The position numbers and the translations under genes were made by a program. Under the pieces are notes generated by a model. It was not told where the DNA came from and made no database searches. It saw only the letters and a program-made list of their open reading frames with translations. From Mobula birostris (taxonomy: Eukaryota), in the NCBI RefSeq assembly GCF_030028105.1, contig NC_092380.1, forward strand, positions 81,217,717-81,281,716: DNA of 64,000 nt. Direction: 5' to 3'. Each line of letters starts with the position of its first letter. Positions within the stretch are counted from its first letter, which is position 1. This document shows positions 1 to 64,000 of the stretch, in pieces.

Positions 1-246
1 GGAGTCAGGAAGAAATGATGCTGGACATGGACACAGGCTCTGGACGAGACAAGGACACCGGGCCTGGGCTAGGACTAAGACTAGGAAAGAGGGACCAGGA
101 CAAGGAATTTGGAGCTAGGAGCCTGGGCTAGGATTCCGAACCTGGGTCTTGACTCGGACTCGGACCCCGGATCTAGGCGAGGACAAAACGTGGCTACAGG
201 ACTGGCCGTGGAACTCCTGCACAGGACGAAAACACAAAACCTTGAC

Positions 247-377
247 TTGGACAGGATGAGGTTCTTGGACTAGTCTTGGACAAGACAAGATTCTTGGACG
301 TGGCTTGGACAGGACGAGGTTCTTGGACGTGGCTTGGACAGGACGAGGTTCTTGGATGTGGCTTGGACAGGACAAGG
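247..377. repeat. 29-bp tandem repeat, about 4.5 copies
   Basis: Unit TTGGACAGGACGAGGTTCTTGGACGTGGC repeated head to tail with few substitutions and no spacers. Confidence 0.9.
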
Positions 378-506
378 GAACTCCAGCACCAGGCTGGGTG
401 AGGTATCCTGGGCTGGGCAAGGTACTCCAGGGCAGGACATGGCTCTTAAACTAGATTTGGCTCGGCTCTTGGACTTGGCTGGGTTGGGCTCTATGGTACG
501 GTGCCA

Positions 507-670
507 GGACCCCCTCTTGGGCTCGGAGCCGGGACCCCTTCTCGGGCTTGGAGCCGGGACCCCTTCTCGGGCTCAGAGCCACTGGGACCCTTCTAGGGCT
601 CGGAGCCACCGGGACCCTTCTAGGATGAAGGGCCGGGATGCTTTCCAGAACACAGAGCCAGGACCCTTCC
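507..670. repeat. 25-28-bp tandem repeat
   Basis: GGACCC(C)TTCT(C/A)GGGCTCGGAGCC(AC)G units, about 5 copies. Confidence 0.85.
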
Positions 671-1554
671 TTGAACGCAGAGGCCGGGATGACTGCCAAG
701 GATATTTGACGTGGTCACTGCCGAGGATTCTGATGAAGTGGCAGACGAAGTTTGCAGGCGAGGATTTGGAAGGGTGGGGAAGGGAACAGTCCATGCAGGA
801 AATCCTTGGTTTGCCGAGGTATTTATGTGCCAGCCCAAAACAAGAATCAAGTGCCTCAATTAAGGCACCCAATGGAACAAAGGAAAACAGGAAAACCCGG
901 AATAAGGATCGATGAACCAGAATATGGATTTCATGGAATGGACCATGACAATAATAGCAAGATTGTTTCCTTTTTTCTCTGAGGTTTTTTTAATCTGCCT
1001 TTGATGGTCAGTTGATCTATATTTTAAGTTAGATTGTTGGTAAAACAAGATGCACTGAAATTTTTCACTTGAATGTTTTTGGTACAGGTTAAATGAATCA
1101 CAACTTCAATAAGTTCAAATATTTCAATATTTGCTTGATAAAGAAAGGTGAGGGTTTTCACATATGGAAACAGGAGCAAGAGCAGACTATTTGACCCTGC
1201 TGGCCGTGCTATGCAAAAATCTCATGGTTAATATTTACTTTTGCCTCAATATCACTTTACTGTGCTCATTCCCCATGTTATTGTTGTCAATCTCCATCTT
1301 GAATATATTCAGAATCTCTACCTTCACAGCTCCCTTGGTAGAAAATTATAAAAATTCATAGCCTCTCAGAGGTGAAATTCTTCCCTATATTTGCCTTAAA
1401 TGTGCAATTACTTATTCTGAAGCTATACCCCATAGTTCTACATATTACCATGAGGGGAAATAGCTTCTCTGCCAATACCCCCCAGAGTCTTAAATGTTTC
1501 AATGAAATTAGCTACTTTGTCACTCAACTCTGGAACACCTGAACAGCAAAGATG

Positions 1555-1803
1555 ATCATGATGCTCTTTATTAACTACACCTCGGCATTCAATACCATTA
1601 TCCCCTTCAAAACTAATCAATAAGGTCCAAGACCTTGGCCTCAATAACTCCTGGTGCAATTGCATCCTGGATTTTCTCACTTGATGACCCCATTCAGTTC
1701 GGATTGGCATTCAGTTCCATCAGCATAGGTGCACCATAAGACTGTGTGCTTGGCCCGCTGCTCCACTTGCTTTAAAGGACAGTATGGCTAAGCACAGCTC
1801 CAA
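1555..1803 (+). mobile_element. Rex/Babar-type LINE RT fragment
   Basis: ATGCTCTTTATTAACTACACCTCGGCATTCAATACC = MLFINYTSAFNTIIP; same motif as the RT ORF at 9927-10409. Confidence 0.7.
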
Positions 1804-4671
1804 GATTGATGCACCTGATTGCACAACAGATAACTGGATATTGTATGCTGAGTGGATCAAGTAGTATTTTGAAGCAAATGAAAACCAACTTGTAGTCTTG
1901 CTGAGTGCGTTGGGTTGGAAAGCACAGTTTGCTTAGAAGTTTGATTGCTCCAACCAAGCTTGCTGAAATGAGCTTTGCTGATATCATGAAAGTAATGCAG
2001 GAACAATTGGAATTAAACCCATTGTTGAATACAGGGCACTTTAAGTTTAATTAGTGGAATCAAAAGGAAGGAAAGTCCATTTCACTATACATGGCTGAAT
2101 TGAAGTGACTGGCTGAACATTGTCAGTTCAGTGTAGGACTTAATAGACTGAGAGATTGTTTAGTTTTTGAATCTTTCAAAAAAGCATTCAAAAATGGCTC
2201 CTGACTGAAGCACAATGTACATTTAAATGAGCAGTTGAAATAGCTGTATCTATGGAAACAGCAGAAAGAGGTGCAATTGAGTTGCAGTCAGGAATGAAAG
2301 TGGGTGTGAACAAAGTTGTAGTGTCTAAGCAGAAACCAGCCCAGCCTAATAAGTTGTGTTACTGTTGTGACAGGGGCTTGCATACACTAGACAAATGCCG
2401 GTTTAAATGCTAACCAAAATGCAACAAAGTAGGACACATACAAAGAGCATGTTGGGCAGTCAAAAATAATGGACTGCACGGGGAAGAGAAAAAGATTAAA
2501 ATGTCAAGTTGCAGTTTCAAAAAGAGCACTAATCTACAGGCTAGTGATGAAAAAATCTGATAATGATGAGGTGACAGAGAAATAAGTCGCCTTGAGATTT
2601 ACATTGTGAAAACTGACAACAGACAAGCAATATGGCTTCACCACAAACAAACAGTTAGTAAATTAAAATGGAATTGGGCACTGGCTCAACTGTTTCAGTC
2701 GTACCACAAAATGAGCTTGAATGGCTCAAAGATCCTAAACTGAAGCCTGCAGATATCTAGCTAAGAACTTATATTGGAGAAAAGATGATTCCTGAGGGAG
2801 TAACGTTCGTAACAGTAAAATACAACAATAAATAAGCCAGATTGGGCTTGTATGTGGTAAAAGCAGGAGGACCAACATTGTGGAGACGTGAGTGGCTAAG
2901 ACAACTACAACTTAATTGGAGATCTATCCACCATTTCCATGCCACATCCCTTGCAACAGAGTCAACTGAGAGTGAATTAAGGTACTGGAAAATGCCACAG
3001 CAGTGTTTAAGGATGATATTGCAAAATGCAAACATATCAAGGGTAAAATAGTGTTAAGTAAAAATCCACACCCAAGTTTTTTAAAGCTCCTCCGGTTCCT
3101 TATACCATCTGTGATAAAGTAGTCAGTGAGCTAGATCGCATAGGGTCAGAAGGAATTCTTTTCAAGGTTGAGTGGAGACCCTAGGCAACATCAGTAGTCA
3201 AGAAGAATAGGTCTGTCAGGATCTGAAGTGATTTTAAGGTCATTATTAACCCAATACAGTAAGTAAATCAATACCCTCTTCCCAGGATAAAGGATATCTT
3301 TGCAACCCTTTCCGGAGCTAAACACTTCAGCAAAGTGGACTTAGAGGACCTCCTAACAATGGAGATGGAAGAAGAGTCCACAGTGTTTCTCAGCATAAAC
3401 ACTCACAAAGGGTTTATCATTATACAGTACTAGGTTTATTTTTAGAGTGGCATCTGCACCTGCACTCCTGCAGTTAGCTATGGACCAGGTGCAGCACGGC
3501 TGTCCATGCACTCAGTGCTACTTGGATTAATCATTGTTACTGGTGAAGATGACAAGGAACATCTCCAAAATTTCAAGATAGCATTAAAAAGATTAAAAGA
3601 TTTTGAGCTCAGAGCACAACATGACAAATGTGAATTCTTTAAGCCAAGTATCACTTACTGTGGCCACACCATTGACACACAAGATTTACCCAAGTGTGCT
3701 TAGAAAATTCAAGCAGTGATGGATGCCCCAGGACCAAAGAATGTGTCACATTTGTGGACTTTTTTAGGATTTGTCATTTCAGGTTCTTGTTAAACCTGGC
3801 CCTTGAACTCATTACTGCAGATCAGGAAGAAATGGCAATGGAGAAAGCAGAGTGCGGTGACTTTTCACAAGATAAAGAAAATGGTGACGTCAGATGCTGT
3901 ACTCACGCATTATGATTCACATTGTCCAATGAGGCTTGTAATGCATCTTCAGGATTCCCAGTAGAAAGGTGTCCAGAGCTGTCAGAACCACTACTTGCAG
4001 TCCCAAAGTCAACTACTACAACCACAACGGAGAAGGCCCTGGAACATGGGACTGTTTCATGGACACAATTCTCACTTGCCAGGCAGAGTGACCCCTCCTT
4101 CTCTATTGTCAGGAAAGACATTACCCCCTCCCACAAGAGTAAGGAATCCTCCACAGCAATTAAATCTTAAATTAGGTCTGAATGGGACAATTTAAAATTG
4201 GGGTAGGGGGATCATGGTTGGGAAAAGGTTAAGGGAACGGAGAGGAAGCGGGAAGCACTAGAGAGACATTCCATAATGATCAATAAACCAATTATTTGGA
4301 ATCAAATTACCTTGCCTGATGTCTGCACCCTTGCCCCCCACCCCCTGGCCCTGGTACTCCTTCTATGCCGCCTGTCCTAACCCTTCCCGTGGCACTCCAC
4401 CCTCACCTTTCCCAGCATCGTTTGCTCCCGCCAGATTTACAAGCTTGCCGTCTGCTCCACATTGGCAAATGCAATACTGTGCAGAAGTTTTAGGCACTTA
4501 GCTATATAGATGTATCTAAGACATTTGCACAGTACTATGTGTGCATGTGTATATTGCATACGTCATGTCTATGCTTCTCGATTAAAGTAAAAACAAATCC
4601 AAGATACGTTATTTCTGGCTCCATGCTTTCCTTTCAATTAATCTTATGTTTTTGAGTTACAAAACATAACA
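1804..4671 (+). mobile_element. Degenerate Gypsy LTR retrotransposon (copy A): gag, protease, RT, then an internal deletion and a 3' LTR remnant
   Basis: Gag-like NWILYAEW..YFEANE; zinc-knuckle remnant near 2355; protease IKMELGTGSTVSV (decayed DTG) near 2665; RT QCYLD-IIVTG...KCEFFKPSITYCGH at 3500-3690. RNase H is truncated near 3945. An LTR-like end with ATTAAA finishes at ...CATAACA (4671). Many stops and frameshifts. Confidence 0.85.
4472..4537. mobile_element. Tiny Tc1/mariner-like MITE hairpin
   Basis: TACTGTGCAGAAGTTTTAGGCAC ... GTATCTAAGACATTTGCACAGTA form inverted repeats (18/23 match) around a ~14-nt spacer. Confidence 0.6.
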
Positions 4672-5731
4672 ATTTGGCTGCTGTGCACTCAGTCCCTTCA
4701 TTCAAATTTAATAGCACTTGACTAATTATTGATTGTCATTTCAAAAGTGACCCATATCGTTGTACTATCTGTTTTCTGTTAATTTCCTGTCTTCCTATGG
4801 CTGCCGGTGAACTTCCCACACCCCTGTGCACCACAGTGATATGCCAAACAGGCATAGACCTGGGTATTTTGGCTTTTTTAAATTTACCGCTTTTTTAAAA
4901 CTTTTACTTTCAGTTATTCTTTCTTCCTCCTGAACAGAATTTCATTTCTTTATTCCTAATATCTTTGCCAGATTTGATATTGAGCTTGCCCAATCTAAAT
5001 TAGCTAGCTTCTTGTTCTTTCTTCAGTTTCTGTTGTGGTTCTTAACACTCATGGAGATGCATGCTTGCTGTGTAGTTCACCACTCTGAAATAGCCCTTGC
5101 TGTGTTGCCATCAAATGCCCTTACAGGCCAAAAGATTTTGATCTGAACAATGTAGGAAATTCGCATACAGCAAGACATGGCCTACTCCAGCAAATTCCAG
5201 ATGTATACATAAGACTTTGCTACACAGTATATTGTTGGCAGATTGCTTTACTGATATAATGTAAGTGTTTTCAGCTTCCTCATTTGGTTGATGCTTGAGA
5301 TTCACTGTTATGGAAGCTAATAAGGTTTTCAACTTATTTGACATGCTATTCTGTTTTTTTAATGTGAACATGGTTCTCTGTATCTTCATTATATTTTAGT
5401 CTTTTGCAGATCTCTAAATTAGTGAGACTTTTGAGAAGTTTTAGACAGATTCAAACTTGCCTTAGTACGATTGTATCTCAATAGAACAGGTAGATTTTTA
5501 CCTTAAGCAATGCCCAGCCATAACTAAGTGTTGGAATGCAGAACTGATAACCCAAGCTGGTACTCATGTCTGCTTGAACTCATTTCCTGTTGCAGCAGAT
5601 TTAAACACCCAATCCCAAGTGCAGATTTGGATGCAATTGCTTCTTTTTTTTACTACAAATGTATCCTAATGATTCTGTCATTATCCTCTGCTATACATAA
5701 AACTCTGCCTGTATTAACCAATGTTGGCACT

Positions 5732-8676
5732 TGTAATGTATGGATCTATTTCTTGCGGAGCAATGACCTGCCCCACCGGACTCCCCTGTTAGCACTATGT
5801 ATTGATCTGTGTCTGTGCACGCGTTGTTGTCTACGCCTGCGCATTGTTCTCTCTCTCTCTCTCATTGCAAACTGACTACATCAGTTAAAGCCATCTCCCG
5901 CGTGCATGCTTTTTTTAATCAATACGTAGTTGTGTGTAGACATAACATATTGACAACGGGTACGAACCTGAATGTCAGAAAATGTCACGAACTGCACCAA
6001 CAGTTACAGCATGGTTACAGGACAAAACAGCGAAAGTTAAACAGTGGAGAGAAGGTTGTCATGGACGCTAACAAAGGTGTGAGAATGGTGCCTAGTAACA
6101 GTAAAAGACATGCGGAATTTAAAGTGAAAATAACGCAGCAATGGCTTCATTCGGGAAAGTTGATGAATTTGATAATGCCAATGAAGTCTGGGAGTCATAT
6201 TTCAACAGGGTTGAACTGTATTGTTACGTGAACAATGTGGAAGAGCAAAAGAAGCCCCTACACTTCTTAGCTTAATAAGCCCAAAAATGTACAGTCTCTT
6301 ACGCAATCTAGTAACTCCTGACAAGCCAGCAAGCAAGACATTCAACCAAATCTTTACAATTTTACTAAGTCACTTGAGCCTTAAACCGCTGGTAATACCT
6401 GAGTAATTTAGATTTTACAAAAGGAGCCAGTCAAAAGAATACTTTGCAGAACTGTGCAAACTTTCACAGTACTGTGACTTTAGAGATAGACTTTGTATGC
6501 ATTAAGGGACAGGTTCGTATGTGGCATGTATAGTTAAAGCACCCAAAAGAGGGTACTATCTAAAAGAGACCTAACCTTAGAACGGGCATTGACCATTGCA
6601 TTATTGTTAGAGACTGTAACAAAGGATGCAGCAGAACTACAGAAAAGGAGGTTAGAATGTGAAATGCACAAAATGTCCCTGAGTGGCACAAAAAGCCAAA
6701 AACGTTATCGATGTGACACATCCTCCCATGGTGCAAATGACTGTTAGTTCAAAGAAGAAGTAGGCAGAAAGTGTCACAGACAAGGTCGCATAGAGAGAAT
6801 GTGCAAGGCAGACAAAAAGCACAACTGAGGGAAAAGTCTCAAACACAAAGCTAAGCAAATGCGTAAAGTTACCGAATGTAAAACAGAATCAGACAACATA
6901 GAGTCTGACAGAGGTGAACTGTCATGCCTATAACTGCAGAGTATAACTGAAGCAGATCACAGAATTATCTGGATCACAATAGATGTATCTGGTGTAAAAC
7001 TGAAAATGGAGCAGGATACAGGGTCAGCTTTGTCCATAATTCCGGAGGCTGACTACAACAGACTGTTTTCTAGGATAACATTGGAGAAGGCCTTAGAGAT
7101 GCTAAACACCTACACAGGTGAAGAAGTATCTCCCAAAGGCAAACTGAAGATAAATGTGACGTATGGAGGCCAAACACAGCAATTAGAGATTTATGTATTG
7201 AAAAGTGGAGGGCCAACACTTTTCAGATGTGAATGGTTGAGAAAAGCCCAACTAGATCGGCATTTAATCAAAGCTCTCAGTGTGGAATCAACTGGTAACT
7301 GCGGCCCAAATGGTAGCACTAACCAAAGACTACCACGGTTGCTTAATGCTAATCAGAAGGTGTTTGAGAAGGGAATAGATAAACAAATCGAAGACTTAGC
7401 TGAAAGATGCCAACAAATTCAAAATGCACCCCCATGGGCAGCGTTACACCCGTGAGAGTGGCCATCTTCACCATGGCAAAGAATACATATTGACTTTGCT
7501 GGGCTATTCAAGGACTCTCATGTTTCTGATTGCTCTGGATGCTCATTCGTAGTGGCTGGAGGTTATACCAATGAAGTCTGCCACCTCGGCAAAGACTGTC
7601 TGCACGCTGAAGACTTTCTTCGTCAGAAATGGCTTACCAGAAGAAACTGTGTGTGACAATGGACCACTGTACACGTCAGAAGAATTCTGACTGTTCATGT
7701 AGAAAAATGGCATCAGACATTTCAAGTCAGCTCCTCACCACCCAGCGCTAAATGGGTTAGCTAAAGGGTTTATTTAAACCCTGAAGAAATCCATTAGAAC
7801 GATGGACAAGGAGGTCATTTCTCTACAGCACAAAGCGGACAACTTTCTTTTTGTGTATCAGATCTCTGCTCATGCGATGACAAATCAAACACCTGCAATG
7901 CTGTTCATGAACAGGAAACTGAGATCTCATATAGACCTCCTGAAACCAGATCTATAGAGGGAAGTGCAGAATAAACAGTTCAGCTAGTTGCCAAATGAAC
8001 CAGCAAGGAGCTTCAAGATTGGACAGGAAGTCCTAGTGTGTGATTTCTGAGAAGACAAGTGGAAGCCTGCTAGGATAGCTACAAGAACTGGAACACTGAT
8101 GTACACAATGGATGTTGGAGATCAGACATGGAGATGTCATGAGGACCAGATACTGGATGCTGAACCGAAGAACACACCTAGGTCGACTGCATCCAACAAG
8201 ACGGACACATTACCATCACCAGACTTACCTCGCGACGATGATAGCAACGTGACATGGGAAAGCAAGAATGTTGTCTTAGACAAGATACCTATCAAACTGA
8301 TGCCAATCCACAGGTTCAGAGACGCTATTGTGAAAGAAACGGAACGCCATCCAAACACTGAACTTTTAGAATTGTGAAGTTAGTTATGGATTGTGAAAGC
8401 ATGTTTATTTGGAATATGGGTTTATAAAAGAGAAATTAAATGTTTTGTACATATACAGTTTTATGTTGCATTAATCTAAAGGGGGAGGATGTGTAGTGCA
8501 TGGATCTATTTCTTTTAGAGCAATGACCGCCCCCCCCTTAGCACCACGTATTGATCTATTGTCTGAGCATACGCATTGTTCTCTTTCTCTCGATGCAATG
8601 TGAATATACCAGTTAAAGCCATCTCCCGTGTGAAAGCTTCTATTTAGTCGATATGAGGTTGTGCGCAGACACAACA
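5732..8676 (+). mobile_element. Gypsy provirus (copy B) with both LTRs, RT and RNase H deleted
   Basis: 5' LTR 5732-5947 (TGT...ACA), 3' LTR 8492-8676, PPT AAAGGGGGAGGA at 8478-8489, 5-bp TSD GCACT/GCTCT. Gag ~6150-6850; protease MEQDTGSALS at 7006; integrase core (RIHIDFAG...DNGP) ~7480-8000. Confidence 0.92.
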
Positions 8677-9398
8677 GCTCTGGTGTGTCACTCAAGAAAG
8701 GCACAAAAATCTTCTGATTCAGCATATCTTTATAGCAGCTGTTTTGAACTTTGCTGTACCCGGCACTTCATTTGTCCAATGTTGTTTGATAATAAATGCC
8801 TGGGAACATGTGGATTATCTTCATAATCATTCTCTCATCAATGTCTAAGACACGCTTGAATAGCAGTGATGTGAAGATTGCTTTGATATGCTTTCAGTAG
8901 TTTGATACAATCAGACCTCATTATAAAATCTCTTGGGAATTTTCAACAGGATGTAACCTGGGGCAGGAGAAGTTGCCCTTTATACTTCAAAAGTTCAATC
9001 TCTTTCTCTGTGGCATCTTTTTTTCCCAAACCTAGAACCAAGTAAATTCTGTGGTTCTATCCCACGTTTAATTTTAGTACGTAACTGAGGCATTCTTTGA
9101 TGAGTACACTTATTCATCTTAAACATTCCCTTAGTGCTGAAGATGATTTGATTCTAGACCAGAGCTGTTGATTTTGAAGTGGCTGATAAGACCAATATGG
9201 GGAGCATAGACTCTCCCACAGATGAAGAAAGAGGTGAACTTCAGGATGGTGGGTGGGTTGTTGGGAGGTGGTTTTGGATTTTCCTCTGTTTACATGGGTC
9301 TTCAATGTGTTTACAATGCATAGTCTCCAGCTTCTCAATGCCACACTGTATACAGTTATGGGCTAGAGATTCCCAACAGTTAATGTGGATGTTGCATT

Positions 9399-10470
9399 TC
9401 AGAATCAGATTTATTATCACTGTCTTATATGACATGAAACTTGTTTGCTTGCAGCTGTAGTAGAGTGCAAAGAGCTAAAATTACTATAAATAGCGCAAAC
9501 AAAAAAGGAATAATGAGGCAGGGTTCATGGGTTCATGGGTTCATGGAGCATTCAAAATCTGATAGTAAGAAGCTGTTTATAAATCATTGTGTGTGGGCCT
9601 TCAGACTCCTGTACTTCTTCCCTGATGCGGTAGTGAGAAGACGGCATGTCCCAGATGAGGCTCTTTCATGATGAATGCCACATTCTTGAGGTGTCACGGC
9701 TTGAAGATATCATTGATGATGGGGATGATTGAGTTCATGATGGAATTGGCTGTGTCTGCAGCCCTCTGCAGTCTCTTGCGATTCCATGTGCTAAAGTGTC
9801 CATATCAGGTGCAACCAGTCCGAATGCTCTCCACTGTATATCTGTAACTACTCAAACTGCTGGTGTACCTTCTTCATCATTGCATCAATGTGTAGAGCCA
9901 GGACAGATCTTTTGAGATGCTGACACCTAGGAACTTTCCCTTTTCACCACTGATCCATCAATGAGGACTGGTGCATGTTTTCCTGACTTCCCCTTCCTGA
10001 AATCCAAAATCAATTCCTTAGGCATGCTGATGTTGAGTTCAAGGTTGTTCTTGTGACACCAGTCAACCTCTGTCTCACTCCTGTATACTTTCTTGTTGTT
10101 ATCTGAGATCTTACCAATAGTAGTGTTTCCTGCAAATTTATACATGGCATTTGAACTGTGATTAGCCACACAGCCATCAGTGTAGACAGCAAAGAGCAGT
10201 AGGCTAAGCATGCATCCTTGAGGTGTATCTGTGTTGATTGTCAATGAGGAGGAGATGTTATTACTAATCGGCACTGACTGTGGTCTCCCGATGGGAAAGT
10301 TAAGGATCCAGTTGCAGAGGAAGGTACAGAGGCCCAGGTTTAGAAGCTTGGTTATTGATAATGAGGGGATAGTGGTAATGAATGCCAAACTGTAATCAAT
10401 AAACAACAACCTTACTTAAATTTTGCTGTTGAATACGTGCTCCAAAGCAGAATGAGAGCCAGTGAGATTT
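9399..10470 (-). mobile_element. Rex/Babar-type LINE, 3' part with RT
   Basis: ORF 9927-10409 reads LFIDYSLAF...[11 protein letters not shown]...KFAGNTT (decayed FADD). AATAAA and a GATTCT-type tail lie on the minus strand at ~9400-9415. Confidence 0.85.
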
Positions 10471-11023
10471 CTTCAAAGAGTTTTGAGCACTTCCAGACTA
10501 AGGGCTCAAACTAAGCACCTCTTTTAAGCGTTATAAGAGCACCATGCTTTCAGCCCATAGCCCAAGAGTCATGAATGATTCTAACAACATGATTTATTTA
10601 ATTGCAAGCAAGTAGCAGAGTTGCATTCACATTAAAGAAGCTGTGAAACGATGTTGTTTATTGGAAAGGCTGGCAAAGCTGAAGGCATGTCTGTCTGTCT
10701 GGGATCATCACATCATATAATTGCAGTCTAAAGAATAGGGTGTGACTGCTTTATCTCCCTCATAACCCACAGACGTTGATGCATCGCTGTGCATTTATAT
10801 CTTCTGTAAACTAAATGGGGAAATATTGCAACCAGGAATAGATATTCCATTACAAGGGAGTATTTAAGATTTCATTCATTTTCTTTTCGAAAAGAAGGCT
10901 GGGGAGTAGTTAAGTGGTTTGTGATGAACGTATTCTGTCCTGTTCATGGATTTACTCAATACCATGTTTGCTTCTCTAGAAGTAAGTATATTACATTTTT
11001 AAAAAATTTTTCCTTTATTAAAG

Positions 11024-11323
11024 CGGTGGTCCCCAACCTCCGGGCTGCGGACCGATACATTGCCGCGAAGAATGCAGCAGTACAGCGGTAGCCAGAACGC
11101 ACCCAGCACACCTTTAAGAAAAAGCCGAAATAAACATGCTAATTAATTAGGTGCATTGCCTCTAATCTGGGCCGACATTTACGTGCCGGGCGGCACCCAA
11201 TTAATTATTTTGTTTATTTTGCTTTTTTCTTAAAGATGTGCTGGGTGCGTTCCGACTACCTCTGCATTCCTGCATGCTTCACGGCAATGTATTGGTCCGT
11301 GGCCCCGAGGTTGGGGACCACTG
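11024..11323. mobile_element. hAT-type MITE, 300 bp, largely palindromic
   Basis: TIR C(G/A)GTGGTCCCCAACCTC; 8-bp TSD TATTAAAG/CATTAAAG; inverted symmetry continues for over 100 bp inside. Confidence 0.9.
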
Positions 11324-13149
11324 CATTAAAGGATATCAGTATAACATTTTATTATTTTGGTTGACACTCACTGAGAAGCCACGTGAAACAAGAAGTTATA
11401 TTTATCCAGCAAAAGGATATGAGGGCCATCCTTCAGAATGATTTGCATGTGATTTCAAAGTGGTTATGTCACCTGCAAGACCAACCTTTATTCCCCTATC
11501 CTGTGTACCCTTGGTGATAACTGAATGGTTTGGTAAGCCTCTTTAGAAGTCACCCATATCAATGTGAAATGAAATTACCAATATCTCAGCCCACTTATAA
11601 TATTTTATAGCAAACAAAAGTTTTTAAACACTTTTCCTAAAAGCCAAATTACGTGCCAATGATGTGGCTTTGAGCTCATATTCTATGGATTAAACTTTCC
11701 AGATTACTTCCCTGTAACATTCCTGATTGCATCATTGCAACTCTTCAATTTCTGGCATCCATGCTCTATGCCATTCCATGTCATTATCCTGGTGGAATAT
11801 ATGGAAGATTATCTCTGAAGTTTAAGCAATAATCCAATGAATGAACATTCACGTCATTGAACGTATTTGAACCAAGTTGTTGGACTGCCTTCCAGGTCTC
11901 ACAGCATCACCTACTTGTAGGGATGCCAGCTCAGGTCAGCACTGCAAGGAGTCTGAGCAGCATAGTTTAGGAAGGTGAGGGCTGGAACATTACAGAGAGC
12001 TCAGCCCCACAGTAAAAGCACTCAGGATCAGACTGCAGTGAGCTAATAGGTTGGCAACTGAGATTAGGCATGAACTTTAAATAGAGTGCCAACATACAGG
12101 AAAGGCAATAACTGCCAGCAATTATGGATGTGATTCCCTGCATGGCTGAGGAAAATCTGCCCCAATTCATGCCAGATCTTTACTGGAATTTAACAAAACT
12201 CTACAGTTCTGTAAAAGTAAGTAGTACAGGCAATTTTATATCATTTTAAATATCATTAAGTTAAATAACAAAGACTTTTATACTATGAAGCAATATTTTA
12301 GAAAGAACAGTAGTACAGCAAGCATTCAAAATTGTAAATAACTATTTTCACCTTAGAAATAATAAAAAAACAAAAAATATAATACTAAAGGATGAGATCC
12401 CATTAGCTATGGCTTTTTGGCCAAAGTGATGACTGTATTTTGAAGCTACTAATTTAAATTAAGAAGGCTAAAGGAACAGAAAAGAGGAGCTAAGGGTGAT
12501 TAGAATTGTACAGAAACAGGCACTTTAACCTACCTTATTTATGCTAACCTTTTTGTTCATTTACACTAATCCCATTGTCCCACATTGGGATGGTATCCTT
12601 TTAAACCTTGCCCATTTAAGTATCTGTCTAAGTACCTCCTCAGCATAGTAATGTACCTGATTTCAGCAGGTGTTCTAATGTACAGAAACAAACTACAACA
12701 AATTCAGAGTGTATCACATTATAGCACACCTAGTATTCACTTGCAAGGGAAACTACCTCCAGAGATTATGTTGGAGAACAGCTTCGATCTTGTATCTCAA
12801 AGCACTTTTATACTTTTTACAGAGAACAGTAATTAGGTTGCTGTATTCCATAACATTCTTCTATTATCTTGTTCTGATATCTGTTGTTCAGAAGCTGCTT
12901 ACCACTGTTGTCAAAACATCCACTGTCATAAAAAATATACAGCTTCCTCTCATAACATACACACACACACCCATAAAACACATGTAAGCTCCCATCTAAA
13001 CCAGCAAAGCACCTTAGGATTTCGTAAGTTCCATTTTGTCACATTGTCTTTTACAAAAGTTACAAATTCATAAAGACTTCCGGATTACAGATATATTGCC
13101 GCAAAACTATAGGCTTGAACCACTAGCTCTCTCCACTTCCCAACATTCT

Positions 13150-13562
13150 TCCAAGCCCGACAATTTATTGTATTTGTCCTACCCTGACCTGCCTTCCCAA
13201 AATGCATCATCACACACTAGTTGGGATTATTTTCTATTTTCCATTGCTCCACCCAACTAAATCCCGCTGTCTGTTGTTGCCTTAGACAACCTGCCTCGCT
13301 GTTCACAACTCCGCCAATTTTTGTGTCATCCCTAAATGTAATATTCATACTTTTTACACTCACATCCAAGTTATTATTATATATCACAAACTGCAAAGGT
13401 TCCAACACTGGTCACTGGTCATTGGAATCCCAGTCTTAAAAATATGCTTCCACTGCTGCCTTCTGCCACATATCATTAAGTCAGTTTTGAATCTAATTAG
13501 CCAGATTGCCTTGGATCACTCCAGACAGACCAGGCCTTAACTGTCTGGACCAGCCTACCATG
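13150..13562 (-). mobile_element. CR1 LINE RT fragment (old)
   Basis: ORF 13217-13408 reads LEPLQFVIYNNNLD...FRDDTKIGG, a decayed CR1 LGPLLFVIYINDLD...FADDTKIGG. Confidence 0.8.
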
Positions 13563-14699
13563 AAAAGCCAACAGTGCTTAGGTCTTCCATGATTATGAGC
13601 TATTACAGTGTTAAATTTTAACTCGAAACAGGCAATATAATGTTATTTCTCATCTCCAGTTAGATTTGACTTATTAGAGACTAGACCCACATGGAAGCCA
13701 GATAAGGATAGGATGGTGGCCTATTTCACAGAACAGCATTAATGTATCAGGCAGGTTTTTATGACAGCCCAGAATCTTGCCTGCTGCTTTTTTTTGTGTG
13801 TGCCAACTGATAAATCACCAGTTGTAATGAATTAAATTTCACAATTTGCCATGCTGGGATCTGAACTGTCAGTCACTGGCTATCTAGTTTATTATTGTAA
13901 GCACTGGACCACTATACCCATTTTATATTGAACAAGAATGGTGCAAGAAATGTTTTGGCATATAATTGAAAAAATAGCACTAGGTGAGTCATATCGTAGT
14001 GAATTTTTGGCAGCTCATCTATCATCGTCACTATAAATATACTTGTTCATTGGATCTGCATAGCTTTGAAGATATACTAGAGCCACCAACCAAGTTAGAG
14101 GCTGTCTCCCATATATCTATTGGATCAGCATGAATTCTATAAAGCTGATCAACACCTCATTCTCATTTACTACATCTTTCCAGCACTCTGTGCCTTGAAA
14201 TCCACAACTTTTCTGGGAAGGATCTTCCAGATCTCCAGTTATTTCTATATAGAGAATATATTTCCTAATTTCACTCTTTAAAAGGCTTATCATAACTTCC
14301 TTTCTATCTATTTGATTGAATGTCTATAATTTTAAGCACATCAGTTAAATCAACACTCAGCCTTCCAAATTCAAGTGAATACAAACTAAATTAACACAAT
14401 TTGCCTTTTAAGTACTGTCTTAATACCGATAAATCTATTTTATACTCCTTTTAAGGTCAATATATCGTTGCTGCTGTTTGATTTATAAAACTGATCACGG
14501 TTCTGTCCAAATGGGGCAAAATTCCTTTTTTGTATGGAACCATCTTGTTAATTGTTTCTTGTGCCTGTGTTCTAGTTTATTTTTAAGTAGTTTGTGTCCA
14601 CAAATAGCCAAGTTCCTTCAGTTCTGCATGATTCCTAATCTAGGTTGAAGAAAAAAAACTGGCAAATCCCTTTCAGGGCCATGTTTTTACAAATTTACA

Positions 14700-15095
14700 A
14701 ATTTCCAGATGTTACAAAAATTGATAATGCATTAAACGGTGTGGAGGGTGGTAATAATTTTTTTGGAGGTATAGACCAGGCTAATGGTAAGGTTGGATAT
14801 GTGGCAGATGAAATGTAATGCTGAGAAAAACAAAACATTGCGTTTTGATTGCAAGAGTGCAGAGGAAATTTAAATGCAGAAGCACAATTCTAAATAGTGC
14901 TCAAGAAAAAAGATCTGAGAGCACGTGCATGCTCGTTAAAAGTGACAGGTTGACTAAGTCATTTAAAAAAAACATCTGGGATCTAGGACTCCATACTGTT
15001 TATAGTTTAGAGTACAATAACAAAGATGTCCTGATGAATCTTTATGTAGCATCATTGTAGCCATTACTGGAGTATTTGTTCCCAGTTTTGGTTGA
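14700..15095 (+). mobile_element. CR1 LINE fragment (old)
   Basis: Decayed KFADDTKI-like start, then WQMKCNAEK, EYNNKDVLMNLY and LEY..QFW motifs. Confidence 0.6.
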
Positions 15096-15679
15096 TGTTT
15101 CAATTGTGAGTAAGCCCTATAGAGACTGGAGCTGCAGATGTAAAAGGTTTTGATTCAGCATAACAACCAGGTATTCTGAAGTATCTCTTTTAGAGACACT
15201 CCGGAAAATTCTGGAGAATCTCCTCAAACTCAAAGTATATCAGGTTTTTATATTCGTCATAACATAAATGTCAGCAGATGTTCAAATGCAATTTTGATAG
15301 CTACAAAGACATAGTTAACATCAATATCTTGGCTTCAACAAATGATTCCTCTCACTATCTCTTTTGCTGAATATTCACAGATAAATACACAAATAAAGCA
15401 ATTGAATTTCATGGTGAATTCAGAATAAAAAATGTTTTTGGGTTACTTGAATCAGCGTAAGTGCAGCTGGCTCCTATCATGTGGGTGTTCTACAGCTGCC
15501 TGGAAGATAGATTAAAATTATCAAGATTCAAGGAGACTCATTTTGTTGTATAAGTATGTGTAACTCTGACAGCATCCAAACACTCCAGAATGGTCTTTCA
15601 GGTACATCTCTGTTGTCTAGCAAAGGGCAACTATGAGTCACTGAAACCTTCCTTTTGGTGACCTTGCCATAGAAGGTTA

Positions 15680-17990
15680 GACATGGAACATAGACCATAG
15701 ACCAGTACAGAATAGGAACAAGCCTCTGGCCCACAATGTTGTGCCAAACCAATTAAATCTGTAATCAAATAGCCAACTAAACTAATCTCTTCTGCCTACA
15801 CAACATCCATATCCTTCCTCTTTCCTCACATTCATGTGCCTGTCAAACCATCTCTTAGAAGTCCATAATGTATCTGCCTCTATCACCACCCCAGAAAGTA
15901 CATTCCAGGCAGCAAAACTCTTTTTATAAAAAATGTTGCCCCTCACATTTCCTTTGAAATGCCCCCCCCCACCTTAACTACATATAACCATATAACAATT
16001 ACAGCACGGAAACAGGCCATCTTGGCCCCCTTATAAGAACATAAGAAATTGGAGCAGGAGGAATCAGTCATCCAACCCATAAAGCCTGCCCCGTCATTCA
16101 ATAAGATCATGGCTGATCTGACCATGGATTCATCTCCACCTACCTGTCTTTTCCCCATAATCCTTAATTCCCCAATTATGCAAAAATCTGTCCAACCTTC
16201 TCTTAAATATTTTTACTGAGGTAGCCTTCACTGCTTCATTGGGCAGAAAATTCCACAGATTTACCACTCCTTGGGAAAAGCAATTCTTCCTCGTCTCCAT
16301 CCCAAATTTACTCCCCCAAATCCTGAGGCTGTGCCCCCCAGTTCGAGTCCCATCCACCGGTGGAATCCCTCTGGCAACGAAGGCCAACGTACCACTTGCC
16401 TTCTTGATAGTCTACTGCACCTGCAAACCAACCTTTAGCGATTCATAATTTTGTGATTCCTTTAACATTCGAAACACCAAATATACTTTTCAACCCTAGG
16501 AAAGAGATACTGCTTGTCTACCCCATCTATGCCTCTCATAATCTTACAAACCTCAATTACATCTCCCCTCAGCCTTTGACTCTCTAGAGAATACAGCCCA
16601 AATTCTCATTATAGCACATGTCCTCCAATTCAGGTAGAGTTCTGGTAAATTTCTTCTGTGTCCTCTCTGAAGACTCAACATCCTTCTGATAATGAGGGGA
16701 CCAGAACTGTATGCAATACTCCAGATGCTGCCTAACTAGAGTTCTATAAAGCAGCCACATGACTTCCTGACTTTTAAACTCAATGCCTCATCTAATAAAG
16801 GCAAGCACGCCATATGCCTTTTTAACCACTCTATCATCCTGTGTAGCTACTTTCAAGGAGCTATGAACTTGGACTGTAAGATCCATCTGCTCCTCAACAC
16901 TGCTAAGGGTCTTGCCCTTAACAGTATACTGTCTCTTTCCTTTGGCCTATATGTATTGTTACGTACCTCGTAACTGGGTTGCCAAACCAGCAGAAATGGA
17001 TCACTCAGTTGGAGTCTGGATTACTAGAACTAAGAAAGTTTTATTAAAGAAACAAGCAACACGGTACTCTAATCAAAAGGATAATGAATGCAACAGTTCA
17101 GCAATGGTAAACCTACATGTACACAGAATTAAGATAACAGGATCAATCAAGCTCTATCGTTGTCTAGGGGTAAATGACCAGTTTCAAAGTGACGCAAAGT
17201 TCAGTTCAATTTAGTTCAGTTCAGTTCGCAGTAATCGTTGCCATGGCGATGGACAGTGGGGGGAAGGAGAGAGAGAGCAAAAACGAATGAATATTCAAGG
17301 CTTCCACACACAGACCTTCGCAGTGAGCTTTCGGGCGAGTCCTTTGTGATGTCATCTGAGGTCACCGACCGTGACCCCTCCGTTTCCAGATACGATCGTT
17401 TCTCTGCGGTGAACCCGGCACCCAGGCAAGGGTGGACACACACCAGGTTCCCGCCGACCGTGCCTTTCCACCCTGTGCATCTATGGCCCGGTACTTCCCA
17501 CTGACTTGTGAGAAACGCACCACTTCCAGGGTCTTGTTACCTCGGGTGTCATGTGTGTCCTGCCTTAGCGAACCTGTCCCTTTTTATCCCCCTGCTGGGG
17601 TATCGCCTGTCCATCACTTCAAACAGTTCAGGGTTCAAAGGGGGATCCGCTCTTGACAGCTCTCTCCTTCTGTTACTCTCTCTCCTGTCCCTTCATTACA
17701 CATCTCCAAATGCTGCCTCATTGTTTTCCTTATCTCTCTCTCTCCTGAAGACAGGTGGCAGACCAACTGCTGATCCCACTGGTGCCAGCACAGGACAGCT
17801 ACATCTTAATCTATGTGTATTCTTGTCACAGTATATATTACAAACAGCAAAGGTCCCAGTACAGATCACTGCAGAACACCACCAGCACAGACCTTCAGCT
17901 AGAATAGGTCCCTTCATCCCTCTACTTCTATGGGTAAGCCAGTTCTGAATCCAAGCAGCCAATTCAGCATGGATCCCATGTATCTGAACT
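15680..17990 (-). mobile_element. Nested cluster of CR1 LINE 3' ends hosting a solo LTR
   Basis: Three CR1 microsatellite tails start at ~15680, ~15979 and ~16033. ORF 16130-16387 contains TGGHSLRI...FSQGVVNLWN. The host CR1 resumes at ~16480 and again after the LTR at ~17835. Confidence 0.8.
16957..17830 (-). mobile_element. Solo LTR, 874 bp
   Basis: TGTTACG...GTCACA flanked by a perfect 4-bp TSD GTAT; AATAAA on the minus strand at ~17039-17044; interrupts CR1 sequence. Confidence 0.88.
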
Positions 17991-18152
17991 TGGAGCTCCA
18001 GTACTTTGCACAGAAAAACAGATCAATGAACTAGATGATAATGATGCAGAAAATTAAACAGTCATCAATGTGGATTTGTAACAGGATTTCTCATTTTTGA
18101 TTGCTGAGTAGCTCTGAACAAAATTATTAATTGAAAGATGTGTTCAATTTAG

Positions 18153-18221
18153 GGAGAGAAATATGATGGTCGTAAAGCAGACGTTTGGAGCTGTGGTGTC
18201 ATCCTTTTCGCACTCTTGGTG
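18153..18221 (+). CDS. BRSK2: BRSK2 (SAD-A) kinase-domain internal coding exon, 69 bp
   Basis: tttag|GGAGAG...TTGGTG|gtaagt; translates GEKYDGRKADVWSCGVILFALLV (kinase subdomain IX). RKADV matches BRSK2 rather than BRSK1 (RRADM). Phase 0/0. Confidence 0.95.
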
Positions 18222-19175
18222 GTAAGTCTTTAAAATTTTTACTTTGGAAAATGTTGAAAGATTTTTCGAGCACAAAAGAAAATTATATTTTTATGTGTTG
18301 GTTTAATGTACTTTCAACTACTTCCTTCCATTTCTTCTCCTGGAATTAATGGTGATTTTATGCAGTTCATTTTTTGAAGTTATTCTGTTGCGAAGATGTG
18401 CTGCTGTGCAGCAAAGCAGCGGTGAGTACAGTACCCAGAGGGTTCGATTTGACAACATTATCAGTTGTCTCCATATCAGATTGTCTGCACACATAGAGAT
18501 GTTGATGGATCTATCTGGCTCTGGGTAATCTATCAGATATCTTCAGCAATTAAAGTGAGATGATGCTGTGCTTTTTAGGTGTGCTGCCTAAACTGGAATC
18601 CAGTCAAGTGCTGGGGCCTTCACAAAATAATTCCAAAGGAACCACTTGACCAGTAGTTTTTACACTCAATATACCATGTGCCTGTTACAAAGACAACTTG
18701 GTGTTTAGCTGCAAAGATTCAATTTCTGATGAGTGAAAGAAATTTCTATAGAAGTAGAAATTCCATTTATAGTTGTATTTAATTCAGTGAAAGCATTTTA
18801 TTATATTTTTGAAGTTCTGTTAAGCCAAAGTATATACTATATATCACTTGAAGTGAGAATTCATATCTTAGTGCATTGAGTTATACTTGGTGCTGAGGTG
18901 GCTGATCAGGCCAGTATAGAACCTGCTGACTCTTCTACATGGGACAGGACAGGAGATATCTAACAGGATGGGTAGATAGGTGGCTTGTTCCACTGTTTTA
19001 TCGCGGGCTGGGCCATGAACTTGAGGATCTTAACACTAATAGAGAATGTGTCCAGGGAATCGTGGGAGCCAGTGTGATGTTGAATATTGTTTGAGGATGT
19101 TTTCATGACTTTCTTGATTTTTTTTTTATTCCGCTCACCTGGTAAATCTCTTCACATGGCGGAGTTTAAAATTGA

Positions 19176-20352
19176 GTTTTAATTCCCATTCCCATTCCCG
19201 TTCTGACACGTTGGTCCATGGCCTCCTCTTGTGACAAGGTGAAGCCTCTGTCTGGGTAGCCTCCAACCTAATGATATGAATATGGATTTATCCTTCCATA
19301 AACACATTCCCCCTCCCCCACCACCACCACCACCACCACCATTCCCTACTCTGTCCTTTTACCTCTTCTCACTTCCTATTACTTCCCCCTGGGTCCACTC
19401 CTCCTTCTCTTTCTCCTATGCTCCACTCCTAGTAGATTCCTTCTATGTAGGGCATGCAGGTACAGCAGGCGGTGAAAAAGGCGAATGGTATGCTGGCATT
19501 CATAGCAAGAGGATTCGAGTACAGGAGCAGGCAGGTACTACTGCAGTTATACAAGGCCTTGGTGAGACCACACCTGGAGTATTGTGTGCAGTTTTGGTCC
19601 CCTAATCTGAGGAAACACATTCTTGCCATAGAGGGAGTACAAAGAAGGTTCACCAGATTGATTCCTGGGATGGCAAGACTTTCATATGATGAAAGGCTGG
19701 ATCAACTAGGCTTATACTCACTGGAATTTAGAAGATTGAGGGGGGTTCTTATTGAAACGTATAAAATTCTAAAGGGATTGGACAGGCTAGATGTAGAAAG
19801 ATTGTTCCCGATGTTGGGGAAGTCCAGAACGAGGGGTCACAGTTTAAGGATAAAGGGGAAGCCTTTTAGGACTAAGATGAGGAAAAACTTCTTCACACAG
19901 AGAGTGGTGAATCTGTGGAATTCTCTGCCACAGGAAACAGTTGAGGCCAGTTCATTGGCTATATTTAAGAGGGAGTTAGGTATGGCCCTTGTGGCTAAAG
20001 GGATCAGGGGGTATGGAGAGAAGGCAGGTACAGGGTTCTGAGTTGGATGATCAGCCATGATCATAATAAATGACGGTGCAGGCTTGAAGGGCCGAATGGC
20101 CTACTCCTGCACCTATTTTCTATGTTTCTATGTTTCTCCAGCCCTGACCTTTCCCACCCACCTGGCTTCCCCTCCCCCACCTTTTTATTCTGGCATCTTA
20201 CCCCATCCCTCGCAGTCCTGAAGAAAGGTCTCGGCCCAAAACTTTGGTTATCCATTCATTTCCGTAGATGCTGCCTTTCCCGCTGAATTCCTCTAGCATT
20301 TTGTGTGTGTTGCTGTGGACTTCCAGCATCTACAGACTTTCTTGTGTTTTTG
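19176..20352 (+). mobile_element. Old Penelope-like element 3' end, split by a CR1 insertion
   Basis: 19176-19444 resembles the PLE end at 33830-34000 (TTTAATTCC..CCCATTCCC, CTGGGTAGCCTCCAACCT). It resumes at 20137 with a pyrimidine-rich UTR and a decayed hammerhead motif. Confidence 0.8.
19445..20136 (+). mobile_element. Young 5'-truncated CR1 LINE
   Basis: Uninterrupted ORF2 C-terminus 19454-20041 (LYKALVRPHLEYCVQFWSP...TRGHSL...QRVVNLWNSLP), 3' UTR hairpin GGCCGAATGGCC and (TTCTATGT)n tail. Confidence 0.95.
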
Positions 20353-20872
20353 AATGAGAGCGTCTTCTTCGGGAGACCTGTGTCATGCATACAAATTATA
20401 TGCTCAACAGAGGGAACTGGGTGTCATTGTAGCCTCAGTGTTCTGCATGTTGTGTTGGATGAGGTTGCTAATAAGGTTCCCTTACCCTGCCGGTGGATTT
20501 GGAGAGTTTTGCAGAGGCAGTGATGGTGATGCCTTCCCAGTGCTTTGATCTGGTTGCTATAGTGGTTTGTTTCAGAAGTACATTGGAGGGCAAGTATCAG
20601 TGTTGCCTGGTACACCATGCGTATTGTGACAGTCGAGGTTTGTGCTGGCACACTGATGCTGATGGGAATATCTTTGCCTGAAGTAAACAAAGGCCTCCAT
20701 GATTTAGAAGTGCTCCACCTTTTAAAGGGCCCCGTTATAGACGTATCTCACACTAAGTGGAGGCAGATTAGTAATGGTCCTTTGTCTTTCAGATGTGGGG
20801 TCTAAGTCCTGTCCTCTTATATGTTTCATTGAACAAATTATCATTTAGGAAACCTGGACATAAACAGAAACT

Positions 20873-21200
20873 GCAGCACAGAGGCACAGCTAGTAGAACT
20901 AGTAGCTTACTGCACCAGAGACTAGAGTTCAATCCTGACCTTGAGTTCTGTCTGTGTGGAGTTTGCAGGTTCTCCCTGGGTTATATGGGTTTCTTTGATA
21001 TAATGGAAAACGTGCGGATTGATAGGTTAATTGGCTATTGGAGATTGTCCCTTATGCGCAGGTGAGTGGAATTGAGCAGAATTTGGGGAGAATAAAACAA
21101 TGGGATTAATGTGGAATAAATTCAAAGAGGTGTTTGATGGTCAGCCTGGACTCAGAGGACTGAAGGGCCTGTTTCTGTGCTGTACCTCTCGATGGCTCTG
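20873..21200 (+). mobile_element. V-SINE (HE1-like) tRNA-derived SINE
   Basis: B-box-like GTTCAATCC, V-domain-like CTGTGTGGAGTTTGCAGGTTCTCCC, and a CR1-like 3' tail GAAGGGCCTGTTTCTGTGCTGTA. Confidence 0.8.
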
Positions 21201-21551
21201 TAACTCTCTGACTCAAACTCAGCCAGTCGAGCAGCGTCTGGATGAGAGAAATAGAAACCACTTCATGTTCTGGGTCACAGATTCGTCCTTGGAGCTAATT
21301 AGGAGCTTGGCTCTGAATGTACGGCATATGTCTGCAAGTGGCTTCGGCACGCTGCCGCCCAGCTGACGAGGTTGTTTGATCTTTGTTTGGAGTTGAGTTG
21401 ATGCTATCTGAACAGTCTCTCATTTGGTTGCTTGACTAAGATCAGTTCAGCTGTAAACGCACATTTGGATTGTGGTTTACATAAAGTCTCTGTAAGATTT
21501 CTGTCAAATTGGTCACATCTTATAAATCGGTCTACTACCTGTGCCAGATAC

Positions 21552-22331
21552 CAGACATCCCACCCTGCAAAAACTCAATTCAGGGAGGTAGCACCATCAA
21601 TTTGCGGGAGACTTCCGGGAGAGGTGGGATGTCTGCGATTGAGTAGCTCCTTAGCAGCTGGCCAGCTAGTTTAAATAACGTTAGCTATGCTAATGAACGA
21701 ATGACACCTGTTAAACTCACCTCAACATGTCTTTTACAGTTTTAACCCACCATGGGCAATAGAAAAGTCACTGTTGCAAACTGTCATTATTTTGACCCCT
21801 ATTAGGCAGAGGTACACTTTAGGGTAGTCTGGGGTGATGTACGTTTTATATTTTCTTTTTTTTGGAACTCTCTGCTACTGTGACTTCTTTTGGAACTATC
21901 TCGCTCTCTCTCTCATTCGTGGTCGCTCTCACTCGCTCTCGCTCTTGATCTCGCGCTCGCTCTTGCTCTCGCCCTCTTGCTCTTGCTGTCGCGCGCTCAC
22001 TCTTGCTCTCGCTCTCTCGCGGTTGCTCTCACTCGTGCTCGCTCTCTCACTCTTGCTCTCACTCACGCGCTCGCTCTCTCGCTCTTGCTCTCGCGCTCAC
22101 TCTCGCTCTGTCTCGCTCTTGCTCTCGCGCGCTCGCTCTCTCATGGTCGCTCTCACTCGCGCTTTCTTTCTTGTTCTTGCACTCACTCTCTCGCTCTTTC
22201 TCGCGCGTTCTCTCTCTCTCGCTCTCAAAAAAAATCAATTTCCGGGACATTGTATATAATTTGCGGGCATCAGGGAGCCACTATTAATATGCAGGAGACT
22301 CCCGGAAGTTCCGGGAGAGGTGGGATGTCTG
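21552..22331. mobile_element. Non-autonomous DNA transposon with 13-bp TIRs and a 7-bp TSD (P-element-like)
   Basis: CAGACATCCCACC ... GGTGGGATGTCTG, flanked by a perfect CAGATAC direct repeat (21545-21551 and 22332-22338). Confidence 0.85.
21897..22226. repeat. Degenerate (CTCTCG/CTCTTG)n microsatellite
   Basis: Low-complexity CT/CG hexamer array inside the MITE. Confidence 0.9.
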
Positions 22332-24264
22332 CAGATACTCTTCTGGATTTCATGAGACTGGTAGCGCACTTCATTTTCATAGAGAGCTCTCATGTGTTCT
22401 GAAAAGCATCCTGTGTTGTCATAAGAGCCAGGCATAAAAGTTGACTTAATTTTCATGTTTTCATTTTGTCGCATTGCTGGCCTGCATCAAGCTTGGTCTG
22501 ACTCTGGAGCAGTTCACAGCCAGAAATATGCTCACAAGTTACTTTAGGGCATTTGGGTTGTCTTATTGTTGCATTTGCAACTGTGAGGTGAAAACATAGA
22601 AGCCTAAAATATAAGATAAAAGCAGGACCTCTTGAAAATGTTTATAGCATTGGCAGTTTCTTTTTCCATATGATCCAACATTCCATCATGCCTTTGCATT
22701 CCAAAAAAAAATCACTGAAGAGTTAAAATGTTTTACATTCTTAATTCCTGTTCTGGATTTCTCGTGATATACTTGTCAGTCTAATCTGCTGTGGAATGTC
22801 ATCTGTTAATCCTTAGCCTTATCATCGTTTATACTGTTGGAATGCATCAGTTTCCACTAATTGTAACCAAATATGAAATTAATCAAGATTGGTACCAAGG
22901 CTTAGATTTCTGTGACTGATCATAAATATTGGCAAATGGTTTAGAACTTTGGAATATCTTAAAGTCTTGCTATGGAGGAAAATAAATTACGAACCATATG
23001 GCCTATTCTCAGTTTGAACAGCACTACTCTGTCTTTCCAGATCATCAGTCCCTTTTCTTTGCCAGCTCTATCTTCTTGATTTTGCTAACAGTAACAGATA
23101 TTTCAATGCATATTCATAGCACTTGTAAAATGCAGTTAAATCTAAATTGCCTTGTCAGCCTCTCCTTTAAATCTGCTTGCTTTATTCACACAAAAAAAAA
23201 CAATTGTTGATGGTTGTGTCAAATATGATGTTGAGATTCATTTAATCTATATTCCCTGCAAACTTTAAATATTTGCTCTTGGAATATTTTCAGTTATTTT
23301 AAACAGAACAGTCAAATTTCCAAACATGGAAGACAGCAGTATCTTAAAAATAGATTGATAATTCATACCAAGTTGGTAATTTCTCCCGAAAAATGCACAC
23401 CATTTTCATTTTCCTTTTGCTATTGTTGAGCTGCAGAAAAATAGTGTAGATGTTCCATTACATTTTGGAACTATGATGAACTTAATTATATTAAACGTAT
23501 TATACGTCACAAGAACATATGATTTGACATTTTCGAACAGCTATTTTTCTTTCATCATTATTCAATACGGGTCATGATCTTTACCTCTTTTCATTTGACA
23601 TTCATTACACAGGGTTGTCTTTGATCAGAAACCTTTTATTTATATCCAGCATTAATCATGGCCCAAGGACAAATTGCTACACACAGCAACCTGCATTTAA
23701 TGCTTGATCTTAACCTGAAGAATTAGTCCAAAAATTCAGAGAGTTTTCTGGTTATTTCTTAATGTTGTAAAGCCCCACTGGGCTACAGAAATTTGAGAGA
23801 TTGATTTAAAACTCATATTAAAAACATAAATTAATTGAATTCTTAAAGATTGTTTTCTTTAGATATTTGACTAGTAGATGGTGGAAAAGCATGAAGGAAC
23901 CAGAATGTGAGCCATTCATCACAGGATACCTAGTCCTGACCTGGAGTGTTTATGTAGCTGGTTAGTCTCTGGTTAGCGATGATCACCACAATCTTCTCAG
24001 GGAATTGATGGTGGTGATCTCACAGAAGATGTTTTGACTATTTCATATTGATGGTGCATAGCACAAGTAGAATATAAATTAATTGTCTCTGATTGAATTC
24101 TGTAAAAGGTCTTACTGCACACATGGGAGGGTTTTTCACTTTCTGAGGAGCTGTGAAAGGAATTGAACGTTGTGCGCCATCAGCAAACATTCCACTTTTG
24201 GGTTTATAGGAGAGAAGAGGTCATTGATGAGTTTACTGAAGATGAATAGAACCAGTTCTGTAAC

Positions 24265-24680
24265 TCCAACTTCCACTCACTCCATCTACACATCCCGCTG
24301 CCTTGGGAAAGCAACTAATATAATCAAGGAGACCTCCAACCCTTGTCATTCTCTTTTCTCTCCCGTCAGGCAGAAGATACAAAAGTTTGAAATCACATCC
24401 ACAAGTCGCAAGGACAGTTTCTATCCTACTGCTAAGAGTGGGATAACCAAAGATTTCATAACTGATAGCAGACCTCTCACGTGCTGAAGGTCAACTTTGA
24501 TCTCCCAATCTACCTTGTCAAGGCCTTTGCATTTTCTCGAAAGCTGCAAATCTACACGCTGCAGTTTTTGTTTCTTTTTACTGACTTGATGTACTTGTAC
24601 ATGGCATGATCAGCCTGGGTGCTTAAAAAACAAAAAGCACTTGACTATATCTCAGTACTGTATCAACAATAAACCAATAT
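24265..24680 (+). mobile_element. Rex/Babar-type LINE 3' end (old)
   Basis: SIYTSRCLGKATNIIKETSNPCHSLFSP motif followed by a UTR ending in AATAAACCAATA. Confidence 0.75.
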
Positions 24681-24994
24681 CAATAGCTGCCAATGATCAG
24701 TTTTCCCTCATTTTCCATTAATTTCAATTCTACCTGCACTCTTTTTTACCATACCCAATTAACTCTCAGTCTCTCGAACTCAGCTGCATGTTCCATGATG
24801 AGACAAGCTGGTGATGAGGCCCAGAGCATAGTGGTCCTGGCAAAACCCGAGATGAATATTAGTGATCTGATTGTTACTAAGCAAGAACAGTTTTAAAGCA
24901 CTGTCAATGACACCTTCCATCAATGAAGATTGAGATTAATGTGACAGTAATTGTCCAAAGTACATTTGTCATGCTTTTTGTAGACAAAGATTAT

Positions 24995-25400
24995 CAAAGA
25001 TTCAAAAAAACTTTATTGTCATTCTAACTGTACATCAGCTCTGCAGGGCAGAATGAGACAGCATTTCCCAGGAGCAGTGCAATCATAACATAACAAATGC
25101 AACACTAAATAATAAGCATAACAATAAATAGTAAAACACAACAGTTACATGTCAGTTAAAATCAGTTATAAGTGTCCGGTGCAAGTTAAAAGTGTCCAAA
25201 GCAGAGTCAGGTAGAGCAGCTATTTAGCAGTCTGACTGCCTGTGGGAGGAAGCTGTTTAGTAGCCTTGTGGTTTTAGTTTTGATGCTCCTGTAACGTTTG
25301 CCTGATGGCAGAAGAACAAACAGTTCATGGAGAGGGTGTGAGGGGTCTTTAATGATGTACCGTGTCTTCTGGAGGCATCGACTCTGAAAGAAGTCTGGAA
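24995..25400 (-). mobile_element. Rex/Babar-type LINE 3' end
   Basis: ORF 25207-25431 reads IIKDPSHPLHELFVLLPSGKRYRS...SFLPQAVRLLN; AATAAA on the minus strand near 25012. Confidence 0.85.
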
Positions 25401-25858
25401 GAGGACAAGGTAAACTTGAGCAATTTTCCATTTTGTCAGGTAGATGCCAGTACTTTTACTGTATCAGGGACAGCTTGGCTGTAGACACTGAACGGTTCTT
25501 TAGCGTCACAGTTAAGATGTTACCTGATTTCTTGGCCTTTGCTGCATTCAATAGTTTCAGCAATTCCTGATATCTCATGGAGTGAATTGAACCGGTGAGG
25601 ATCAATGGAGGGAGGCTTCAGAAGAGACAGAGATTGTCGATCCATAAAGCTCTTCTATCTCAGTGCAAATGTTTCAGCATTGTCCTTAGAACTAACTGTA
25701 TGTGCTGTGTCTCGCTTTGTGGAGGATGAGATACTCCTGGAGCATTGACTGTTCATTTGTCCATCTCTATTTAGGATTGTATATGGTAGGACAGCAGAGC
25801 TTTGAACTTTGTTCTTGGTTATGGGCCAGTTAAGCACTAAAGGGAAGATTAATTAGTA

Positions 25859-26630
25859 TGGTAGATTCCATTTATTTGGATACATCATGAAGTGGCTGCC
25901 CCAATTTGCCAAAGTTTCACGAAAACAGTTGAAAAGGTATGAAAAAGACAAGCTATCATTCAACTGAATAACAAATTATGTATTTAAATGAAATAGAGAA
26001 CGAAGTTGAACACTACCGCACTACCATAAAGCTATATATTAGTTCCTAATAGTTAGTGATGGAGGAATTCATGCAGTATACACTGCCGTTTTTTTTGGTT
26101 AACTGTAAATGAACAAAATCAGCACAGACATGTTAGTGGACAGTAATAGACAGATAATGGACTGCGTTTCTGCAACACTTTTGAAGATTGCATCCTCAAA
26201 ATCTTCATTTTCATTATAACATTCAAGATGATTGTTGATACCTTCAAATTCTTTGTAATTCCTAACTTGTTGAAGGATTGAAATCATTTCATTTTCATTC
26301 CCAGCCATGTTTGACATCTCTAAGCCAAAATGCTTGAAACCACAGTGAGCGAAACAGTTCTGAATTGTCTTACTGCTTATTTTTCGCCAATTGACAGTGA
26401 CAAAAATCACTGCTCTTTTTGAACACAAACACGCACACCTGAGGCAATTTAAAACTGTTCACACTACGCATGTTGTAATGTCTAATGGGCCACACAAGTT
26501 AGAAACCATTCAGAACAGTGGCATGGTGACCCAAATAAACGAAGGGAATCTCAGCAATTTTTCAATTAGTTTTTGTTCTTTAAGAGTTATCTCAAATATC
26601 CGGCTGCCCCGATTACACAATGGCCCACTG
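25859..26630 (-). mobile_element. Tigger/pogo-type non-autonomous DNA transposon
   Basis: Ends in ...CCCACTG|TA. ORF 26099-26428 contains WRKISSKTIQNCFAHCGFK, resembling the pogo/Tigger transposase C-terminus. A second copy lies at 37814. Confidence 0.8.
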
Positions 26631-27607
26631 TACTTACAGACTTGAAATTTCAAATTTTTGCTAGTTTTGCAGTTCATTTTTGATGCTGGCTTCTGTTTGT
26701 TTTTTTGAATTTTATATGAATATTTAACATTTTTTGCAATGTTTGAAATATTTTTTTTCAATTTTTTCAAAAATGGAGCATAGATTTCTTTTAACGGAGC
26801 ATAAGACAACTAAATATTTTTGCCTTTAATTGAAACATCCTTAAGAGTTCATCGGGAAAACATTTAAAGTAGAACACAAAAAGAAACTCAATACTGTGTA
26901 TTTTCAAAGATCAAACAAGGCACTTTAGTGTCTAGTCAGGTTCCACTGGATGGGGGTTCTTTCGTCTGTGATATAAGTTGAATATTAATAATCACCAGCC
27001 CTTAAAACTGCATTTGCCATTATTTTGTATATTGAAATATTGAAGCTGACTTGGTTTATCCAGAATACTTGCTGTAGGAAACAGACCAGCCAATGACGAT
27101 TAAAATCATATTTTCATATTTTTTTTCGATAATTGTATGGAAGTATTTTTAAGTAATATGAAAATTTGTGAAGATCACATTTTGTGAAGCAGAAATGCCA
27201 GTATTGAAGCACTGCTCCCAGCTTATACTGCCATTCAGCCAGAGTCATTTCTGAGAGATTGTGTAGATCAGCTGAACTGGAGAGCAAAGAACCCTGAGCT
27301 GGTCATAGCATCAAATTGCTACAAAAAAAAGTGAGGAAGAATGAGTGTTATTGGATATCAAGGCAATGTGATTTTCCTTCCTTATCGATGCGAGCTAATA
27401 TTTACATTTGCCTTTAAGATTGACATTTATGAAGACCCACCACTCTGTCGATGTGGAATTAGAGCAAATTATTTGATGAAACAGGTGGTGGAATACAGAA
27501 GTCAGATATGGAGGTAGAAATCTAACTGTATTTGAGTCTTAAACAAAGCAGAAATAAAGTTCAGAAGCATGAAGAATAATTCCACTAAAACAGAGGGAAA
27601 AGGTTGT

Positions 27608-27756
27608 AAACACGAGGAATTCTGCAGATGCTGGATGCGGCGGAGACGGAGGAATTGCGAGAAGGGTCAGTCCTGACGAAGGGTCTTGGCCCGAAATGTA
27701 GACTGTACCTCTTCCTGGAGATGCTGCCTGGCCTGCTGTGTTCATCAACAACTTTG
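27608..27756 (+). mobile_element. Rearranged mini Penelope-like element with hammerhead motif
   Basis: Inverted PLE 3' end, then an inverted 33-bp RT fragment (32/33 identical to 31737-31769), then a forward PLE terminus. Confidence 0.85.
27668..27705 (+). ncRNA. Minimal type I hammerhead ribozyme motif (PLE-associated)
   Basis: CAGTC-CTGACGA-A-GGGT(CTTG)GCCC-GAAA-TG-TA-GACTG: 5-bp stem I, complete CUGANGA and GAAA boxes, GUA cleavage triplet. Confidence 0.7.
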
Positions 27757-28164
27757 AAGGAAAAGATTGTGACGGAGAGAGAAGTTATACCCAGCACTTT
27801 AGCCATAGCTAATAAGTCTATTTCTACAAAGTGGGCCTTATCATTGCATTCTGAGTTTTGGGCCACGTTCATATAATAGTTCACTAAAAGAGAGTATTGA
27901 CTTAGCTGTGAAGTTGGCCTCAGAATGTCTGTCACGGAGACCCTGACTGGTGAGGAAAAGTTGGACAGCATCTTTTATCAATTAAATCATAAAGAAAGTT
28001 TGTTTTAAGCATTTATTGATTGTAATTATGATGTAAAAAGGACTTCCTGTGCCACATCAAATTAAACCAACTTCTCATGATGATTAATCTGACACAATAT
28101 ATAGGATAATTCAGGGTTAAAAATTGGTACCATCTCAATATACCATCATTTACATCGGTGGTAC

Positions 28165-28880
28165 GTAAGTGGAACAGGTCAAAGGCTTTAAGTTCCTTGG
28201 GGTCAATATCACAAATGACCTGACTTGGTCCAACCAAGCAGAGTCCACTGCCAAGAAAGCCCACAGGCACCTTTACTTCCTGAGAAAACTAAAGAAATTT
28301 GACCTGCCCCCTGAAACCCTCACTAATTTTTATAGAAGCACCGTAGAAAGCATTCTTCTCGGGTGCGTCACAACCTGGTATGGAAGTTGTCCTGTCCAAG
28401 ACCGAAAGAAGCAGCAGAAGATCGTGAACACAGCGCAGCACATCACACGAACCAATCTTCTGTCCTTGGACTCACTTTACACCGCACGTTGTCGGAGCAG
28501 TGCTGCCAGGATAATCAAGGACATGACTCACCCAGCCAACACACTTTTCATACCTCTTCCCTCCGGGGGAAGGCTCAGGAGCTTGAACACTCATACGGCC
28601 AGATTTGGGAACAGCTTCTTTCCAACTGTGATAAGACTGCTGAACGGATCCTGACCCGGATCTGGTCCATACCCTCCAAATATCCAGACCTGCCTCTCAG
28701 TTTTTTTGCACTACCTTACTTTCCCTTTTCTGTTTTCTATTTATGATTTATAATTTAAATTGTTAATATTTACTATCAATTTGTACTCCAGGGAGCGCAA
28801 AGCACAGAATCAAATATCGCTGTGATGATTGTATGTTCTAGTATCAATTGTTTGGTGACAATAAAGTATAAAGTATAAAT
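28165..28880 (+). mobile_element. Young Rex/Babar-type LINE 3' end
   Basis: Open ORF 28169-28654 (FKFLGVNITNDLTWS...LYFLRKLKKF...LPSGGRLRS...FFPTVIRLLN), then AATAAA and an (AAAGTAT)n tail. Confidence 0.9.
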
Positions 28881-29679
28881 ATAACAGTAAAATGGTGAGA
28901 AAATAGCAAGACTTTCTGAAAAGAAGCACAGTTTCAATGAAATACTGCCAGGCTGTGTTTAGGAGCTCGAACTGATAATGCAGAAGAGAGCTTAATGGCT
29001 GAACTATCCTTCTTTCTATATATTCTTATGGAGACTCATCAGTAGAGAAAGAGTTTTTTTCAAATCCTAAACTAAATTAGGAGCTAGGCACCAAAAAGAA
29101 ATCATTTGTCAAATGCATATGAAACTACAGCCCTCATTTTAACTGTTCAATTTTAGAATGATGATTTTATCACTGAAATGTATTTGATTTTCTTTTCAAA
29201 TGAGCTTGCCGTAGTATAACAATAAGATAAACTAAAAGTGGAAAAGTAGTTCTCAATAAAGAACGCCTTAATGCTTCAATCACTGTGCAGACTAAAGAGA
29301 AGCATTGCATGTCAAGAACTTATGCACTCTCCTTTGGAGAACCAGAAATATTCAGAAGGGTTTTTACTGCACTAGAACAATGGCTGGAAGTTGTCTGCTA
29401 TATTTTTATGCCTTTAAAACAGTATTATTGGTGATTTTAAAGCTTTTGTAATGCCGTGACCTCTGTATATGCACAGAATAATATCATCATGTTCTCGTGA
29501 ACTATCAGTTTCAGTGCAGGATTTTGTTTTTATGGGTTCTCAGGGCTGTTGACATTCAGAAACATGCTGTAGGCAGCCAGGTTTTGAAGGGACTTTATGT
29601 GAAATGAGACACTTTCTTTCAGCTACTGGGGAATGTTTTTACCTGGTGAACAAATGCTGCAGCAATCAGAGTCATAAAG

Positions 29680-30850
29680 TCAGTCATGGAGCATGAAACA
29701 GATCATTCAGCCCTCCACATCCTATAGACCCTGGGTACCCATTCTTATTAATCCCAACCTCCAGCACTTGGCTCATAGCCTTCTAAGCTTCGATAACTTA
29801 AATATTGAGGAAAAACTCTGTTTCCAACATTCTCTCCAGCAATGCCTTCCAGGTCCTCAACATTCTATAAACAGGAAAGGTTTCCCTCTGAGACACCTAA
29901 CCCCGTATCTATAATCTATGCCCTCTAGTTTCTTTGCCTGTAATAAGGAGAAATTTTTCTTGCAGTTTACTCTACCTACGTCTCTTATAATTTTATACAC
30001 ATCCATCGTGTCCTTTCATAACCTTGTCCACTCCAGTTAGAACAAACCCAGCCTCTCCAGTCTCTCCTCATTATTGAAACACTCCATCCCAGGCAATATC
30101 CTAGTGAATCTTCTCTCACTCCCTCCAAAGACAACAGATATTTCTTATAGTGACCAGCTAATATTTGACCGCTCTCTTATTAAGCTGGAGCGTAAATTGC
30201 CTGTTCTTGTATTCAGTGCCTGAACTAATAAAGGCTAATATCCCTTTTCCCTTCCTTACCTGTACTGCAACCTCTAAGGACTTTGAACCCTGTTCCTCAG
30301 TCCTCGCTCAGACCTTGTCATTCACGGCCTAGATTCATTATTACTCTCAAAATGCATCATCTCCCAACTTTTTTTTAAGGATCAACCTACATCTGCGATT
30401 TCTCAGCCTCTTTCACTAACATGTCACCATCACCCTGAAGACTAAGATTACCTTCCACATCGTCAACAACTTCCCCCAACATCCATTATTTTTTCTAGTA
30501 ACTTCCCTACTGCTGATATTAAGCTCACAGGTTAATAATTGCCTTCCTTTTCCCAGGTGTCCTTCTTGAATAAAACAGACCACATTTGTCAGTCTCCAGC
30601 TATCTGGCCCCTCACGTAGAGCCATCGAAGGTTTAAAAATTTTGTTCAGAGCCCCAACAGTCTCTTCCCTTGCCTCCCACGGCAGCCTGTGATAAATCTC
30701 ATCTGTCCCCGGGGATTTACCTGCCTTCACACCTGGTAGCTTCTTTTTATTACTGACACTTGTGCTGAAATTTCACCTTTCTTGTTGCTGAGTTCGCCTT
30801 TTGTCTGTTTCCTTTGCGAACGCCAATGAAAAGTATTCATTTAGGACCGC
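29680..30850 (-). mobile_element. CR1 LINE, decayed
   Basis: ORF 30416-30730 reads KSPGTDEIYHRL...PDSWRLTNVV (CR1 KSPGPD...PEDWR motif); 3' portion extends toward 29680. Confidence 0.8.
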
Positions 30851-31320
30851 AGCTGCACCTGCTGGTGTTTTAAGGTGGTCAAGTAGACATGAACAGGGTG
30901 GTAAAAAGCACTGCTCGCAGTGCAAAGGGTCCATGGAGACACTGCGCTACTGCAGTCAGCAACTCTCTCTGTGAGGTCACCAGCAAGGTAATCTGTCAGA
31001 AATAATGTTCCAAAAATACAGTACGTGAATGCCTACACTTTGGATGATGACTGGAGATTTTTTAAAAAAAAGATGAAATTGTCTCTGTTTGAGTTTAGAG
31101 TTGATTCTCCCAAATGCAGCAAACTCAGAAATATGCCCAAGTTCTGTGGCAGCCGCCTGGAATAATCCTAAAACAGGGAACCTGGGAGCGACCTTTGACA
31201 CCATAGGCAAAGCAATGTAGCACTATTCTGAGACATGGTTTGAAAATGTAGGATTTTAGGGATGTTAGTGCAGTCTAGATGGTGGTCATTTTAAAAAACA
31301 AGGATTCAGAATCAGATTAT

Positions 31321-32389
31321 TTACTCTTAATAATTTCTCCTTTGGCTCCTCCCACTTCCTCCAAACTAAAGGTGTAGCTATGGGCACCCGTATGGGTTCT
31401 AGCTATGCCTGCCTTTTTGTTGGGTTTGTGGAACAATCTATGTTCCGTGCCTATTCTGGTATCTGTCCCCCACTTTTCCTTCGCTACATCGACGACTGCA
31501 TTGGCGCTGCTTCCTGCATGCATGCAGAACTCGTTGACTTTATTAACTTTGCCTCCAACTTTCACCCTGCCCTCAAGTTTACCTGGTCCATTTCCGACAC
31601 CTCCCTCCCCTTTCTAGATCTTTCTGTCTCTGTCTCTGGAGACAGCTCATCCACTGATGTCTACTATAAGCCTACTGACTCTCACAGCTATCTGGACTAT
31701 TCCCCTTCTCACCCTGTCTCTTGCAAAAACGCCATCCCCTCCTCGCAATTCCTCCGTCTCCGCCGCATCTGCTCTCAGGATGAGGCTTTTCATTCTAGGA
31801 CGAGGGAGATGTCTTCCTTTTTCAAAGAAAGGGCCTTCCCTTCCTCCACTATCAACTCTGCTCTTAAACACATCTCCCCCATTTCACGTACATCTGCTCT
31901 CACTCCATCCTCCCGCCACCCCACTAGGAATAGGGTTCCCCTGGTCCTCACCTATCACCCCACCAGCCTCCGGGTCCAACATATTATTCTCCGTAACTTC
32001 TGCCACCTCCAACAGGATCCCACCACTAAGCACATCTTTCCCTCCCCCTCCTCTCTCTGCATTCCGCAGGGATCGCTCCCTACACAACTCCCTTGTCCAT
32101 TCGTCCCCCCCATCCCTCCCCACTGATCTCCCTCCTGGCACTTATCCGTGTAAGCGGAACAAGTGCTACACATGCCCTTACACTTCCTCCCTTACCACCA
32201 TTCAGGGCCCCAAACAGTCCTTCCAGGTGAGGCAACACTTCACCTGTGAGTCGACTGGGGTGATATACTGCGTCCGGTGCTCCCGATGTGGCCTTTTATA
32301 TATTGGCGAGACCCGACGCAGACTGGGAGACTGCTTTGCTGAACATCTACGCTCTGTCCGCCAGAGAAAGCAGGATCTCCCAGTGGCCA
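31321..32389 (+). mobile_element. Penelope-like element: RT C-terminal half and GIY-YIG endonuclease, truncated at both ends
   Basis: GVAMGTRMGSSYA...FLRYIDD...LPFLD...YYKPTDSHSYLDY (PLE RT). After a frameshift near 32050 comes C-rich linker CKRNKCYTC and VIYCVRCSRCGLLYIGETRRRL (GIY-YIG). Confidence 0.95.
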
Positions 32390-32849
32390 AAAGTGGAATG
32401 TTAGCTTTCATTCTAGCCCTCATTAATAAATGTGCTCAGCAAGTAAGCAATGTGAAAGTGAGAGACCTCAATATATAAAGGTAGTGACTGGGAACTCCTT
32501 TTCCTAAATATAGTTTTCCTTCATAATTCCAAAATGGCTTCACAAATGTGTTAAGTCAATGTATAAATACATCAAAAAGGGTACTTGCAATACAGATCAT
32601 ATAATCTGAATACATACTCTCATTCACTAAAGCACGACCCAGAAAATGATAGGATGACCAGAGCAGGACAAGCGGCCAGAAGAGGAGAGGTTTAAAGACA
32701 AGAAGGATATCAGCTGGGAGTCTATGCAGTAAAGGTGTTCATGGAGTAATTTTCCTAAGCAATCTCAGCAACAATCAACTATGGAAGCTGACGCTGAAAT
32801 CTAGTAATGGTGCAACTACAACTTCAACCTAAAGAAAGCTGTCAGATTC

Positions 32850-33245
32850 CAGAGATGAAATACTCTCTGAGAGAAGTTTTTAGTACCTCAGTTTTAAATG
32901 AGCAGCCTTTTATTTTGTAGCTACATTCTATGATCTATGAGTCACTCATGACTAAAAACATTTCATCATCAAAGTTCGAATAAGAATTCCCTCATTTGTC
33001 TAAATTCCAAGGAGCATAAAACAAACTATCCAGCTTCTCTTGATAGGACAACTCTCTCAACCCCAGATTTAGCCTGGTGAACCTCTTTTGGGCTGTCTCC
33101 AATACTACAATATCACTTTCATTAGTTAGGAGGACAAAACCTGCAACAATGTTTCAGATTTGTAACATCACCAATACCCTGAACAACTCTAACAGAAATT
33201 CCTTAATTTTAAACTCCAATCCTTTTACAATTAAAGCCAACATGC
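32850..33245 (-). mobile_element. Old CR1 fragment
   Basis: Decayed match to the CR1 ORF2 C-terminus (GCCTGGTGAACCTCTTTTG; cf. 46930 region). Confidence 0.55.
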
Positions 33246-33267
33246 TTAATTAACTAATTAATTAATT

Positions 33268-34385
33268 AAAGGGGCTTCCCTTCCTCCACCATCAACTATG
33301 CTCTCAAACGCATCTCCCCCATTTCACGCACATCTGCCCTCACTCCATCTTCCCGCCACCCCACTAGGAATAGGGTTCCCCTTGTCCTCACTTACCACCC
33401 CACCAGCCTCCGGGTCCAACCTATAATTCTCTGTAACTCCCACCACCTCCAACGGGATCCCACCACTAAGCACATCTTTCTCTCCCCCCCCCCCCCGCTT
33501 TCCGCAGGGATCCCTCCCTACGCGACTCCCTTGTCCATTCGTTCCCCCCATCCCTCCCCATCGATCTCCCTCCTGGCACTTATCCGTGTAAGTGGAACAA
33601 GTACTACACATGCCCTTACACTTCCTCCCTCACTAACATTCAAGGCCCCAGACAGTCCTTCCAGGTGAGGCGACATTTCACCTGTGAGTCGGCTGGGGTG
33701 ATACACTGCGTCCGGTGGTCCCGATGCGGCCTTCTATATATTGGTGAGACCTGACACAGACTGGGAGATCGTTTCGCTGAACACCTACCCTCTGTCCACC
33801 AGAGAAAGCAGGATCTCCCAGTGGCCACACATTTTAATTCCACGTCCCATTCCCATTCTGATATGTCTATCCACGGCCTCCTCTACTGTAAAGATGAAGC
33901 CACACTCAGGTTGGAGGAACAACACCTTATATTCCGTCTGGGTAGCCTCCAACCTGATGGCATGAACATCGACTTCTCTAACTTCCGCTAGGCCCCACCT
34001 CCCCCTCATACCCCTTCTGTTACTTATTTTTATGCACACATTCTTTCTCTCACTCTCCTTTTTCTCCCTCTGTCCCTCTGAATATACCTCTTGCCCATCC
34101 TCTGGGTCCCCCCCCACTTGTCTTTCTTCCCGGACCTCCTGTCCCATGATCCTCTCGTATCCCCTTTTGCCAATCACCTGTCCAGCTCTTGGCTCCATTC
34201 CTCCCCCTCCTGTCTTCTCCTATCATTTTGGATCTCCCCCTCCCCATCCAACTTTCAAATCCCTTACTCACTCTTCCTTCAGTTAGTCCTGACAAAGGGT
34301 CTCGGCCTGAAACATCGACTGCACCTCTTCCTAGAGATGCTGCCTGGCCTGCTGCGTTCACCAGCAACTTTGATGTGTGTTGCTT
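33268..34385 (+). mobile_element. Penelope-like element 3' part (GIY-YIG, 3' UTR/pLTR)
   Basis: High identity to 31828-32389; ORF stop TAG at 33989-33991; pyrimidine-rich UTR; CpG-decayed hammerhead at 34285-34320. Confidence 0.93.
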
Positions 34386-35420
34386 ATTCAGAATCAGAAT
34401 CGGGTTTATTATCACTGATATATGTAATGAAATTTGTTTTATTTTAGCAGTACAGTACAATGCATAAAATATACAAAGTTACAATAAGAAATATATAAAA
34501 TAATTAGTGCAGAAAAGGAGCCAAATAGTGAGGTTGTGTTCATGGGCTGTTTAGAAATCAGATGGCAGAGGGGGAGAAGCTGTTCCTAAAATGTGGAATG
34601 TGTGTCTTCAGGCTCCTGTACCTTCTCCCTGATGGTAGTAATGAGAAGAGGGCACATCCTGAGTGGTGGGGGTCTTGTATGATTGATGCTGTCTTTTTGA
34701 AACATCGCCTTTTGGAGATTTCCTTGATCCTTAGCAGGCTAGTGCCCGTAATGGTGCTGGCTGAGTTTACAGCCCTCTGCAGCTTTTCCTGATCCTGTGC
34801 ATTGGCCACTCCATACCAGACTGCAGTACAATGAGTTAGAATGCTCTCCATGGTACATCTGTAGAAGGAAAAAGATTTGGGAAAGTAAAGGAAAAGATTT
34901 GGGAAAGGGATAAAAAATGATAAAATTAAGTAAATAAGTACATAGGGATTGGATAATTATGTCTGGGAGCAGGAGCAAGCATGAACAAATTAGGATATAA
35001 ACACCTTCAGTGGTTGTTACATAGGCTTACATACAACATTTTGGACCAGTAGAAATGGTCCAGAAGAGATATATGGAAACTATTATTATTATTTTTCTTA
35101 ACAACTAACACCATCACTTAGCCTAATAGATTAGAATTGCCACTGTACATAATTATCTATTTAAGTGTCTAATTTCCTTTTATATCATCTCAATGTGTAC
35201 TTAAGAATGTATAAATAATTATAGTTTTATACATATAAAAAAATGAAAAAGGTTATACGTGTGAAAAAAGTACATAATATTTGTGAATTCCTTATCCAAA
35301 TAAAAATAAATTTTAAAAAAAAGAAATTTGCTAGAGTCTTGGTGACACACCAGGCCTCCTTAAACTTCTAATGAAATGTTGCTGCTGGTGTGCTTTCTTC
35401 AACAGAGTTCAGTGGAAACT
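34386..35420 (-). mobile_element. Rex/Babar-type LINE 3' end, interrupted by a poly(A)-tailed insertion
   Basis: (GATTCT)n tail at ~34390; ORF 34558-34851 reads ESILTHCTAVWYG...LLPSGRRYRSL; element resumes at 35322. Confidence 0.85.
34867..35321 (+). mobile_element. Poly(A)-tailed retroposed fragment (possibly L1/Tx1 3' end)
   Basis: Ends AATAAAAATAAATTTTAAAAAAA; flanked by an AGAA duplication (34863-34866 and 35322-35325) inside the Rex LINE. Confidence 0.55.
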
Positions 35421-37813
35421 GGATTATTGAAACCTGCTTTTTTTTTGAGAGTAAATAGAACTGTTGTTCTTCAGAGTAATGAGGTTGAAAATTATGCTGG
35501 AGACAAATTTCGCACTGTATCACTGTTGGTATCATTTGGGAGAGTTTACACTGGAGTGACAATGCTTATACAAATCTTGCCAAAATGTCCGGGATTGAAA
35601 TTCCTGGCAGGCACAGTGCTACCCAGAAATTGGTATTGCTGTACACTGGTTAAGCCAGTTTTGTGTAGAGCCTTGTATTGTTCTCAAGGTTATACAAAGG
35701 ATTGTTTGGTTGACTTTATATGTAGCTTAAGTGTAACAATTGATTTATCAAGATTTTTTTCAACTGCTGTTAAAGCCTTACTTTAAAATAATTTTGACTT
35801 TTCTATTAGCTTTAAACCAAATGTGATTTTCAGACCATAATTATTGTTGTTAGTAGCAACTAGGGCAGCATGTGTACTTTCCTGGCAATTTTTTCATATG
35901 TAGGTGTAATTGCAAATCCCATGGCACACTATTCCATTAATAACTCCTATAAATGAATATGTTTTGGTTCATATGGAAACCCACTTTCTTGTTCTGAGCT
36001 GTGAGCAAATGTGTCGAGCGAAGCCGTTCTTACTGAAACATTCATTCCCATTTTCCTTTCACACTGAACACACTTCAATGCCCCTGGCAAGTAAGTAGGA
36101 AAAAACAAGCTGTCAGATGAGATTGGGGCATCATAATAAAGGAGATAAGGATTTGGTGGGAATATGGGGATGGACAACTCCTCTGTAACTGACATAAATT
36201 GTTCAAAACCTCTTTTTTCCTGATAACTTTTGTTTATCAACTAATCTGATGAAAAAGGATAAACTGGGAAGCAATCCCTGGAACATCAGCAGAGTCCAAT
36301 CTACATATCGAAAGGAGGTCCCAACTGTATCTCACCCCTGTTCAACATCAGAAGGGGATAGTGGCAAATTCAGATAGTAAGAAGTTTTGGCTGTTATAAG
36401 TGTTCATTTTCCCAGTTTCAGCCAGTGGCCTGCCTGTGTTAAAATACTTCCAAGATCTTTCACTTCATATTTACTTCATTTTCATTGAGCCAGCACCTCT
36501 TTATCTACTCTTCGCAACAGGAATGTTCTCGCTACACTGGAAAACACAATTTCAGGCATCCCAACCTACCAAAGTAAATACATTGCCGAAACTCAGTTTT
36601 ATTTCCTTCATGTTTCTGCTTATCTAAGCTATTTGAGGTAATGTGCCATTATACTAACAAAAGCAGCAGTATAAGAGCAATAATTATGTAATGGATGTAT
36701 TGTCCTAAACTCCAAAAAAATTGAATTTAGTTAATAGATATTTTCTGAATGACAATTTAGAACCAAATGGATTTTGTTATCTCATGCTCCCATGTTATTT
36801 GTTGGCCCTAGTCTATGTTGTTTTTCCGGGAGATAGTAGGAGTCCCACATGGCCTAGCATTTGCAATGAAACTATTGCAACCCATTTTTATTTTTAGTTA
36901 GCATTTGCCAAGTCTAGTTCAATCAGTACAGAGTACTGATAAAGGGTCATTAACAAAAGTTATTGACTTTTTTAAAGTACGTTGAGAACCACAATGATTT
37001 TTTTTCTTGCGTATTGACCTGTTTTTTATTTTTCTATTATCATTATGTTAAACAGCAGCGATCCAATTTGAAATGATGGCCAGATTGGGAGTATGTTGAA
37101 TACGGAAACCTAAGACTCTCAAGCACATTAATGGCTTGCACTCCCAATGCACATGACTAATAATGGGCTCACGACTTATTTGAATTAGGATGCTTATAGA
37201 TAATGCAGCTGGAATGGTATCCCACCAGGCAAGCTCCAGTTTATTGCAGTTGCTTCAGTGAGTGCCAGAAGAGGGCTAAACTTTTGTTGCTTGGTAATCT
37301 AGCCCATATGTCAGGACACTTCTCACTTTATCTGGCAATTTGTTTATGCCTTGCTTTAAGCAGAAACCAAAAAAATGATTCAGAGTTGTTAATGACAAAC
37401 TATAGCAACAATCTTCTATAGCCAAAAAGCCTAAAGTGAAAATAAATGGCAACATGTTGGCTTTTTGTTCTGTGTTGCTTGTAAAGTCATCTGTGTTATA
37501 ACCCACATGTATCACTAAAATGTTTAATTGAGTTGACCTATTATCGCGTTAATTTTGCCAGAGGGGTAGCCAGTGCTTAATTTCCTGCAGTGCTCTACAA
37601 ATGTATAACCAGCTCCTTCATTCCCCAGTCTTACAGATGCTGGCCTCAAAGCAGATGCAAAAATTCATGGATAAGTAACTTGCTATCTTTTCTCTCTTCT
37701 TTCTATATCTCTGCTCTACCACTTCTGACAATATCAAAACTGAGAGTATTAATTTGGTGATCAGTACTATTTTGAATATAAATGACAGAATCTTCACATT
37801 ATCATTCAAAATA

Positions 37814-38377
37814 CAGTGGATTTCAAATTAAGTTAATTTGGGCAGCTGCTTATTTGGGACAACTCTCAAAAAATACAATAAAAAATTAAAACAAGGATAT
37901 AGCCAGAATTCCCTTCATTTATTTGTGCCACTTAATTGGGACAGGAGACTGTGCCAAACAGTTTCTAACTAAAATCTGTCATGTGCACTTGTATGGTTAT
38001 TAGACACTACACGGTACTTAGAGCAAACAGTTTTTAAACAATGTCAATTGTGTATGTTTGTGTTCAAAAAGCACTGATTTTTGTCACTGATAGTTGACAA
38101 GAAATAAGCAGTAAGAAAATTCAGAATTGCTTTGTTCACTGCCGTTTCAAGCATTCAGGCTTGGAGATACCAGAAATGGCCAGAAGTGAAAATGAAATGA
38201 TTTCATGACTTCAGCAAGTTAGGAACTACAAAAAAATTTGAAGGTATCAACAATTATCTTGAAGGCTACAATAAGAAGTCAAGATTTGGAGGATGCAATT
38301 GTCAAAAGCATTGTATGAAGGCAGTCCATTAGGTGTCTGCACTAATTTGGTTCATTTAGTCAGTCAAAAGAACACGG
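37814..38377 (+). mobile_element. Tigger/pogo-type element, second copy
   Basis: TA|CAGTGG start; 38040-38370 is the reverse complement of 26085-26460 (AGCAGTAAGA.AATTCAGAA.TG.TT.G.TCACTG). Confidence 0.8.
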
Positions 38378-38903
38378 GAGCTAGTTGGTTGTCCATTGTA
38401 TCCAACAATATCAGTGAAACCTGTGAGAGTTTTTAAAGCGAAAAAGCCATTACGCTTGGACAGTTCCACTCTCCCCACCTCAGAAGTCTGGATCGAGTGG
38501 TACGAGTAGTCATCACAAAGTGTGGTCTTCCTTGGTTGTAGTGGATAACCATGTCTTCTTCAGTGCCTTATCATGGCCTTCTGGGTTAATGGATTTGCAG
38601 TGCCATGCTAAACTCAGGTTTCATCTACCCTCTCTGGTTGGTGTAAAGTATCCCACCTCAGAAATCAAGTTACAGCAGAGGACTGTGCTAAACCATTCTG
38701 CTTTCTCCCAAACCAATATCATTAGGTCTGATTATGTGATCAATAACTCATTGTTGTTTTCTACCAGCTTATTGTGGACAAATGCCTTTCCTCATTACTT
38801 ACCTTACAACACTGAAAAGAAAGTTTTCAGAGAAGAAAATTCTGTTTGAGGTTTTTTCCCTTAATAAGGAAAGATTTTAATTCTGAGGTTTCTGGTGTTG
38901 TAG

Positions 38904-39119
<216 letters not shown>

Positions 39120-40129
39120 TAAAGCATTATTAATTGTTTCTTTCGAACACGTCAATAAAAGAAGCCACTGTCTGCTCAAGAGACCAGCAATAACAATAGT
39201 TTGGTTAAATACATTTCAGAATGAAAATTCAAAAAAAATTCAATATTCATAATTCTATAAATGTCAGTGATGCACTTTCTACTTATTTACACATTGCTTC
39301 CTGTAGCAAATTTTAGTGCAGCTTAACTGACTAAAACTCTCATTTAAAGTTGAGGCATTGGTTGTCACAGTCCATTAATATGCCAGTGAAGTGTTAAGAG
39401 AAATGAGGTGAGGTATGATCAATTACAAGGCAGAAGCACTGTTGTGTAGAAGCAACTTTACTTGGTTAGGGGACACAGGTTATGGTAGATTGGAGAAGAT
39501 GATTGCTTTTTGATAAAGCTGCTTCCCTGGTGATTTAATAATTAACTTAATTGTCCGGTCCGCAGCTAAACCACACAGACCTACAAGATTCCAAGGCCTA
39601 CCCTGTGCTGACATTGCTGATTTCAGTGACATGGTGCAGAGATGTGGACAATGCTTAGCCCTAGTCCAGCCTCCCAACATATATATGGATGGGAGGTGAC
39701 CTCATTGTCACAAATAAAATTCAATCCGATAGATGCAAGAAGAACTATTCCTCTAGCTGAGGAGTCTAGTGCAAGGAATTGCAATGTGAAGTTCGTCATT
39801 CAGAGATGGTAAATCGTTGGAATTTTCTATCCCAGAAGACACTGGAGGCTTAGTCATTGATTTAATTAAAGCTGAGATCAATAATAGAGACAGAGTAAAT
39901 ACGGCACGGGAACTGGCCCCTCTGCCCAGTGTGTCCATGGTAACCGTCAGATAACCTCAACACTAGTTCCATATTTTCCTCTGAATCTCCGGCAAACCTC
40001 GCCTCCAACACTGGTACAGATAATTCTGCTACCCACCTACACTGGAAGCAATTTACAGTAGCCAATTAACCTACCGCAGCACTTGTAGGACGAAATTGGA
40101 ACGCAGCCATGTTTTTCTGAAAGTGACTG

Positions 40130-40740
40130 CACACATTGATAAGGTTGTGATGAAGGCATGTCTTTATTAGTGGGCATTGAGTACAGCAGTTTAAGATTTA
40201 CAAAACTCTGATAAGGCTGCATCTGGAGTATTGCATTCAGTCCTGGTCACTTCTTTGTAGGAAAGATGCGGAAGCTTTGCAGAGGGTGTAGATGAGGCTT
40301 ACTGGGGTGCTAACTAGATTAGAGGGCATGTCCTATAAGAAGAGGTTGAACAAACGTGTTGATTTCCCTGGAACAGTAGAGGCTGAAGAGAGGTCAGATA
40401 GAAGTTTGTACAATAATGAGAGATATAGATAGAGAGCCAGTATCTTTTTTTTGCAGTCCAAATGTCTAATACTAGAGAGCAGGCAAGTCCACAGGAAAAA
40501 TGTGGGACAAGTTTTTACACAGAGTGGTGGGTGCCTGGACTATGTTCTGCCAGGGTTAGTCATGGAGGCAAATACAACTGAGGTGTCTGAGCCTTTTAGA
40601 TAGGTGCATGAATGTGCAGAAAATGGTAGGATATGGACATTGTGGTGGCAGAAGGGGTTAATTTAGTTAAGTATTTAATTACGAATTCAATCATTTCAGC
40701 ACAACATGGTGGGCCAAAGGGCCTGCGTCTGTCTATGTTT
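40130..40740 (+). mobile_element. CR1 LINE 3' end, decayed
   Basis: YKTLIRLHLEYCIQSWS...FYTESGGCL motifs and 3' GGGCCAAAGGGCC hairpin. Confidence 0.8.
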
Positions 40741-40744
40741 TGGG

Positions 40745-40870
40745 TACTTGGGGAAGCCTACATGGTCACAGGGGAGAATGTGGAAACTCTACATAGACAG
40801 CTCCCAAAGTCAGGGTTGATCCAAGATCTCTGGAGGTGTGAGACAGCAATAGCAACTGCTACACCACTGA
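40745..40870 (-). mobile_element. V-SINE fragment
   Basis: CACAGGGGAGAATGTGGAAACTCTACATAGACAG is the reverse complement of the V-domain-like core. Confidence 0.65.
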
Positions 40871-43800
40871 ATGGCCTGTGAGCCAAGTTTCAATCTCCCT
40901 TAGAAAGGCAATGATTTTGCTGATTATAATTTATTCAAATTCAAATTTAAAGAATTCATGCTCTCTTTTCACTCATTGAGGGATCAAGGACAAATGATAC
41001 TGAGTTAGAAGACCAAACATGATTACATTGAATGATGGAGTAGGGCTGAAGGGCCAAATGGCTTAATCTTGCTTCTGTTTCTTCTGTTCTTATGCCCCAT
41101 CCAATGTTACACGGCACCATTCCAACTAAACAAGGGCATTCTGATTGAATGGTAGATGTCTCATGTGTTGTACCTTGCTGAGGTTTGAGTATGTTTCTCT
41201 TGGTATCCAGGGCATATACGGCCTACTCTTCTGAATCTTCTTACCATTCAAGCCTGTGCTGCTCTGCACGACCTTTACTTTTTGACCCATTACGCTGCAT
41301 TCTCAGACAAACGTTTACTTATGAAACCACATCTGGGAGAAACTACATTTTTCAGAGTGTTTTAAGTCAGGTTAAAAGTGGTCCAACAACAGGTAGAACT
41401 AAATGATCCAACAACCTATGCGTCAGATGAAAGCTTTGCATTTTTGCTGCATCCGTCCTTGATAGATGGTAAACAGAAACACACAGCCCACAACATAGAA
41501 TGTACTATAGTCATTGAAGCTAGGCAATACAGAACAGTATAAAGGACAACCACACCTCATCCAAGCTATTCTTGTCCAATTACAGATACAAACATTTAGG
41601 AGGCAACACAGAAAATTGCCCTGATGCATCCTGAAAAGAAAAAAAAGAGCAAATCCAATCTACCTAATTACTAAGCTATTATTCTACATTCAGTCGTAAG
41701 CACAGTGAAGGAAGGTGCTGTCATCAGAGCAATGAAAACATCTCCCTTTCATTTAATTTAATAGAGTTGCCATCTAAGTTTTAACCAATCTTCAACACCG
41801 AAATCTGGTGTTCCCTTTTTCCCTTGTAAATATTGATCCTAAATACTTCACGCATCCTTGTCAATTTTCGTTTTCTGTTCCATTTCAACAAAAAGAAACC
41901 AGATTTGTTTCTTTTTCTTTCTGTGTGTATTTCATGGCTACCTGGAGAAAACAAATATCAGAGTTGTATTGTACATGTATTTGACAATAAAATGAACCTT
42001 TGAACCTTTGATTTTGCAATTAACAATTCATTTTAACTGACCAATGCTCACCACTTCACTATTCATTTTAATATTTACTGAAACTCTCTCCAAAATCTCC
42101 CTCAATATTCTCCTTAATTTTCTTTTAGCTTTCTTTATTTGCCTCTTATTCTTATCCTGGATTACTATTGGATATCCAAACCCAACATTTTCAAATCGGA
42201 GAAAAAACAGTTAATGTGATTTTGATATTGCTGTAGTTACTTGCCTATTTAATGTATTATAAACATGCTGTGCTTCTTCTCATCAATGGATAATAGAAGT
42301 TTAAGTGTTTATCTAGATATATTTTTAGTTTTTATCCTCAAATTCAGTATTTTATGGAAAGCTTCATCTTCCCTTTGTACTGTATAGGGTAGTTAACATT
42401 ATTGGTTCCCACAATTTCCAGTTCATAACTTGTGAATTACATGTGATGTAATATCTGTTTTTTTTGTAATTCATGACATACATTCTGAAACATAGTACTG
42501 TCTTTTAAAATTATTTTTAGGGTGCATGCACCTGAACTGTACAGGATAACTTTGTACATAATTGCAGCAGAAATTATTCCAAAGTTAAATTTAACATGCA
42601 ATCAATTAAAACATCAAAAATCATTAACAATCTTGAACAAAGCATGCTGCAGGACCAGGATATCGATGATGTTTGAGGGGTGGCTTTGTGGTGCAACGAG
42701 AAGAGTGAATAATAGCTTTCAACTTGGAATAACTGAGGGCTAAGATTGCCAAGTGTCATCGCTGAAAGCCACAAAGAATGATATTTTCATTCCTCAGGAC
42801 TGTGTTTCTTTCAGCACCATTTATGTAATGGTCAAAAGATCATGAAATGCTGCACTGTAATATGAATAGAAGAAATTAAAACTGATGGTAGGAAGATAAC
42901 GAAATCTCAGCTTTGTATTGTGGCTGCAGTAGCATGTTGTTTCCATGATTATTCATTTTTGATATTCTGGATAATACATAAAAGTTTGTACTGCAAGTTG
43001 AGCAGAAGTGCTTTCATTATTTTTGTAGTTTTTGCCATTTAAGTTTAACTAGTCCCATAATCTCCTTTTGTATTCTGCCCACATGTGAGGTGAAGCCAAA
43101 GCCGAGTGATTAGCAACAATCCAGGGGTGATGCTGAGAATTTTATTTACAAAGAATGTAGTTCTAATCTGGAATACACTGTGTGAAGATATGGCCAGTAC
43201 ATAGTCAATTGTTGTTTTCAAAAGGAAATGTCGTATATGTTTGAAGGTAAATATTTACATGGTTATGGGTCGAGTAGCAGGAGTGGGTGGTTTTCTCACT
43301 AAAAAATCTGGTTAAGACTCGGGCTTCCCTTTGTCCTGTACAGTAACAATTCTTGGATTTATTTAATCTCGTTTACTTTTACGTTGCTGGACATTGTGTT
43401 CATAATGTAGAATACAGCCTTGTTCCACCTATATTCCTTAAGAGATTCTGAATCTGAGTCAGGCATTGGATTTAAAAATTGTTGTTTGAAAAAGAAAGCT
43501 ACAGCTCTTTTTTTTTCTTAATGTCATGCTGTCAAAACTATCAAGAATTTTTCAATTTGTGCTGATATGCTACTGTATAATTCCTCCATTGTCTCAAACT
43601 GCTGAGGACTCAATATGCTCTTTGAAGCTGCTTTTAATTTTGAACATTGAAAAATAGTTTTTTATAGTCGCTTTAAGCATAGAGAAGCTGTAGACTTGCC
43701 CATTAAGTTAACCAAGAAAGCAAATATCCTGAGTCAACATGTCTGGGAACCTGAATGCATTTCCTCTGAAGAACATCAAGAATAGGCTTAAACCCAGAGC

Positions 43801-45193
43801 CTGATGGTGGTGCAAGGTCCATGCTGACTAAAGCAGCTTTTCAAGCGTGACTTCTGTATTCCAGCAGAGTTCTTTTTGTACTTCATGAAAACGTCTTTAT
43901 GCTTCCACATAAAATTACCATAATATATTAATTCATCTAAGTAATCTTCACCAAAGTGTTGAAAATCTCATGAAAACCTTGTTTTCATTATTTTTTTGCA
44001 TTTGCCATCGCAGGGAATCTCCTAAAATCAAAATAAAACTTAAAAGTTGGTCCTTCTGTTAGGCCATGTAATTTTCTTTGAAATTCTGAGAGCTGCTTTA
44101 TGATGGTTTTCTACTTTAAAGCTGCTGCAGGAAAGTGAAGTTGGGTATCAGAAACAGAATACACTTAAAACATCAAAATAAGCTTCGATTTACATGTGAG
44201 TTATTAATCTGATATTTCTCTTGAAAGAAAACAGCACTTAATATTTCAGGCCAATGACTTTCTGTTCGAGCTAGGGTAGATTAAATGCCCTTAATCTAGT
44301 GAAGATTGGGGATAAGAAGCAGATGGGGAAGAAGACTGGAGTTACAAAATGGACATGGATGGGTAAAGGACTAGTTGCAGCAGAGTCAGAATTAAAACCG
44401 GAAGACTGGACTGAAGCTGTAATTGGAAAATGGTGAAAAGTAAAAGTGGGCAATACCAGGGCTCCAATAATGATCTGACTTGGAAGTCCATCCTTCCATC
44501 CTCAGAAAGCTGGCAATTGTGTAAACCAATATTAGAAAGTGGGGCACGCTCAGTAATGATTTCATAAAAACTTGGTTAGGTTTTTGGCCACAGAACTGGG
44601 CTGCATCATATTGGAAACATATTGTGATTTTAGTGAGAGCACAAGATGATGATTGCTCCGTACCTGGTTTGAAAAGTTATGAAGAGATGCCTGAAAAATT
44701 GAACCATTTTTCTTTGAAATATTATATGTGACTAAAATCTACACAAAACCCACTAAGATGATTGGGGATGATAGGGACCTGGTGATGAAAGGGAAAAACA
44801 AGTTACATTTTAGAAATATTTTTGTTTAATGCATTTGAATGATAAGCTAGAGAAAGGACGATTAAAACGGGTGGGTAGGAATATAGAGTTGAAGTTGTAA
44901 CCTATGATCAGCCATAAGTTTATTTAATGTGAGATGAGTTCAATGGGTCAGTGACCTATTCCTACTCAAACTCTCATGTTTGAGGCAGAATGGACTATTT
45001 TGAAAAGGTGAGCAATTTAGAATGAGGAGAGTAAATGAAAAGGATATGAAAAGAGAGCGGAGACCTCTCTACCCAGACTGGTTAACTATTGTCCTAAGCT
45101 CTCAGCAGAAAACTACCAAGGAGGCACAAGAGAATACAGATGCTGGAATTTGGAACAATGCACTAAAAGCTGGAGAAACTCAGAGAAATAGAC

Positions 45194-45923
45194 CAACGGT
45201 CCCCAACCACCGGGCCGCAAAGCATGCGCTACCGGGCCGAGAGGAATGATATGAGTCAGCTGCACCTTTCCTCATTCCCTGTCACGCACTGTTGAACTTG
45301 AACATAGGGTTGCCAACTGTCCCGTATTGCCGGGACATTGGTTTGTCCCATACGGGACCGCCCTTGTCCTGTATTTCTCCCGCTAAGGTAGAGCGTACCT
45401 ATGAAACCTTTCATGCTGAAATGGGGTAAAGCGCAGAAGCAATTACCATTAATTTATATGGGAAAAATTTTTGACCGTTCCCAGACCCAAAAAATAATCT
45501 ACCAAATCATAACAAATAACACATTAAACCTAAAATAAAACTAAGATAGAGTTAAAGCAAGAATGATTTGATAAATACACAGCCTATATAAAGTAGAAAT
45601 AATGTATGTACAGTGTAGCCGGGAAGATTAAGTCAAAACCAATTTGTGGAAAAAAAATCGGCACGTACACGCATGCGCACACAAGTGCCCGCACAAGGCT
45701 TCATGGTCATGGTAGTCTTTCTCAGGGTAAACACTGTCCCGTATTTGACTGCTACTTTTGTTCCTTATTTGGGAGTAAGAATGTTGGCAACCTTAACTGT
45801 AAAAGACATGTTGAGGTGAGTTTAACCCTACTTGAACACCCCCCCCCCCACCGGTCGGCTAGTCTGCAAGAATATTGTCAATATTAAACCGGTATGCGGT
45901 GCAGAAAAGGTTGGGGACCCCTG
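45194..45923. mobile_element. hAT-type MITE, 730 bp, containing a nested TIR pair
   Basis: TIR CAACGGTCCCCAACC / GGTTGGGGACCCCTG; 8-bp TSD AAATAGAC/AAATAGAA; inner TAGGGTTGCCAAC (45305) ... GTTGGCAACCTTA (45795). Confidence 0.88.
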
Positions 45924-46457
45924 AAATAGAAAATCAATATTTTGGGTTGAGACCCTTCATCTAGACTGAAGGGTCACTGGAATGAAGAATAGATGAAAGG
46001 TCTCAACACAAACATTGACTGTATATTTTCCTCCTGAACAGCTTATTATGTGCCACTCAGGAAACTATTAAGATTGGATAAGCTCCCTATTTTACACCAT
46101 TTTCAAATTGTCGTCCTATTGAAGCCAAGTCAGGTGGTATATTAAACAGCAGTCAGTCTAATCCCATCCTGAGAATTCTGTAAGAATTCCATCAAAAAGT
46201 TGTAAACTTGTTGATTTCACAAATAGTAAAGGTGCAGTAAAAATCAACATGGGCAGATGGAATGAAGGAATATAGAGGCAGAAAAAATAAAGATACATTT
46301 TGTGGACTGTTTAGTGATATGAATACTGCTGTGCTCTGATTGAAACAAATGGACTGTTTCCATTGCATAATGTTGCAAAAAGATACACCACAAATCAGAA
46401 ATAAGAACTTCAATATGTTCTTGTTTCTGGCTAATATAATTACATGCTATAACTTGT

Positions 46458-49400
46458 TAGAAACCATAGAACCCATAGAAAAACTACAGCGCAGAAACAG
46501 GCCTTTTAGCCCTTCTTGGCTGTGCCGAACCATTTTCTGCCTAGTCCCACTGACCTGCACACGGACCATGTATCTCCGTATACTTCCCATCCATGTACCT
46601 GTCCAATTTATTCTTAAATGTTAAAAAAGAACCTGCATTTACCACCTCATCTGGAAGCTCATTCCACACTCCCACCATTCTCTGTCTGAAGAAGCCCCCC
46701 CAATGTTCCCTTTAAACTTTTCCCCCTCACCCTTAACCTATGTCCTCTGTTTTTTTTTCTCCCCTTGCCTCAGTGGAAAAAGCCTGCTTGCATTCACTCT
46801 ATCTATACCCATCATAATTTTATATACCTCTATCAAATCTCCCCTCATTCTTCTACGCTCCAGGGAATAAAGTCCTAACCTGTTCAACCTTCCTTTGTAA
46901 CTGAGTTTCTCAAGTCCCAGCACCATCCTTGTAAACCTTCTCTGCACTCTTTCAACCTTATTAATATCCTTCCTGTAATTTGGTGACCAAAACTGAACAC
47001 AATACTTCAGATTTGGCCTCACCAATGCCTTATACAACCTCATCATAACATTCCAGCTCTTATACTCAATACTTTGAGTAATAAAGGCCAATGTAACAAA
47101 AGCTCTCTTTACCACCCTATCTACCTGTGGTGCCACTTTTAGGGAATTTTGTATCTGTATTCCCAGATCCCTCTGTTCTACTGCACTCCTCAGTGCCTTA
47201 CCATTTACCCTGTATGTTCTACCTTGGTTTGTCCTTCCAAAGTGCAATACCTCACACTTGTCTGTATTAAACTTCATCTACCATTTTTCAGCCCATTTTT
47301 TCCAGCTGATCCAAGTCCCTCTGCAAGCTTTGAAAACCTTCCTCACTGTCCACTACACCTCCACTATTTGTATCATCAGCAAATTTGCTGATCCAATTTA
47401 CCACAGTATCATCCAGATCATTGATATAGATGACAAATAACAATGGACCCAGCACTGATCCCTGTGGCACACCACTAGCCACAGGCCTCCACTTGGAGAA
47501 GCAATTCTCTACTACCACTCTTTGGCTTCTTCCATTGAGCCAATGTCTAATCCAATTTACCACCTCTCCATGTATGCCTAGCGACTGCATTTTCCTAACT
47601 AACTTCCCATGCGGGACCTTGTCAAAGGCCTTACTGAAGTCCATGTAGACAATATCCACTGCCTTCCCTTCATCCACTTTCCTGGTAACCTCCTCGAAAA
47701 ACTCCAATAGATTGGTCGAACATGACCTACCACGCACAAAGCCATGTTAACTCTCCCTAATAAGTCCCTGTCTATCCAAATGCTTATAGATTCTGTCTCT
47801 TAGTACTCCCTCCAATAACTTACGCACTACCGACGTCAAATTTACCTGCCTATAATTTCCCGGATTACTTTTCAATCCTTTTTTAAACAACGGAACAACA
47901 TGAGCCATTCTCCAATCCTCTGGCACCTCACCCGTAGACACCGACATTTTAAATATATCTGCCAGGGCCCCTGCAATTTCAACACTAATCTCCTTCAAGG
48001 TCCGAGGGAATACCCTGTCAGGTCCCGGGGATTTATCCACTTTAATTTGCCTCAAGATAGCAAGCACCTCCTCCTTTTCAATCTGTACAGTTTCCATGAT
48101 CTCACTACTTGTTTCCCTTAATTCTGTAGACTTCATGACAGTTTCCTTAGTAAATACAGACGCAAAAAAGCCACTTAAGATCTCCCCCATTTCTTTTGGT
48201 TCCGCACATAGCTGACCACTCTGATCTTCAAGAGGACCAATTTTATCCCTTCCAATCCTTTTACTCTTAATATACCTGTAAAAGCTCTTTGGATTATCCT
48301 TCACTTTGACTGCCAAGGCAACCTCATGTCTTCTTCTAGCCCTCCTGATTTCCTTCTTAAGTATTTTCTTGCACTTTTTATACTCCTCAAGCACCTTATT
48401 TACTCCCTGTTTCCTATACATGTCATACAACTCTCTCTTCTTCTTTATCAGAGTTGCAATATCCCTTGAGAACCAAGGTTCCTTATTCCTATTCACTTTG
48501 CCTTTAATCCTGACAGGAACATACAAGCTCTGCTCTCTCAAAATTTCTTCCTTGAAGTCTTCCCACTTACCGATCACATCTTCGCCAGAGAACAACCTGT
48601 CCCAATCCACACAATTTAGATCCTTTCTCATTTCTTCATGTACGGGGTCTTCCTTTTGTTACATTTAAAATGGTGATTTTGTTATGTTAATCTGTGGAAT
48701 GCGGCTTTGTTGTGTTTTAACGCTGCAGAGAGTTTGCGCTAGCAGCTTGTTGTGGTTTAGAGGGTGATAAGAGGGTGCTATTAGCCAATGGGTGGTTATG
48801 TATCGTTTTGTTTTCGGATGCCATGCTGTATGATATGACTGTGGACTGAGTTTTGGCGGGGAGTCGGGAGGAGAGACGAGGAGGATGGTGGACGTGCGGA
48901 GAGGCTCCGGTCGATCACTTCGGGTGGTCCCGAGCCGTGGGTCGACGGAATTCGGGTGGTCGTCTGATGTCGAATTTGAGCTCCAACGGTAGCGCGCGAA
49001 GAACTTGGACTTTGATAAGTGTTGGCGCCTTTTTTTTTCCCCATTACTTTCCTCTCTGTATCAAATGTATATTAATGCCCTAGATTTAGTAATATCTATA
49101 AAGTGTATGTGTTAAAATTTACTGGGTGTGCTGGCTGATGATTGATGTTTGTGATTGATTCGGGCGACGATTGACCCTGAGGGGACGGTTGAAGCAGGTG
49201 CTGGGCGGGATTTCCCCTAGACATTCACGAGCCAATATAACGGAACGTTACATTCAAATTTGGCCTTCTTCCAGTTCAGAACCTCAACCCTAGGACCAGA
49301 TCTATCCTTGTCCATGATTGTTGAAACTAATGGTGTTATGTATCAAAGTGCTTCCCTACACACACTTCCGTCACTTGTCCTAATTTGTTTCCTAATGGGA

Positions 49401-50056
49401 GATTTAATATTGCATCCCCTCTAGTTGGTACCTCCATATATTGATTTAGAAACTTTCCTGAAGACATTTTACAAACTCGAGCCCATCTAGACCCCTAACA
49501 GTATGGGAGTCCCAATCAATATGTGGAAAATTAAAATCCCCTACCACCACAATTTTATGTTTCCTGCAGTTGCCTGCTATCTCTCTACAGATTTGCTCCT
49601 CCAATTCTCACTGACTATTGGGTGGTCTATAATACAACCCCACTAATGTGGCCATACCTTTCCTGTTTCTCAGCTCCACCCATAAGGACTCAGTAGACAA
49701 GCCCTCTACTCTGTCCTGCCTGAGCACCGCTGTAACATTTTCCCTGACAAGCAATGCTACCCCGCCCCCCCCCCCCACCTTTCATTCCTCTGCCTTGATC
49801 ACATCTGAAACATTGGAACCCTGGAATATTAAGCTGCCAGTCCTGCCCCTCCTGTAGCCAAGTTTCACTAATTGCTATAACATCATAATCCCACGTGTCA
49901 ATCTACGCCCTCAACTTGTCTGCCTTCCCCGCAATACTCCTAGCATTGAAATATATACACCTCAGAAGATTTTTACCACCACTCACAACCTTTCTATTTT
50001 TGGCTTTGCTTGAACTTTTAACATCATTTATTTTCACCCGAGCCACACTGTCAGTT
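46458..50056 (-). mobile_element. CR1 LINE with nearly complete ORF2 (APE endonuclease and RT), disabled
   Basis: CIYFNARSI (APE start, ~49950); RT YMDFSKAFDKVPH...GVPQGSVLGP...KFADDT; C-terminal LYKALVRPNLKYCVQFWSP; (TTCTATGGT)n tail at 46458. Lesions include an in-frame TAA at 47747, a frameshift near 47290 and an LTR insertion at 48639. Confidence 0.97.
48639..49252. mobile_element. Solo LTR, 614 bp, inserted in CR1 ORF2
   Basis: TGTACGG...CGTTACA with a perfect 4-bp TSD TTCA; removing it restores the CR1 frame EVLNWKKAKFEEMRKDL. Confidence 0.92.
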
Positions 50057-52469
50057 CTGTTGTGTAGGAAAATACAAAAGGAATTTGAAGTGGAGAGAAT
50101 CCCTTGAATAGTCCATACAGAAACTAATGTGAAAGTAAAACAAAACTCTTCCACTTTAGTCACTTCTACCCTGCCCTGCAGCTTTTCATTCCACTTTGCG
50201 TCCTAAATACATTAAAGCTCATTAGATGTGTCACTGCTCTCTGTCTTATCTATCCACAGTAACTGTAGTTTCTGCATTGATATAAAACTGTGTAAAAAAA
50301 TCTAAATTTCTTAATTTATTGATAACAACTATATTCTGTTTTGCAAGCTACCTCTAAATTTATCCTGCACCCTAACTTTGAACGTAGTCAGGAGCTTCCT
50401 CTTGTGGCATCTTCAGAGGTTCATGCGCATTAAATCCATTGCCTTGCTTTTTTTGTTACATCATCCAATAGATTAAATAAAATTGGATACTTTAGAATGT
50501 ATAAGGTAGAGTTTCTAAATATCTTTGGAATATAATTGTCAGTTATTTAGCACCTAATATAAATGAAATATCATTCTGCATCTTTTTTGCATATACATTA
50601 ATGATGAGATGACTGCAATCCACTCTTAACACATCTTTTTTTTCCCTCAAAAAGACTTTCAGCTTATTAGATGCATATTTAAGTACCTCAATTACATTGG
50701 TAATGCTTTGCAGGCATGGCTTTGCTAATGTTCGCTGATGTTGAAGTTGGAGGTTGTTTGCATTGCAATACATCACCTTGTCATGCCTGAGCATGGCCAT
50801 TGTATTTATTGAATTAAGTTCATTATAAAAATTGCTCTGACCATTGTGTTTTTAGGATTGGTCTCGACCGAAGGAAAAATTGACTTTGTTTGCTTCTGGA
50901 GTTGAATATGTGCATTTCAGTGGACTGGGCTGTGCAAAAATAAGAAATGATTACAAGAATTAGCAAGTAGTTACTCTAATTTTTTTTACTTTTCATTTAT
51001 TTCATTTTTCATGATGTCTTATTTAAACTGGTAAAGATCTGCTACTAATTATATTAAAATAGAATAGAACACAACTGTAACCTTTATAATATACCAACTG
51101 AATAGCATAGTTCCAGCTCAGTTCAAATATAGAATAGATGCTGATATTTTGTATTGAACATTATCTTTAATTCATTAAAGCTAAATCAAGGGTGAGCAAA
51201 ACTGCAATATCCAATTTGGAAGCCTCAGAGGCAATTTTAGAAACCAAATTTTTGGAAAGTGATAGCCTTAGAGGGTATTTGGTGAGATGATCTTGACTCA
51301 AAATATCAATTCCTTTTCCTCCACAGATACTGTTCAACCTCCTAAATTTCTCCAGCTATTTGTTGTTTTTTAGCTGCAGAGGATATTTATCTGAATATTA
51401 TTAGGGTTGAGAACTTGAGTAGCGAGAAGATGGAACAGTTAGGATAACGATAGAGACGGTTAAAAGCAGAAGAAATAGAGATTTCCGAGATGATAGATTT
51501 TCATGGAGAAATATTATTTCCTCCACTGAGTCAATCAATCACCACAAGTCACAGATTTAAAGACAGTTGTGAAAAATGTAGTTTTTTTTATTCCAGTTAG
51601 AGCTAAAAGGTGACAAGGTACTTGATTTGAACAGGTACATGGTGTACAGACAGAAAAGTCGTGTGCAGTACTGGATGTCTCTGTTCTTTCAAGAAGCCAG
51701 TTGTCTTGTTTGTAGAATCTCTCCTTAAAAGAACCTGGTTATAATTTGAAGTAAATTAGTAAGAAACATAAAAATGCTCTGTAAAAGCTTCCATAGATAG
51801 ATTAAAAAGAAAAGAATAGCAAAATTTCCTATGGGTTCTTTGTAGACAAGAATAGGAGAAATTATATTGTGGAATAAGGAAATAGAAGAGAAAGTAAATT
51901 TTTATATTTCTTCATGAAATGTGGCACAAAATGTCCCAGAAATAGTGGGAAACAACAGTAAGAGTGTGCCTGAAGAGCTGAAGCAAGTAGCTTTAGTGAA
52001 AAAGCAGCTTTCATATAAGAGGACAGATATTCAGGACTGAGACATGAAGGAATTTTTTCACCTAATGGATTAAAAATCTTTGGAATTCTTGAAGTAAGAG
52101 AACTGTGTAGATTCTGTTGTTGGGTATATTCAGAATGGATATTAATTGAGAAATGTATGATTAGTACAGGAAAGTTTAACATACATGAGACCGGTAGAAC
52201 AGGTGTAGGGGGACAAATAGTCAACTCGAACTCGAACTCAAAATTTTATTGTCTTATAACACAAGAACATAAGAAAATTGGAACAGGGTAAGCTATCAGG
52301 CCCTTCAAATATCTGCTGTGGATCCCAGCATTTTCCCAGTTCTCTTGTATACTACTAGTTAATGCCACTTCGGACATCCTGCATTTCAATTGTCAAGTAA
52401 CCTTTACCTCCTTCGCTAATTGTGGATTGTGCTTCTTCTCATGAAGTCCTCCTTTTTATTGGGATGAAC

Positions 52470-54200
52470 TCTTGCAGATTATTACAGTTCCTTTCAAATA
52501 TGCCATTGATTTTTCCCTATTTATGCTCTGATTTATTGAGAGGTTGGATTTTTCGTGTCTACATACTACTGTCACTGGTGCCTTCATTCCACTGCTAGTC
52601 ATGATTTCAATTGAAACTGATTCCATATTACCACCCAATATCTTTAAATCATGATGCAGCATTGTTCTGATTCCTTCCTTGATTAAAACCCCATTCTACC
52701 TCTCTTCCCTATGATCAGCTCTTTTAGAACAGATTATCACCTGAAAAATGGGGTTTCAATTCTAGTCACTATGTTTCTGTAATTGCAATTATGCCATGCA
52801 TGCTATATATTTTGCTATCTGTGCTACCATCTCATCTGTCTTGTTGAAAATGCAATGTGTATTCCAATAGAGAATAGTCAGCTTTGTTTTTTTTTCCACA
52901 GATGTTCGCAACTCTAGATTTGACACTATTTTTTGCATATTTCCATTTGCATCTTCTGCCCTGGCCTATCATACTATAACAGTCAATTCCCCCCTCACTA
53001 CCCACCAGTAATGCCACCAGTCTTTGAATTCTACTTGTTCCATTAGACCTTATGTTCTTGTTGCCCTCTCACCTCACCCCACTCTCTCCCATCATTAGTG
53101 CCTATATGGACCACATCAATGCATCCTCCCCCTCTAATTCTGTTTCATTTTCAGCACAGAAGAGATGTCCTTAACCCTAATGCAAAGCAGGCACACAACC
53201 TTCGAGACTTTCCATCTTTGCTACAGAGAATTCTGTTTATTCTTCTAACTATGCTATCTCCTATGACCATTATATTCTCGCCCCCATTTGAAAACCTTCA
53301 TGTGCCATGGTGTGATAAATAGTTTGCACATTCTCCCTACAGTCACCACCCTCATCCAGAAAGGAAGCAAGAACCTAGTGTTTCTTTGACAAAGCTAAGG
53401 ACTGAGATACCTCCAGAATGATCCTTTTGGTCCCCCCGCCTGCTCTTTCTGCTGTCACACTATCTTGTCCCTGACCAATCACCAGTTTAGGAGTAGCTAA
53501 TCTCATGGGTGCGTGGCTGTCTCCTGAAATAACGTGTCCATGTAACTCACATCTCCCTGAAGATGTTGCAAAGAACGGGTGAACCCAAACGCAGGACACT
53601 GGCACGGAGATAGAGTTAGGATGCAGACGAGAGCGTGAGCGTGGTGGGAGCTGAACAGCAAACAGGAGGGTGAACGGAAAAGCAGGAGGCAGGCAAAACT
53701 TTTCTTGACACAGGGCGTTGCTGGAGCTGAACGGCAAACAGGAGACAGGCGGCAGGCAACACTTATCTTGACACGGAGTGTTAAATGGAAAGGCGAACAA
53801 CAGGCAATACTTATCTTGACTCGGAGAGACAGAGTTACACAGGTGAACCTCGGTACCGAGGTAAAAATTAGAATACACAATCCTAAGCAGCCAGGAACGT
53901 GAATTACCACACTGGCTGAAACAACGATCTGGCAATGAGTGGATACAAAGCCGGGATATTTATGCTGCAGGTCTAGATGAGAATCAGGTGTGCTGCGATC
54001 AAAGGGAATTAGGAGAATATGGGGAATTAACGGTCGGGACCATGACAGAAGATACACAATACTTGGAGCTCAAAGTCCAGCTGACGGTGCCAGAGTTCCT
54101 CATGTAGTCCACACTTGCTGCAGATCTGCTCACGGTTTACCAAGTGTTCGCACATGGTGCAGCTATAATGAATCACTCACTCCACCGTCTGTTTTAATTA
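52470..54200 (-). mobile_element. Old CR1 5' region (ORF1/endonuclease remnants)
   Basis: Decayed APE-like sequence at 52700-52870 and ORF1-like sequence continuing on both sides of the solo LTR. Confidence 0.5.
53564..54047 (-). mobile_element. Solo LTR, 484 bp
   Basis: TGTTGCA...CCATGACA with a perfect 5-bp TSD GAAGA; internal CAGGCAA.ACTT.TCTTGAC repeats (x3). Confidence 0.9.
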
Positions 54201-55360
54201 ATTAGTTTTATTCATTGATTGAATTAGTTTTTATTAACTCTCACCACTTTAGGAGTACAGATATTGCTTACATTAATGTGCCCTAACTTTAATCTCTTGA
54301 CCAATCATAATATGCAGAAAGAAAACTAGCGATCACTTCCTTATTTACCACAATGAGCTGACTTGTACGTACCAAACAGCTGTCTTCTATTGCTGCACCT
54401 CACTTTCTGAAAACTGCTACTGCCTTGCCCAGGTCCTCTTCTCTCGCCTGCCACTTCTGACAAGGGGAGGGGACTTGCTTTATTTGCTCATAAGCAAAGA
54501 CTGTTTATAGACAAAAATATCTGCAAAAATAGTTTCAATATCTTTGTTCTTTTGGGGCAAGCCAACTCCTAGAGCAGGTCACATTTCCTAAAACATTGAA
54601 ATTGGGTCAATGCAAATATTTGTGTTGGAAAGTGAAGAACTTCAGGTTGTTAACATTTGGATGCTGCAGCTCCTTCAGAAATACTTTTTGTTCCACTTTG
54701 GAAATTGTGCATTGTTAATAGAAATAGTTGTTGGGTTTCTTTAAAATTATGATAAATATCTAAAACCATAGGCTACTGTTTATGCATTAAGTGGCTCAGT
54801 TCTGAAGAGTTGAAATATATTTCACTATTTAGAACTAAAACTAGCAAAATAGAATACCTCTTTTCTTTGCCATATTATCAGGTTGAGTTATGAGACAATT
54901 TTCTTATGTAGATTTTGTTTTGTATCTGGGTCGTATAATATCAGTTGAAACAGGAGAAGCAGTATTAGCTCAATGCCTGCATAACCAGATGGTGGTATAT
55001 ATCATGGCATACATCACAAATGCACACTTATGATTAATGCAGCTTACTATTCTTGGCAGATTGCATGATTGCTCAACACCATCACTAAGACTTTGTGATA
55101 TATCACTACAATCTGAGGGCAATGGGTGTGTAATTTATTTCTTGTGCCTTATCATTAAACATCTACCCCAATTTTAAAAGCCTCTCTTATGACAAAATAA
55201 TATTTTACACCGGATGCATCTCATGCACCATCAGTTCCTTGGGCATGCAACAGTAGTCCCCTGGCCTGCAGACCTGGAAATATTTGAAAAAGATAGATTA
55301 GATGTAAGAACAAAACAGAAGCACCCTGTGAAAAAGGATCTAGTGTTTTCCCAGCATATA

Positions 55361-55548
55361 TGACGAATAAACTCTTCCCGTGCTTCCAGGTATTGATTAT
55401 ACCAGGTGTTATCCCGGCCTTCCAGGTATTGATTATAACCAATGTTTCGATGACAAGCTCTGATGAAGATGGCAGAATTTGTCATCAAAACGTCAGTTAT
55501 AATCGATATGTGCACCTGGCTGGAAGCCCAAGAAGAGTTTACTTGTCA
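55361..55548. mobile_element. Inverted-repeat terminus of a second Penelope-like family with a hammerhead motif
   Basis: Arms TGACGAATAAACTCTT...GATTATAACCAATGTTTCGATGACAA and TTGTCATCAAAACGTCAGTTATAATC...AAGAGTTTACTTGTCA flank CTGATGA plus a 7-bp stem II. Confidence 0.7.
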
Positions 55549-56688
55549 AAAGCATCGTGTGTTCAGCAAAAGTGGAGGGAGCTAATATTACAATATGTTA
55601 TGCTATTTATGTAATATATGGATCTATTTCTTTTAGAACAATGACATTCCCCCCCCGCTCTACATATTGATCTGTTATCTACACATGCACATTGTTCTCT
55701 CTCTCTCTATCACTGCAATGCGAATACACCAGTTTAAGTCATCTTCCGTGTGTGTGCTTTTATGTAATTGATATGTAATTATGCACAGACACAACAAATT
55801 AGCAATGGATGTCAGAAAATATGACGAACTACACCGACAGTTATGGGATGAAACATTGAGAGTTGAACAGCACGAGAATGCCGAAGGACTCATGGGTAAC
55901 AGTGAAAGACGTGTTGAATTTAAAGTGAAAATAATGTGGTGATAGCTTCATTTGGGAAAGCTGACGAATTTGATAGTGCTAATCAAGGCTAGGAGCTGAA
56001 CTGTATTGTAACGCGAACAACGTGGAGGAGCAAAAGAAAGCCCCTGCATTTCTTAGCTTAATGGGTGCAAGGACATGCAATCCCTTACAGAACCTAGTAA
56101 CCCCTGGAAAGCCAGCAAGCAAGACATTTGATGAAATTGTTACAATTTTACAAAATCAATTGAGCCCTAAACCACTGGCAATAGCTGAGAGATTTAGATG
56201 TTACAAAAGGAACCAGTCAAAATATGAAAGCATTTCTGTATACATTGCAGAACTGCACAAACTTTCCCGGTACTGTAACTTTAGAGATGGGCTTTCTGAT
56301 GCATTAAGGGACAGGATTGCATGCGGCATGCATTGTCAAAGCACTCAAACATGGCTACTGACAGAAAGAGACCTAACCTTAGAACGGGCATTACCGTTGC
56401 AATATCATTAGAGACTGTAGCAAAGGATGCAGCAGGACTACAGAAAAGGAGGTTAGAATTGAAATGTACAAAATGCCCCTGAATGGGGCAAAAAGCCAAA
56501 GATGTTATCAATGTGGCAAATCCTCCCATGATGCAAATGACTGTTGGTTCAAGGAAAAAGTCTACAGAAAGTGTCACAGATAAGGCCACATAGAGAGAAT
56601 GCAGAAGACAGACAAAAAACACATCCAAGTGAAAAGTCTCAAAAACAAAGCTAAGTAATTGAATAAAGTTATCAAATATAAAACAGAA

Positions 56689-56912
56689 TCCTGCACCTAT
56701 TTTCTATGTTTCTATGTTTCTTGGCTCCATCCCTCCCCCTCCTGTCTTCTCCTATCATTTCGTATCTCTCCCTCCCCCTCCCACTTTCAAATCTCTTACT
56801 AGCTCTTCCTTCAGTTAGTCCTGACGAAGGGTCTCAGCCCGAAACGTCGACTGTACCTCTTCCTAGAGTCGCTTCCTGGCCTGCTGCATTCACCAACAAC
56901 TTTGATGTGTGT
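56689..56912 (+). mobile_element. CR1 3' tail fused to a Penelope 3' end, inside Gypsy copy C
   Basis: TCCTGCACCTATTTTCTATGTTTCTATGTTTC (identical to 20105-20136) joined to sequence matching 34189-34380. Confidence 0.9.
56817..56852 (+). ncRNA. Minimal type I hammerhead ribozyme motif, intact core
   Basis: AGTC-CTGACGA-A-GGGT(CTCA)GCCC-GAAA-CG-TC-GACT: stem I AGTC/GACT, stem II tetraloop, palindromic ACGT in place of helix III, GUC cleavage triplet (cut after 56848). Confidence 0.8.
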
Positions 56913-58519
56913 TCCCTTATGGTATTGGAGCTGTTTTGTCACACATTATTTAAGATGGATTTGAACATTCAGCTGAGTTTGCTTCAAGATCACAACTGCG
57001 CATAGATTGGCTGAGAGGTCCTTAGTCTAGTATGGGGAATAAAAAAGTTCCACCACTACCTCCATGGGCAAAACAGTTATGCTGATGACAGATCACCGGC
57101 CCCTTGTGTTCATTTTCAATCCCAGGAAGGAAATTCCAGTGATCACTGCTATCCAGTTACAACTTTGGACATTATTTCTAGGAGCCCACTCTTATGACAT
57201 AGAGTTCAAGGGTACCAAACAACTCAACAATGCTGATGACTTGTCATGTCTTCCACTGTTGGCAACTGAAGAAGAAAAGTCTTCAGACTGTGACCCAGCA
57301 GAAGTGTTTCACATGGCATTGGTGGACCAGTTGCTGGTAACATATTCCGAAATACAAAAGGGAAACAAGGGATGACCCGACATTGTCAACAGTCTATGAA
57401 ATCACCATGCAAGGATGGCCAGCTCATGGTTTCCCTATGTTTCCAGAGATGAGACCAACTGTCAGTATGTGAAAGAATGCTGATGTGTGGATCTTGAGCT
57501 GTGGTTCCCTCTGAACTGCACATCAGACTGATAGAAAATCTGCGTGATGGACACCTAGGAACAGTCTCGCTCAGAGCTCTGTGTGGTGGCCGGGAATAGT
57601 TCAACAGATTGAAGACTTAGCCAATAGCTGTTTGGGATGCCAAAAAATTCAAAATGCACCCTCACAGGCACCGTTACACCCATGGGAGTGGACCAGTGAT
57701 GTGCACAGTGGATGTTGGAGATCAAACATGGAGACATCACGTGGACCAGATACTGGATGCTCAACTGAAGAACACACTTGAGTAGACTGCATCCAACAAG
57801 ACGGGCACATTACAGTCACCAGTGACTTACCTCTCAGTGATGATGCCACTGACAGCAACGTGACACGGGTATCCAAGAACGTTGTCTTAGGCAAGTCACC
57901 TGCCAAACCTGATGCCACTCCACAGGTCCAGAGGCACTATCCTGAGCGCCACCCAAAAGACTGAATCTTTAGAACTGTGAAGTTAGTGATAGACTGTTAT
58001 TGTGAAAGCATGTTTATTTGGAATATGGATAGTGAAAGGGAAATTAAATGTTTTGTACATATACCATTTAATGGTGCATTAATCTAAAGGAGGAGGAAGA
58101 GTAATGTATGAATCTCTTTCCTTTGGAGCAAAGTCCATCCATCTCACCCCCCACGTCCGACCAGCCGGCTTAGCACACAGTTGTCCACGCATGCACATTG
58201 TTCTTTCTCTCCCTCTCGCTACAATGCAAATACACCAGTTAAAGCCATCACCCATGTGCACACTTTTCTTTAATTGATTTGTAGTTGTGCACAGGCACAA
58301 CAATGTGAATGGCACAACATAGATATGAAATGAAAATTATTTTTAAGATGCGCATCTGAATTTGCTAATTCTATCATGAAGTTTTATTGAGAGTAATCTA
58401 GGCATCTTCAGAGAAGGGGACAGATTCAGAGTATGTCAACCAGCTGAGTTTGGTGTCTGGTGGTCTAAACTGAGTATATACCGTATCTCCTTGTGTTTAC
58501 ATTAAACAGTATTAAAAGA

Positions 58520-58980
58520 TGCAAGGAAACAAACTGCTGGAAGAACTATGTAGGCCAAGTTCAAGTTTAATTGTCATTCAACCATAGACATGAATACAGC
58601 CAGATGAAACTGCGTTCCTCTGTGGCCAAGGTGCAAAATACAGTATATATCAACATACACAGCGCAGAACTTAAAACTATAACTGCTCATAGAGTTACAA
58701 AGAAGAAAATAAAATAGCCCAAGTCTCTGAGCGTCATGGCCTATAGATTGATGATACAGAAGTGTTGATTCCTGGAGCTACATTTATTCATGCAACATCT
58801 GTGGAAGCAAAGAACTGACCAGTACATCAGGTTGAGACGCTGCATAAGGACTGGTGGAGGGTCTTGGTCTGAAATATTGGCCATCTCTATGCCACCACAG
58901 ATGCGGCTTTACCTGCTGAGTTCATTCAGCAATCTGTCTTTTGCCCCACATTCCAGCATATACAGTCTCTTGTGTCTCCA
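58520..58980. mobile_element. Decayed inverted/direct Penelope terminus interrupted by a LINE tail
   Basis: The inverted PLE end (58520-58555 and 58790-58850) and forward end (58855-58980) flank a minus-strand CAAGTTCAAGTTTAATTGTC-tailed fragment. Confidence 0.55.
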
Positions 58981-59509
58981 TTAACAGAAGCTATACAGCT
59001 AGCCATTTTTCTAATAACCATAATGCAGTAGGTTGAACATAGAGAAATCTATTAAAGGGGAACAAACTGTTTACAAACAGTAATGGAGCACCATGTTTTT
59101 GAAAAGTATGATGGATTACATATCACTCATTAATCTGCACTGTCAAGTTCCTGAATAAACAAACTTTCAGCAAAATATCTATTAAATGTCAGTTAATATG
59201 CTTTGTTTCTGGGCATTGAGGTACTGCCTTCACTTTCTGCATGGATGCACTTTAATCATCAATTAAAGCAAACTTTCTTGTTCATTAATAATTAATAGTT
59301 TTCATATTTGGAAGAGTAGGTATTAAGGGGGTTGTTATGAATATTGTAAAATAATATTATTTTCCAATCTATTTTCATATTTTATTGTCATTAGATTGCA
59401 AATGAACTGGAAACCTAATTGTATGTGGTACTGACAACCATGAAACTACTAATCGTTCTCTGCCTAATAATTGTCCTTTAATTAGGTATATTTGCAATGC
59501 AAAATAGGG

Positions 59510-62400
59510 TCATGAAGCATCAAAAAAGGCCTTTCAGCTCAACTTATTCATATTTCTCTAAGCATTTCCTGTCCATGTACCTGTCCAAATGTCTTCTAAA
59601 TATCATGTATAGTGTCTACTGCTTCCTCTGGAAGTTCATTCCGCCCTCTGTATGGAAAAGCTTGAACCTCAGTTTCCCTTTAAAATTTTCCCTCAGTTTA
59701 AAACTATGCACTCAAATTTTAGTATTCCCTACACTGGGAAAAAGACCTATTGCTAAATACCCGATCTAAGCCTCTGACGGTTTTATAAACCTCTGCACAC
59801 GAGATTCCCAACCAGGGGGGTCCCTGCTCTACACAGTCACCCCTCAACCTCCTTCACTTCAGGAAAAACAGACTCAGGCTATCCAGTGTCTCATAACTCA
59901 ACCCCCTTGTGTCTCTTTTCAGCATCTTCTCTAGCTTGATCACGTCTTTCCTGTTGAATGGCAAACAAACTCCACATGATTTTCTAGGTGGGAGCTTGCC
60001 AAAGCCTTATACATCTGTAACATGATGTTCCAACTACAATGAACTAACCGATGAAGGCAAGCTTGTCATTTGGCTTCTTCCCCATCTTGTTCAACTGTGT
60101 TGTCACTTGTATTGCTAGATCTCTATGTTCTATGACACTTCCAAGGGTACTGTTGTTCTCTATATGTGTCCTGCCCTAGTTATCTTCCCTAAATGCATGA
60201 CTTCACACTTGTTTGTGTTAAATTCCATCTGACATTCTTAGTTCTCAGTTGATCTAGATCCTGTTTTAACCTTAGACAACCTTCTTCACTGTTCACTATG
60301 CCAACTATTTTGGTATCGACTGCAAACTTAAATCATGCCACCAACGTTCTCATTGAAATCCTTAATAAATATGACAAACAGCAAGAGGCACAGCACTGAT
60401 ACCTATGATAACATCTGCAAAACTGTTTTCCATTACTATCTTCTGATTCCTACCACCAAGCATATTTTGTATCGTACGAGGGAGCTCATCCTGAATCCCT
60501 TGTGATCTAACCTTCCAGACACCTTTCTTGTCAAAAGCCTTGCTAAAGTTAATGTAGACAACATCTGCCCTCGTCAATACTCTTGGTCACCTCTTCAGAA
60601 AATTCACTTAAATTTGTGATTTCAGGACTTCCCACACAAAGTCATTCTGACTTCAGTCCTTGCCTTTCCAAATGAAGATAGATCCTGTCTTTCAGAAATC
60701 CCACCAGTAGCTTACCCACCACTGATATTAGGCTCACTGGACTGTATATCCCTGGCTTGGGCTTGCAGACCTTCTCAGATTTAGGCAAATCATTAGCTAC
60801 GTATATTCTAATCTTCCAGTACCTTGGCTAAGGAAGATACACAAGTCTCTGTCAAGGCCCCAACAACTTCTTCTCTTGCTTTCCATAAGTCATAAGCTAA
60901 GGTCCCAGTGATTTATCCATGTTTATGCACCTCAAGATTGCCAACATTGTAATGTTGAATATTAATTCATAGCAGTGATGCGTTTGAGGACATCATTTCC
61001 CTGAATTTCTTAGCTTCCATTCACAGTAAATATTGTCAGGAAGTGTTCACTATGACTTTGGCATTCCCCTGTGGCTCCCCACATAGAGGACTGCACTGAT
61101 CCTTAAGGAGACTGATACTCTTCCTCGTTACTCTTTTGTTCTTAATATGCATGGAATCTTTATAGATTTGACGTTACCTTCCCTGCCAAGGATATCTCAT
61201 GTCCATTTTTTTCATTCCTATTGTCCTTCCTCACTGGCCCCTTTGGTTCCTTATTTTTATAAGGAACTCACTTGATTTTAACTCCCCATATATGATATAC
61301 ACGTATGACTCCTTTTTTTTCCTGGCGGGAGTTCAATATTCCATGTCATCCAATGTTCTGTCATTCTGCCAGCCTTGTCCTTCACTCTGACGGGAGCATG
61401 GTGACCCTGAACTCTCCCCATCTTCTTTTGCTGACTATTAGCATATTTCACTATCTATTTTGCTGACTATTCGCTATTGCTGTGACTAAGGAAGATACAA
61501 AAGTCCTTGCAAGGGTCCCAACAATCTTCCTATCCATAATGTCATACGGAACACTTGGTCAGGCCCCAGGGATTTATTCACCTTCCCTACGTCAAGACTG
61601 CCAGTACCTCCTCTTTCATAATATGTGATGTTGTGGGGATGGAACTGGACTCTCTGACAGTGGTGTCTGAAAAGAGGATGCTGTCCAAGTTGCATGCCAT
61701 CTTGGACAATGTCTGCCATCCACTACATAATGTACCTAGGTTGGGCACAGGAGTACATTCAGCCAGAGACTCATTCCACCGAGATGCAACACAGAGCGTC
61801 ATAGGAAGTCATTCCTGCCTGTGGCCATCAAACTTTACAACTCCTCCCTTGGAGGGTCAGACACCCTGAGCCAATAGGCTGGTCCTGGACTTATTTCCTG
61901 GCATAATTTACGTATTACTATTTAACTATTTATGGTTTTATTACTATTTAATTATTTATGGTGCAACTGTAACGAAAACCAATTTTTCCCAGGATCAATA
62001 AAGTATGACTACAACTATGACTATGACTAACCACACTGAAAATAGGAGACCCATTTTCTCCTTTTAGCATTCCCCTTTACCCTATCTCCCAAGGATATCT
62101 CACATCCCTGTTTTACCTGCCGATTTCCTCCTTTAGTGTACTCCTACATTGCTTATAGTCCTCAAGAGCTTTGCTGGATCCAATTTGGTCATATACCTGA
62201 TATATGCCTCCAGTTTCTGGATCAGATCCTCAATATCCTTTTTTAAACAGAGTTCTATAATCCTGTCGGCCTTGTCCTTCACTCTAAAAGGAGTGTGCTG
62301 GCCCTGAACTCTCCCTATCTCACTCAAAAACTTCCCATTTATCTGTTATCCCTTTACCTACTAACAGCCTTTCCCAATCAATCTTTGTTAGTTCCTGCCT
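59510..62400 (-). mobile_element. Decayed CR1 LINE sequence (two overlapping copies of the ORF2 middle region)
   Basis: ORF 60362-60577 reads DVVYINFSKAFDK; segments 60825-61425 and 61484-62325 are mutually homologous. Confidence 0.75.
61624..62028 (+). mobile_element. Young Rex/Babar-type LINE 3' end inserted in CR1
   Basis: VVGMELDSLTVVSEKRMLSKLHAILDNVCHPLH motif, AATAAA and an (ACTATG)n tail. Confidence 0.85.
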
Positions 62401-62714
62401 AATGTCAACAAAATATATACTTATATTTCTAGCAGTGTATTATTACCATTGAGAATTGTTATGTTCTCACAGTCATGGCTTATTAATTGTTTGATTATAT
62501 TTATTATTTCTTTTCCAAATCTGCTGTAATGCTGTACCTTTGTTCCTTAAATGATATGAGAATCACACAATAGGAGGCTGTTCAACTCACTGTGACCACA
62601 TTTACCCATAGGGAGGAATCCCTTTAGTCTCAGGCCCCTTTTCCTTACATCTGTATACCACTGCAACTTACCGTCTCTGGTATATGCTCACCACCACTTC
62701 TTAAATTTGTTTTT

Positions 62715-62920
62715 GCCATTAAACGGCCGAAAATAGTACTTATAGTAACTACCAGTGTGACTTTGAGAAGATGGAAGAAACCAGATCACACAGGAGAGAA
62801 CTGACACAGTCACTGAAAGACATGCAAGCTCTGCACAGGTAGCATTTGAGGTCAGGATTGAATCTGGGTCCCTAGTGCAGTAAGGCAACAGCATCAACTA
62901 TTGCACAGTATACTGCCCTG
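62715..62920 (-). mobile_element. V-SINE (HE1-like), decayed
   Basis: Reverse complement shows a tRNA-like head (GATTCAATCCTGACC) and the V-domain-like core. Confidence 0.7.
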
Positions 62921-63004
62921 CATCACAAATTGCTTCGCTCCAATATCTTAAAAATAACTATTTGCTTGGCTGTCATTAGAAATTAATTTTAATACTACAG
63001 CTGG

Positions 63005-63200
63005 AATTGGAACTGGGATTTGCTTATTATCATCACATGTGCTGAGGTACAATGAGAAGTTTGTCTTGCATTACTGCTCATACAGATAAAGTCATCAAAC
63101 AGTGCACTGAGGTAGTACAAGGTAAAGCAATAACAGAATGCAGAATAAAGTGCAACAGCTACTGAGAAAGTGCAGCACAGGTTGACAGGCAAGCTCATAA
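63005..63200 (-). mobile_element. Rex/Babar-type LINE 3' UTR
   Basis: CTTATTATCATCACATGTGCTGAGGTACAATGAGAAG UTR pattern with a short-repeat tail. Confidence 0.55.
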
Positions 63201-64000
63201 CAAAGTATATTGTGAGTCATGTTCAATCGGAGTCTTAAGCCTTCTGTATGCTCTGGTCAAAAAGCAACCTTTAAGGACACAGCACCATCATATTAAACTG
63301 TTATTTGACAAGTCTATTTGATAGTTCCCCCAGTTTAGGTACCAGACACAATCTATTTGTAATGAAGACTTTGTAAAGATGAATTTCCTGTTTCTATAAA
63401 TATGGTCCAGGTCGATGCTGAATGAATCATCTGATGTTATTTTTTCTCTGTTTCAGTTTACTGGTTATGTTACAACTGAATGGCTTGCTGTGCTATTTAA
63501 AATCAACTAAATTGTTAGGTCTGGAGACATAAGTAAACCAGATGGGCTAAAATGGCACATTTTCTCCCATGAAATGGCTATTTCTTTTTCCATTTTCTTT
63601 GAAGGGGTGAACATCTCTGTATCCACTGACTTGAGGCAGTCAATTACAGACCATGTAACTTGTTTTAGAGTTTTAAGCAAAATCTATACTACACCTCCAA
63701 TCTTTTGCCGATCACATTAAATCTGGATCCTCTAATGGGAACATTTTTTTATTTACCATGTCCGTCATCTTGTGGAAGTGTATCAAATCTGCTCTCAACC
63801 TTTACGTCAAGGAGACCAGCATTGCTTTCTGTTTAATCTTGTTCTTTGAACTATTCTGATAAAGGATTCATGCCGAGTCCCCTGCTCTACTCTTGGTTGT
63901 GTGGTGAGGCACAGCTCAAATGCCATCCATAAATTCACCGATATCAGCAGGATCTCAGATGGCAATGGGGAGGTGGACAGGAATGAGATGGATTGGCTGG

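Follow-up and report, generated by a model that had tools for sequence, protein, structure and literature searches.

A minimal hammerhead motif from a Penelope-like element in a BRSK2 intron of Mobula birostris: a likely passive relic

Introduction

Does a hammerhead ribozyme motif that lies, intact and in sense orientation, within a probable intron of BRSK2 cut the transcript that contains it, or is it a silent remnant of a mobile element? The question is raised by a locus in the genome of Mobula birostris, found in a 64-kb stretch of DNA that was analysed as a whole and is called the window here. A sequence-only reading of the window had described the motif and considered it capable of self-cleavage in the BRSK2 pre-mRNA. 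Minimal hammerheads of metazoan Penelope-like elements (PLEs) have reportedly been treated by Lunse et al.

Anatomy and significance of the motif

Inspection of the sequence reveals a minimal type I hammerhead motif at 56817-56852 on the + strand, with every core nucleotide present. Its parts are as follows.

56817-56820 with 56849-56852, +: stem I
56821-56827, +: first core box, CUGACGA
56828, +: extra nucleotide A, between positions 9 and 10.1
56829-56832 with 56837-56840, +: stem II, three G-C pairs and one U-G pair
56833-56836, +: loop of stem II
56841-56844, +: core box GAAA
56844-56847, +: palindrome ACGU, in place of helix III

A fifth stem I pair is possible (U56816-G56853), the G10.1-C11.1 pair of stem II corresponds to G56829-C56840, and C17 is position 56848, with the predicted cut directly after it. 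The anatomy given by the sequence-only reading holds throughout: its core (CUGACGA, GAAA, GUC), stem I (AGUC/GACU) and stem II (GGGU/GCCC) agree base for base with the letters, the ACGU palindrome does stand where helix III would be expected, and the cut that it expected after 56848 coincides with the predicted site at C17.

Rfam models and a minimal-hammerhead descriptor had been proposed as ways of checking the motif. A structure-aware descriptor matched two loci in the window, beginning at 56817 and 27669 and both on the + strand, while any match at all appeared in 3 of 300 dinucleotide shuffles of the window. Rfam, in comparison, gave no match anywhere in the 64-kb window at the gathering score, and at an E-value threshold around the motif it gave three weak matches, none of them a hammerhead; the minimal form seems to be absent from the Rfam models, which would explain the missing match. 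The bare core pattern, matched once in the window, was present in 40 of 100 shuffles and is not significant. Nor is the 36-mer exceptional in fold energy (z -1.5; equally good in 16 of 200 shuffles).

A truncated Penelope-like element carries the motif

Three PLE segments of the window bear on the origin of the motif.

56719-56913, +: 5'-truncated PLE 3' end (pseudo-LTR) of 195 nt carrying the hammerhead, 90% identical to 34187-34381
33270-34385, +: sister PLE copy, with a broken C-terminal RT/linker and GIY-YIG, a 3' UTR and then a hammerhead
31317-32391, +: second PLE fragment, with RT (YIDD), a CX4CxxC linker and GIY-YIG, frameshifted and without a 3' end

On sequence grounds, the hammerhead belongs to the terminal repeat of a PLE that has lost its 5' part, because 56719-56913 shares 90% identity with the end of the copy at 33270-34385, which bears GIY-YIG. 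The same identity supports the earlier assignment of a minimal type I hammerhead to a PLE. Window self-comparison and protein alignment place 34187-34381 after a PLE GIY-YIG frame that ends near 33990, and proteins with both RT and GIY-YIG align at 31317-32391 and 33270-33979. The CX4CxxC linker before GIY-YIG can be read in the window protein P0002, in which the GIY-YIG domain itself reaches E 0.21, against E 2.3e-5 in the relative P0023. The closest relatives of the reverse transcriptase are shark proteins (64-67%), which, like the BRSK2 matches to sharks and rays, marks the host as a cartilaginous fish. In the sister hammerhead at 34285-34320 (+), G8, stem II and the palindrome are changed. 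The statement that PLE coding sequence is missing thus stands for the copy at 56719-56913, which none adjoins, but not for the window, where the sister copies retain it. Other PLE copies in contigs of public runs extend beyond both 56719 and 56913, which confirms the two ends of the present piece.

The coding fragments at 31317-32391 and 33270-33990 are 90% alike and lie 1.44 kb apart, with unrelated sequence between them and no clean tandem. Also, the 5' end of the sister copy adjoins a (TTAA)n-like run at 33247-33269, which fits insertion at AT-rich simple repeats.

Nesting and age of the insertion

The truncated PLE end is itself nested in further mobile-element sequence.

55610-58302, +: Gypsy-type LTR retrotransposon, broken, its LTRs lying at about 55610-55796 and 58101-58302
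56689-56721, +: 33-nt tail piece of a likely LINE, identical to the TTTCTATG-repeat tail at 20105-20137, 3 nt of it common to the PLE start

The LTR element has an Integrase_H2C2 domain at 57548-57778 and RT_RNaseH look-alikes at 57043-57372, and a 225-nt composite insert, made up of the LINE tail piece and the PLE end, separates its gag-like part from its RNase H part. The claim that the motif sits inside a dead Gypsy-type element is therefore supported; the element is broken. A chimeric Gypsy family that carries the insert was considered and rejected, as depth drops by a factor of about 1000 at 56688/56689 and of about 50 or more at 56919/56920; the junction contig among those listed also has a single-copy-like depth of 9.97, which is again against such a family.

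A contig of another organism (organism B) spans the 5' junction at 56538-56745 with an 8-nt gap and not one differing letter over 200 nt, and ends before the motif. Judged from this contig, the insertion is common to the window of Mobula birostris and a very close relative. Because the junction contig differs in no letter, organism B must be very close, and therefore no deep conservation is shown by the shared junction.

We presume that the LINE with the TTTCTATG-repeat tail at 20105-20137 is of CR1 type; the stretch at 19451-20038 matched only unnamed Atlas clusters, and Pfam gave no match there. PLE 3' ends directly follow such LINE tails at two of the three present in the window. Similarly, several public-run contigs join a TTTCTATG-repeat LINE tail to a hammerhead; at 56689, only 33 nt of tail are present. 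These junctions suggest either a target preference or LINE-PLE read-through. A second broken copy of the same LTR element at 5732-8676 is 74-76% like 55610-58302 and has different internal losses, keeping the protease part where the copy at 55610-58302 keeps RNase H and the integrase zinc finger.

Elsewhere, the window contains an inverted repeat at 11018-11329 (137-nt arms, 84%, with 38 nt between), possibly a small DNA-transposon derivative, a 29-nt tandem repeat at 243-387 and a degenerate CT/CG-rich simple-repeat array at 21892-22224. Pfam matches to RVT_1 or ALKBH8_N mark further retroelement remnants at 47291-47746 (-), 9930-10415 (-), 28169-28651 (+) and 3446-3700 (+).

The host gene

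Two coding exons of BRSK2 were found on the same strand as the motif.

18153-18221, +: BRSK2 coding exon, residues 189-211 of P0145, AG/GT bounded
38904-39050, +: BRSK2 coding exon, residues 212-260 of P0145, AG/GT bounded, the last exon found in the window

The exon at 38904-39050 has its best match to solved BRSK2 chains (E 9e-27) and is 100% identical to shark and ray proteins named BRSK2. No BRSK2 exon was found after 39050 up to 64000 by tblastn and a 6-mer scan with two full-length relatives. Since no later exon was found up to 64000, the motif would lie on the sense strand of the BRSK2 intron that follows residue 260 of 859, with the next exon beyond the window, and its proposed sense placement is supported by the exons on the + strand.

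Relics, family size and constraint

The window holds seven homologous hammerhead relics including that at 56817, or about one per 9 kb. Six of them (56817, 34285, 27669, 20214 and 58847 on the + strand and 45967 on the - strand) were recovered by a 36-mer scan that allowed up to 14 mismatches, and the seventh, a gapped copy, was found by alignment. The five not described above are:

27669-27704, +: sister hammerhead, core boxes kept, palindrome AUGU, triplet GUA
20214-20249, +: decayed hammerhead of a related PLE family, whose PLE end begins right after the LINE tail at 20137
45932-45967, -: decayed hammerhead relic
about 45980-46015, +: decayed, gapped hammerhead relic
58847-58882, +: hammerhead relic in strong decay, with 14 mismatches in 36 and a broken core, the nearest sense copy to 56817

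The mismatch count of the 58847 relic is near background, yet the downstream box of the family is present there. Six of the seven relics are sense to BRSK2 (p 0.125). The notion of one special ribozyme stranded in the intron gives way here to one of seven homologous relics in 64 kb and one member of a very large family. Inverted PLE pieces adjoin several relics: an opposite-strand pair lies near 45967/45980 (45925-46040), a reversed 5' half of the hammerhead precedes the 58847 relic (58828-58882), and a reversed PLE tail with a piece of ORF precedes the 27669 relic (27607-27668).

Contigs that match 56500-57100 numbered 67,963, 62,258, 17,765 and 2,673 in four public DNA runs, which were the four of 24 listed runs taken into the comparison, and their depth peaks on the two hammerhead bins, 56815-56856. 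The ratio of summed depth to single-contig depth, which is not a copy number, is about 570,000, 720,000 and 320,000 in runs X1, X5 and X9. Together with one relic per 9 kb, these ratios suggest PLE hammerhead ends on the order of 100,000, a figure no more precise than that. Loose contig ends pile up at 56817 (667, 781, 598 and 67 contigs) and at 56854 (507, 606, 501 and 57), which are the borders of stem I, and this 38-nt stretch is all that matches in hundreds of contigs whose flanks are unlike. Because so many contigs match only between the stem I borders, the motif is conserved across families, and such sharp homology borders in the contigs of other families favour constraint on the motif in active elements, for which they are the strongest evidence.

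Covariation had been named in advance as evidence that could speak against the motif. In the six window copies, a small and decayed set, none of the nine pairs has changed on both sides and 87% of cells pair, which is not above the shuffled control, so that the result neither supports nor refutes the fold. Most stem changes in these copies are from G-C to G-U, as expected from CpG/transition decay. Among the change types listed for the three larger runs, C>T and G>A lead, and position 56840 of stem II is T in about 36%, 45% and 11% of the depth in X1, X5 and X9; both speak for neutral decay of the copies.

Of its 195 positions, the copy at 56817 has 19 that differ from its sister at 34187-34381 and, among the positions listed, six or more that differ from the family majority, giving a divergence of about 3-5%. 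At that divergence, the probability that 15 core positions remain untouched is 0.47-0.63 under a uniform rate, and faster CpG decay would lower it. All four CpGs in the core and stems are intact and two of the three elsewhere have decayed (Fisher p 0.14), in a copy that was picked for being intact and with an ancestral CpG set presumed from the sister copies. With only about 3-5% divergence, the intact state would need no selection and fits a fairly young copy.

Family pattern scans also returned candidates in other collections (none in viral_contigs, two in metagenome_contigs and three in genome_contigs), which were dropped as non-members, since the five loci have in common with the family only the fixed pattern letters. 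L001 and L002 share an identical metagenome stretch at 401-462, with CUGAUGA, a hairpin and GAAA, that falls outside this PLE hammerhead family.

Predicted fold and prospects of cleavage

The predicted monomer is a rod in which 56823-56826 pair with 56845-56848 (-11.9 kcal/mol, against -7.9 kcal/mol for the open-core form). In three native contexts, the predicted pairing probability of stem I is 0.01-0.02, because an upstream hairpin occupies its 5' strand. For a double hammerhead, -14.7 kcal/mol is predicted against -23.8 kcal/mol for two rods, in nearest-neighbour energies that leave out tertiary core contacts and proteins. The hairpin upstream of stem I has 7 predicted bp at 56798-56819, and a similar stretch precedes the copy at 34285. 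It may represent an off state at the level of the family rather than a private change.

No tandem partner is at hand: the closest relic in sense orientation is broken and lies 2 kb away. The only other descriptor-passing copy in the window (27669, +) could in principle serve as a partner, being on the same strand of the same gene, but lies 29 kb upstream, across an exon. In the available text of PMC4209133, single minimal hammerheads had no detectable cleavage and dimers and trimers had low activity; similarly, PMC6765202, so far as available, holds that dimers, and perhaps chaperones as well, are likely required. Cleavage of the PLE hammerhead from anole required PLE protein; the hammerhead was dispensable for insertion in vitro, and no RNA-seq read was found to end at its site (PMC11167929). 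Because it has no tandem partner and its core is locked in the predicted fold, self-cleavage of the copy in the BRSK2 intron is unlikely. The same two grounds weigh against the earlier suggestion that the motif could cut the BRSK2 pre-mRNA.

Relation to known systems

The motif most closely resembles the minimal PLE hammerheads of Cervera and de la Pena (2014; PMC4209133). As described in the available parts of that report, these share its type I topology and core boxes (CUGANGA, GAAA, UH), a helix I of 4-5 bp, the G10.1-C11.1 pair, the extra nucleotide between 9 and 10.1, the palindromic 15.2-16.2 without helix III, and a location in PLE terminal repeats, mostly as single motifs in truncated copies. 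Having all sequence features of this class, the motif is hence a member of it as far as its letters tell. Differences are seen in helix II, with 4 bp here and 7-8 bp in the Schistosoma families (available text of PMC4209133), and in the host, a cartilaginous fish, a group unnamed in the text and two supplementary files of PMC4209133 that were available, although supplement file 1 may list such species. Density here appears well above the 4,000 motifs in coelacanth and 9,000 in Xenopus given in the available text of PMC4209133, figures that count descriptor-passing motifs, whereas ours is rough and counts all relics.

Among PLEs, the sister copies resemble EN+ elements of Neptune/Nematis type, which in the available text of PMC8557442 have RT followed by a C-terminal GIY-YIG and a CX2-5CxxC linker, the latter a mark of Neptune/Nematis, and show the same 5' truncation, inverted pieces and junctions at simple repeats. 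All window copies are broken, however, and the likeness to the elements of that text is one of linker and layout. The PAc hammerhead of the anole element Poseidon (Frangieh et al. 2024, PMC11167929) is likewise a PLE terminal-repeat hammerhead upstream of element 3' ends; it belongs to the Poseidon clade and undergoes protein-assisted cleavage in vitro, whereas the BRSK2-intron copy is known from sequence and has no ORF.

The non-LTR retrozymes, as far as available in bioRxiv 10.64898/2026.07.22.740005, share the type I hammerhead and the origin from PLE terminal repeats, include one chondrichthyan genome and have about 42-44% of their Xenopus copies in introns. They are tandem repeats of at least two hammerhead units, unlike the single truncated PLE end here, and a tandem retrozyme was rejected for this locus, as no sense relic lies nearer than 2 kb and the one at that distance is broken. 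Amniote intronic hammerheads (RECK, CTCL and DTNB; available text of PMC6155905) are also of type I and lie in introns of vertebrate genes, but they are conserved across birds, mammals or reptiles and have tertiary contacts, whereas the present copy has neither helix III nor shown deep conservation. A domesticated intronic hammerhead would be expected to have a stable monomer fold with helix III, and 56817-56852 has none. The whale shark genome is listed as containing Penelope elements (available text of PMC8455134). No dedicated report on hammerheads in cartilaginous fishes or Callorhinchus was found in the literature covered, with subscription papers and Repbase outside its scope.

Competing explanations

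We consider it very probable that the motif is a PLE 3' terminal-repeat hammerhead in a 5'-truncated copy within the BRSK2 intron, and that this copy is likely a passive, non-cleaving relic. By analogy with published PLEs, ACGU would pair two motifs of an active tandem element with each other, or PLE protein would refold them, and the motifs would then cut after C17. Reverse transcription of PLE RNA presumably begins near the 3' end, and therefore almost every truncated copy would carry the motif. The present copy would be transcribed with the BRSK2 intron, with no tandem partner and with its core paired in the predicted fold, and would have stayed intact through youth rather than host retention. 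That the stems and boxes are instead an accident of some repeat, never a ribozyme, is hardly credible. The missing Rfam match, the fold z-score of -1.5, the 0 of 9 compensatory pairs in six copies and pairing no better than in the shuffled control would all suit an accident, but the descriptor matched in only 3 of 300 shuffles, and in hundreds of contigs with unlike flanks the match is confined to the 38 nt between the stem I borders. Also against chance, the terminal-repeat site, the extra nucleotide, G10.1-C11.1 and the palindrome are as the available text of PMC4209133 describes for PLE hammerheads.

A conditionally active passenger, silent alone but cutting nascent BRSK2 intron RNA when helix III is provided in trans by a chaperone, a PLE protein or abundant PLE RNA, would need no host selection, and we regard it as improbable. 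Its core, stems and palindrome are intact, the family is so huge that trans partners could be plentiful, and 2,673 contigs of run X21 match, though X21 is probably DNA; yet two rods are predicted to be more stable than the double hammerhead by about 9 kcal/mol, and stem I is predicted to form seldom in its native context. A slow cut in an intron of more than 25 kb need not affect splicing, which counts against such a passenger as well. A PLE hammerhead was switched on by PLE protein in vitro, but anole RNA-seq had no cut ends (both PMC11167929). Far less plausible still is a domesticated intronic ribozyme that regulates BRSK2 output in the manner of the conserved amniote hammerheads (RECK and others). 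The sense strand of a BRSK2 intron, the four of four intact functional CpGs (not significant) and the 5' junction common to organism B could be cited for domestication. Without helix III, however, the motif has no stable monomer; it lies within nested debris of young mobile elements, sister copies in the same gene have decayed, and organism B is so close that the shared junction shows no deep conservation.

Implications

As a single locus, the motif matters little, since features of this sort are standard at PLE termini and were described in 2014. A broader proposal would start from a lineage with PLE hammerhead ends on the order of 100,000, thousands of them intact and many sense in introns, in which PLE protein or RNA would activate them in trans, pre-mRNAs such as that of BRSK2 would be cut genome-wide, and selection would shape the strand of the surviving intact copies. 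We think this quite improbable. Were trans activation true, latent cut sites in host pre-mRNAs would number in the thousands, all seeded by a retroelement, and the BRSK2 copy would be one of them. The side value of the finding lies in its scale, as the genomes of cartilaginous fishes seem to be unusually rich in minimal hammerhead motifs. Such motif-rich genomes are suited to asking whether intact sense-intronic copies are depleted, that is, whether minimal hammerheads cut in vivo.
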